Below are positions 1-64,000 of a DNA stretch of 64,000 bases, piece after piece. Below the pieces are notes generated by a model. The model ran no database searches and was not told the origin of the DNA. It was given only the letters and a program-made list of their open reading frames with translations. How positions within the stretch are numbered: the first letter of the stretch is position 1; each line of letters begins with the position of its first letter. Both the position numbers and the translations under genes were made by a program. This DNA comes from Selaginella moellendorffii (taxonomy: Eukaryota; Plantae; Lycopodiophyta): the NCBI RefSeq assembly GCF_000143415.4, contig NW_003314306.1:1245129-1309128 (forward strand). The letters are read 5' to 3'.

Positions 1-990
1 GGTGCAGTCATTGATTTAATAAATTAAACTTTACTTCAGGATATTGACAAATGCTAATGGCTAAAGAGGATGTTGCTAATATTACTTTTTGTACACTATT
101 TGGTTTTTATAAATTTTTGGTAATGCCATTTGGTTTGAACAATGCTTTAGCTACTTTTCAATAGATAATGAATAAAATTCTTTATGATATGCCCAAGGTG
201 ACTATTAACTTTATTAATGATCTTTGATCCACTCAAAGGGGACATAGGAATAGCACATTCATGATGTTTGCAAAGTGTTGGATTGATTGCAAAAAGTTGG
301 TTAGAAGCTTAAAGCAGTTAAAATGCATAATTAAATTCAAGGACATGAGTTATCTTGGGTATTGTATTTTTTATAAAAGTTTACAAGTTGATCATAACAA
401 ATTTATGGCTATTTTGAAATTCCTTACTTTAAAGTATGTGAATGATGTGCAACACTTACTCAATAGGTGCAATATCTTGGTTGTTTTATTGATTACTTTT
501 TTTATTGTACTACATTATTATAAATGTTGTTGAATTCATTAATATCATCTTTCATTTAGTCTGAGAATTAAAAACAAAAATTTGTGGATCTCAAAGAGTT
601 GTTCAAGAACCCTTTAGTTTTAGCATATGTTAATTATACTCAACCTTTCATTTTGTGCATAAATTCTTTTAATATTGGTCTTGGGGTGTGCTAATGCAAG
701 AAATCACAAATATATTTGTTTAGCTTCATCTTATTATATACATTAGTTATACATTACAATTAGTAGAGGTGAACTACTCACAACAAAGAAAAAATGTAAT
801 TTAAGGTTTTAAGAAGTTTTATGTGTACTTGCATGGTTCTTAGATATTACTAAAAGGTGTGGTTACTTCATTATTGAAACAATTAAATTTTATTAATTGT
901 ACTATTTAGTGGTTGAAGTTTCAAATATATAATTTTGTGGTTGTTCACCACCCAAGGAGTTTTATAACTGATGTTGACACCCTTTTTTGA
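1..990 (+). mobile_element. Decayed Ty3/gypsy reverse transcriptase-RNase H fragment
   Basis: Interrupted translation gives SGY*Q..MAKEDVANITFCTLFGFYKFLVMPFGLNNALATFQ, a degenerate YxDD-like FINDL, and RNase H-like IGLG..MQE. Many stops, very AT-rich. Confidence 0.85.
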
Positions 991-1429
991 GTTTCTCTCC
1001 CTTTCTTACTCTATTTTCATATTCCTAATAAATTTGTTATTCTAGCATTAATGGATTTTCTAAATGAGGATTCCATAATATTAATAATTGTTGTACTTAA
1101 TGTTCAATGTCTATAAGGTGTGAAGAAAGATTTACCTTCTTTTATCAAGGTTCATGAGGCTCAAAAAGCTAAATTATATATCCAAAGGCCTTGTGTTAGG
1201 CTTATCAATCTTGCATCACTTATAAATGACTTGCCATATTATTATTTATATTTTCAATATCACTTCAAGGGAGACTTTCTTTACTTTATCAAGATTAACC
1301 TTGATGAATAGAAAAATAAAAATAAGAGAGCTATGATAAACATAAAGAAAGCATGGAATATAGATTAAAAGCACCACTAAAAATAGGTATATAATGCATA
1401 TGAAAGCTGTAAATGTTTCTTTGTCAAAT

Positions 1430-2130
1430 TGCTAATTTACTTTATTTATTTAACAAACTTTTACGTTAGTCATAGCTAAATTCCCTTGCCAAAGTCCACT
1501 CATATTATATCAAATCCTACTTATTTTTACTTTACTTCAACAATTGCATAAACAATGAAATGTTATCCCTCTCTTCATGAATTCCCAACTTTCTTCTCCA
1601 ATCCCTCTCCTTGGGATAAATTGGACTTAAAGTTCAGTTATACTCTTTACAAGTACAAACAGTTAAACACACTAAGCTTCCAAACTTTTAACATCCTTTG
1701 ATATAACAAGATTTATTCATAAAACTCTTTAATTAAATACATCTTCTACCATGGTTTAATAGTCCAATATAAATATCTTAATTTCCCACCTCTATCCCAA
1801 AGGCAAGGTGTAAGCCTCAAGTACTCAAGTAGGGTTTCATTATTGATTTTTTCTTCTGGGAGTAGGAGTTGCTTTTAAATATGTCTTTGAGGGGCCTCTT
1901 TAGCACCTCTCAAACTAATGCTCACTCCTATCTAAGGCTACTAACCTAACCCAATATAGTTTAGAAACACTACTAAAAAATTCTTTTAAGACTAGGTCTT
2001 TAGCTTCACTCTCTTTATCATACTTTTGGAACCCTCTATACCCAACCCCCTGGGAAATAAACATTTTATGCTTTCACTCCATGACTTGTATTAGTATTTG
2101 TACTTAGTATTGGACTCAATTTCGATTTAA
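1430..2130 (-). repeat. Dispersed repeat (retroelement-derived), copy 1
   Basis: Reverse complement shares AAAAGCAACTCC(T/C)ACTC and AATACTAATACAAG blocks with 13800-15270. The AATACTAATACAAG block also recurs near 62560. Confidence 0.6.
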
Positions 2131-2629
2131 ACTCTTTATCATTTTAATCATAATTTTAAGATTCTTTAGCCTGTAGGATTCATTAAGTTTTTTCAATATG
2201 GGTATTAAACTTCTTCTATGAGTGGTGAAATTATAAGGAACAAAATCCCTAAGCTTGTTAACCATGGGTCTAAAGCATCCCCAACAGTGTGCCTAAGTCA
2301 AGCTTCCCAATTAAAAACCCATGACAACGAAATTTAAATCACCTCGCTTTAGTATCCCTTAGATACTAGGGAGTTAGGACTTGAAACTAACTTTTGCAAA
2401 ATATGTTTATAGATTTGACATCCTTTTATAGGATCGAACATAACTTCTTACACCTGGTCAACTTAATTAATGTAAGGACTCTGATCTCTATCATACTCTT
2501 TGCATTGAATGAACAAGACAAATGAGGAATCAAAAGGAATTGATAGCTAGCAAGTAGGGAATGGAATAAGAGGGATGAAGAGAGAGAAAGAAAGAGTACA
2601 GAGAAAATAATAACCTTCCCTAAGCTTGT

Positions 2630-4680
2630 GTCATCCCTCCTTATATCTAATGTGAGGATTAAGCCTTTAACAAGTCATCCCTCAAAAACTTTGGTCCTCC
2701 AAAGTTGTTACTTTCCTACCAAGGTTTTAAAGTTGTTCATTTGTCACCCAAGTACATTTGTTATCATCAAAGCCTTCTCAGTATATCCTATGATGACAAA
2801 GAGCCTGGTTACAAAGCTTTTACTTCTACATTTCAATGACCTTTTCTTGCCACATGAGAACTTATCTATCCTTGCTTACTAGCTGATTTGGAATTTGGAT
2901 TAAATGCAGCTGCCCTGAGGTCAGCCACATGGAAAATGTCATAAAGCTTTGTTCCTAGCAGGAGTTTGACACAATAAGCCAACTCATTAAATGCCTGAAC
3001 TACCTATAATGGACCAAAGAATTGAGGCTAAAGCTTCTCCTCCCCAAGGTATATCTCTCGAGCTTGAACTTTACGTAGACATAGTCCCTAATTGAGAATT
3101 GTTTGGATGAGTGATGTTGATTATAGAAAAATTGTATAGACACTTGAGCAGATTCCAACCTTTACTTTGTTAATTGCTAATTGCTAGATTTCATGTATTC
3201 CTTACAAATGTTCCTCAACATCTAGAGGTAGTGAGCCATCCATTACCATAGCTAGCAAAGAGAACTATTGTTTATATAGTTTTTGGAACAAAGATATTCC
3301 CAAGGACATATATTGTGTAGAATTATAAGCAAATTCTTCAAACAATAGCCATTTCACTTAGCTGCCTAGCTTGTCTAGAGTGTCCCTTGAGGAAGGTTTG
3401 TAGCCCTTCATACCGGGAAACCACTCTTGCAGCAACCATAGCGAGTTGAATCCAACCATTCTCTAACAAATCAATATGGTGCCAAACTTGGACTCCATAA
3501 AGCTAGACCTTTCCAAAATCTAATGGTAGCAGGTTTGGTAGAGGGTTGCAGGCTTAGCATACACATGTGGATCTTTGTGAAAGCAAGTGAAACACTTTTG
3601 TGAATATGAAACTTTGATTATAAACGAAGTTATGGATAAGTTTTTCCATGCATGCCCATAACTTTTTTTGCATGCCATATATAAAAATCCAATCCCACAT
3701 CATTAGGGAGTCCAACTCAAACATTTGCCACATAAGTATAGTCACATGTTTTAGGGCTTTTAGGCCACACAATAGAGAACCATGATTTATGTGTATTCAC
3801 AATACACTCTTGATTAGCAATTGGTATTAGCTCAGCACAATGTCATAAATGAGATTGATTAGGAAACATTTTTGCTGTGTGGGAGCTTGTTTTCTGCAAG
3901 GCTTTGTCATAAAGAGTGTCCACCTCCTTATAAGGGGCCTCTAGCTTCTTATGTAGAGTGTCACTTGAGACCTAGATGTAGGGTGCCTCCACCACCATAT
4001 ATGAAGCTTGGTTAGTACCACCTCATCCACCTTTGAAGCTCTTCACATGATGGGTCCTTGTGTTGAGCCTCATTATTTGTTGTATCAATTGTCACAAATG
4101 TGATTGTGGGTATCGAAAGTTACTTATCAGCTAATTCTTTCAGATATTCTTTCTTTACTACCACGACGGCAAGAGGTCCGTATTGTTGGACCCTTTATCA
4201 GTCTTTGCCTAAGCTAGTTGAGAAACTAGTCATCACATATACACTTAGACGGAAAGGGCTTTAAAGAAGGAAATCCTAAGCTGCCATTTAGTTAAGTATA
4301 CTTGACACGGTGATGAGAAATTTATGTTGTTGACTTGCACTTGCTAGTATTGAGAACCCCTGTGATATTAAGTTTAGTCCCTCAATATTCACTAAATCAT
4401 AGCTTACCGTGTCTACCAAACACTCTTGCTATCATGCCCTTGCATTGGTCATGTTCAATCCCAATTGCTATTTATGGAAAGTGTTTAGAGTTGCTAATTT
4501 GGTATATCTACGAAATGTAGAAATTGTCTTCAATACAATGGTGTTAGTCATGTGTCCAAATTTGCAATCTAGTGTTATTCTATATTTAGTAAGTTTCAAG
4601 CTTGTCCTAGAGAGTAATTTTTGGTACTACAGGTGGATACGGGTGAAAGCCCAAAGCGTGTGTTCCTCAAGAGGAAAGGG
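2630..4680 (-). mobile_element. Decayed chromovirus-type gypsy pol remnant (integrase C-terminus, chromodomain, PPT)
   Basis: Minus strand reads KL*PQFFGPL*VVQAFNELAYCVKL..DIFHVADL (GPY/F region, ~2920-3040) and IY*EGFDDNKCTWVTNEQL (chromodomain-like, ~2730-2790). Purine tract AAGGAGGGA followed by TGACAC at ~2640. Confidence 0.7.
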
Positions 4681-4684
4681 GGGG

Positions 4685-4784
4685 NNNNNNNNNNNNNNNN
4701 NNNNNNNNNNNNNNNNNNNNNNNNNNNNNNNNNNNNNNNNNNNNNNNNNNNNNNNNNNNNNNNNNNNNNNNNNNNNNNNNNNNN
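4685..4784. other. Assembly gap (100 N)
   Basis: Run of N. Confidence 1.
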
Positions 4785-4789
4785 TGGTG

Positions 4790-5760
4790 TTTCGTATAAT
4801 AAGGATAGTGAGTAGCTCGAGCATAGTTGACCAACCTATAGTCTAGCTCCCACTTGCGTGCTTATCTTTGTTTTGCATCCGACTTAGGTCTAAAGTTCCA
4901 CACCATGTTAACTAGTGCACTACCCATATCCTTTTGTTAAGCTACCAGTATGCTAAAATAGCGCCAAACTCTATTTGGCTCTGTTTTACATACTGCTCCT
5001 GGCATTAGGATGCTGTAAACAACCACAGAAAACGACTTAAGAGACGGTCTATGGGGTTCAAATATAGAGGGAAAGGGCCCATGAATAAGAGTGCACCCCT
5101 TTTTCCAATCGGTTAAGGGTCTTGGAATACTTGTCCTTAGGTTTGAATACTGTACATTTACTGAACTCAATCCTTTAATGAAATATTGCACCTTTAGTAG
5201 CTCATTATAGGTGACTTGAGATTAAGGCAAAGATCATAGAACTTGCGGGCATACGTATCCAAAGACAAAGCCCCTTGCCGGATCTCTAATAGCTGGTTCA
5301 CAAGATCAACCTCTTCAAACTTCTTAACAAATGAAGCATAGAAAACCTTTGTCAAATTAATCCAAGAAGTCAGCTTTGGATTAGCTTTGATGTAGTTCTT
5401 CCACCACGAATAAGCATGGCCCATAAGCTTCGTCACAAAAAAATCTATCTTCAACTTATCCTCACAAGGATTGTGAGACTAACAAATTTCCCACAATTCC
5501 AACCAAAAATCAACTTCTTGACTATCACAAACATTTAGTGATGATTTCCATTCCACAATACCATAATCCTTGGCATGCTTGACATACCAATAGTAATCAC
5601 GAACATGAAATCGATTTAACCCTTGAGGTCTATGTGAAGCAAAAAATCCTTAATGAGATTGACAGAATCCTTAACTTCCTTGATCAACTAGTACAACTAA
5701 CAATGCCTTGGCTCATCTGAAAATAACTCAAACTGTTAATCATTGTGGTGCCATGAAAAC
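4790..5760 (-). mobile_element. Retrotransposon gag remnant
   Basis: ORF 5194-5454 KLMGHAYSWW...SWINLTKVFYASF...LLEIRQGALSLDTYARKF is typical Retrotrans_gag. Confidence 0.8.
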
Positions 5761-5845
5761 AAATACCTCAAACAACTGTTGTAAGAAAGTCAAGCAGATT
5801 ATAAAAGGTAGTGTTTGTGTCCTGTCACGAAAGGTAACTATATTC

Positions 5846-6760
5846 AGTTGTGTTCTTTGCTGGAACATGGATTCTCACTTGGAACTGGTGGAAAGGAAAA
5901 GACTTTGTAGATGCGCCATATGTGGGTTCCATTTCAGCTGAATTTGGCCTCAAACCAACCAGCATTCAGTACGGAAAGCATCCAGAGATTCAAGGTGAGT
6001 TGATTCAGTCTTAGAGAAATTAGGCCTATCACTGGTGATTTGTGTAGAGATTATTCCGAAGCAGTCCAAAGGAAGGAAGGAAGGTGGGAGTGTTTGTTTG
6101 CAATGCAGGAAAGTGTGGGAGTACTTTGTCAAGCTCACAAACTCAAATACTTTCATCCTCTCAATTTTGAACTGTAATGTGTGATCTTGCTTGCAGGATT
6201 TTATATTGTCGATCAATATTTGGCTTGTAAAATGGAGTGCGACTTACACTGGAAAAATACCAGCAACTTATTCCATGAGCGAGATGAAACCCTTTGGAGA
6301 AAGCTTTGTAAGTGTTGTGGCCTTGTGGAAAGATGTAATAACGATGGATAACTCCCACAAGAAGCATACAACCAAAGAAAGACACCAAGATCATTGCAGC
6401 ACATAGTTTGTAGCCCCGAGTTCTCAAGATGCCTCTAACTTGCTTCTTGATCTTACTGATGGCTTGTATTGATGAAGGCTTGGGACACACTGATGCTATT
6501 GTTTCTTCCAACAAACTTGACAATACCTAGATTTTCATTGATGTAGACCCCATTGTTTAGCTTCTTGGTTCTCTCGTGAGTAACATAAGCTTGAATGTTA
6601 ATTTTGTAGTCTGGTGATCGAAGGTCCCCACATGCATAACATTGACTATTTGCATATGTAAGTGTATCAAATTGTTCTTCATATGCACACTTGGATTATA
6701 ATAGCACCCTTTCTATTTATCAAGGATCTTCTCCATAAGGTCCAAACAAACAAAGAAGAA
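5846..6760. pseudogene. Scrambled fragment of a ferric reduction oxidase (FRO) gene
   Basis: Three blocks homologous to the FRO copy at 23.2-24.2 kb: C-terminal block on + (5846-6250, ends FHPLNFEL*), middle block on - (6258-6607), and EGPH..IAPFL..KDLLHKVQ block on + (6622-6755). Confidence 0.85.
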
Positions 6761-7580
6761 ATATGAAAGACACAGAAGCAAAACAATGGTGGATGACTCT
6801 CACTTTGATATATCATAATGCATATACATGATCAATAGTCGTGACTATCCTACATCTAGATCAGTGATGTGGCACTCATGTCACATCGACTCTCATGTCA
6901 TGGAGATTAACATGATCTCATAATGACATGAATATGAGATCACTCTCCCTTTGCATCTAAGCACTCTCATGTCCATGACAGGAAATCTGTCTCCCTCTCA
7001 AACCCTTTAGTTCTGCCTCTCTGGAATCCATGACTCTCTGCCTCCTAAATCGTCCCATGGCTGCTAGATCTCCCTCTCAGGAAACATCTATTCAAAGCAT
7101 AGCAAGGATGGATTAGGGAATACCTCAGTCCTACCAGAACCCTAATGGCTCTCTCCCTCTCCTTTGCAGCATAGTGCCTTAGGAATACTTAGCACTTAGC
7201 CCTCTTTGACACCAACCACAAGAATATTTTAAGAATATTCCATGGCCTGTGGGATGGGTTGGGGGGTTGGCCAAGGGTTCACTCTCTTGTTCATTTCATT
7301 GGTATCGGAGCAGCACGTTCTTTTGGGGATGGCGGGTGAGCAAGATATTGATCCTGATGAAGAGTATGGTGTTAGTGATAATGGCCATAACAATGCGGAA
7401 TAGACTCTTGATAATGTCATTATGTGGCAAGGATACTAGGTTTTTGAGGTTCAGAGTGACATAAGCAGAGCTCAAGATTTACATAATGTCAGAACTGTAG
7501 TATTTCGAGTGCTAGTACTTTGAAATATGAATTTGCTAGTTCTTGATTATAACAAGGATTTTTAGATGCTGCATTGCATA

Positions 7581-8653
7581 CTAAAGCTGCTGGACGAAGG
7601 CTTGACTCCTCAGAGCTTTAAGGAAAGATCGGTTGAAATAAAGCAATGTTTCTTAAGAAAGTTACATAAATTACTGATTTACTGCTGAATTTCGGGGGAT
7701 CACGAGGGAACGATATGTCCGATAGGATATTGCATTTCCCACGCTCCAGTCTCATGTAACCTCCTTCTCCCCAGCTCCTACCCCACCAGTTTTTGAGAAT
7801 CCAATACTCGACCCCATGTTGTGTCCGTCCATAGCCGACTATGAGTACAGGAAGGCTGGCCTTCGAATCAGAGCAGGGGCCTGAATATATGCCCTGCACA
7901 CGCGCAAAGAGTTTGCTATCAAATGCCCACATCCAGGAGACGTAACTTACTCCAGCATATGAATCAAATTCAGAAGCACTACCATCAATTCGAGCAATCA
8001 CCGGCTGCTTTGACACGGCCTCTACCAAGAAACTATCACTCGTTCCCGGCACAGTTCCGATTTGAGACATGGAAACATCATTAGTCTGTAAGGATAAGTT
8101 CAAAACGGTCAGTGCGACTTAAAACAACACATGACATACGAATGGCTTGCAGGAACTTTTAACGCCCGTATACGGGTACTTCGAGTCAGTAGTAATCCCA
8201 TGCAGGCGAATGTAGTTGAGCGCATGGTAAGGATCTGCAGTACCCTTCTCATTGCATCCGCTGTTGTATGTGTTGCAATCGATCAGTTGCTGTGGTGAGA
8301 GCACCACCATCCTTCCGGTTTGTATCGCTTTGAAACTCTCCACTGCACCTGCTGCTGCAAATGCCCATGACCCACCTGCAAAACTTGTGAGTAAGATATT
8401 GTCTTATCAAGTGAGTGACAAACAAAACCTTTGCAGCTTTTGCGAAGATCCACATCCCAGACTCTAGAAACAGCTCCAGATTCCCTCCAGTCGACTGAAT
8501 TGCTGAAGCTCGCCTCTTGAGACAATGCCTGTAAATTGAACTTGGGGCCCAAGTTTGCATGTTAGCGGGTGCACTGATCAGTACCTGGATCCAGATCAAC
8601 GACATTGTGAAGAAAAGAAGAAAGGAGAGTTGCAGTGGAGAAAAATATGCCAT
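7581..8653 (-). CDS. Secreted papain-family (C1A) protease-like protein, prodomain-less and predicted catalytically inactive
   Basis: Spliced model: exon 8653-8585 (signal peptide MAYFSPLQLSFLLFFTMSLIWIQ), 8528-8429, 8375-8140, 8085 onward, with GT-AG introns. Motifs VDWR, SWAF, LSPQQLIDC, YPY, QPV, VGYG, YWILKNWWGRSWGEGGYMRL. The last small exon is tentative (unspliced stop at 7618). Confidence 0.85.
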
Positions 8654-8736
8654 TTTGATTGTTGTCCGACCTACACAAAAAGTTCTTCCCATTTGTACCA
8701 CCCACGTCATTTTCATGATATATGTATTTTAATGGA

Positions 8737-10010
8737 GGCATGCTTCTCTCACTCTTACCTTTTATACTTCATACTTCACGTGGTTTACAATTAGGCTGTC
8801 TTCTAAACACATGTTTGCAGTGGAGAAAAAGACACTTCTACTTAAAAATGATATAAGAGATTATCTTACATTTGCGCGTTTCTAGGTTAGCATTAAACAA
8901 GCTATGTATGTTAATAGACATCCACTGCGTTTCTCATACTCTTACGTGTAGATGTAGGCTGCTGTCTGAGCTGGGATTGACACACACCAAGATTTTGAAA
9001 ATGAAGTGGTGTACATGCTTACAATAAAATGCATATGGAAATGGGCTCTTATTCATACTTATTAACTTCGATTTACTTGCCTCGATCTGGTTTCAGGCTT
9101 CTTGGTGGCCGATTCATCTCCAAGGACTACAAGAAATTGAAAAGTTTGTATGTAGTTTTCTTTGGACTACCGATCAGATTAGAGTTAAATGTAGAAACAT
9201 CAGGTGTAGAGCACGTGGTTTACAATTAGAATTCATATATCAAAAACAAATCCTTACAAGATTCTATCTATTCACTTTTTTTTTTCATCTAACATTAGAT
9301 GTTTTACTATTTAAATGGTTGGCATTTGAATATAAGATAACTTTCTTTCACATTGCAATATAAATCCGGCATGCTTCTCTCACTCTTACCTTTTATACTT
9401 CATACTTCACGTGGTTTACAATTAGGCTGTCTTCTAAACACATGTTTGCAGTGGAGAAAAAGACACTTCTACTTAAAAATGATATAAGAGATTATCTTAC
9501 ATTTGCGCGTTTCTCACGACGACTCTAGGTTAGCATTAAACAAGCTATGTATGTTAATAGACATCCACTGCGTTTCTCATACTCTTACGTGTAGATGTAG
9601 GCTGCTGTCTGAGCTGGGATTGACACACACCAAGATTTTGAAAATGAAGTGGTGTACATGCTTACAATAAAATGCATATGGAAATGGGCTCTTATTCATA
9701 CTTATTAACTTCGATTTACTTGCCTCGATCTGGTTTCAGGCTTCTTGGTGGCCGATTCATCTCCAAGGACTACAAGAAATTGAAAAGTTTGTATGTAGTT
9801 TTCTTTGGACTACCGATCAGATTAGAGTTAAATGTAGAAACATCAGGTGTAGAGCACGTGGTTTACAATTAGAATTCATATATCAAAAACAAATCCTTAC
9901 AAGATTCTATCTATTCACTTTTTTTTTTCATCTAACATTAGATGTTTTACTATTTAAATGGTTGGCATTTGAATATAAGATAACTTTCTTTCACATTGCA
10001 ATATAAATCC
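8737..10010. repeat. Near-perfect tandem duplication (631 bp + 643 bp) of the intergenic/bidirectional promoter
   Basis: Unit 1 is 8737-9367 and unit 2 is 9368-10010. They appear identical apart from a 12-nt insertion (CACGACGACTCT) in unit 2. Each has two CACGTGGTTTACAATTAG motifs and ends in TATAAATCC. Confidence 0.95.
10002..10008 (+). promoter_or_regulatory. Putative TATA box of the jacalin-extensin gene
   Basis: TATAAAT about 50 nt upstream of ATG 10059. Confidence 0.55.
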
Positions 10011-10058
10011 GCGTACACCAGACTGAGGAGCAGGGGACTTAATTTACCTCATTTAGCA

Positions 10059-11516
10059 ATGGCTAAATGGCTACTACTTTTCTTTGTCTTGGTATTGTTC
10101 TTCCGATGCATTTTGGGCAATGATTGAATTGTTTCATTGTGATGAAGGTTTTTGGTGCAAACGGAAAAAGATCCTCATTGTATGGTGGAACCGATGGGGA
10201 AAATTTCAGTGACGGTCAGTCTCAGGGTATTGTGAGAGTCAAGATCTGGTCTGGGTATATTGTGGATGGGATACAGGTTCAATCAGATCAAGGGGGAGAA
10301 CATGTTTGGTCTGATCCTCATGGCACTTCAAAGGGGGAAACCAAAGAGGTAGATATTTGTAATGCTCATCTTCTACTAAGATTTCTTTCAGGTGGTTTTA
10401 GCTTATCCGGATGAATACATCTACAAGATTTCAGGGCGCACTGGACCAAATCCATGGACTTCTAATGGCTTGAGTAGGCTTTACTTGCACGTCAACAATA
10501 GAAGGACCAATGCCCAAACTACCTTTGGCCCATTTGGTACCTACGACTACTCCAATCAGACTACATTTGATTCCCCAGAAGGGACAGTGGTTGGATTTTT
10601 TGGTTATGCCTCTTCAACAACATACTTCCGAGGAATTGGCGTCTATTTCCAAGATCCTTGTGACTGTCCAACACCATCACCACCGCCTTCTCCACCTCCA
10701 CCACCGCCATCACCACCGCCTTCTCCACCTCCACCACCGCCATCACCACCGCCTTCTCCACCTCCACCACCGCCCCCAAGACCCTGCAAAGGCTATCAAT
10801 GGTGCCCAGCTGGTAGTAGTTGTTGTTGTGTGGACCGTGCATGTAATAAGCACACATGCTGCATATCATCAACTCAAGGGTGCAATCCCTTGGGCTATTG
10901 TGAAGCTCTTCCACCCCCATCACCATTACCATTCCTCCAGCCATATCGCCACCACCACCACTGCCATCGCCACCACCTCCAATCTCCTCCGCCACCACCA
11001 CCAACACCATACCCACCACCTCCATCTCCTCCGCCACCACCACCACCACCATCCCCACCACCTCCATCTCCTCTGCCACCACCACCACCACCATCCCCAC
11101 CACCTCCATCTCCTCCGCCACCACCACCACCACCATCCCCACCACCTCCATCTCCTCCGCCACCACCACCACCACCATCCCCACCACCTCCATCTCCTCC
11201 GCCACCACCACCACCACCATCCCCACCACCTCCATCTCCTCCACCACCATCACCACCACCACCTCCATCTCCTCCGCCACCATCAACACCATCACCGCCA
11301 CCACCAGCCCCACCACCTCCGTCTCCAGCACCACCTTCACCACGGCCACAACCGCCATTGGGAAGATGTAAACGCTTTGATAGGTATTGCCAAAGTAGGT
11401 ATGGGCGGAAGTTTTGTTGCTGCGTGCCAAATAGCGCTGGAAACTGTGGATCCACCCGGACCTGCTGCTGTGATTCTTGTAACCCACGGAAGAATTGTGT
11501 CCAGTGTTGGGCTTAG
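10059..11516 (+). CDS. Secreted jacalin-like lectin / Ser-Pro(n) extensin / two Cys-rich modules chimeric protein
   Basis: Exons 10059-10091, ~10148-10348 and 10392-11516 with GT-AG introns. Signal peptide MAKWLLLFFVLVFGANG. Jacalin motifs YGG, SGYIVDGIQV, HG, PDEYIYKISGR, FGPFG, VVGFFG. SPPPP repeats and two CCC-containing modules. Confidence 0.88.
11010..11250 (+). repeat. 39-nt coding tandem repeat (PPPPSPPPPPPPS-type, ~6 copies)
   Basis: Repeated CCACCACCTCCATCTCCTCCGCCACCACCACCACCATCC-like unit. Confidence 0.85.
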
Positions 11517-11699
11517 AGGATGTAATCAGAAAATATTATGAACTTAATATGAATTTATTATAAAATAAATATAAATAATAATTCCAAAAATAGACTGAAA
11601 GAAGAAAAAAATATAATATTTTTTGGACAACTTTAGTAATGGCAAAAACTAGCTAAAAATAAATGATTTTGTTTTCTTAAAAAGACTAGATGTTCTAAG

Positions 11700-11960
11700 A
11701 TATTCTACTTAATGGTTGTTATTCATTTGGATTAATTTTATTTTTCTAATTTATAAAATTTTTGGTTTGCTTAAGCAAACCTGTAAAGGGATGGTAGTGG
11801 AAGGATATTCTATCATCTAAGGGTTGTTATTCATTTAGATTAATCCTGTATTTATAATTTATAAACATTCCTAAACACTCCCTAGTATATTCTAGTTTAT
11901 TTTACCATCTAATGGTTGGTATTCAGTAAGATTAATCTTGTGTTTATAAATTATAAACAT
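11700..11960. repeat. Imperfect ~100-bp AT-rich tandem repeat (3 copies)
   Basis: Recurring GGTTG(T/G)TATTCA..GATTAAT..T(T)ATAA..TTATAAA at ~11714, 11822 and 11913. Confidence 0.6.
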
Positions 11961-12003
11961 GTATATAACTATAAACTTCCATTGTGATCATTAGATTAAT
12001 AAA

Positions 12004-12233
12004 NNNNNNNNNNNNNNNNNNNNNNNNNNNNNNNNNNNNNNNNNNNNNNNNNNNNNNNNNNNNNNNNNNNNNNNNNNNNNNNNNNNNNNNNNNNNNNNNN
12101 NNNNNNNNNNNNNNNNNNNNNNNNNNNNNNNNNNNNNNNNNNNNNNNNNNNNNNNNNNNNNNNNNNNNNNNNNNNNNNNNNNNNNNNNNNNNNNNNNNNN
12201 NNNNNNNNNNNNNNNNNNNNNNNNNNNNNNNNN
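12004..12233. other. Assembly gap
   Basis: Run of N. Confidence 1.
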
Positions 12234-13399
12234 TGTTCCGTACCTCCTAGGAAAAACAAATCCCTTATGAAAAAGTTGGAAAGAAGAAACTGCCAAGAAA
12301 CTCTAGAAAGACATCTCAACCAAAAAATGGTTGACAAACAATGTTCTGAGACAGATTTCAAGACCAAACTCCAGGCAAAGATGAGTAGGAAACAAATTCA
12401 TATTTCCATCAATCGCTTGGATCACTTGTGTCTTGGCAGATTGCCTGTCCCGGTAGTACACAACACAAGGATCTTGCTCGTGCACAACAATCCCCAAAGC
12501 AACCTTTGCCCTGCCTCACTTGCTAACCAGCACCTCCATATCATTGAAAACACAAAAAGATGGAAAAGTCTCGAAATATCTAGACAGAAGTAATGGCCTG
12601 TCTGGACTGAATAAGGCATCCAACTGACCAACCTGTACTTTGTACCTCCCTGTGCTTTCAATGTAGTTAAAACAAGTATCAAAGATACATAAAAGCAAGA
12701 ACCATATGAGGCAGGCTGAAACAACATAATGCAATTGAAGAATGCATAGCAATTTGATCAAAGAAATTCTGTCTCATGACACTGAATGAATAACCCTGCC
12801 TAAAGGAAAGAAACTTATCTCGTAAGAATCATAGTGTGGACATTCCTGTAATCCACCACATGAATAACATTTCCCAGGATAGTTGCGAAATGCTGTGCTC
12901 CCAACACAATATTGGATCATTGCTAAACTGCAAAGTTGAAAAACACATCATGCATAAGTGTTAAAGATTGGACAAAAAAAGAAACACCAAATACCAAATG
13001 TAGGGAAAACTTAGAGAAAATACCTCTTGACATGATTACCACTGATCAGATTTGGCAGTTTTGAACCTGTAAGCTCTGTAAGCCAGTAGGAGTTTTGTCC
13101 ATGCGCTCTTAAAGACTTGATACAGGGAGGTTGAAACTTCACTCTATGGTGCAAAGCATGAAGGCACCAAACAACACATATGGGGGGAGTTTTCACCTCA
13201 TTGCTTTGCATGCATAAGAGCAGTGTGATATTGTTGAATCTGAATACAAACAGCTGCAATATCTAGATCCTCATCCAGCTGATCTGTGGAATTGGTGTGA
13301 AGATCCTGTGATGTCCTGACAATTGTAGTGGGATCTGCTTCCTAGAAGGAGATCTAGTAGGAGGTAAACAATGTTGTATGGGGAGAATTGCTTCCAAAC

Positions 13400-13700
13400 T
13401 ATACACCAATTGGAATGGAGGGAGCTTCCCTATTGTCTTATATATCCATATGGTAATAGGGTTGGCTAGGCATGGGGATTATCTTGAATAACCTTCTGGA
13501 AGATTGTCTTGAGTGACTTTTCATAACCTCAACCTGGCCATTCCTTTGAGGCTAGTAAGAACTCAACTTAAGATGAGAAATCCCAAGTGTTGTTGTGAGG
13601 TTGGTAACAACAATGCCCAAGAAGAAAAAACAAATTCATCAAAGTGTTATAGGCTAAAGAATCCCCCAAAATCACGATTAGAATGACAAAGAGTTCATCA
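13400..13700 (-). mobile_element. Decayed gypsy integrase core fragment
   Basis: Minus strand LGISHLKLSSY*PQRNGQVEV matches the rve S..Y.PQ.NGQ.E motif. Confidence 0.7.
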
Positions 13701-13719
13701 GGTCTAATATCAAGTTTGA

Positions 13720-15270
13720 GACTGAGTCTAAAGTCCGAGATTGAGTCTGAGACCGAGTCTAAAGTCTGAGATTGAGTCTAAAATCCAAGATCAAATCTAA
13801 AACTGAGTCTGAATACTAATATAGGTTATGGGGTGAAAGCCCTAAAACAATAATCTCCTAGGGGCAGGAGTTTCCAAAATATAATATAGATGGTGAGACT
13901 AAGGATTTAGTCTTGAAGAAACTCTCCTTCATCATTTTTCACATCTAAACCAAGTTAGGGTTAAAATTAAGGGTTAATAGCCTTGGGTGGGAGTGAACAT
14001 AGACTTGAGGAATGCCAAAAAAGCTCCTCAAAGAAGTGCTCAAAAGCAACTCCCACTCCTAAAAGGGAAATTGATTGTGGTGCTTCCGGCTTATGTGGAA
14101 TGGCATTTTACTTAAGTACTATAAAATTCATTGGGCCTCTGCCATTTATAGGGGCTTGGGCCTTCCCTTTGGGATGGAGGTCGGGAATTGAGGTACTTAT
14201 ACTAAGCAATTAACCACAATGTTTCCCTATGGGGTTCTAAACTAAAAGATGCATTTAAGACTTTAGATTTAAATGCAATAAGTATCTAAACCTAAGTAGG
14301 ACTAATCCAAAATTTGTAGGATAGGCATGAACTTTGGCAAGAGAACCTAATTAAAGCCAAGGTAAAAGTGGTTAAATAGATGAAGTTAGTTGGCAAATTA
14401 GAAAAGAATTTTTTTTTCCTTACAAATACTATGGAAAAATGGTGGCAATACTTGCTACTTTTGCAATTTATGCTCCAAAGATTATTATTTATTCTTATTG
14501 GAGATGCTCAAGTCCAAGACTGAGTCTGAATACTAATACAAGTTATGAGGTGAAAGCCTAAAGTGATTGTGTCCCAAAGGGGAGGGATGAATAATGAGGT
14601 TAAGGACTCAATTTTAAAGGAACTCTCTAATGATGCTTCTAATCTAAGTTGGGGTTGAGACTAAGGGTTAGTAACCTTGAGTGGGAGTGAGCATGGACTT
14701 AAGGATTGCTAAAGAAGCTTTTTAAAGAAGTGCTCAAAAGCAACTCCCACTCTTAAAAAGGAAATCAATTGTGGTGATTGCCACTTAAATGAAGTGGTGC
14801 CCCATTTGAATATAATGAGGTTCATTAGTCCTTGCCCCTTCCTAAAGAGGTGGGCAGTTGAAATACTAGTACTAAGCTATTATGCTATGTGTTTCCCTAT
14901 GGGTTCCTAAATTAAGAAATGAACCTAATGGTTAGGATTTAGAGGGTCTTATAAAAAAATCTTGTTGTACCATGGGATATTAAGAATTTGGAAGTTTGGT
15001 GTGTTTAGTTTTGTAGGGAGTGTACTAAAACCTTAAATTCAGTCTAAAATAAAGAGGGGGATTGGTAAAAAGTTTGGGAATCTTGGTTAACATTTTAACC
15101 TAAATAGGATTAAGCCAGAGTTTATATAATAAGTGTGAATCTTAGCAAAGGAACTTAATTAAAGTTGAGGCAAAAGTGGTTAAATAGACAAAGAAAAGGA
15201 AAAGTTTTGCATACTATGGAAAAATAGTGACATTATTTACTATCTTCACAATTTGTGCTCTAGAGAGATC
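13720..15270 (+). repeat. Diverged tandem pair (~700-720 bp period) of a retroelement-derived repeat, headed by a GA(C/T)TGAGTCT minisatellite
   Basis: AAGAAGTGCTCAAAAGCAACTCCCACTC at ~14031 and ~14726. GAGTCTGAATACTAATA at ~13805 and ~14522. Zinc-knuckle-like GSEHRLEEC. Confidence 0.75.
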
Positions 15271-15279
15271 ACTACAACA

Positions 15280-16160
15280 TCAAGTTCTTGCTAGAGCAAC
15301 CACAGCTGAATAAAAGACAAAAAAGATGGATCAAGTGCTCGACTTCACTACTGAATTCAAGCTAGGGAAGAAGAATACTTTGTTGGATGCATTATCTAGA
15401 ATGTTTGAGAAGCCAGCATCACAAGTCTTAATAGGAGTATCCAGATGGACACCAAACTTCCTGGCTAGAGTGACAGAGGGGTACATAAACAATGTGGTGC
15501 TCAGGCCAATCTTCACTCCACTCTCACAATCTGCTGATCAGTCACATCCTGAATTGATATTTAAGAATGGCCTTCTCTGGAGGAAAGGGAAACTAGTGAT
15601 AAGCAGAAAGGCAAATCTTAGGTAGGAGGTCTTTGCACAGTGTCACTCAGGTCTGCTAGCAGGCCATCCAGGCATGGCAGGAACTCTTACAGCCATCAAG
15701 TCTCGCTTTTACTAGAAGGAAATGTAGTGGGAGGTCAAAAGTTGGATGAGGGAGTGTTTGGCATGCTAGCAAATCAAGACTGAGACAGTCCCTTTTCTAA
15801 GGTTGCTGAAGCCGTTGCTAGTAGCTCAAGCATTTTTTGCATCAGTATTGATGGATTTCATCTCAGGCTTGCCTAAGGTGGCTGCTTTGGATGCTGTCAT
15901 GGTGGTAGTAGACTGCTTGACAAAGATTAGCCACTTTATTTCTTTGGCAACCACAGCAGATGCAAAGGTGGTTGAGCTATTCTAACTGGGAATTGTCTAG
16001 TACCATGGGATCCCCGGAGAGATTGTATCAGACAAGGACTTGAGGTTCTTGAGTCACTTCTGGAGATCCTTGTGCCAGTCTCTGTGAATGAAACTAAGCT
16101 ATAACTCCACATATCATTCCCAAACAGATGGACAGACTGAAAGGACAAACCAGACTATGG
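15280..16160 (+). mobile_element. Gypsy RNase H end + integrase (HHCC and rve) fragment
   Basis: GKKNTLLDALSR; CHSGLLAGHPG...CLAC; MDFISGLPK..DAVMVVVDCLTK; QTDGQTERTNQT. Confidence 0.9.
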
Positions 16161-16239
16161 CAGTGGACAAAGTGTGTTTCATAATTCACCATCATTTGAT
16201 TTAATTGAATCATGAATTGGTTTGGTTGTGGCAATCATC

Positions 16240-18530
16240 AATGAGATCTTCAATGCTTGGGATAGGGAACTTGCTTTAACTGTGAGCTTGTTTTACTCTC
16301 TATAATCCACGTGATAATCGGGGCAGCAAAAGGGCTTGAGCTTTCTTCTATCATGTCATCATCTATCAGCTCGTCAATCATTTTGTCAACCATCTCTCTT
16401 TCCTGCCTGCTGAGGCACACGAACGGACTACAAGTTGGCCAAGTTCTTTCTTGAAGGCTTATGTGGTGTTGAATGCCTGTTTGCTCGATGGCCTCCTGAG
16501 AACAAACCTACCTTTGGGAACTTTTCAGCCAGTTGACGAACTGCTTCTGGAATATCTGCTGCTTTGATGTCCCATAATGCTTCTGAAATCGGCCCAAGCT
16601 CCTCAGTTTCCTGGGATTTTTCACTGCCCCCAGCTAATATCCTCCGAAAGAGCTGCCCTGCTCTCATTGCTAATCCTGAGAAGCTCACCAACTTTGAATC
16701 CCTCAGCTCAATTTTGCTTTCCTGCAGTGAAGCTTCTTTTCCTTCATCGGGTTGAGGCTTGTGGTCACTGCTTTCTTCATGCAGGGCTCCTTTTCCCCCA
16801 CTGCCTGAGTTTCCCTTGCAAGCTGGTTGCAACCTGCTTTCTTCACACAAGACTTCTTTTCTCTCGTGTGCAACCGCCATAGTATCATCCTCTTCTAAAG
16901 ACACTGAAATGCACTCTCCACTTGGTGAAAGTTGCCCGTACGTATGTCATAATACTAGGATTGTGCACTGTTGGATATAAGATGTTTATACTGGGCTAGC
17001 AAAGCGGTCAAAACTGGTCAGCAAGGTCTAGCTCCAACCCAACAATGTGTGGCCATCCTTCTCAAAGGTTAAGTGCTTTTCTTAGAAGTTGACTATGATG
17101 TCTCCTAGCTGCTGCAGAGTCTCCACTCCCAGTATGACATCAACTGCCTCCATGTCCAGCATCCAAAAGGATCCTGTGACCACATATCCTCCTGATGTGG
17201 ATGAGCAAGTAGTCTTTTGGCTACCCTTGATCACTCCCCCATCAGTGATCTTCACCTCCAGAGGATGAGCTACATCGACTAGCAAAAGCTTCAAATTTCC
17301 CAAAGACTTCCTGTTGATGAATGTGTGTGATGCACCTGAATCAATCAATGCAAAAGCCACACGTTGCCCCACATTACTTTGGACACAGAAACATTCTGGC
17401 CCAGCCTTGCCCATAAAAGCTGGTAGTGAGACTGTTCCTCAAAGAGAAGCTGAGGCAAATTGAAAGGACCTATAAGACTGGGCTCCTTATCCACTAGTGT
17501 GTCACGCACTGGGGCGTGAACCTCCATGATGAACACCTCACGATCATTGTCGATTTCATCCAGTTCATATGGTAGCAGATCACCCTGCTCGTTGGCTTGA
17601 AGTTGTATGCTAGAGACCCTGGCTCTTGGGTGTGGCACCTCCTGAGCCTTGCACACTGTGACTTCGATTCCATTTCTCGCCACAGTCAAAACACTTGCCT
17701 TTACGCAAGTCTTTGAGCCTCTTATCACGATTTACTGACGCTGGGACTCCAGTGGAGGTCGTGAAAACTGCTGTGACTGGTGTGGTGCAAAATGTTATGG
17801 TCGATTGTTTATAGCCTCTCTATGTCCATCATATCTACTAGCCAACTTCCCTTCCAAATCCCTCAACTTCATGTCTACATGCAATGCATACGTCATTGCT
17901 TGATGAACTGTTAGCGGGTTTTGAGCAATATCAACAGCCATGGACGTTGGGAGAGATGCTATACACCTCTGCATCAANNNNNNNNNNNNNNNNNNNNNNN
18001 NNNNNNNNNNNNNNNNNNNNNNNNNNNNNNNNNNNNNNNNNNNNNNNNNNNNNNNNNNNNNNNNNNNNNNNNNNNNNNNNNNNNNNNNNNNNNNNNNNNN
18101 NNNNNNNNNNNNNNNNNNNNNNNNNNNNNNNNNNNNNNNNNNNNNNNNNNNNNNNNNNNNNNNNNNNNNNNNNNNNNNNNNNNNNNNNNCAATCCTTTGA
18201 GGTGTAAAGTAGCAAACGGCACCTTATAATCCTCTGAATGTCCTTTGTAATTGAACCATCATTCAATGCAATGCAACCAATCCTGCAGCTTGATGATATC
18301 ATTCTCCCCCCCATACTCAAGAACGTTGAGCTTATCTTTTTCCTGCCATAAGTTGGACACTATTGGGTAACAAGCTGGAAAAGTTGGACTGACGATGGTG
18401 GCACCATGGGCTGGAAAGGTGGCACAACAACAGGCTGCTGCCACAGAGTTGAATTGGTGAATTTGTTGAATTGATGCATCAACGAATATGAAGCTTTTTC
18501 TGTATGTCTCACTTTGAAAAGGTAGCAAAA
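16240..18530 (-). mobile_element. Gypsy gag-protease-RT(N-terminus) remnant
   Basis: Gag-like segments (17795-17977, 18259-18528), aspartic protease LIDSGASHTF..DVILG (17082-17414), RT start SSSPFAAP..VDYRE..KFPIPSIED (~16250-16350). Contains an N gap. Confidence 0.85.
17978..18189. other. Assembly gap
   Basis: Run of N. Confidence 1.
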
Positions 18531-18739
18531 GAAAATTTCAAGTTCGATATAGTGTAGGACTTTCTTTGCATGAGTACCTTGAGATTGCGTGATTCTATGT
18601 ATAGCTTTATAAGATAATCTTTGTGTACAAGTCTCAGTTGGGAGGCTTGACTTTTCTGGTTGCAGCGTTCATGAAATCAGAGCGTTTGTGTTACATTCTG
18701 TGCTTGGAGCGAAAGGCTTGGTTGGAAATGGGAATGAAA

Positions 18740-20037
18740 TCAAATATCATGGCAATTGCTGCGGTGCTGGTTGTTCTCTTGGGTATAATCTCGGCTTGAG
18801 TGAAGGATTTTTGTCATTCTTGTTAATATAACAGGGGTTGTGATGCAAGCTGAAGCTGCAGGACAGCAGGCGCTCCTCCAGCGAGGTGATACATCAGACA
18901 ATTCGATATAACTTTGGAGATCTCTTCTAGTTTGCCTGGCAGTGTGCCAGTACACTAGAGTGGTTTGCAGAGTGAATAGGAATGCATGCTTTAACTCTTG
19001 CAATCTACCGCGAGGATGCCGGCCAGTGTAACTTCTAATAAAACGTTATTATTATTGTTTATTATGACATAAGGAATCACAACTAGCTTACAAACGACGA
19101 AGGATAAGTTGAAGCACGAGGGGGGAAATCCGGAAATGCTGGCCTCGATCTCCACTCTGGTTCCCGAGCAAGCGAGAGACTATCTACTCTACCAGTCACA
19201 TGCCGCACACACCACAATTTGGCAAAGCTCAAACCTTTTTTGCTCAAAACCGCTTGTTCCAGGTAAGAGCTTTCGAGAAATTTTCCAAGAAAAGCTGCAG
19301 GATAGAACCGGCCAATTTGCTGATGCTTCGATTAAAACTCGTGATTTTATTTTTTAGTCCTTGCTGCGGTGTGCCATACTCTGGAGTCGTTTCCAGAGGC
19401 GTTCTGTTTGATACAACGCTTGCAATCTCCCACGAGGATGCCGACCAGTTTGACATCCAGAACAAAATTGCTGAATAAAGCATTGGTGCAAGTGAGTTTG
19501 TGAAACCTGCTAAAGAAGTCAAAGATCAAAAGACAAGGTGGATGCTGCTTGATTTTTTTTTTCGTTTGATTACACCTATCGCCCAGCTTTCCATTGTTAT
19601 GCAGTGTTGAGTGGCTTCCAAGTTGAAAGTCCGGTCGGTTTCAAATTACTATGAAGTTTTTGCTGTATTTCACAAGTAGAAGAACTTGTGGTGCTGGTGG
19701 TTCTCTTGGATATAATCTTGGCTTGATCGTGAAGATTCCTTGTCATTCTTGTTAATATATCAGGGGTTGGGATGAAAGCTGAAGCTCCTGCACAGCGGGG
19801 GCTCCTCCAGCGAGGTGAGCGATCAATCTTACTAGTATAGATTCCCAATTCGATATAACTTTGGAGATCTTTTCTAGTTTGCCCGACTGTGTGCCAGTAC
19901 ACTAGAGTGGTTTGCAGAGGTGTTCCGAATGTGAACGCATGCTTTAACTCTTGCAATCTCCTGCCAAGATGCCGGCAAGTGTAATCTGACATAGTCCCAT
20001 AAGGAACTACATTATTGTTTGTTGTGTTAAATACCAC
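18740..20037 (-). repeat. Two diverged direct copies (~18760-19030 and ~19690-19985) of an unidentified coding-like segment
   Basis: Both translate to LQELKHAF..LQTTLVYWHT..QTR.DLQSYIEL..SPRWRS..ILTRMT. Confidence 0.7.
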
Positions 20038-20044
20038 GAGCCGG

Positions 20045-20086
20045 TTTAGGGTTTAGGGTCTACGGTTTAGGGTTTAGGGTTTAGGG
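20045..20086 (+). repeat. Interstitial plant telomeric repeat (TTTAGGG)x6, one unit degenerate
   Basis: TTTAGGG TTTAGGG TCTACGG TTTAGGG TTTAGGG TTTAGGG. Confidence 0.9.
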
Positions 20087-22529
20087 CATACAAGGTCAAT
20101 GTCGTTTTCTTGTCTTTGCAAAAGCGCTTGTCCAGGAAGCCTGCAAGCTCCAGGGATTTTCAGTTGGATTGTTGGTTGAAGCTCTGGGGATTTGTGTGCC
20201 GCAGGAGTGGTTTGCTGGAAAGAAGATCTGCAACATGTTCTATCCAGTCCGGAACTTCCACTCCTTCCTCCAAGAAGTGGAAGATCTCACACTGTTTTGA
20301 ACTTCTGGATTCGATGGTGGTGGAGGTGGCAAGAACGCAAGCTTGTCCATGGCATGGAAAGGCTCAAACTATCCACATCTTGCTGGTTGGCTTGCCTGGA
20401 AGCAGCAAGTCTTCTGTTGAGCAATTGCCATAAACTATATTGAATTGTTGGAGAATGATCAGATTCAACTTGCTAGAGTGGTTTTCCAGCAAGAGAGCTT
20501 ACAATGGATAAAGTGTGCTTCATAATGACCATTTTACTTGATTTAATTAATTTATCATTTGGTAAGTTGATTGATCAAGTCATTAATTTATTAGTCAATT
20601 CATGAATCTATTAAATTGACAAGTTGATTGATCATTTCATGAGTTGGTTGGGTTGGTTGATGAGTTGATGATTCAATTAATATATAGTTTCTAAACACAC
20701 TCTTTACTTAAATCTATGTAAGAGCTTAAACTACCATCTCTGTTGCTCTCTGGAATAAAAGTATAATTCAAGATGTTATAGAGCATAGATAATATTCCTA
20801 GAACATGAGTGGATATTCTATATGGGGTATATCTTCCCTTGCAAGTTTAGAGTATGAGTGATTGAGGTGATCATGGTGGGATAAATCAATTCCTAGCTAG
20901 CCTATTCAAATTCCATGTGATTTTTTTTGTTCTTAGCACAATTCTAATTCTCAATGAGATTCACTGCCATTATCACAAATTCTTTAATTTCTTTAAGTTT
21001 TCTTTGGGTTTTGATACTCATGGCTAAAAACTTTAATTTTCAGACTTGTAAATTTGTGATACCAAAGGATAGAAAGATAATATACAAGCCCATCTACTCA
21101 ATTTGCTGAAAAATAAAAAACTAAGGTTTAATTTATAAATCATGCAATTAAATTTGAGACAAGACCATTAGTGGTGTATGCTCTTTATAAGTTACTATTT
21201 TCTCAGATCTTTTTGGCTCTTGAAAAATCTACTTTCAAGGTTTTTAGTTTTTGCTTATTCAATTCATTCTCTTGCAAGATTTTGTCATTTCTTGATTGTT
21301 TGAGTGGTTTTTTCTCTTTGTCTTGTGATTTCTATGAGTGTTTTTTCTTCCTTTCTAGAAAGAACTTGAGGAGAGCTTCTTCTTGAGTCCTATCTTGAAT
21401 CTCATATCATTTTTATTTTTTTTGGTATTGTTTATGAGGAATTTAGAACTTTCTTGCTGTTTATTTGCTTGGATTTTGTAAGATTTGTTTTGTCCAAGAG
21501 CTAGAGCAGGTAATAGCTTTCCAAAAGAGTTTTATCTCATGAGTTTTGGTGCTATATGTCAAGAGATCTAGCGTCATTTCTCTTCTTGCATTATCCATGG
21601 GAAGTTTGGAGCTTTCTCACCTATTTTTTACTTGACTTTTTGTGTTGTAGGCTAGATTTCTAGGAGTGCATCTCAATCAATGAGTTTTCTTTATTAGTTG
21701 CATTTTTCAAGTGTGAGCATTTTGATCTTGACATGGAGCAACTAACAATCCACTTTCTCCTGTGTACTATAGCTCTACCTATGTTTAATCCTACTTCAGG
21801 GTTTCTTTTAGAGACCATATTACAATTTTATCAAATCATATCTTGATTGATGGGGTATAATATTTGGAGTTCACAAGCTTGTTGGCAGGGAAAATGCAGG
21901 CTTTAATAGATGAAGATTTCTTTATACTGCTTCTTTTGTTTCATAAGGTGTTTGAAATTGAGAAGGGCTCACAAGAGCTGTTTTGTGAGCTTTTCCTCTT
22001 CTAGGGCAGCAACAAATCTAAACTTGATTACATGCTGTGATTTAAACAATACTAGAAGATTTGTCAAAGGAAGGAGGTAAGGGAGGAGAATTTGGTTATT
22101 TCCACATATATAACCAAACTCTAGCTAAGGATTTAGTAAAAAGTGGCTAAGCAATGCCATTCCAAGTGTATAACCATGCCATGGAGATTGAGAATGATTT
22201 AATATATGAGTTAAGTGTTTCTAGTGTGGTAGAGATGCTTGGGCCATCTCTTACTATAGTAGTGTATGCCATCTCTAGGACATAACTGCCAACCTTTAAT
22301 GCCATTATGGCACCAGCCACAAGCTCTTTCATTCCCATCATGGACTTAGCTTTAACAATACAAGTCTCTATTACTGCAACAACAAAACTTTATACTCCAA
22401 CAACAATGGCAAGAGTGGCTTCTATAAGAACTCCACACTTTTAGGGTACAAGCCTCTTCTCATGTCATTATTGCTCACACTATGATTTTCAAACAATGAC
22501 AATCATTGCTGGAATGTTTTTCTTTACAA

Positions 22530-22960
22530 AGCACTAGAGTGGAGTGCATGGGTGCCCAAATGAATATTCAATGGCTGTGCTTTATCACCTGTCGCATAGG
22601 ACACTTGGTCCAGACCCAAGAAATCGATCAAAAGAGCAAGAGAAGAGGAAGGCTGAAACATGAGAAGCACAGGCAAAAGGAACTGAAATTTTGAGTGATC
22701 TTATGTTTTTTCCAATTAGACTTGTCCATAAACGAAGCCTTAACGAACTCAGCTGAAATAATTGTACACATCTGCACAATATCAAGCTCCTCACTGTGAA
22801 CAAACTTTCTCTGTTCTAGGCTCGCCCTGACCACTCCTCAGGAGGAATAGATTATCTGGAATTCTGTTCTTGGTGAAAGCAGCTATCGTCGTGAGACCCC
22901 TGATGTTGCAGGAGCGGCTGTAAGTGCTCAGCAAGAACGCAAGTGGCACTCTTCATCTTA
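22530..22960 (-). repeat. Inverted dispersed copy of the chimeric segment at 41890-42300 (partly PPR-derived)
   Basis: Both translate to VRASLEQRKFVHSE. The flanking part resembles the PPR gene at ~39380-39530. Confidence 0.8.
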
Positions 22961-23179
22961 AGCACAGCAAGATGTTCGTCCTATCAAGTTCTCTCTCTCT
23001 TTCTTCCTGTACCTTTTAATATTATAGATGAAAATATTACACTTCAGAGTAAGATGGTATAAATTATAAATTGATCAATTGGATTAATAAATAATACTAA
23101 ATAGTAATAACACTGTTGCATGCAAGAAACAAAATTTTATTGTAAGTCACACTTAAAATCTTTCTAGTCCAAATCACAT

Positions 23180-25772
23180 GTTACAATTCAAAGTTAAGAG
23201 GATGAAAGTTGAGTTTGTGAGCTTGACAAAAGACTCCCACACTTTCTTGCATTCCTTCAGGCCCACAAGCAAACACTCCCACGTACTCCTTCCTTCCTTT
23301 TGAATGCTCCGGAATAATGTCTGCACAGAATCAAACGCCTAATCCCTCTCTTAAGTCTGATTCATCAATTCACCTTGAAACTCCGGATGCTTTCCATACT
23401 GAATGTTGGTTGGCTTGAGTCCAACTTCAGTTGAAATGGAACCCATATGGCGCATCTACAAGGTGCAAGTCTTTTCCTTTCCACCAGTTCCAAGCGAGAA
23501 TCGTTGCTCCACCGAAGAACACAACTCCAGCAACGTATTCCATGAGCAAGCTGAAACCCCTCCCTGCTCTGGAGAAAGCTTTGTAGGTGTTCTGGTCTTG
23601 TGGAAAGATGTAATAGCGATGAATAACTCCGGCAAGGAGCATGTAACCAAGGAAAGATGCCAAGATCGTTGCAGCATATAGTCTGTAGCCCTGAGTTCTC
23701 GAGATTCCTCTAACTTGCTTCTTGACCTTACTGATGTCTTGTGATGGAGAAGGCTCGGCACACACTGATGCTGTTGTTGCTCTTCCAGCAAACTTGACAA
23801 TGTCCAGCTTTTCATCGTAGACCCCATTGTCCAGGGCTTGTTGCTTCTCTCCTATATCTTGGCGAGTAACATAAGCTTGAATGTCAATTTGAAGAGTTTG
23901 TATGAATATTGTTTTGAGAATGCCAAGCTCATCCAGCTTCCTCACCGCCCACACAAGAAAAATCTTCTCCAGTGGAGTGCGCTGCTTTGTTTGGACCTTG
24001 TGGAGAAGATCCTTGATAATCGATAGAAAAGGAGCTATTCCACTTCCCCCAGCAACGAATAAGTACATTTTGTATCTAACAAAGTAACCCATCATAAGAG
24101 CAAAGTCATATATTTAATACACTTACATATGCAAATAGTCAATGTTATGCCCGTGGGGACTTGGATTCTCGTTGGAAATACTTCTGTAACCCTCTTGGAT
24201 GAAGAGCTCCCTGAGTTTGTATGTCCATTTTCCACTTCACTTCACTAAAATCGAGAGCTTGTCAAACTCGACTCCAGAGCAGGAGGTGACTGTAAATGAA
24301 TGCCACTGCAGACTTGAAGTCGCAGGGAGGTTCACAAAAATCACACTTGCTGCGTCATATCTGCAAAAATAAGAACAAAAAATATTAATACAGATATTAA
24401 AAAAATAGATAAGTATAATACTTGGGAGTTTTGCAAACGTCAGCTCTATGGTCTCACTACAGATCATCCTTGCCGATACCACCTCAACATGCCTTCTGGA
24501 TTGTAAGAGCCTGAATAGTCTATCGCTCTACATTTTGTTTGTGATTGGATTCGTTTTTCCATGTGGGAGAGAAATGGCTTGCCATGATAGTATAATAAAA
24601 GAGCTCAAATCTCTGCTTGTGAACAGAATTGAGTGATGTGACCCAAATAATCAGGCCAACAATCCATGCAATCGTCTTCTCCCACAAAATAAAATGGACC
24701 AAAAACAGAATAAAGTTTAAAAATTGTAAAAAAAAGGTTTACCTCTTTGGATTGTGAGAAATTGACACAATCCAAATGTGATAGCGGATCGAGTGCTCAA
24801 CATTGATAAGCTGGACAAGGGAGGAAAATCTTGCAACTGGAAAGAAAAGAAATGCAAACGGGACGGCCCAAGCCTGCCTCCAACGATGTTAAACTTCCTC
24901 TGCCACCTTCTTGTTTCAATCAAGAAAAGTACATCTCAGTTGAGAGTTCGTGACTTTGAGACACTTAATACTTACAAAGGATCCATGTGGTCGCTCATTC
25001 CGGGATGCGTCATGAATGGAATATTGATCCTGTAGAAAGATCTTGAGGTGTTTAGCGGTCATCCAAGCAAACAAAGCCACAAAAGCCCCAAGCAGCGCCA
25101 ACTCGGATAATGAGATTAGCGCTAATGGGACTCTAACAAACACTGGATAGTTCCATGGATTTATCTTAAGTGGCTTCATGGTCCTGCATAAAAGAAAGAA
25201 AAAGAGGATGCTTAAATTATTATCAAAGAAGAATTTGAGATTCTAGCTCACTTGCTTCTCTTGCTGTAACTTAGATAAATGGCTCTAACAAACGCCACCA
25301 GGAGTATGGGGGAGAAGTAAATAAGCGTGTATGCCCCTGGAAGAATCACAGTGAGCAGTGCTATCAACTTCCTGGCGCGATTATATACCAGTGTCGCGAT
25401 ATGCTTTGGAGGAGACATGACGAAGAACAGGATTCCAGAATCCACGTTCTCGTTGGCCTCATGAGGAACAGGGCGTCGCCCAGGATCGCGCCCAGTATTA
25501 ATCTGGCAAGAGAATATTCTGGCAAAGCCATTTGTAGTATGATCTTCGCAAAGCACCGGACACTTTGATAGGTCCTTGGTGTAAGAAATTCTCGAAATTA
25601 TTGCCTTCTCCCTCTCCTCCAGCGCCAGAGCCCGGTGTCCCTGTGTTTGCCATGCCAAGGATTCCAGAAATTTTTTGTCCAAGTTCTCGTTGGCTTCATG
25701 ATCCAGATCATCATCCATCTTGCAAAGACAATCGCCATGAAAGCCTTGGCAGCAACACGAAGAAAAGCCATT
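23180..25772 (-). pseudogene. FRO: FRO ferric reduction oxidase pseudogene (tandem paralog)
   Basis: MAFLRVAAKAFM..WIMKPT; INPWNYPVFVR; WHSFTVTS; FVAGGSGIAPF; FHPLNFEL*. Shows frameshifts, deletions (no middle TM exon sequence, no EGP motif), an inverted block and a second copy of exon 1. Confidence 0.85.
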
Positions 25773-26108
25773 GCGGATGAGAGGAATAGCCTCTGTCTAG
25801 TCTATAGTCATGCAAAAGCTGTACACCCTTGCTTCATGCAAAATAGTACATAAAATTGTCAACTCCCCTTTTGCAAACTCGAGGGATTAATCCTCGTATA
25901 TTTTAGTGGTGGATTTTGCCCAAGTGAGCTTCAAGTGTTTGTTCGTTGTCAAACAAAGAGTTTTCTTTTTGTTTTCTGCGCCTGTGATTGCGCCGTGATG
26001 TGGAGATCCCTCGCGTAAAGCATCACGCAAGAATTTGCTACAGGTATGATCCTTCCCGCTTCCAAACAATACTCATCTTTGTTCCTTTTTGATTCCAAAA
26101 AGAAAAGT

Positions 26109-28619
26109 TTAGAGCTCAAAGTTTAATGGGTGGAAGTTGAGCTTGTGATCTCGGCACTGGAAACCCACATTCCTTTGCATTCCCTCGGGTCCACAAGCGA
26201 AGACTCCAGTGCATTCCTTGTTTTTGCTTGCGTGCTCAGAGAAGATCTCTGTGACGAAAAAACGCAACTTAGATCACAAATCGAATTTCTCCTTGCTTGA
26301 GGAGCTGCTTACCTTGGAAATCCGGGCGTCTTCCATAAACCACTTTGCTTGGTCTCATTTTCGTCGAGCTTGGGTCTATCACTGGCGCGTCTACAAGATT
26401 AGAGTCTCGTCTCGACTTGGACCAGTTCCACAGGAGGATAGTTCCACCACCAAAGGCACAAATGGCGACCACGTACTCCAGAAGCGACGCAAATCCTCTA
26501 CCCGATATCGAGCAAACTTGGTACGTATTGTGATCCATCGGATAGATGTAGAAGCGGTGCACCAGTCCCGCGATGAGCATGTATCCTGCGAACGATGCCA
26601 GGATTGTTGCTGCATACAGCTTGTAGCCAAATGTCTTTGCCACTGCTCTAACTTTCTTCGCGTTTGGATTTCCAGATGATGCCGCGCGTCCCGCGAAATG
26701 GATGACGGACTTATGATCGAGCTCGTTCAACTTGACGGGGGATTCGAGATCACTTTCGCTCTCACGAGTGACATAAGCATGAAGTTCCAAGAAATCCGCG
26801 GCGGAGAAATCGGGAGCGATGGAAGAAGGTGAGATGGAATGCAGAATCTGGAGCTCCTCGGAGAACTTGACTGCCAGAATGAAAACGATTTTCTTTGGTG
26901 CAAGCCTGAGCTTGTTGTGGACTTTGTAGAGCAAGTCCTTAAGGATTGAGATGAATGGTCCGACTCCACTTCCTCCGGCCACGAAGATCAAAGTTGGATA
27001 TCTGCAGCACAAAGGTGTGAGGTTTAATGCATTTTGAGCCCAAAAACTTACGCATGAAGATGATCCAGCTCGTGACCATGAGGACCTTCAACTGCTGCTT
27101 CAAAGTGTACGGGATAGTTGTGTGAGTTCTCGTTGAGACGCTCCTGATCGAGCAGCGACTTGAGTTTGCAGGTCCAGCTTCCACTGCATTTCACGAAAAT
27201 AGTAATTCGATCCACGTCCACAGTTGAGCATGATGTAACAGTGAAAGGATGCCACTGCAATCTCGAGATGGCTGGCAAGTTGAGAAAGATCACACTTGCG
27301 GCCGGGTACTTCAAATCTGTCCAAGTAAGTCATAAGTTAACAGCGAAGAACAGAAAAATGTATCTGCTTTTCACCAGGAACTTTAGCGAGAGTGAGCTCC
27401 AGAGTTTCTGGAGAGATGACTTTCGCCGAGACCACCTCAACGTGCCTCATCGATTGCAAGAACCGGAAGAGTCTATCGATGAAGAAGAGAAACACTCCGG
27501 CGATAACAATGGCGAGCCATCCCTCCCCGAGGTGAAGAGCAAAGCCAACGATGAAGACAAAGTAAAGCTGGTGTGTGTGGTAAAAGAGCTCGAATCTGTG
27601 CTTCCGGACTGGAGCTAGAGAAGTCCCCCACATCAGAAGGCCGACGATCCAAGTAAACAATCCAGTAAGCCCACTTATGTCGATCTTGTGCCACCTTACA
27701 AGCTGCAAGAGAGAAACCAAATAAGGTCTTTTCTCGAAAACTTTGATACCTCTTGTGATTTGTTTGCCATTGTCCAGTAGAGGATATAAACCAAGCCATG
27801 GACAGTCCAGAGGAACATCGTGATATGCCCCGTCCAAATGTGGTACCGCACGGCATGCTCGAATGGTATGTTTATCAGCCGGAAGAGTGAAGAGAGCCGC
27901 GCGACTGGGAAGAAGAGAAACGCAAAAGGGACGGCTCCAGTCATACCAAAGACTTTTCCAACAATGTTGAACTTTCGTTCCCATCTGGAAGCCAGCAAAA
28001 AAAGTGACAAGATTTTTTCTTCTCTTTTTTGTTTGTCAATCACTTACAGTGGTCCCAGTGTTATAGGCCTTCCCATCCAGTCGAAAGGGACATTGATCCT
28101 ATCGAAAGAGCCCTTCATGTACTTTGCAAGAGTCCATGTGTATAAGGCAATGGAAGCTGTGAGAAGCGCGAGCTCGGCGAGAGAAATCAGTGCCAGTGGT
28201 CCTCGGAGAAAAACCGGATAAGTCCACGGATTAACTTTGAGAAACTTTCTCAATCCCCTGGAAGATTGATGAGAAAAGGGTGAGTTTTAACTAAGTTCTC
28301 TTAACTCGTTGGTGTTCGTGTGCTTCTTGGTGTGGCTCAGGTAGAGCGCTGCGATGAATGCCATGAAGAGAACCGGAGCAGTGTAGATGAGCGTGTAAAC
28401 TCCTGGAAAAAGGGTAACATAAAATTCTCGGTGTTGATCTAAGAAGGGAAAGATCTTACCAGTTTGTCCGTAGGATTTGAGAGAAACACGCTCGGCAATC
28501 GGCCCCGAGAAATGGGTGAAGAACGCTGATGTTGGAGACATGATCCACACGAGAATCCATCCAGCGAACACCAAGAACATGAAGAACTTGAAGACGAATC
28601 CACGAATCGAAGCTCCCAT
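26109..28619 (-). CDS. FRO: Ferric reduction oxidase (ferric-chelate reductase, FRO2-like)
   Basis: Multi-exon. Heme His motifs RYHIWTGH..VH and FYHTHQLY..LH, FAD-binding QWHPFT, EGPHG, NADPH-binding FVAGGSG, CGP, C-terminal FHPLNFEL*. Confidence 0.93.
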
Positions 28620-28769
28620 CTTCCTGGAAACTTTTTGTTCTATGGCTGCCGGCAAAAAGGATTTAGAATGTAGAACAAGCACGAGAGTCAAAATAAGTAT
28701 GCAGTGGATGACGACAATGCAAAAATATTGGTATTCTTACACGAAATATAGCTTTTTTTTATCGCGTGA

Positions 28770-28853
28770 CACGTGGTGCAATGTGGTCGCGCCATCTTGG
28801 CTAGCCCGTATGAAAATTTCTAGGGTTTCGCGAAACGAAGAAGACTCCAGAAG
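28770..28853. promoter_or_regulatory. G-box (CACGTGG) and heat-shock-element-like motifs in the FRO/HSP70 divergent promoter
   Basis: CACGTGG at 28770; TTCgcGAA at ~28827; GAAgaCTCcaGAA at ~28840. Confidence 0.5.
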
Positions 28854-28931
28854 GTACTCTGGTGCTGTTCTTGGCGGCTTTCTTAGCCGCGCTTTCTTCC
28901 TCTTGGCAGTGTAGATCGCGCCAGGAGTGAG

Positions 28932-30749
28932 ATGGCTGCCGAATCCAGTCCCAGCTACATTGTCACGGGTGAGCCGATGATCGACGAGCCTCCCGATGGC
29001 TCCACCGCGCTTCCAGCGCCGCTGGAATCCAGCGCCGCCATCGGCATCGACCTGGGCACCTCGAGCTCCGCGGTGGCGGTGTGGAGGAATGGGAGAGTGG
29101 AGGTCTTCCAGTGCCCGGAGGATCGCAAGAGCTTGCCCGCCTACGTGCTCTTCAGCGACACGCCCACCGGGATCAACAAGGTCGGCGGCGGCGCGAGCGA
29201 GGACGAGCTCTGGTCTGGGCGCGCGATCTTTGGCGCCAAGAAACTGGTGGGTAGAACCGACACCGATCCGATCGTCCAGAGCTGCCGCGAGAAGTACCCA
29301 TTCCTGATCGAGAGCCTGGGGATCGGACTCAAGCCCTTCCTTGGCGCTCGCGGCAGTAACAACATCTGGAGATCCACCACCCCGGAGGAGATCCTCGCGT
29401 TGCAGCTCATGGAGCTCCGCGCCATCGCCGAGTTCCACCTTGGGAGGATCGTCCGCTCGGCCGTGGTGACCGTCCCGGTTTGCTTCTCGCGCTTCCAGCT
29501 CATGACGATCGAGCGGGCGTGCGTCATGGCGGGGCTCCAAGTTGCTCGGCTTATGCCCGAGCCCACCGCCGCCGGCCTCGTCTACGCCCAGATGATCCAG
29601 CAGCAGGGAATCTCAGCTCCAGTCTCGGCCAGCGCCGCCGAGAAGCTCGCGCTGATCTTCAACATGGGCGCTGGCTACTGCGACGTCGCCATCACCGCCA
29701 CCGCCGGGGGAGTCTCGCAGATCCGGGGCCTCGCTGGGGAGGCGTTTGGAGGCGAGGAGCTCCTCCAGAACTTGGTCAGCTATCTCGTCTCCGAGATGAT
29801 CCCGCAGCTCGGGCACAGCCCCGCCAAGGCGGCGTTGGCGATCGCTACTGGGCGATTGAGATTCGCGGCGGAGAGAGCCATGCACGCGCTGTCGATCGAG
29901 CCGGACGCGCTGGTGGAGATGGAGCTTGGCAACGGGCAGATCTTCTCCAGGAGCGTGACGAGGGAGGTGTTTGAGGATCTCAACGCCGGAGTATTTGCCC
30001 GGTGCTCGAGCCTGGTGGTCGGGTGCCTGAGAGACGCGGACGTGGAGCCGGTGGCTATCTCCGACGTGATCGCGGTCGGGGGAGCTTCCAGCGTCCCCGG
30101 CGTCAAGGAGGCGCTGGAGAAGATCTTCGGCGCCAGGAAGATGGAGGCGCTGCTGCACAACCAGATCCAGAGCTCGGGGATCGACACGTCCGAGGCGGCA
30201 GCGCGCGGGGCGGCGCTGGAGGGCGCGATCATGTCTGGGGTGACGGACCCGAACGGGAGCTTGGATCTGCTCACCATCCAGGCTATGGCGTCCAGCGTGG
30301 GAGTGGCACTCTTGGGCGGTGAGTTCCAGCCCATCCTCCACAAGAACTCGATGATCCCGGCCCGGAGGGACGTGGTGGTGACGACCAGCCGCGACAACCA
30401 GCGGGACGCACTGATCGTGGTGTACGAGGGCGAGAGCAAGAACGCGAGGAGCAACCATTTGCTCGGGTTCTTCAAGCTCGCGGGGCTACCAGCGGCGCCC
30501 AAGGGCGTGCCGCTCATCACTGTGTGCGTGGACGTGGACGCGTCCAATGTGCTGAGGGTGATGGCGGGAGCTTGCCTTCCCAAGGATTGTGGCGGCGATG
30601 GTAGCGGCGGAGTGGCGGCGCTCGAGCTCCGGGAAGTGAGGATGCCAACCGTGGACGACGGGCATGACTGGTGCGTGGAAGCTCTCTGGAACAAGCACGG
30701 GGATAGCATGGACGTGGTTCTCCTCCAGCAACCAGTGCCTATGAGTTGA
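28932..30749 (+). CDS. HSP70-8: Atypical HSP70 (HSP70-8 / Hsp70T-2-like)
   Basis: Intronless 605 aa. GIDLGTS, WRSTTPEE, FSRFQL..ERAC.MAGL.V.RLMPEPTA, FNMGAGYCD and EVRMPTVDDGH.WC are characteristic of this subfamily. No EEVD tail. Confidence 0.9.
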   Translation: MAAESSPSYIVTGEPMIDEPPDGSTALPAPLESSAAIGIDLGTSSSAVAVWRNGRVEVFQCPEDRKSLPAYVLFSDTPTGINKVGGGASEDELWSGRAIFGAKKLVGRTDTDPIVQSCREKYPFLIESLGIGLKPFLGARGSNNIWRSTTPEEILALQLMELRAIAEFHLGRIVRSAVVTVPVCFSRFQLMTIERACVMAGLQVARLMPEPTAAGLVYAQMIQQQGISAPVSASAAEKLALIFNMGAGYCDVAITATAGGVSQIRGLAGEAFGGEELLQNLVSYLVSEMIPQLGHSPAKAALAIATGRLRFAAERAMHALSIEPDALVEMELGNGQIFSRSVTREVFEDLNAGVFARCSSLVVGCLRDADVEPVAISDVIAVGGASSVPGVKEALEKIFGARKMEALLHNQIQSSGIDTSEAAARGAALEGAIMSGVTDPNGSLDLLTIQAMASSVGVALLGGEFQPILHKNSMIPARRDVVVTTSRDNQRDALIVVYEGESKNARSNHLLGFFKLAGLPAAPKGVPLITVCVDVDASNVLRVMAGACLPKDCGGDGSGGVAALELREVRMPTVDDGHDWCVEALWNKHGDSMDVVLLQQPVPMS

Positions 30750-30790
30750 AAAAAGGTGGTTGTATTTAGGGTTAGGGCAAAGAAAATGTA

Positions 30791-30850
30791 TGACACGTGT
30801 TTGGAGATTACAGTGGCCACGAGCATTACTCGGATGCTTGCCACGTGTGT
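30791..30850. promoter_or_regulatory. Two G-boxes upstream of CRY-DASH
   Basis: GACACGTGT (~30792) and GCCACGTGT (~30840) within 120 bp of ATG 30909. Confidence 0.5.
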
Positions 30851-30908
30851 GGACAGGAGTGTTCTTGAGCTTTTGATTCAAATTTTCTTAGAGCCCGCTA
30901 GGGCGGCT

Positions 30909-33255
30909 ATGGTGGTTTCTAGCTGCTGCTTCAAGAGAGGGGGAACGCTTCTTCCCAGCTCGGATTTCTCGACTTTCTACGCAATTGGTGTGGGATTTCG
31001 TGATTCGAGGCTCTCGGCGGCAGCTCCTAAGGTGTCGAGGAGATTGGTGGCGACGAGAGGTAGATATCGTAGAATGTAGGTCAGGGAATTGCTGAGCGTG
31101 GCTCTGTTGGATTGCGCAGCGATGGCGGATGCGGTGGAGAGCATGATTCAGAGGTATAGCTCGGCGGGATCGAGCAGGAATGGCAAGGGCGTGTCGATAA
31201 TGTGGTTTAGGAACGATCTGAGGATCGTGGATAATGAGGCGCTCTTCAAGGCTTGGGCGTCTTCTTCGTCCGTGCTTCCGGTGTATTGTGTTGATCCGAG
31301 GCACTTTGGGACGACTCACTATTTTAAATTTCCAAAGACTGGAGGTAAGCTTGTGATTTCTTTTTACTTGGAGCTTTACTGATTTTCAAACGTGATATAG
31401 AACTGCGCGCACAGTTTCTTCTAGAAAGTCTGGTGGATTTGAAGAAAAACTTGAAGAAGAGGGGGTTGGACCTGGTAATTCGCTCTGGAAATCCAGAGTT
31501 TATACTACCTTCGCTAGTGGAGGCTGTAGGAGCTGATACCGTAAGTAAGTTTTACTCACTCTTTTTCTTTTGTTTGTGTTTCGTACTTATACCTTGCTGG
31601 TTTGCAGATTTATGCACAAGAAGAAACGTGTAGCGAAGAACTACAAGTGGAAAAAGCTGTTAAGAAGTCAATTGGCACGAAAGCAAAGCTTGAACTCGTA
31701 TGGGGCACAACCATGTATCATTTGAATGATCTGCCCTTCACTACTGCCAGGTTACCGGATGTTTACACACAGTTTCGCAAGGTAAGAAGTTGGCCTTCTT
31801 CGGTATGAATTGACTTTTATCGTCAGGCAGTTGAAAGCTCGTCCCGAGTAAGGCCTTGCCTGAAATTGCCCCAAACACTTGGTCCTCTTCCAGATAGCCT
31901 TGGAGAAAAAGTTGGGGACCTTGATAAAGTTCCAAACCTTAGCCACTTAGGATTGAGACCGCGAGAACAGGTGTGAAGCTCTATGTTTTACCAAGGCCTG
32001 ACACGATTTGATGTAATCAGAGCTCACTTGCGGCAATGCAATTTGCCGGTGGGGAAACAGCAGCCATTCAGAGGCTCTGTGAATACTTCTGGACTAAGGT
32101 ATCAATGTCATCTTTACTGTTTCGAATAAATATATCTTACACTGTTTTGTGCACTAGAACTGCTTACGTAACTACAAAGAGACGAGAAATGGGATGCTAG
32201 GTGCTGATTATTCAACAAAGTTTTCCCCTTGGCTGGCTTCGGGCAGCATATCACCTCGCTTTATCCACGAAGAGGCAAGTATTAAGTTTTCAGGATGCTT
32301 GTGTCAAATTCTCTGGCTTTCAGGTGAAAAGATACGAGAAAGAACGAACAGCAAACAACTCGACATACTGGTACTCAGCATTATCTATAATTGTTTCTAG
32401 CATCTTCTTTGGCAGGGTTCTGTTTGAGCTGATTTGGAGAGATTATTTTCGCTTTCTGTCAATGAAATATGGGAATTCTATATTTCATCTAGGTAAAGGC
32501 CTGTCTCACAATAGCAGAGACCAGTTTTAACATTACTTTATCCTCAGAAGGACCTCGTAAAGTGAGAACGAAATCCTGGAGCCAGGACAAAACGCTTTTT
32601 GAAGCCTGGCGTACAGGAACCACGGGGTATAAACGAGTGAACAAACGAGTGAATTTACTAATGAATCAAATGGACAGGTACCCTCTGATTGATGCAAACA
32701 TGAAGGAGCTGTATGCTACAGGTTTTATGTCGAATCGTGGTCGTCAGGTTTGGAAAACAAAAGAACGTAATTTCCTTAAGGAGTCTAACAAATCAACTTT
32801 CCAGATTGTTTGCTCGTTTTTGGTCCGTGATATGGGGATTGACTGGCGCATGGGAGCCGAGTGGTTTGAATCCTGTCTGCTGGATTACGATCCATGCTCT
32901 AACTATGGAAACTGGACGTATGGAGCTGGTAACTACATTTTTACGTTCAAGTTTAAGAAGCTTGACACGCCGAGTTTTTGCTGCAGGGGTTGGGAATGAT
33001 CCACGAGAAGATCGCTACTTCAGCATTCCCAAACAGGTATTCACTCTTTCAATTTACATCCTCAAAAACAATGGAAAACAGGCTCAAACTTATGATCCCG
33101 ATGGGAGCTATGTTTCTCACTGGATTCCTCAACTCCAAGAACTTCCCACTGATGCACGCCACTTTCCCAAGGTGGGCTACTTGAAAAAAATTGTCCCACT
33201 CAGATTTTCCAACCCGGGACGAACCTCTAAAACCTCTGCGAACTTCAGGAAGTGA
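30909..33255 (+). CDS. CRYD: Cryptochrome DASH (photolyase family) with N-terminal transit-peptide exon
   Basis: [77 protein letters not shown]. First exon splices in frame (AG|gtagat...cag|CG ATG). Confidence 0.95.
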
Positions 33256-45226: not shown

Positions 45227-47219
45227 CTATTTGGCAGCACTGTTTGGTACGTGTTCGGGGACCGAATCAAGAATCCCCGTTAGCTCTTGCTCGAACGAAA
45301 GCTTTGCTCTGTTGCTCTTGCCTCCGACTATAATTGAGCTTCCCTTTTGGAGGGCCCAAATCTGAAAAAGAAAAAGAAAAGAAAACGTGCAATCCGATAT
45401 GCAAAAGGGAGCTTGAATCAAACCTGAGAATGAGAGAGATAACTTATGCACGTTGTAAACATGAGTGCACCAAAACCGGCATAGACAACGGGCACGGCTG
45501 GATCCATCTGTAAGAATTTGAAAAGAAAAACGTAGAACAGGATCAGTTGCTGTAGTTACAATGGTTCTTACCTTCACTTCAAGGCCTGTGCTGCCAATCA
45601 TATCGTCCACAACAAGGTTTACACCGTCCACTTCAATCGGCTTCTGCGATCCAACTCGCCTCACACCCACAAACTCTCCTTTCTTGTCATACACCACCAC
45701 AGATTCTAAATCCCGTGCTAGAATAGATCTGCAGAACATACAGCATCATCACGAGATAAACGCTAAAGGCTCGGAGAACTTACATTCCTTTGGAGTTCAA
45801 AACACCTTCGGGAATTAACGTTCCAAAAAGCTTGTTGTCACCTTTTCGCAGCGGAGCCATCGCAAGGTTGAAAGGCTCGGAATCGTCGATTCTCACTAAT
45901 ACTGTCGATATTCCCCAATCAGTCTGGTAAATGGTGGCACCGGCGATTCTTAACGGATTGTTTACACTGATTGTTTTCCTCAGAAGCTCGCCCTCCTTTG
46001 CGTCTGTGATAGATAAATCGGAAAAGAATTGTTTCACCTGAAACAACCAGAACTCATGCTTTGTTTCCACTGAAGATTTGACGTAGCTTACCTGACCATT
46101 GGGATACTGCTCGATGTAAAACTTATTGACGTGTATGTTAAGGTCCATGGTCGGAGATGGTGTGGCCAAGATGCCATTCGGATTTAAACCATCGCCCAGC
46201 CTCAAGTCGAGACCCTCTGGAATTGTCACGCTTCCATGATAACCTCCTAAAGCACTAACGAGGCCACCTCCCATTATAAGTAGCAACGCGGCATGGACAC
46301 CAATCGGAGCAAGCCTTCCTGCAAGGCCCTTGAAAGCGTACAAACACGAGCCTTCGGAGAAAACCTGTACAGGAGTTCTTTTACGTGATGAAGCCATATG
46401 ATTGAACTTTGAGCGCTGACCTCATAGCCATTTCCGGATAGCAAGACACCAAGTTCCCCGAGACTCGCGTCAGGAAGAGTCTCTGCCGCATCCATTTTCA
46501 AAATGCCCGCGGGGTTCTTCATAAATGACCACCTGCATGCAAGATGTTTTGATCAGGAGAAGAGAAAAGAAAGAAAAAGAGGTGGAAGAACAAATACCTT
46601 CGAGCAACTTTCACCAGTGGGACTTGTCTCGTCGACGTACACGCAACGAGCGAAGCGGCCAGCAATGCGAGCAAGCCCAGAAAATATGGAGCCGTGTAGA
46701 TATGATCAAAGTTGAGCGCAAGTATAACCTTCCAAGAAAAAATCCCCAAGAAAGGATGATCCTCTGGATAAGCCTTGAAGTAGAAATCCGGAACTCCGCC
46801 TTGATCGATCACAGTACCTGGGATAAAGCAGTAGATAGAACTTGAATCTTTACAAGCGAGAAAAAAATTCGCGTACCTATGGACGAGAGTGCTGCGATGA
46901 GGACGAGCTCGGCAATCGCCAGTTTGAAAGACGAGAGTGAAACTAAGACCTTCTTGAGTAGTTTCTGCCACAAAGACGATGATTCCACGGCCATTTTCTT
47001 CGAATTCTGGGAGATTTCCGACGTGAGAGGAGGTGCCGATGAGATTGAGGGCCGGGAATTCGTGCTCTTGTTGCCGCGAGCTCCCCCATTGAGAGCAAAC
47101 CTGACGATGCGAAGCCGATTAGCGACGACTCTCCTCTGGACGATCTGGGCAGAGCTGCTGAGGCTGTGAATCACGCAAGAACAATGCACGCTCGAGCCGA
47201 TCACCAATGCGGCCTCCAT
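45227..47219 (-). CDS. CCS1: Cytochrome c biogenesis protein CCS1 (ResB family), plastid
   Basis: LAIAEL..IAALSSIGTVIDQ, FDHIYTAPYF, ACT.TRQ.P, AFKGLAGRLAPIGVH, ISVNNPLR, YQTDW, GSTGLE.K.DP.VP.VY. Confidence 0.95.
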
Positions 47220-47426
47220 ATTTCCCTCCTTGCGAGATAAGAGCCCTAGAAGCATTGGCATGGCGACATGTGGCAACATCCAGGCCCTCGATCAGCCGCT
47301 ATTATTATAACCACCGCCAAATCAGTAAACCTTATTGCTATAAGGATATTCTTTGTGAGTGTTCTTTAGGAAGAACCCTAAAGAGGCGAGAAGGGCGTCG
47401 CAGGCGATCGTCCATTCGAATTCAGG

Positions 47427-48984
47427 ATGAGCAATGCAGATCAACCAGATCCTGCTGTGAAAGGTTCTCCGGTGCTTCTCAATCTCTTCTTTCTTGATCG
47501 GTTTGATTGATTAGCTCCGTCGGCGCGCGTTGCGGAGCATCTTGCATCGCTCCCCGAGGATGTGAAGCAGCGCGTCAATTCGCTTCAAGAGATCCAGGTG
47601 AGAGAAGCCTTGCTTTCTTTCGCCCAATGATTTTTTCCTCTCGGACCAGAAAGAGCATGACGAGATCGAGGCGAAATTCAAGAAAGAGAGGGAAGAGCTC
47701 ATCACGAAATATCAAAATCTCTATGCTCCGCTATACGAGAAGGTAAAACGAGACGTCTCTTCTTTTTCTTACTTTGAATGCTCGCAGCGAGCGAGCATTG
47801 TGAATGCTTCTTCAGCAGAGGAAACAAAACCGGACGAAGGTTGGTTTCCTTTACATTTCCCCCTTTTTCTTTGTAGAATTCATTGACCAGTTAGAGTATG
47901 TAGCTGCGAGCAATGGCGTGCCGGAGTTTTGGCTTGGAGCTTTGAAGGCAAACGAGATTGTGGCAGTCCAGGTTTTGTGTTGTATGCTTCATCATCTTTC
48001 TGTAGAATCTAACGGCACATTTTCGTTTCTCCTTTTCTAGATCACTGAAAGAGATCAGGGAGCATTGAAGTATCTGAAGGATATCAAGTCGTACTACGTG
48101 AGCAGTCCGAAAGGCTTCAAGCTGGAGTTCTACTTCGACGAGAATCCTTACTTCACGAACAGTGTCGTAAGTGTGTTCTTTTATGTCCACGTTCTGTACT
48201 GAACTCGACTGTTTCACAGCTGACTAAAGAATACCACATGGAAGAGGACGACGACGAGCCGATTCTGGAGCGTGCAGTCGGGTACGTGGTTTCATTTCTT
48301 TACTATCTTACAATATATTTATTTTTCAGAACCAAAATCGACTGGAAACCCGGGAAGGACCTGACTGTCAAGCTGATGAAGAAGAAGCCTAAGAAAGGCG
48401 CCAAGGACACCACCCCTCAGACAAAGTTGCAGGCATGCGAGACGTTTTTTAACTTTTTCAACCCCCCTGAAATCCCAGAAAACGAGGAGGAGATTGATCC
48501 TGAAGAGGTACGATCTTTTATCATCTCTTCTAAAACGTGTGCATAACTTCTTTCTTTAGGCCGAGGAGCTTCAAGATCTCATGGAACAAGACTACGACGT
48601 GGGGTAAGAACTATAGTCGGGATCAAAGTTTCGCAACCATGCTAACAACAACCTTAATTTGCAGTGCCACAATTCGCGACAAGATTGTTCCTCATGCCGT
48701 CTCGTGGTTCACCGGCGAAGCAGTGGAATCTGACGATGAGGCGGGAGACGACGAGGATGACGAGGATGAGGAAGACGAAGACGAGGACGACGAGGTGACT
48801 GACGATGAGGAGGAATTTGATGCCAAGGTACGTCGCTTGGGTTTTTCCTTCCCTTACTCATTACTTTAATTCGTTTCCTATCAGGAGGAAGCAAAGCAAA
48901 CCGTGCCAAAGGTGAGCAGTAATCCTTTTTAATCCTGTCCTTGCTTCTGAACAGTTCCTTGTTTCTGGTCTTTGGCAGGAGTAG
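47427..48984 (+). CDS. NAP1: Nucleosome assembly protein 1
   Basis: [85 protein letters not shown], acidic tail. Confidence 0.95.
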
Positions 48985-49761
48985 GCTACCTAGACTAGCT
49001 AGGAATTTTTTGAGTCTGTGAGAGGATTTTGGTCGGGTATACTATTTTCTGTTCGTCAGCAAAGCAAGTATTTTTGTTTTTGTTTTCGTTTTGGTTTTTC
49101 TCTCTCGGCTTTTTCGCTTTTGTTATTTCTTTTCCAGAGAACACGCTGACCTGTCGGGACGAAATGCCACGTCTCGTCGCTGACTTTGCTTTGATCCTGT
49201 CTGGATAGGTTCTAGCGTGACAGCAGCAGCACACACAGCACAGAGCTCCTCGCGAAATATAAGAAGTTTTCCAGCGAGCACAAGGCGAGAGGTATGAATC
49301 CATACGGTTCTTTGCTGCGCGCTGACTTGGAACAAACCTATTCTCTTTAAATGCGAGGGGCAGCACACAGACAGCGTTTTGTTCGCTCGATCGACCACCC
49401 ATCGGTTCTGTGAGTTTCTCTCAATCATGTGGATGTATTTTGACCCTCTGGAGTTGCACGTGGTTGCAGGCCGTAATTCAACACGAGATTACCGTCGACT
49501 GCACTCAAATCCTTGACATCAGCCAGCTTTGCAATGCGTGAGAGACGAGAACGATTAGTCAAAATCATCAAATGCTTCTCGGTGAGCGCTTTTCTTAAGC
49601 TTATATGTTCTTCGTTGTTTAATCGCTCGCGATGCTTTCTTTTGGTTTTTCTAGTCCGGAGAGGCCGAGAGAACAGCAGACAGTGGCCCGCAAAAGCCGG
49701 GCTGTGAAACTCCTTGGCACAAGCAAGATCCAGCGTTTGAGTGTTGGTGTTCTTGGAAGTT

Positions 49762-49968
49762 TTAGTGCTCTGGGATCTTTGAATTTTTCCAAGGTTTTGC
49801 TAGCTATAAGTTTCTCATACTATGTGCTCTAAGATCCTTGAATTGATCAAACTTAGTGCTCTGGGATCTTTGAATTTTTCCAAGGTTTTGCTAGCTATAA
49901 GTTCATGCTCTAAGATCCTTGAATTGATGTGAAGGATCTTAGAGCAAAACCATGGATCCATGGTTTTT
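49762..49968. repeat. Tandem duplication (~90 bp) followed by a hairpin and a palindrome
   Basis: TTAGTGCTCTGGGATCTTTGAATTTTTCCAAGG.. occurs twice. TGCTCTAAGATCCTT/AAGGATCTTAGAGCA stem, then AAAACCATGGATCCATGGTTTT palindrome. Confidence 0.8.
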
Positions 49969-50626
49969 CTACCTATGGTTTCTCATACTACAGATATCAT
50001 TGTAACTTTTATGCTATGGCCAGAAAACCATTATGACATCGAAATGGGCCAGTTTTTCCCAATGTGGACGATCCCACGTCCAACCCGAGAATGCAATGCC
50101 ACGTCACGGCCTAGACGGGCTGTGACGTGCTGACGGCCCGTCAGAGGAATGTGGGGGCAGAAGCGCGTTAAACTTGTCCCCCCCTCTCAGCGTGGAAGCT
50201 TCTTCTTCTTCTTTAGGGCCAGGGCATTCCTTGGCGCTCACTCTTTCTCGCAAGAGAGCTACATTCTTCTCTCGCAAGGCGCTAGGGTTTATCGCCTCCT
50301 CTGCTCGATCGGTCCATCCCTCCGTCGATCGGGCCTGCCAGAGCTCGCGATCGTCATTATTTCGGATGCGCTCGGCTTGGCTCCTCGCGATCGGGGAATC
50401 GATTGTGTCGGAGTTTCTTATTCCTCTCTAGTATTTGTGATCTTTCTTGGCGCCGCGCGGAATGAGGAAGAATTTGCTTCCAAGCCAAGCAACAAGAGCT
50501 TGAATGCGGCACAATCTCTCATAATATCGCCGAACTCGGAGCTAGCGAGAGTTCTTCCAGGGAATCGGGGCCGCAGCGCCAGATTTTCTAGTGTAATCGC
50601 GAGCGCATCGATCGATAGTACTAGGT

Positions 50627-51934
50627 ATGACTCCATTCGCGGCGGGCAACAGCAGCTCTCGCGTGCCGCCGGGCTTTCGATTCCATCCCACCGACGAGGA
50701 GCTGGTCGGCTACTACTTGCAGAAGAAGGTGGCCTCCAAGAAGATCGACTTGGACGTCATCCACGAGATCGATCTCTACAAACTCGAGCCCTGGGACTTG
50801 CACGGTAGTCTAGTCTCCTCCATTTCGACATGATTACACACCACTGACACCTCTTTCATTGTTCTTCGATTTTGGCAGAGAAGTGTAAGATCGGATCAGC
50901 TGAACAAACCGAATGGTACTTTTTCAGTCACAAGGACAAGAAGTATCCCACGGGAACTCGCACCAACAGAGCCACCGCCGCGGGTTTTTGGAAGGCCACT
51001 GGGCGGGACAAAGCAATCCACGCCAAGTATAAGCTCATTGGGATGAGGAAGACGCTCGTTTTCTACAGAGGGAGAGCTCCAAACGGGCAGAAGACCGACT
51101 GGATCATGCACGAGTACAGGCTCGAGGAGGACATCAGCAGCAGTGGCAGCAACAACAATGTAAGATCCTCTCGTACTTGGCAGCTTTTTTCTTCTATAAC
51201 CCTCTTATTTTTTTGGTTTTGGCTCTGAAATGCAGGATGATGGCTGGGTGGTTTGCCGGGTTTTCAAGAAGCGCAACAACAGCATCAAGGTGCTTGATCG
51301 GGATATAAGCTGCGGCTACGACATCGACCAGATCGCTCTGCTGCCGGAGCTGGAGCTACCCAACAAATTCGTGACAGACTTCGCCTATAACAACAGCCAC
51401 CTGATGCTGAATTGCAAGCAAGAGTTTGAGACCGACTTCGCGGCGGCGCTGCCGCACGACCCTTTCTCCCAGACTCTTCCGCAGCTGGAGAGCCCGCGAA
51501 TGAGCAGCTTGGCGCCTTTCAAAGGACTCCCGGCGAGCTTCTCACTCCCAGCGGCGGCGCAGTTTGAGAGCTCCTTCGATCACTACCGGCTCTTTCAATC
51601 TCTTCAGCACCATCAGCCGCAGCAGCAGCGGCAGAACGAAAGCCAGCCACAACAACAACCAGTCACGGACTGGAGAATGGTGGACAAGTTCGCGGCGGCG
51701 CAGCTGAGCCACGAGCGAGACGATCAGCACAGCAGCAGCGGCGGCGGCGGCGGCGGTGGCAACCCATCAAAGGAGAGGTTTTTGGAAGCGATCACGCCCC
51801 CGCCGGGGCAGGAGGAGAGCAGCGATCACTCGGAGGACGTTGCGTTGCTTCTTCGGTTGAGCAAGCAGCATGATTACACCAACAACAAGTCAGCCAACGA
51901 CGGGGACCTCTTGTGGAGCTTCCATGGGAGGTGA
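50627..51934 (+). CDS. NAC transcription factor, VNS (VND/NST/SMB) clade
   Basis: Three exons. [54 protein letters not shown]-terminal LP-box (LPQLESP) and WQ-box ([15 protein letters not shown]). Confidence 0.95.
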
Positions 51935-52882
51935 AATCTATGAGTGACTTTGAATGCACTCGTTTACAGTACACACACAAAGGCGGGGGCAAATCACATC
52001 ACCAAGGAGGAGCCAAAGAGAAAGAAATAATCCATCCGAGGACCCGGGGGCTGGATTGAGTTGGGCGTCACGTCTCGCCCAGCTAAAACTCTGGTGGGAT
52101 CGGATCATCCATTCTTCTTCTAGGTACTCTATATTTTTTTTTTCCATTTACTTCTAAGGATCAGGGAGCTTGCTGCTGCTACAATTTAACACTGGTGGGA
52201 GTGTGGCCATCGTCCTCAAGAACAGGTACACAGTCACCACCAGGGAAACTATATGGACGAAATAGTTATTTCGTTTGCTACTGATTTGTTCCAGTGCTCT
52301 ATATAGTACTGATTCATTGGCTTTGGGTTGGCTCCACAAAAGTGGAGGTTGGAGCTCTATAGTAAAAACTCTCAAGATGGCCAGTTTCATCATATATATA
52401 AGAGAGGTGAAATGTATACAAGCTTCTATTGAATGATTTCTTCCATGCTGCTGGTGCTGCTTGGGTCTGCAGCATGGAAGAAATCAAGCTTGATATTATA
52501 AATATTAGGCTTGATCTTATAAACAAGGAGATTTTCCTATGGATAAACTATAGTGTAGCACTTGATATGTGATTTACAGGTTGGTGTGTTTGGAGATCTC
52601 CACAGGCAAAAGAGGAAAAGCGCTTGCAATCGTCATGCTCCGAAAGTCCAACATTTGGAAGGGTGGTCACTGGTCCATCACTGACTATAATACTACTTTA
52701 GAAGAATAGTGAAAAGAGAAAAGAGTAAAATGTGCGAGGCTGTTGCCAGTGAAGTCCTTGTTCCGAGGGTTTTACAAAGAAAAACTAAGTGAAGGATTTT
52801 TCAAATCCCAGAATAAAGAAAATATTCCCCAAAGTACCAAGAAGTCCGACGTTCAAGTCCTGTCCCCCGCGCTTTTAATTCT

Positions 52883-53404
52883 ATGGCTTCTGTGCTGCTG
52901 TCGGTGGTGGCACTGCTTCCCTCGCAACGAAGAACACGCCACCCATGCCGCAATTCCACCAAAATCCCCGTAAGTCGGATAGAAATCGCCAGGAGCGGCA
53001 GCAGCAAGGGAATTGGATCGATTCTCCCGGCAGCGGTGGCAGCGACGACTACATTCTTGTGGGCGAATCTGGATGTGGCGGCGGCGGCGGCGAGCCCCGA
53101 CTTGGTGGATCCGGGCGTGGCCAGATTGGCGATCAATGTCTTGGGACCGGCCATGGCGTCGTTTAACGTGCTCTTCATTGCCCGGATCGTCATGTCGTGG
53201 TACCCAAGGATCCCGGTGGACAAGCTGCCGTATGTGATCGCCTTCGCGCCCACCGAGCCCGTGCTGGCGCCCACGAGGAAGATCATACAGCCCATTGGCG
53301 GCGTGGATATGGCGCCCGTGGCCTGGTTTGCGCTCCTCAGCTTGCTCAATGAGGTCCTCCTTGGCCAACAAGGCCTCCTCGTCGTCCTCGCGGAGCAAAG
53401 ATAG
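52883..53404 (+). CDS. CCB3: Cofactor assembly of complex C subunit B, CCB3 (YGGT family)
   Basis: RIVMSWYP..P..K.PYV.A.APTEP.L.PTRK.I.P.GGVD..PV.W..L.S.L.E.LLGQQGLL. Confidence 0.92.
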   Translation: MASVLLSVVALLPSQRRTRHPCRNSTKIPVSRIEIARSGSSKGIGSILPAAVAATTTFLWANLDVAAAAASPDLVDPGVARLAINVLGPAMASFNVLFIARIVMSWYPRIPVDKLPYVIAFAPTEPVLAPTRKIIQPIGGVDMAPVAWFALLSLLNEVLLGQQGLLVVLAEQR

Positions 53405-53753
53405 ATAGATGGTGTTTAGAATATTCTAAAGGTTCCATGTAATGCCCATTCGCGGCATCTGGGGGAAGAGAGAAAAACTCGTTTCTCGCGTACCTTTCAG
53501 GAAGAACTGCCAAAGAAATCACTACTTGTGAGCTATTTCTCATGCATGTGTTTAAAGGAAGAGTAATAACATTTATTTTTCATCAAATATTCACATAACC
53601 AGAATTAGAAAAATATTCCCAGTTGAGAATATTCTAGAGATTCTTTTCATGCATTTAAGAAGTTTAGATCCACATATTTAAAGAAAAAAAAATTCGAAGA
53701 ATTCGAAGAATATCAGACACGAGTATAGATAGGAGGTTAACGTAACTGTATAT

Positions 53754-54891
53754 TTAATTGAAAGCTCTACACCTTCTCCTAACCTCTCCCTGGTTTCCAG
53801 TCTTGGTATGTACAACGCTGAGCTTGAGAAACGAGTCCGCCCACGACCCAAAAAACTCTCGGCTGTCGCCCGACAACGAGTTCACCGCCTGCCTGCTTCT
53901 CCGGTCCGTGAAGAGAACTTGGTCGGATCCAAACAGCCCTTTCCCGTTCTGGAGATTCCTGTAGTACGCGTTGTCGAAGGCGTTTGGGGTGGTGGGATCG
54001 ATCGCTACCGCGACTCTGGGATTCGGCCTCTCAGGACACGCCTGGAGCAGCTGCCTTGCGAATCCGGGGTCGAGTGTCGAGTCCACTTTGACGCTGCCAT
54101 TGCTGCTGAAGTGGAAGCGCTCGTTGAATGCAAAACAGTGTGCCAGGCCGACGGTGTGCGCTCCTGGAAAATCCATCCACTTGAGAACAAGGCTTCGAGA
54201 ACTTCTTTATACCTGAGAGAACGATGAGGTCCTTTTGAGACAATCCTTTCGAGTTGAAGACTTTGGTGAGCTGGTCCAAGGTAAGTGTAGTGTCCGGTAT
54301 GTTTCCACGCACATTGGAAACCTTAGAAATCAACCCGTCTCTTCGGCCCATAGGTATTTGTACCTGTGGTCCACCCATCTACAATTTGGAAACAGAAAAC
54401 GAAGTGAGATAGAAAACGCAAATTTTACGTTTCGACTTACCATGATTACCGCCTCCCGAGCAGCCAAGGCCACAATATCCGCGCACGAAACAACTCCAGG
54501 GCAGAAGAACTCCAGCGCGGATTTTGCAGAATCGATGGCCGCATAACCATCAGCAGTTTTGTTGGATTCGTCCTCCTTTTCAGCCGTATGATTCGCAGTA
54601 GAGTCGATCAAAATGGAACCATCACATCCCTGACGAACAAAAAACCATGACAATTTGGACTGCTTTGCGAGTTTGTACCTCAATGAAGCAATCGTGGAAC
54701 ATGAGCCGGAGAAGTTTTGGTGGCAGCGTAGAATCAAAGAATGTGGCACTCCTGATTGCGTTTGCGACTACTGCTTCGACCCTGGGACAACTGTTGGCGT
54801 AGAAATCAAATGCCAGCTGACCGCAAACCGATCCAAGCGCTAAGCACACTAAAACCAGCCGCTGCTTCCAATGCCGCACAGAGGTTCCCAT
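53754..54891 (-). CDS. Class III secretory peroxidase
   Basis: Signal peptide, [17 protein letters not shown]|[25 protein letters not shown]|AHTVG, FDNAYY, GEVRRRC. Canonical 3-intron layout. Confidence 0.96.
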
Positions 54892-55733
54892 TCGCGAGAG
54901 AGAGCAGCACTACCACCGACAATGTAGATGAGCTCGTACCTACACGAACCCATCAATGCAATGTCCAAAGCGCAAAACAAAAAGAAAAAAAGAAGACAGT
55001 ACGCACCTTTTTCCGGGGGCTAAGAACTCGTGGAAAAGAGGAAAGGCGAGAGCGGGTACACGAGACAGAACACCCTCGGTGCCTCCTCTCCTCGCTATCC
55101 CTTCCTCGGAATCGCCGCTAGATAGACTGGCACAGCAGAGGTATAAGTTACCATTTCAAAGAGAAAGCAAAGAAAAGAGCCTTTTTCGCTGTTGTTGCTG
55201 TTGCCATGCCAGGCTTTGTCGCGAGACGGGAGCGAGAACGCTCTCCTCTCCTCCTTAACTGACCGATAAAACCAAGAAGTGAAGTAGATCAGTGCGAGCG
55301 AGACGCCGCGAGGACTCCAAAGAAGCATCAAATGCCAAATAACCATAGCTTCGGTTTTCAAAAAACTTTGTTTCAGTGGGCATGCTATGCATATGGTCAG
55401 TAATGAGGGGTGGCAGAGGCCAAAATAAATGCCTGCAACTGCGACAGCTAGGCAAAGGTGGAGAGGAAAAACTGCCGAAGTGAAGTGCATAAGATACTGG
55501 ATGGTTAAGATACAAAAAAGCTCCTGGAAAAGTCAAACACCCATGCAGAGAGCAACACAGACGCAAATGCCACGAAACAAACAAAGAGTGTGGTAGTGGA
55601 AGGAAAAGAAAAAGAATGGAGCTCGAGCAACACGGGGTTCTAGCCTGATTGCCCAACTTACGAGTGCTACACTATTAACAAAACCTGGAAAACAAAACTT
55701 TCGGCGTCGCAGCCGCGTTGTTCGTCAAAAGAA

Positions 55734-56236
55734 TCACATTGGAGGCCTTGAAGAGCCGAGAAGCTGGCCGATAATCGTCGTCACCTGCAAAGCAAAACTC
55801 TGTCGCTACGGAAAAGGAGAGGAAAAAAAAGAGAAGAAAACAAACCTGCCAGTACTTGGCAGTGCACCGATCAATGCAACTATTCTCGCCCATATTCAAT
55901 TCCGACTCCTTGAAGCTACATTCGCAGAAAAGGAAGAGAAGAAATCAGTGAAAATGTACGATGGAGAAGGAAAAAAAAGACTTGCCTGCTTCCAATACAT
56001 TTGTTGAAGCACGAAAGCGTCATTCTACCATTCACAAAAGGCTCAGTGACACAGGAAGAAGGGAATTTCCTCTTTGCTTTCTTACTTGTTGAACAGATCC
56101 ACTCTCGACTCCAGTTCCTGCTGCGCCATATTGAACATCTGCGGCAATACGATCGTCCAGCGATCCAGCGGAAGAATCGATCGCTTACCATCTCCTTCTC
56201 CGCGACGGTGGGATTCACTCCAGCCGCGTTGCTCAT
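55734..56236 (-). CDS. TIM10: Mitochondrial small Tim chaperone TIM10
   Basis: AQQELESRVDLFNK, CFNKC, ESELNMGENSCIDRC.AKYWQV (twin CX3C). Confidence 0.93.
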
Positions 56237-56267
56237 CCTCTCCGCCCTGCCCTAGCTCAACAGGTAT

Positions 56268-56275
56268 AAACCCTA
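56268..56275. promoter_or_regulatory. Telo-box upstream of TIM10
   Basis: AAACCCTA about 30 nt from the start codon. Confidence 0.55.
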
Positions 56276-56879
56276 AAGTTAAATTTTATTTCTAGCGAAT
56301 CTCTACCGAATCTCTCACAACCACATGAAAATTATTCCCCCACCAAAAGCCATGTGGTCTCTGATCGATTTGATCGACAAAAAAGGCCAGTGTCCTTTCT
56401 TGTACAAAGTCAGCTTTAGCGCAAGTAAGTTTTTCTCTTACGTCAAATCTTCGAGCATTCGAGCGAGCAAAATCTTCGACTACTGGACTTTCATTACGAT
56501 CAAGCCAAGTCTCCGCTTACTTTTTGCTTTCGATCGATCTATCAAGGCTGCTGAAAAGGCCCCAAGTTGTTCGTTCTTTACAGAGCTAGTCTAGAACACA
56601 ATCAAAGATCTGCGAAGAACACGCACAGAGAAAAGGGAAGAACAATGCCCCGCAAAGGAATTCTTAGCTGCTAAATGCTCCTGCCCTCGATCTCTGTCTA
56701 TCTGATCACTCACGAACTATAGCGAAAAGAACAAGGAAGAAGAAGAAGAAGAAAAAGAAAAATCCCTGGTACCTGGTCTGATCGGTATAGAGTTTTACAG
56801 ACTGACCTCTCCAGCATCATCGTGTTCTTGCCAGCAGTCGATCTCCACAGCCTGTGTGCCACTGCTCGCTCGTCTCGTC

Positions 56880-57260
56880 TCAAGCAGCTCCACTGAGATT
56901 CATGCACAGCTGCCGGCTCATCTCCTCGAAATTCCAGTCCCGGAACAAATCCCTCCGCACGGCATGGCATCTCGTCAATCTCGGGCTACTGGGCGCTTCC
57001 ACCAAGTTCGCTGCTGCCGCGGCGACGACGATGGTGGAAGAGGAGCCGGGCACTGGAGCAACCTGCTGCTGCGATCTCGTCCGCGATCCAAGCTCCGACT
57101 CCGACATGGAGGACACGGTGGGCTCGATCTGAGCGGCATTGGGGAGCTTCCTCGTCCAGCAGCCCAAGCCCAGGCATCGCCCACCATTGTCGGAGTAGCT
57201 CCGCAGCGTTCGCTCCGGGGAGCTGTCCAGGACATGGCATGCGAGGCACGCTAAGCTCAT
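56880..57260 (-). CDS. Small conserved plant protein of unknown function
   Basis: MSLACLAC..RSYS..CW..SPRL.RCHAVRRD..RDWNF motif pattern of a plant-specific small-protein family. Confidence 0.75.
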   Translation of the reverse strand: MSLACLACHVLDSSPERTLRSYSDNGGRCLGLGCWTRKLPNAAQIEPTVSSMSESELGSRTRSQQQVAPVPGSSSTIVVAAAAANLVEAPSSPRLTRCHAVRRDLFRDWNFEEMSRQLCMNLSGAA

Positions 57261-57959
57261 TGCTTCGCCCCCACCTGCGAGATCGAAAGAAATCCCCTCC
57301 TTTTAGCATCAAAGATCCAGAAATGTACGGTCATCAAGAACACTGCCGCGAGATCGAAATGGAAGTGCCTAGACGATGCATTCCTAGCCGGGATCTCTCT
57401 CGACACACCGAAATTTCGCTAGAAAAGCACTTCCTATGGTAGAATCGAGAGAAATTTCGCTTACCAGTGCTGCCAGGATCTCGATTCCTGCGCCGGAGAG
57501 CTCGAATTCGACCCTGCTGCCTGGAAACTAGCCTAGCGCCACGGGAATCTCGATCTTGCCGCTGTCCGCAGTGGCTGCGTCGCGCGCGCTCTTGGCCGCA
57601 AGAACAAACCCTCGCAAGAAACCAAAGCGATAGGAACAACAATGCAAGCCAAAAAGGAAAGCGGGAATATTCACTCCCGGCTTAAAGATGGTTTAATTTA
57701 AGCGAGTCCTCCGCCAAATGTGGGCATATCCGGTGGAATATCCGGCGCTTTTAAATTCAACCATTGACACCTTGGCGCCAGTAAAGCCTCGCGCGTCAAA
57801 GTCTTTTCGGGATTCTCTCGCGGATCGATTCAATCGATTCGAGTCTTTGGAAGAAGACGTGAGCGATCGAGAAATCTCGCGCAGAGATAACGGTGTTTCA
57901 AAAGGTCGCCCTCGCTCGGTCGCGATGGAGCGATGATGATGATCTTCTCGTCGTCCACA

Positions 57960-60419
57960 TCAAATGGTCGTGGCGGACGACAAAGCTTTCCTGGCGATGA
58001 GACACTTTCGCTGTAGCAAAGCGCCACCCGTTGGCTTCACGTAGCGCCTCAAGAACACGGCAACGCCGGCCTGGAGCGCCGAGAGCTCGGGTGCGCGAGC
58101 GATGCGGGAGAATGCCGTGGAGACGAAGGTGTCGTCCTTGTCCGTGAGCAGTGCCTCGAAAAACGCACGGAAGTGGACCACCACCCGTGCTGTCATGGTC
58201 CGGGAATCGCCAAAGTCTACCGCTTTGAGTGCTGTCAAGGATAAGGCGGAGGATCCGACCAGGAAAGCGAGGAACTTGGCCAGATTGATGCTGCGCCTTG
58301 CTTCCATGCTGGCCAGCTCTTTGAACTGATCCCAGACGCAATACTGCAAAGAAAAGGACTTTTAGCCTTTTTCCGCTTCGATTTTTTTCTACCTGTAAGG
58401 TGAATCTGTGGTTTTTGTCATGGTGACATAATTTGGAAGCCAGCAGTGCGTAATACTTGTTGAAAACTTTCTCTTGGAGGCAGCATTCGAGGATGACTCT
58501 CATGATTTCTCGGTCCTGTTAGGAAAACAAAAAACCAAGAGCCTTAATGAATTGATGAATCGACAAAGAGGTACCTGTTTCCCCATCAAGGTGAGCCTCA
58601 GTAGTTTCTCGAATGCGTCAATGTAGTCTTCGCTGCTCATGACAATCGAGAAGATAGCTCGTCTTGCGTCTGTGTTCATTCTTTGAGCAGCTGCTAGCTT
58701 AAGCATCTTTTCAGCTTCGACTACCCCAGAGTCAATCAGATCCACCACTTTTGGAACCTCGGCCTCGTCTGCTTCATTCGAGACTGTCCCGAGCCACCAC
58801 TGACCTTTCTTTTGAGGATCGACTAGCTTCTTCCAGGGTAATGAACGCAGTTGCACGTCCTCGACTTTCAGCTACACTAACAAAGTTTATGAGTGAAAAC
58901 AAGTAAGGTGATACACACCTTTTGAAGCCACTTCTTCATCCTTGGATGCCGAGCTGGTTCATCTACTCTACGCTTATTGTTTTTAACTTCGCAAATCGCC
59001 TCGAGCATAAATTCCACCTGCAAGAGATCCGTGCGTGTCAAAACAGACACAAAACGTTTTGACAATTGCTTACTCGTTTGGGCATTTCTCCATTGGTCGT
59101 GGAACGCTTTAAATCCAACGTGCATTCTTGAACAGCAAGAATAAACTCTTTCATCGCTACTGGATCGCTGGTCCTAAGCGCCATTCCACAACCTTCATAC
59201 ATGTTAATAAGAACTCATTTCCAGCCGCTCATTCTCTAGTGTTCTTACTTCGAATAATGTGCAAAATAGTGGCGACATCTATTTCCTGGAATCGTTTGCA
59301 GAGATGGTGCAAGAGATCGTACACCAGCTCGCTGTTTCATTCAAAAACAATTGTGTTAACCGAAAAAAATATATATTCACACAAGAGCACCTTGTAATCA
59401 ACCCCAGGCTGTAGAGCGAAGAAATAAGTAGCGTAAGGTTGCGAACAGCTAGACCATCCTTCTTTTCATATTGTCTCTGCAGAAAAAGGTACACATAAGA
59501 ATCGAAAGAAGGCTCCAAGACGGGCACTAGTTTCACCTCAAAGCACGAAGCAACGCCCGCCATAAAATTAGCACCGAAATCCATCCCGACGAGACAAGCG
59601 GTGCCAGAGATGCTCGCTGCAAAGACTGCTGCGTACCTTTAGCCATGAAAAAGTATAATATGTGAGGACAGAGAGAAGAGCATGAGAGAAACATTGTTGT
59701 ACTCACTGCTCGTTACCGCGGGGACCACTGGAGCAAGACTCCAAAACATGGTCAGTGATCGTCTCGGTCATGAAGCTCCTGCTATGGAACTGTCAAAAAA
59801 TCACTCCTCCTCGTAGAAACAACAGGACTTTCAAGTGCTTTTTACCTGGAAGAACTCGGCAATCTCCGATGTTAGAGTCTCCACATTATCTTCCGAGAGT
59901 CGATTTAAGAGACCTGGATGAATGAAGCAAAGAACTAAGCAAGAAAGAAAAAAGCTTTGCTCATGCGAACGTACCTTTGATTCTTCGTTTGACGCGAACT
60001 TCATCCTCGGAAGGATCCTTCTTTCGCTGGTGAGGAGGAACGTACTTAGCACTGGAGGCTTGCTCCGGCTCAGCCTCCAATTCATCGCCAGAACTAGATT
60101 GCTCACCGGACTCGCTTTCACCACTAGAACGATCACCGTCACCGCCATCGCCATCGGAATCCTCATCCTTGTCACTGGAGTGATCATTCTCCCCTTGCAA
60201 ATCACCTGGATCAGAGCCTTGTTCATCAGAGGACAAGCCCTCGCTGCCGATTCCTGCCAGCAATCCCGCCAGTCCATCGCCGACATCGTCCAGCTTCCCA
60301 CGCTTGAGCTTGAGCTGCTTCGCGAGGCGCCGCTGGAATGCGGCCTCGCCGGCGGCCGTGGACGCATCCTTGCCCAGCTCCATCTCCAGGTAGTCCTGGA
60401 ATTTGCGCCTGCGCTTCAT
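57960..60419 (-). CDS. NOM1: Nucleolar MIF4G domain protein (NOM1/SGD1; MIF4G + MA3)
   Basis: KYVPPH, GLLNRLSE.NV, FMLEAI..KNN, KGQWWL, AQRMNTDARRAIF..MSSEDY.DAFEKL, CCLQEK.FNKYY, QYC.WD. Confidence 0.92.
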
Positions 60420-60426
60420 CTCTCAT

Positions 60427-60434
60427 AAACCCTA
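60427..60434. promoter_or_regulatory. Telo-box adjacent to the NOM1 start
   Basis: AAACCCTA 8 nt from ATG 60419. Confidence 0.55.
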
Positions 60435-60489
60435 ATATTCTAGGTTTCCAATTGATCTTTAATGCATGCAAGTTTACGTATATTCCTCC

Positions 60490-61880
60490 CTCTGTTAAAT
60501 AAACACAATCCCTTTAGCCGGACACTGAGCTTGTCATCAACCTTCCACACGCCATAGCCATCAAATCTGGACTTCCATAGCTCACGGTTATACACCCAGC
60601 CGCTTGCAAAGTATCGCTGGCCATTGTACCCCCACAGCCTTTTCATGCACACTCCCGGGAGCAAATGTCCACCTATTATAAGTCATATAGAATATCATAG
60701 AATATTCTTGGATATTTTACGTATATTCCTTATACGAGAAGAATTGTGTTAAACCGAAGAAAAACGTGCACCTTGTAATTAACCCAGGCTGTAGAGAAGG
60801 TTGTGAACAGCTAGACCATCCTCTTTTCATATTGCCTCTGCAGAAAAACGTACACATAAGAACCAAAAGAAGCCTCCAGGAAATATTATAGTTTTTCATG
60901 GATAAAGGTACGCAGCGAGCATCTCTGGCATCGCTTGTCTCGTCGGGATGCTAATCTTATGGCACGCGTTGCTTCGTGCTTTGGGGTGAAACAGGTGCCC
61001 ATGAAGAACTCGGAGAAAGTTTCATTTTGATTTGCTTTTGATCACGTCCATATCACAGTGGAGAGAGAACTAAGCGAAGTTCAATTCTGAACGAAGCTAT
61101 CTTTCCTTTTCTTTTTTCCTCTCTTCGCTTAGCTCTTTGCGTCATTAATCTCTCTTGAATCGCTCGGAAGATAATGCGGAGACTCCCAGTTCTTTGCAAA
61201 TTACCTCCTTGTTCATCAAGCCCTCGCTGCCGATTCGTGCCAGCAATCCCGCCAGTCCATCGCCGACATTGTCCAGCTTCCCACGCTTGAGCTTGAGCCC
61301 GCTGATTAGTGAGAGTCTCCTTAAAGTCAATCAGCTAAGTGTGGGAGATATAAACCACTGCCGCTGCAAATTCATCCCCAGCGCCCTGTGCTCAAGTCGT
61401 AAATCAACACCTTCGTTTCCAAAAAGATGACGAGATTGCCCTCTATGTGGATGAACAACATTGTCATCAACCTTCCACACGCCATAACCCGGTAGCCTCC
61501 TGCATACAGCCGCTTGCAAAGTATCGCTTGCCATTGTGCTCCCGCAGCCTCGTGGTGCACAGTCCTGGGAGTGGTAAAACGCAGCGCAGGAAATCTCCAA
61601 CTTGTTCAGTCTTGTCCTCCAGGCCCGTTGTAATCCTCAGGTTGCGCACGACTTTCCCGGTGCTCCACCTGGCGCGGCCAAAGTCGTAGAAGAAGTCGTC
61701 CATGTCTGGGAATACAGCACGGGGTGCCATGCCCCCGTCGTATCGGGCCACTGGCGTTGCATCTATGACTCGGCAACACGTTCGTGGTCTTCTCTCCCCA
61801 AGCTCTACGTCAAGATGAAGGAGCAGCGGAGTGTGGTACAGGCCGACTTTGAAGCCATTCTTGTTGACAAACAAGAAAAA
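60490..61880. pseudogene. Mosaic of F-box-like fragments (60490-60670, 61330-61880) and NOM1 fragments (60770-61000, 61148-61300)
   Basis: GYGVWKVDD / RLWxHNGxRYFASG shared with the 42.3-43.3 kb copy. LKLKRGKLD.VGDGLAGLLA.IGSEGL and AGCTAGACCATCC shared with NOM1. Confidence 0.8.
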
Positions 61881-62399
61881 AAAAAGTAGAAAACCAGAAA
61901 CTCGCCTCAGCTGAAGTCTATGATCGTAGCAAGACGTTCTCTAAGTTTCCTCTTTTTCTGTTTCTCCAAAGATGTTGGTCGCCTCCTGTCATGGCCCGGG
62001 ACTCCCATGAATTTGTGACTCTTCGTTCTGAGCAGCCGCAGGATCACAAGCGTAAGAACTTCCACCGAGCCCAATCACAATGCTCACCTGAACTTAAACG
62101 ATATGAACCTCTTCGTTGGCTTGTGCTTCTCGAGTAGCTCCACTGTCTTATTCATGAAACCGGGCTTCTCATAAATCTTCCCGATCCTGATTATTGTTGC
62201 TCGTTCCTGAAAGCTCCAGCTCTTTAAACATTTACGACCACAAAACAAACGCGTCACCACCACGATCTCAAAACGTTTCGTCTACCTACCTTGATAGCTT
62301 TGTCTGGCAATGCTCGCTGATCATACATCGTGATCATTCGAGCATACATAACTCTGAGGACACTCTTTTGTTTCATCACCAACCTACCCCATTTGTCGG

Positions 62400-63260
62400 T
62401 TTATATTCACTTTAACCTTGGACTTCCTAGTGATTATCTCATCACCTAACATTTGGGTACAGCCTTCTTGGGCCAAATTGGCTCCTTACTATATTTTTGG
62501 AACCCCTTACAGCAGGCCCCCCTCGGGACGATCGCTTTGGGTTTTCACCTAATAACTTGTATTAGTATTTGGACTGGGACTTTGTCTCAGTCTCAGTTTC
62601 GGACTTGGACTCAGTCTCGGTCTCAATCTTGGTTTCATCGCAGACTCTATCTTGACTCTATCTCGGACTCCATCTTGGGTCCATTTCGGACTCCATCTCA
62701 GGTCCATTTCAAACTCCATCTCAGATCCATCTCGAACTCCATCTCAGACTCTATCTTGGGTCCATCTCAAATTCCATCTCGAACTTTATCTCGGGTCCAT
62801 TTTAGACTCCATCTTGGGTCCATTTCAAACACTTCCATGTGTTATTTGTTGATCCTCTTGTGTCCCTTTTCTAGAGACTCACTTATTGTTTGTTTCGTGT
62901 TTGTTCCTTAAACACTTCGTTAGGAGTTCCACTCCTATTTTCAACTTTTCGAGTCAAAGCTTTTAATTTAAATGTGTTATGCTTATTTAGTTTCTGCCTC
63001 AACCACTACCATGTGGCACCCTTTCGGCTCCTCCTTAGGGCCTAGGGATTTTGTATCTCACATAGCCCAAGTTCCAAGACCTTTAATCAATTGTACACTT
63101 TTATTCATAGCGCATTTGAACCCTAATAGATTATCTCTCAAGTAGTTCTTTTTAAGAACCATTAAATTTTATTAGCATATAAATCTTTGGCTTTAAACAA
63201 GAAAGTTATTGTTAGTGCTAAATAATTTGCTAAAGCTATATATAAAGTACTATATTGCAT
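62400..63260 (-). repeat. Retroelement-derived repeat with a 12-bp-period minisatellite (62575-62830)
   Basis: Repeating (T/C)CG(G/A)ACTCCATCT / GGGTCCATTT units. Flank ACTTGTATTAGTATTTG is shared with ~2085 and (reverse) ~14530. Confidence 0.7.
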
Positions 63261-64000
63261 TACTTCAATGCTTAATATAACTTCCATAGCATATCAAGAT
63301 TTAACTAGAGTTGAAGAAAAGGATCTGAGAAAGCTAATGATATTTAGATCACACTGGAGCCATGAAAGAAATAGCAACACAACTGTTAAGAGCTCATTGT
63401 TGAAAGAAGGGGGAAATAATGAACCCACTAATAAAATATAAGAAAAAATAAATTTATGTTGAACACCTCTCAACACTCTATTTTTATAGGGGTTTTGGAA
63501 ACTAATGTGGTTAGACCCCAAGCTAATCCAAACACGTAATTTAGGTTTGGTTTCATATTAATCCCAAATACTCATCAGGAGGAGGTGATTATATTTCTTA
63601 ATAAATATAAAGATGGCAAATATTTGACAAGTGTGTAATTTACTTTATATGTTATGGCTTTAAAAGCACTTGATCTTAATCCAGCTCCATTCAAAAAGAT
63701 AGAAAAAAAAGTGGTTAGATAAAAACTTTATATAAAATAAGCAAAAATAATAAATATTTTATTTCTTTATAATTTACACATAAAGTTACTTTAGCACTCA
63801 TGGGAGAAGTAGAAAAGATTTATGCACTACCAATTTTGTACTAAATTCCCATCAGCATTCAGCATGAAAGTTTGTTTTATATGTAACCTACATCTCATTG
63901 AGCTTCCTCCTCTCAGCTAAATCCTATTTTATAAGTTTTATCAATTATCTGGAGCATAGAACATTGCCTCTCATGATGTGGTAGAGGCCTTTGCTCTAAA

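What the first reader, a model, noticed from the sequence alone, without database searches (positions are those of the whole stretch)
7581..8653. Papain-fold pseudo-enzyme: catalytic Cys->Ser, His->Leu, no oxyanion Gln, no I29 prodomain, structural cysteines kept
Seen: after splicing, the nucleophile motif reads DLRKSCKGGSWAF (canonical QGxCGSCWAF; Ser codon TCA at 8370-8368). The His motif reads SKASLPVLIVGYG (canonical NHAVxxVGYG; Leu codon CTT at 7854-7852). The catalytic Asn is kept (KNWWG). The signal-peptide exon splices straight onto ALSQEASFSNSVDWR, so the inhibitory prodomain is absent. The six cysteines of the three papain disulfides (SCK, IDC, SGC, SCK, GPC, GKC) are present and no stop or frameshift was found. 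Inference: concerted loss of catalysis and of the now-unneeded prodomain while the fold is preserved indicates neofunctionalisation rather than decay.
Basis: partly seen in the sequence, partly recalled or inferred. Interest (0 to 1): 0.75.

Follow-up and report, generated by a model that had tools for sequence, protein, structure and literature searches.

The report
Dead papain-like protein gene, spikemoss
This spikemoss (Selaginella moellendorffii) gene encodes a probably secreted protein that keeps the papain protease fold but lacks the cutting residues and the usual inhibitory prodomain; it belongs to a small spikemoss family of such "dead proteases" that most likely bind something rather than cut it.

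Summary
A five-exon minus-strand gene (8653-7618, GT-AG introns of 53-57 nt) encodes a 271-aa protein. It is identical to RefSeq XP_024541519.1, which is named "ervatamin-B" after an active protease.

- **Domain:** it has one full-length Peptidase_C1 domain and no I29 prodomain.
- **Active site:** Ser replaces Cys25, Leu replaces His159 and Arg replaces Gln19. Asn175 and the six disulfide cysteines are kept.
- **Fold:** the AlphaFold model (pLDDT 87) matches papain-type structures at 1.4-2 A.
- **Family:** the gene has two near-identical sister copies. With four other S. moellendorffii gene clusters it forms a single clade of dead papains (support 98/95), next to RD21-like proteases. I found no member outside this species.
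- **Order of losses:** two of these clusters still carry I29. Catalysis was therefore lost first and the prodomain later, not together.
- **Selection:** an open frame at about 55% divergence argues for long-term selection. Recent dN/dS is weak (0.35-0.47 between the two gene loci, 1.7 between the two likely haplotype copies).
- **Frameshift:** the window copy has a 4-bp deletion that adds a 20-residue read-through tail.

The scan had already found this family on other DNA of this genome. This is a new member of a known kind.

The parts
8585..8653 (-). Exon 1: start codon (8653-8651) and a hydrophobic N-terminus (residues 1-23), a probable signal peptide
   Evidence: Mean Kyte-Doolittle 1.47 over residues 6-23. 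The model predicts a helix at 6-25. No signal-peptide predictor was available, so secretion is inferred.
8429..8528 (-). Exon 2: start of the mature papain domain (ALSQEASFSNSVDWR…KSCK). Holds Arg52 at the Gln19 column (8444-8442) and Cys55 (= Cys22)
   Evidence: Homologues align here only from their mature-domain start.
8140..8375 (-). Exon 3: GSWAF…SSCKPF. Ser59 (TCA 8370-8368) stands at the nucleophile Cys25 site and is contiguous with the WAF motif in the same exon. Holds Cys90, Cys97 and Cys132, and a 3-residue insertion in the GCNGG loop (GCNEKGTAD)
   Evidence: PF00112 E 3e-17; alignment to ervatamin B Cys25; alignment A2.
7951..8085 (-). Exon 4: middle of the papain domain (TNDVS…DSYAG)
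   Evidence: Part of the PF00112 match on P0008.
7618..7893 (-). Exon 5: GIYSGPC…, with Leu194 (CTT 7854-7852) at the His159 site, Pro195 at Ala160, Asn215 (7791-7789) = Asn175, Trp216 at Ser176, Cys187 and Cys234. Stop TAA at 7620-7618
   Evidence: PF00112 E 3.3e-16; alignments to fibroinase, actinidin and ficin.
7621..7682 (-). Site of a 4-bp deletion relative to both sister copies (between 7682 and 7681), followed by the 20-residue read-through tail (K252-P271) that replaces their …FSSI-stop
   Evidence: Three-way DNA alignment. The tail has pLDDT about 58.
8529..8584 (-). Intron 1 (56 nt). In the sister loci RefSeq annotates a second acceptor 12 nt upstream, which adds FNLQ (isoform X1); the same sequence is present here

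Best explanation
The gene encodes a non-catalytic homologue of papain-family (C1A) cysteine proteases. The protein has a signal-peptide-like N-terminus followed directly by a complete papain domain, with no I29 prodomain. Three of the four catalytic-site residues are replaced (Cys25 to Ser, His159 to Leu, Gln19 to Arg), and there is no nearby substitute His, so the canonical thiol-imidazolium mechanism cannot operate. The three disulfides, the hydrophobic core and Asn175, Trp177 and Trp181 are kept, so it should fold like papain. It belongs to a Selaginella moellendorffii clade of dead papains that arose once from an RD21-like (granulin-type) protease. In that clade catalysis was lost first, and the prodomain was lost later in several lineages. 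The most likely mode of action (inferred, not shown) is that it is secreted and acts by binding a peptide, protein or small ligand in a remodelled cleft. The remodelling includes a one-residue insertion before the former nucleophile, a 3-residue insertion in the Gly65-Gly66 loop, and Pro/Ser at residue 160. The window copy is probably one haplotype of a locus that also has one recent paralogue.
For: - **Gene model:** it is identical to RefSeq XP_024541519.1.
- **Domain:** full-length PF00112 only, E 1.2e-49.
- **Catalytic columns:** the replaced residues align with Cys25 and the catalytic His.
- **Splicing cannot restore them:** the Ser and Leu codons are contiguous with the WAF and VLIVGYG motifs inside single exons.
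- **Fold:** AlphaFold2 mean pLDDT 87.3, pTM 0.80. Foldseek gives target-normalised TM-scores of 0.86-0.94 against mature papain-type chains (lower against proenzyme entries) and rmsd 1.4-2.8 A among the 50 best matches.
- **Retention:** 75 of 147 columns conserved at 90% or more in 98 active RD21-like proteases are retained. Within the mature domain the retained share is about two thirds and includes all six Cys columns.
- **No prodomain exon:** none in the 64 kb.
- **Relatives:** an exhaustive HMMER search of 1.84 billion representatives finds nothing above 50% identity except its own cluster. The nearest relatives are four other S. moellendorffii clusters that also lack Cys25 and His159.
- **Clade:** these form one clade, 98/95 support, beside the RD21-like group. 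They share the Cys22-x3-nonCys-Trp spacing, which is otherwise seen only in one protein of unknown origin.
- **Order of losses:** two of the dead clusters keep I29.
- **Open frame:** neutral walks from this coding sequence stay stop-free in 1% of trials at 30% amino-acid divergence and in 0 of 3000 at 50%.
- **Recent selection:** dN/dS against the paralogue is 0.35 (p 0.03) and 0.47 (p 0.06).
- **Sister copies:** all three copies keep open frames, and the aligned intron ends are unchanged.
Against:
- **No transcript contig:** no transcript-derived contig encoding exactly these proteins is on record, only the genome scaffolds.
- **Weak recent constraint:** between the window copy and its likely allele there are 6 nonsynonymous changes against 1 synonymous (dN/dS 1.74, not significant). 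Pooled over the three copies, the ratio is about 0.5 and not significantly below 1.
- **Introns as conserved as exons:** this holds between the paralogues, so the similarity may reflect youth or gene conversion rather than selection.
- **Terminal frameshift:** the window copy carries one.
- **No ligand or partner is known.**
- **Possible tree artefact:** the clade sits on long branches, so part of its support could be long-branch attraction.
- **Secretion is inferred** from hydrophobicity only.
Confidence: 0.62

Rival explanations
1. A recently relaxed or decaying copy. The family may once have had a non-catalytic function, but this young duplicated locus (window copy, allele and paralogue) now evolves nearly neutrally and may be silent.
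For: dN/dS is 1.74 between the window copy and L001, and about 0.5 pooled, not significant. There is a 4-bp deletion with a read-through tail in the window copy. Introns are no more diverged than exons. The surroundings are rearranged: a 1.8-kb inversion starts about 150 nt past the stop, and tandem duplications lie in the upstream spacer. No transcript contig is on record.
Against: All three copies keep a full open frame, and the aligned intron ends are unchanged. The comparisons with the paralogue give dN/dS 0.35-0.47. The frameshift lies after the end of the papain domain. RefSeq annotates two splice isoforms at each sister locus; from my knowledge of the NCBI pipeline, that normally requires transcript evidence.
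Confidence: 0.25
2. A specific decoy or inhibitor sponge. The secreted dead papain would bind pathogen or endogenous inhibitors of papain-like proteases (cystatin or effector type). It would either titrate them away from active proteases or report them to a receptor, as mature Rcr3 does without needing catalysis.
For: The protein is secreted-type and lacks a prodomain, so the cleft would be exposed from the start. Rcr3 needs no catalytic activity for Avr2 perception (PMC7382257). The three copies differ at sites near the former cleft (T/R/E at residue 92, P/S at 195).
Against: Cleft elements that inhibitors and substrates contact are themselves altered: Gln19 to Arg, an extra residue before position 25, an insertion in the Gly65-Gly66 loop, and Ser176 to Trp. 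No binding data exist. The variable sites are too few for any test.
Confidence: 0.12
3. A two-gene module with the divergently transcribed jacalin/Pro-rich gene 1.4 kb upstream, sharing a bidirectional promoter.
For: The jacalin-type neighbour lies head-to-head at all three copies.
Against: The three pairings descend from one copied block of about 4.5 kb, so they count as a single observation. None of four other dead-papain loci has a jacalin neighbour.
Confidence: 0.07
4. A residual hydrolase that uses Ser59 as nucleophile, like the Ser-variant papain homologues.
For: Ser at the nucleophile site occurs in silicatein, which is a good structural match. Asn175 is kept.
Against: The general base His159 is Leu and the oxyanion-hole Gln19 is Arg in all three copies. 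The three His residues I noted by reading the sequence (H107, H115, H206) lie outside the catalytic columns, and H115 is Gln or Arg in the two sister copies.
Confidence: 0.03

Closest known systems
Other dead papain-like genes of Selaginella moellendorffii: RefSeq 'zingipain-1' XP_024529739.1 and XP_024523772.1, 'cysteine proteinase 7' XP_002971529.2, 'zingipain-2' XP_024545824.1 and 'ervatamin-B' XP_002961060.1
   Same: They share one clade with this gene (98/95). None has Cys25 or His159, and all have the same extra residue between Cys22 and position 25. Most lack the prodomain.
   Different: They are only 43-45% identical to this protein in alignment A2. They carry other additions: a Pro-rich stalk with a small Cys-rich tail, a LamG domain, or a retained I29 with or without granulin. 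The window clade has its own 3-residue insertions and Trp at Ser176, and none of the other loci has a jacalin neighbour.
RD21/XBCP3-type granulin-containing papain-like cysteine proteases of plants
   Same: This is the nearest active group by profile score and in the tree. It shares the mature-domain fold and disulfides.
   Different: These proteases have the Cys-His-Asn triad, Gln19, an I29 prodomain and usually a granulin tail. The window protein has none of these except Asn.
Soybean P34 / Gly m Bd 30K
   Same: A plant papain-superfamily protein whose active-site mutation silences protease activity. It has been reported as a binding protein for syringolide elicitors (PMC4274471 and Ji et al. 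1998, cited there).
   Different: It is a seed protein of an angiosperm and an independent loss. Relatedness beyond the superfamily was not tested here.
Expressed C1A pseudopeptidases of wild Hordeum (PMC13520124)
   Same: These are plant C1A copies with Cys-to-Ser at the nucleophile position, predicted to be folded and found to be transcribed.
   Different: They derive from a horizontally transferred grass gene. Their prodomain status was not analysed in that paper, and they are an unrelated lineage.
Tomato Rcr3
   Same: A secreted papain-like protein whose immune-receptor role needs binding, not catalysis (PMC7382257).
   Different: Rcr3 has an intact triad and a prodomain that subtilases remove.
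Silicatein alpha (PDB 6zq3)
   Same: Papain fold with Ser at the nucleophile site. It is a structural match to the model.
   Different: It is a sponge protein that works in silica deposition.

Membership tests
Peptidase family C1A (papain), by homology and fold | Significant full-length match to the Peptidase_C1 profile | tested here: met
   PF00112 E 1.2e-49, residues 33-243, profile positions 3-219 of 220. Exon by exon: E 3e-17 and 3.3e-16.
Peptidase family C1A (papain), by homology and fold | Two-lobed papain fold | tested here: met
   AlphaFold2 pLDDT 87.3. Foldseek against mature papain-type chains gives target-normalised TM-scores of 0.86-0.94; rmsd 1.4-2.8 A among the 50 best matches. 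This is a prediction, not a solved structure.
Peptidase family C1A (papain), by homology and fold | Three conserved disulfides (22-63, 56-95, 153-200 in papain numbering) | tested here: met
   C55, C97, C90, C132, C187 and C234 occupy the conserved Cys columns. Bond formation itself was not tested.
Active C1A peptidase | Nucleophile Cys25 | tested here: not met
   Ser59 (TCA 8370-8368) aligns with Cys25.
Active C1A peptidase | General base His159 | tested here: not met
   Leu194 (CTT 7854-7852) aligns with the catalytic His.
Active C1A peptidase | Asn175 | tested here: met
   Asn215 (7791-7789).
Active C1A peptidase | Oxyanion-hole Gln19 | tested here: not met
   Arg52 stands at the invariant Gln column.
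Active C1A peptidase | I29 inhibitory prodomain (zymogen form) | tested here: not met
   No PF08246 match on the protein. tblastn finds no prodomain match in the window.
Active C1A peptidase | Proteolytic activity or labelling by activity probes | not testable with these tools
   This needs the bench.
Selaginella moellendorffii dead-papain clade | Groups with the other dead S. moellendorffii clusters, apart from active proteases | tested here: met
   One clade of 10 rows, ultrafast bootstrap 98 and SH-aLRT 95. Long branches are a caveat.
Selaginella moellendorffii dead-papain clade | Shared derived characters: no Cys25, no His159, no Gln19, one extra residue between Cys22 and position 25, and Ala at the Ser29 column | tested here: met
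Decoy or inhibitor-binding papain (Rcr3-like role) | Binds a protease inhibitor or effector, and is perceived by or protects a partner | not testable with these tools
   No data. The cleft residues are altered.
Expressed gene | Spliced transcripts from this locus | not tested
The only indirect evidence is the RefSeq model and the isoforms at the sister loci.

The most novel reading that the evidence does not exclude
The window gene and its paralogue are fast-evolving extracellular decoys: dead, prodomain-less papains that expose a remodelled cleft to capture pathogen protease inhibitors or other ligands. They would be co-expressed from a shared, copy-number-variable bidirectional promoter with a jacalin/Pro-rich wall lectin. 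This would be a lycophyte-specific two-part surveillance device that evolved independently of the seed-plant Rcr3 system.
Probability: 0.07. Interest if true: 0.7.

Novelty: new member of a known kind. Interest (0 to 1): 0.4.

Why it matters
Non-catalytic homologues of papain-like proteases are known in soybean (P34), wild barley, sponges and malaria parasites, so the kind itself is not new.

- **What this locus adds:** it is one more member of a spikemoss-only clade in which the dead state is old and the protective prodomain was later discarded in several lineages. That order of events shows the papain fold can be kept and secreted without its prodomain, which in active enzymes also helps folding.
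- **Annotation:** these genes are named after active proteases in RefSeq ("ervatamin-B", "zingipain", "cysteine proteinase 7"). This inflates the count of active proteases in this reference lycophyte.
- **Open question:** what the family binds is unknown.

Tried and rejected
- **Hidden prodomain exon:** tblastn of six I29-bearing homologues against all 64 kb gave nothing significant.
- **Splice variant restoring Cys or His:** rejected, because both substituted codons sit inside their motifs within single exons.
- **Transcript contigs:** exact-protein look-ups for five products found only the three genome scaffolds.
- **Literature by locus tag:** searches for SELMODRAFT_112799, SELMODRAFT_105755 and SELMODRAFT_92638 found no paper. 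Searches for Selaginella papain-like proteases found gene counts only, with no mention of dead members in the passages I retrieved.
- **dN/dS among the three copies:** underpowered, with 7-20 changes per pair.
- **Jacalin pairing as a conserved module:** not supported, since none of four other family loci has a jacalin neighbour.
- **Members outside S. moellendorffii:** none was seen in the profile word search or among the best 150 of the exhaustive search. Proteomes of other Selaginella species may simply be missing from those libraries.
- Exon-level searches went by window reference. One search used the natural unspliced ORF at 7621-8103. Whole-protein steps used the database's own protein, P0008.

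Full report
**What is there.** On the minus strand a five-exon gene runs from the ATG at 8653 to the TAA at 7620-7618. The exons are 8653-8585, 8528-8429, 8375-8140, 8085-7951 and 7893-7618. The introns are 56, 53, 54 and 57 nt, all GT..AG. Each exon translation lies in order and contiguous in a database protein of 271 aa, P0008. This is RefSeq XP_024541519.1, "ervatamin-B [Selaginella moellendorffii]", on scaffold GL377610.1.

Whole-protein steps used the database's own entry, P0008.

**Check of the observation.**
- Exons 3 and 5 each match Peptidase_C1 on their own (E 3e-17 and 3.3e-16). The whole protein matches over profile positions 3-219 of 220 (E 1.2e-49), with no I29 domain.
- In alignments to solved structures, Ser59 (TCA 8370-8368) pairs with Cys25 of ervatamin B. 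Leu194 (CTT 7854-7852) pairs with the catalytic His of actinidin and fibroinase.
- Against 98 active RD21-type proteases, Arg52 stands at the invariant Gln19 column and Asn215 is kept. Trp replaces Ser176 and Pro replaces Ala160. All six conserved cysteine columns are occupied.
- Both substituted codons lie inside their motifs within single exons, so no alternative splicing could restore them.
- tblastn with six prodomain-bearing homologues finds only the mature domain in the 64 kb.
- The upstream neighbour, 1.4 kb away, is a divergently oriented jacalin/Pro-rich gene.
- AlphaFold2 gives mean pLDDT 87.3 and pTM 0.80. Foldseek matches mature papain-type chains at target-normalised TM-scores of 0.86-0.94, with rmsd 1.4-2.8 A among the 50 best matches.

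Compared with its two sister copies, the window copy has a 4-bp deletion just before their stop codon (…FSSI*). The deletion lies between 7682 and 7681 and yields a 20-residue read-through tail of low model confidence.

**Relatives.**
- The 90%-identity cluster holds three loci of the same assembly: the window; L001 on GL377597.1; and L002 on GL377578.1.
- L001 is collinear with the window over 17 kb at 92-98% identity, apart from a 1.8-kb inversion. It is probably the other haplotype.
- L002 shares only about 4.5 kb with the window, so it is a paralogue. All three copies have Ser59 and Leu194.
- An exhaustive HMMER search of 1.84 billion representatives found nothing above 50% identity outside this cluster.
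- The closest hits are four more S. moellendorffii clusters, named after active proteases in RefSeq, and all lack Cys25 and His159.
  - "Zingipain-1" (273-332 aa) has no prodomain, and some members carry a Pro-rich stalk and a small Cys-rich tail.
  - "Cysteine proteinase 7" (477 aa) has no prodomain and carries a LamG domain.
  - "Zingipain-2" (374 aa) keeps I29.
  - A second "ervatamin-B" (418 aa) keeps I29 and has a granulin-like tail (so named in UniRef; Pfam found no granulin domain).
- All of these share an extra residue between Cys22 and position 25. Among the best 150 representatives, that spacing is otherwise seen in only one protein of unknown origin.
- A maximum-likelihood tree puts all ten dead rows in one clade (98/95), beside the RD21-like granulin group (87/78). 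The profile search also ranks RD21/XBCP3-type proteases next.

Because two dead clusters keep I29, catalysis was lost first and the prodomain later. It was probably lost more than once. The losses were not concerted.

**Selection.**
- Long term: the window clade is only 43-45% identical to its nearest dead relatives in alignment A2, yet the frame is open and the intron ends are intact.
- Neutral mutation walks from this coding sequence stay stop-free in 1% of trials at 30% amino-acid divergence, and in none of 3000 at 50%, with indels ignored.
- If the dead state is ancestral, as the tree and the shared insertion indicate, the lineage was constrained for most of its history after catalysis was lost.
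- Short term: the evidence is weak. Nei-Gojobori dN/dS is 0.35 (p 0.03) and 0.47 (p 0.06) against the paralogue. Against the likely allele it is 1.74 on seven changes.
- Introns are about as conserved as exons.
- Changes cluster in exon 3. Residue 92 is Thr, Arg or Glu in the three copies. That is suggestive, but too little to test.

**Expression.** Exact-protein look-ups found only the genome scaffolds. The only indirect hint is that RefSeq annotates two isoforms at each sister locus, which differ by a 12-nt alternative acceptor. From my knowledge of the NCBI pipeline, that normally requires transcript support.

**Mechanism.**
- Shown: a papain-fold protein without the Cys-His pair, without the oxyanion Gln and without a prodomain.
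- Inferred: it is secreted, folds without a prodomain and acts by binding rather than cleaving.
- Its cleft is remodelled: an extra residue before position 25, a 3-residue insertion in the Gly65-Gly66 loop, Trp at residue 176, and Pro or Ser at residue 160.
- A decoy or inhibitor-sponge role like that of mature Rcr3 is possible (PMC7382257). It is weakened by the altered cleft residues.
- The head-to-head jacalin neighbour is present at all three copies, but only because one block was copied. Four other family loci have no such neighbour, so a two-gene module has no independent support.

**Comparison with what is known.**
- Dead papain homologues are common. Fifty of the best 150 representatives lack Cys in at least one domain.
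- Plant examples include soybean P34 and the expressed Hordeum pseudopeptidases (PMC13520124).
- I found no paper describing the Selaginella clade.
- Earlier follow-ups of this scan had already reported dead, prodomain-less papains at other loci of this genome. I re-derived the family independently here.

**Verdict.** This is a real, correctly modelled gene for a papain-fold pseudo-protease. It is a new member of a known kind. Its interest is moderate, and its function and expression remain open.

Noticed in passing
window 8737-9823: A 100%-identical tandem duplication lies in the spacer between the dead-papain gene and the jacalin gene: 8737-8883 = 9368-9514, and 8881-9180 = 9524-9823, with spacing 631/643. 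The likely allelic copy, L001, has three units. A TATAAAA at 8766-8760, 107 nt upstream of the ATG, lies inside the repeated unit.
   Followed up: partly
window 5681-7464: A segment of about 1.8 kb, starting about 150 nt past the stop codon, is inverted relative to the collinear scaffold GL377597.1 (L001 9206-10998).
   Followed up: no
window about 10059-11541 (+): A divergently transcribed neighbour with a jacalin domain (Pfam on record) and long Pro-rich, extensin-like repeats (10668-11343, periods 33 and 42). Homologous neighbours lie beside both sister copies.
   Followed up: partly
window 7894-7950 (-): Intron 4 is in frame and free of stop codons, so exon 4, intron 4 and exon 5 read as one 161-aa ORF (7618-8103). 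Intron retention would insert 19 residues without breaking the frame.
   Followed up: no
L004 10001-10996 and 13936-15107: Two dead, prodomain-less papain genes (273 and 332 aa) lie in tandem on GL377565.1, separated by an unannotated 413-aa gene.
   Followed up: no
L005 10001-11606: The dead papain fused to a LamG/ConA-like domain (PF13385, E 2.2e-27) is confirmed as a family member.
   Followed up: partly
RefSeq names of P0008, P0101, P0096, P0106 and P0095: All five dead clusters carry names of active proteases (ervatamin-B, zingipain-1, zingipain-2, cysteine proteinase 7), which is misleading for counts of active proteases.
   Followed up: yes

What the first reader, a model, noticed from the sequence alone, without database searches (positions are those of the whole stretch)
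7581..11516. Candidate two-gene secreted module: dead papain + jacalin-extensin-Cys protein, head-to-head on a duplicated promoter inside a transposon graveyard
Seen: the only apparently intact genes in the first 23 kb are divergently oriented. Both have signal peptides and open spliced frames, and their spacer is almost entirely a recent tandem duplication. Known: RD21-type proteases have protease + Pro-rich linker + Cys-rich granulin; jacalins and papain-like proteases are common apoplastic defence components; pathogens secrete inhibitors of papain-like proteases. Inference: the pair may be a co-expressed cell-wall surveillance unit, with an inactive protease as decoy or ligand-binder and a wall-anchored lectin partner that carries the Pro-rich/Cys-rich parts the protease lacks.
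Basis: partly seen in the sequence, partly recalled or inferred. Interest (0 to 1): 0.82.

Follow-up and report, generated by a model that had tools for sequence, protein, structure and literature searches.

The report
Dead protease beside granulin-carrying lectin gene
In a spikemoss, a protease gene that has lost its cutting residues and its usual cysteine-rich tail lies head-to-head with a lectin gene carrying that kind of tail, so the two proteins may pair up outside the cell, though no expression or binding data show this yet.

Summary
The window is Selaginella moellendorffii GL377610.1. It carries a five-exon gene for a secreted papain-like protein with no prodomain, Cys25>Ser and His159>Leu (RefSeq XP_024541519.1). 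It lies head-to-head with a three-exon gene for signal peptide, jacalin domain, two SP(n) linkers and two Cys-rich modules. Of the 1405-bp spacer, 91% is a 631/643-bp tandem duplication.

New here:
- Module 1 is a mini-granulin, homologous to the C-terminal tails of sister dead papains in this genome.
- All 13 dead papains sampled form one clade. Three lineages carry linker plus mini-granulin in cis.
- A second locus (GL377567.1) also encodes the tail in the gene next to a tail-less dead papain.
- A complex prediction docks module 1 on the dead papain: 0.87 against a best control of 0.00, though one of three runs gave 0.00.

Against a working module:
- The papain-jacalin pairing has one origin: two alleles and one young block duplicate.
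- No orthologues were found and no expression data could be reached.
- Exons have diverged as fast as introns.
- The other allele has lost three cysteines in module 1.

Verdict: a real gene pair, plausibly a "split RD21-like" pair. The co-expressed surveillance-unit reading is unproven. The scan has reported dead papains, and a "split RD21" idea, on other DNA of this genome.

The parts
7618..8653 (-). Dead papain-like gene (XP_024541519.1, 'ervatamin-B', 271 aa). Exons 8653-8585, 8528-8429, 8375-8140, 8085-7951 and 7893-7618 (stop included). It encodes a signal peptide and then the mature domain directly.
   Evidence: Peptidase_C1 E 1.2e-49; Ser for Cys25 (codon in exon 3, GGSWAF); Leu for His159 (exon 5, SLPVLIVGYG); no I29 match.
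8759..8766 (-). TATA-like element (TATAAAAG on the minus strand), about 106-113 nt upstream of the papain ATG and inside the repeat unit.
   Evidence: Read directly. Inference only.
8737..9367 (.). Spacer repeat unit, copy 1 (631 bp). It runs from the papain-side core promoter to the jacalin-side TATA box.
9368..10010 (.). Spacer repeat unit, copy 2 (643 bp), identical to copy 1 except for a 12-bp insertion (TCTCACGACGAC).
8777..8794 (+). 18-mer CACGTGGTTTACAATTAG containing a G-box. It occurs twice per unit; the other copies are at 9212-9229, 9408-9425 and 9855-9872.
   Evidence: Read. Conserved in L001 and L004. Regulatory role inferred, not tested.
10002..10008 (+). TATAAAT, 51-57 nt upstream of the jacalin gene's ATG, at the end of the repeat unit.
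   Evidence: Read. Inference only.
10059..11516 (+). Jacalin / SP(n)-linker / Cys-module gene. Exons 10059-10091, 10148-10348 and 10392-11516 (stop included).
   Evidence: The N-terminal 168 aa equal JGI model P0006. The long exon-3 ORF is also intact in the paralogue L004.
10148..10661 (+). Jacalin-like domain, split by the 43-nt intron at 10349-10391. The canonical GxxxD Asp is replaced by Arg (YFRGIG).
10662..10775 (+). Extensin-like SP(3-6) linker 1 (three copies of a 33-nt repeat).
10776..10907 (+). Cys-rich module 1, a mini-granulin with 10 Cys (C-x5-C-x5-CCC-x4-C-x4-CC-x6-C-x5-C).
   Evidence: It was the partner chain in the complex prediction.
10908..11360 (+). Extensin-like linker 2 (about nine copies of a 42-nt repeat). 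It includes a His-rich stretch, 10932-10982, that is a Pro-rich segment read out of phase.
11361..11513 (+). Cys-rich module 2 (12 Cys). It has a granulin-like cysteine spacing but no significant match.
   Evidence: Present in all three copies.

Best explanation
This is a real head-to-head gene pair, so far found only in Selaginella moellendorffii, and it amounts to an RD21-type protease architecture split over two secreted proteins.

Gene 1 is a non-catalytic papain-fold protein from an old, spikemoss-wide clade of dead papains of RD21-like ancestry. This lineage has lost both the prodomain and the Pro-rich linker plus granulin tail.

Gene 2 joins a jacalin-type domain with a remodelled sugar site to two hydroxyproline-type SP(n) rods and two disulphide-rich modules. 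The first module is a mini-granulin of the kind that sister dead papains carry in cis.

Proposed mechanism. Both genes are transcribed from the shared intergenic unit, which holds both TATA-like elements and two G-box 18-mers. Both proteins enter the secretory pathway. The mini-granulin then docks on the papain-fold protein away from the former catalytic residues. This would tether a binding-only 'protease' to a glycan- or wall-associated scaffold.

Shown: gene structures, domain identities, loss of the catalytic residues, homology of module 1 to papain tails, clade structure, a second split locus, and the duplication history. Inferred: secretion, co-expression, docking, and any decoy or sensor role.
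For: - The gene models match database proteins.
- Pfam assigns the domains.
- The catalytic substitutions, plus a clade-wide one-residue insertion before the Cys25 position, are shared.
- All 13 S. moellendorffii dead papains sampled form one clade (SH-aLRT 99). Tails in cis are found in P0032/P0176, P0183 and P0169/P0171.
- Module 1 matches the P0032 tail at BLASTP E 2e-7.
- The profile of mini-granulins matches true granulins at 75% probability, E 2.5e-5.
- Five of the top nine Foldseek PDB rows for the module-1 model are granulins or paragranulin. None is significant: the best has E 1.4.
- At the independent locus L009, a signal peptide + I29 remnant + Pro-rich + mini-granulin gene lies 238 bp upstream of the tail-less dead papain P0043.
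- Complex prediction gave 0.87 against a best control of 0.00. That mark was reached by 51 of 78 solved complexes and 2 of 108 mismatched pairs; on eukaryotes, by 39 of 65 solved pairs and 2 of 126 unrelated pairs. The runs scored 0.87, 0.00 and 0.87, the partner's pLDDT was at least 42, and contact agreement was at least 11%.
- Both genes are intact in the paralogous block L004.
Against: - The papain-jacalin pairing has a single origin. L001 is the allele and L004 is a young block duplicate, so recurrence there is inherited.
- No other dead papain has a jacalin neighbour, and the jacalin-linker-Cys paralogue P0007 has no papain neighbour.
- Adjacency could simply record a local rearrangement that moved the tail.
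- Since the duplication there is no detectable constraint. Exons differ by 2.0-2.8% and introns by 2.5%. Omega is about 0.5 for the papain (P 0.10) and about 2.65 for the jacalin domain (1 synonymous, 9 non-synonymous changes, not significant).
- The L001 allele has lost 3 of the 10 cysteines of module 1, and many of the predicted interface residues.
- One of the three complex runs scored 0.00 with partner pLDDT 43. The model may be reproducing a papain-granulin contact learned from single-chain RD21-like proteins, so a pass does not show that this particular copy binds.
- Pfam Granulin does not match module 1.
- No transcript evidence for either gene was reachable. I found no RefSeq model for the window's jacalin gene.
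Confidence: 0.4

Rival explanations
1. The two are independent neighbours. Both belong to expanded secreted-protein families of spikemoss. They lie together by accident, or because a local rearrangement moved a linker-granulin tail from the papain gene to the jacalin gene. They were then copied as one block. They neither bind each other nor share regulation in any meaningful way.
For: - The pairing is found only in the allele and one block duplicate.
- Paralogues of each family are unpaired.
- Linker-plus-Cys-module tails occur on several unrelated secreted domains in this genome (P0007; scan notes).
- The spacer is 0.75-1.55 kb and variable, so it is not a tight bidirectional promoter.
Against: - The complex prediction passes with zero-scoring controls.
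- The same tail sits in cis in three sister lineages and in the neighbouring gene at a second, independent dead-papain locus. That is hard to explain without a functional link between the papain fold and the mini-granulin.
Confidence: 0.35
2. These are young copies drifting towards pseudogenes. One or both genes at this locus are no longer under selection, and their open frames persist only because the copies are recent and CCN-rich repeats contain no stop codons.
For: - Exon divergence equals intron divergence, and omega cannot be told from 1.
- The jacalin domain shows 1 synonymous against 9 non-synonymous changes.
- The L001 allele has lost three cysteines in module 1.
- Linker 2 contains an out-of-phase His-rich stretch.
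- L004 has lost the last cysteine of module 2 through a frameshift.
- The Pro-rich region is open in two frames.
Against: - The lineage sits on a long branch (about 1.55 changes per site) inside the dead-papain clade. It still scores 170 bits against Peptidase_C1 and keeps all six structural cysteines and five intact exons in three copies. That requires long-term purifying selection up to the recent past.
- RefSeq gives two splice isoforms for the papain gene in the other two copies.
- Too few substitutions have accumulated for the test to have power.
Confidence: 0.15
3. The perfect spacer duplication is an assembly artefact and has no biological meaning.
For: The two copies show no substitutions across the 631 bp they share. 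The assembly has N gaps nearby, at about 12005-12233 in the window and inside the L001 gene.
Against: Both haplotypes were assembled separately and both carry arrays with the same unit boundaries but different unit structure and copy number: two copies of 631/643 bp against three of 474 bp. The paralogous block has one copy. This pattern fits a real, unstable tandem array.
Confidence: 0.05

Closest known systems
[quoted passage not shown]
   Same: The same building blocks are present: signal peptide, C1A papain fold with three disulphides, Pro-rich linker and a granulin-type Cys-rich module. [quoted passage not shown]
   Different: - The blocks are spread over two divergent genes rather than one chain.
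- The protease has Ser and Leu in place of the catalytic Cys and His, and has no prodomain.
- The granulin is a 10-Cys mini version, against 14 Cys in plant granulins, and it is not matched by Pfam PF00396.
- The granulin is attached to a jacalin domain.
Other dead papains of S. moellendorffii (XP_024523772.1/XP_024521928.1 'zingipain-1', XP_024541217.1 'zingipain-2', XP_002961060.1 'ervatamin-B', XP_002971529.2 with LamG)
   Same: They share the clade (SH-aLRT 99), the loss of the catalytic Cys and His, and the same one-residue insertion before the Cys25 position.
   Different: Those proteins carry the linker and mini-granulin (or a LamG domain) in cis and have no jacalin neighbour. The copy in this window has no tail.
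Split locus on GL377567.1 (prodomain-linker-mini-granulin gene next to the tail-less dead papain XP_024545824.1)
   Same: A tail-less dead papain sits next to a gene that supplies the Pro-rich linker and mini-granulin.
   Different: The orientation is tandem, not head-to-head. The partner's N-terminal part is an I29 prodomain remnant, not a jacalin domain. That papain keeps its own prodomain.
Jacalin-related chimerolectins of plants (for example dirigent-jacalin proteins; from my own knowledge and PMC6362431)
   Same: A jacalin domain is fused to an unrelated module. The jacalin family is expanded in S. moellendorffii (PMC6362431).
   Different: This one is secreted and has SP(n) linkers and granulin-like modules at the C-terminus. 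The canonical Asp of the sugar-binding loop is Arg.
Non-peptidase C1A homologues and protease decoys (soybean P34, Plasmodium SERA5 with Ser for Cys, and tomato Rcr3, an active protease guarded by Cf-2; from my own knowledge)
   Same: Each has a papain fold used, or proposed to be used, for binding rather than cutting. In each the protein is an apoplastic or secreted target of pathogen molecules.
   Different: There is no evidence here for any pathogen ligand or receptor. These proteins resemble this one in how they work, but nothing shows they belong to the same family.

Membership tests
Peptidase family C1A (papain-like) | Papain fold / Peptidase_C1 domain | tested here: met
   PF00112 matches residues 33-243 at E 1.2e-49 and 169.7 bits. 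It also matches exon by exon.
Peptidase family C1A (papain-like) | Catalytic Cys25-His159 dyad with the oxyanion Gln19 | tested here: not met
   In a 76-sequence alignment, Ser stands at the Cys25 column and Leu at the His159 column. Gln19 is not conserved. Asn175 is kept. The protein is therefore a non-peptidase homologue.
Peptidase family C1A (papain-like) | I29 inhibitory prodomain (ERFNIN) | tested here: not met
   No PF08246 match in P0012. The mature-type N-terminus (SVDWR) starts about 10 residues after the signal peptide.
Peptidase family C1A (papain-like) | Three conserved disulphide pairs | tested here: met
   Six cysteines, at positions 55, 90, 97, 132, 187 and 234, fall in the conserved Cys columns.
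RD21-like PLCP | Protease, Pro-rich domain and granulin in one polypeptide | tested here: not met
   The papain gene ends without a tail. The linker and mini-granulin are in the neighbouring gene.
Granulin (PF00396) | 12-Cys framework (14 in plants) and a match to the family profile | tested here: inconclusive
   - No Pfam match, even at E up to 10.
- Module 1 has only 10 Cys.
- The N-terminal half C-x5-C-x5-CCC aligns to true plant granulins (hhalign 75%, E 2.5e-5).
- BLASTP gives E 2e-7 against the tail of P0032, which UniRef names 'Granulins domain-containing protein'.
- Granulins head the Foldseek list but without significance.
Jacalin-related lectin | Jacalin beta-prism domain | tested here: met
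   PF01419 matches both exon halves above the cut-off. Mannose-binding jacalin-type lectins in the PDB match at E down to 4e-11.
Jacalin-related lectin | Canonical sugar-binding loop with Asp (G-x-x-x-D; YLDAIG in mannose-binding members) | tested here: not met
   In the alignment to 4mq0, 1zgr and 7kmv, YFRGIG stands where those have YLDA/SIG, so the Asp is Arg. There is also a two-residue insertion. Sugar binding itself cannot be tested with these tools.
Extensin / hydroxyproline-rich glycoprotein | Repeated Ser-Pro(3-5) motifs | tested here: met
   Read directly from the exon-3 ORF. Repeats of 33 and 42 nt.
Extensin / hydroxyproline-rich glycoprotein | Tyr-containing cross-linking motifs (YXY, VYK) for covalent wall insertion | tested here: not met
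   Neither linker has a YXY or VYK motif. The two Tyr in linker 2 are isolated. Covalent wall anchoring is therefore not supported.
Bidirectional (shared-promoter) gene pair | Head-to-head genes with a short shared spacer and correlated expression | tested here: inconclusive
   Head-to-head orientation is confirmed. The spacer is 1405 bp here, about 1.55 kb in the allele and about 0.75 kb in the paralogue. Expression could not be tested with these tools.

The most novel reading that the evidence does not exclude
The granulin module of RD21-type proteases is a docking domain for the papain fold. Spikemoss has twice separated it genetically from a catalytically dead papain. At this locus it is grafted onto a jacalin and hydroxyproline-rich scaffold, so the two secreted proteins reassemble non-covalently in the apoplast as a tethered binding or decoy complex.
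Probability: 0.22. Interest if true: 0.75.

Novelty: new variant of a known kind. Interest (0 to 1): 0.55.

Why it matters
[quoted passage not shown] Here, and at a second locus in the same genome, the granulin-type module and the papain fold are encoded by separate neighbouring genes. The papain is catalytically dead, so it cannot cleave the module off. This makes 'does granulin bind the protease domain?' directly testable with two recombinant proteins. It also adds a documented clade of non-catalytic papain-fold proteins in an early vascular plant, and a new chimerolectin architecture. If the pair does not interact, the locus remains a clear example of domain shuffling and an unstable promoter-spanning tandem array, which is of modest interest.

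Tried and rejected
- Pfam Granulin on the Cys modules and on the paralogue tails gave no match, even at E up to 10.
- Module 2 has no significant match to true granulin, to the P0032 tail or to module 1 (E 0.05-0.28). It stays unassigned.
- Module 1 shows no similarity to the Cys tail of the jacalin paralogue P0007. The tail is therefore not an ancestral feature of this jacalin family.
- Foldseek PDB on the module-1 model gave nothing significant.
- Orthologue searches found nothing between about 45% and 96% identity to the papain in the 5.8-billion-protein index. The 50%-clustered library cannot resolve closer relatives.
- Gene identifiers (SELMODRAFT_*, Smo*, LOC9638549) appear in no paper of the library, so I found no expression evidence.
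- The apparent 'truncated' jacalin allele on the other haplotype (P0005, P0015) is rejected. It is an artefact of an N gap inside linker 2, and module 2 is intact beyond the gap.
- The 91-92% BLAST identity to the paralogous block might suggest an old duplicate. That is rejected: substitutions are only 2-4%, and the rest is indels.
- The dN/dS tests are underpowered and not significant in either direction.
- The residue numbering of chain 1 in the complex output may be by chain or by protein, so I did not map the interface onto papain subsites. In either numbering it excludes the former catalytic positions.
Searches used single exons by reference, an intron-4 read-through ORF without stops, or the database proteins P0012 and P0006 returned by the tools.
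Full report
**Identity of the DNA**

The window is Selaginella moellendorffii scaffold GL377610.1. Locus L003, fetched through a database protein, is 100% identical to the window with an offset of 58 bases. The genome assembly holds both haplotypes. Locus L001 (GL377597.1) is collinear with the window over 18 kb at 92-99% identity, so it is the allelic copy.

**The dead papain gene (minus strand)**

- Reading the reverse strand gives five exons: 8653-8585, 8528-8429, 8375-8140, 8085-7951 and 7893-7618. The GT-AG introns are 53-57 nt long.
- The product equals RefSeq XP_024541519.1 (P0012, 271 aa, named 'ervatamin-B').
- Pfam finds Peptidase_C1 over residues 33-243 (E 1.2e-49) and no I29 prodomain.
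- In a 76-sequence alignment the catalytic Cys column holds Ser (GGSWAF) and the His column holds Leu (SLPVLIVGYG). Asn is kept and Gln19 is not conserved. All six structural cysteines are present.

The 'dead, prodomain-less papain' is confirmed.

**The jacalin gene (plus strand)**

- The exons are 10059-10091, 10148-10348 and 10392-11516, with introns of 56 and 43 nt.
- Pfam Jacalin matches both halves above its cut-off.
- The first 168 residues are identical to the JGI model P0006. That model then splices out the whole Pro/Cys-rich part with a frame change, which I take to be a mis-annotation.
- The long exon-3 ORF encodes an SP(3-6) linker, a 10-Cys module, a long SP(n) linker (about nine 42-nt repeats) and a 12-Cys module.
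- The paralogous copy L004 keeps the same exon-3 architecture, with shorter linkers, in one 307-codon ORF.
- The jacalin domain aligns to mannose-binding jacalin-type lectins in the PDB (E down to 4e-11). The Asp of the sugar-binding loop is Arg: YFRGIG against YLDAIG.
- The linkers lack the Tyr cross-link motifs of extensins, so covalent wall anchoring is not supported.

**The spacer**

- The 1405 bp between the two ATGs contain two tandem units, 8737-9367 and 9368-10010. They are identical except for a 12-bp indel.
- The allele has three copies of a 474-bp version with the same end points. The paralogous block has a single copy.
- The window's unit also carries an inverted central segment relative to the other two.
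- The array is therefore real, polymorphic and internally homogenised, rather than one recent event in this haplotype alone.
- The unit runs from a TATA-like element on the papain side (8759-8766) to TATAAAT on the jacalin side (10002-10008). It holds two copies of the G-box-containing 18-mer CACGTGGTTTACAATTAG. In effect, the whole intergenic promoter unit is what is repeated. The regulatory consequences are inferred, not tested.

**Does the pairing recur?**

- A third copy of the pair lies on GL377578.1 (L004): papain P0013 and an intact jacalin-linker-Cys gene, head-to-head.
- Similarity to the window is confined to about 4-5 kb around the pair. Substitution divergence is only 2-4%. This is a young block duplicate.
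- Independent paralogues are not paired. The jacalin-linker-Cys paralogue P0007 has no papain neighbour.
- The dead papains P0171, P0183, P0033, P0038, P0043 and P0032 have no jacalin neighbour.
- No orthologue of the papain between 45% and 96% identity exists in the protein index.

The papain-jacalin pairing therefore has one origin.

**Selection**

I compared the three copies exon by exon.

| Region | Synonymous changes | Non-synonymous changes | Omega | Significance |
|---|---|---|---|---|
| Papain | about 8 | about 14 | about 0.5 | P 0.10 |
| Jacalin domain | 1 | 9 | about 2.65 | not significant |
| Cys modules | - | - | 0.5-0.8 | not significant |

- Exons differ from L004 by 2.0-2.8% and introns by 2.5%. 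No constraint is detectable since the duplication, but the test has little power.
- Two papain sites (residues 92 and 115) differ in all three copies.
- Module 1 of the allele L001 has lost three of its ten cysteines and is about 18% diverged.
- Long-term constraint is nevertheless implied. The lineage sits on a long branch yet keeps a 170-bit Peptidase_C1 match and intact exons in all three copies.

**What the Cys-rich modules are**

- Module 1 matches the C-terminal tail of P0032 at BLASTP E 2e-7, with all cysteines aligned. P0032 is a dead papain with a prodomain that UniRef names 'Granulins domain-containing protein'.
- A profile of spikemoss mini-granulins aligns to the N-terminal half of true plant granulins that do match PF00396. 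The result is 75% probability and E 2.5e-5.
- An AlphaFold model of module 1 (pLDDT 70.6, two hairpins) finds nothing significant in the PDB. Even so, five of the top nine rows are granulins or paragranulin.
- Pfam itself does not match.
- Module 2 remains unassigned.

**The family context**

- A tree places all 13 S. moellendorffii dead papains sampled in one clade (SH-aLRT 99). They share a one-residue insertion before the Cys25 position.
- Three lineages carry a Pro-rich linker and mini-granulin in cis: P0032/P0176, P0183/P0060 and P0169/P0171.
- One lineage carries a LamG domain (P0033).
- The window's lineage has no tail.
- The tail-less P0043 has a separate gene 238 bp upstream on GL377567.1. 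Its N-terminus matches the signal peptide and I29 prodomain of P0183 (E 3e-8). It continues into a Pro-rich linker and a mini-granulin (E 1e-4 against the P0183 tail).

So the tail is encoded by the neighbouring gene of a tail-less dead papain at two independent loci. This is a Rosetta-stone type argument for a functional link between the papain fold and the mini-granulin. Local rearrangement or complementary degeneration of duplicates could also explain the adjacency.

**Complex prediction**

I tested the dead papain (P0012 residues 24-256) with module 1 as the partner.

- Score 0.87, best of three controls 0.00.
- That mark was reached by 51 of 78 solved complexes and 2 of 108 mismatched pairs. 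On eukaryotes it was reached by 39 of 65 solved pairs and 2 of 126 unrelated pairs.
- The three runs scored 0.87, 0.00 and 0.87.
- The partner's pLDDT was at least 42, and the runs agreed in at least 11% of contacts. My alignments were not used.
- The named interface excludes the former catalytic positions under either possible numbering.

The pass supports binding but does not show it. It may reflect a papain-granulin contact learned from single-chain RD21-like proteins, and it does not say which family member binds.

**Verdict**

Co-expression, lectin activity, wall anchoring and any decoy or surveillance role are untested. The recent evolution of both genes cannot be told from neutral drift.

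I put about 0.4 on a functional 'split RD21-like' pair, 0.35 on independent neighbours, 0.15 on drifting young copies, and the small remainder on other explanations.

The spliced products were searched exon by exon or through the database proteins that the tools returned.

Earlier notes of this scan had already reported dead papains, jacalin chimeras and a 'split RD21' idea on other DNA of this genome. I re-derived the points I use from sequence.

Noticed in passing
L009:7098-7763 (+), GL377567.1: A gene for signal peptide, I29-prodomain remnant, Pro-rich linker and mini-granulin, with no protease domain. It lies 238 bp upstream, in tandem, of the tail-less dead papain XP_024545824.1. This is a second 'split RD21' locus.
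   Followed up: partly
window 5681-7464: This 1.8-kb segment just beyond the papain gene's 3' end is inverted in the window relative to both the allelic haplotype (L001) and the paralogous block (L004). It is therefore an inversion derived in this haplotype.
   Followed up: no
L001:~7490-7590 (GL377597.1): An N gap inside linker 2 of the allelic jacalin gene makes the database models wrong. EFJ22014.1 reads into the 3' UTR. RefSeq XP_024537545.1 is spliced over 5 kb to a C-terminal exon that looks by eye like a retrotransposon integrase.
   Followed up: partly
window 10661-11400: JGI model EFJ18275.1 (P0006) removes the whole linker and Cys-module region as an 'intron' and continues in another frame. 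I found no RefSeq protein for this window's jacalin gene.
   Followed up: partly
window 10932-10982: A His-rich stretch (FLQPYRHHHHCHRHHLQ) in linker 2 is a Pro-rich repeat segment read out of phase. The frame returns to the Pro phase downstream.
   Followed up: partly
L001:7654-7785 (-): Module 1 of the allelic copy is about 18% diverged from the window (7 synonymous and 16 non-synonymous changes in 43 codons), whereas the flanks differ by about 1-2%. Three cysteines are lost. Gene conversion from another paralogue, or local decay, could explain this; it remains unexplained.
   Followed up: no
L008:9540-9866 (+), GL377565.1: A decayed fragment of a dead papain with a linker/Cys tail lies between the tail-less P0038 and another Peptidase_C1 gene. 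This looks like a small cluster of dead-papain copies in different states of decay.
   Followed up: no
window 17085-17414 (-) and 23430-24095 (-): The first ORF has a retroviral aspartyl-protease domain and is a retrotransposon remnant. The second has a ferric-reductase NAD-binding domain and marks the start of the next ordinary gene.
   Followed up: no
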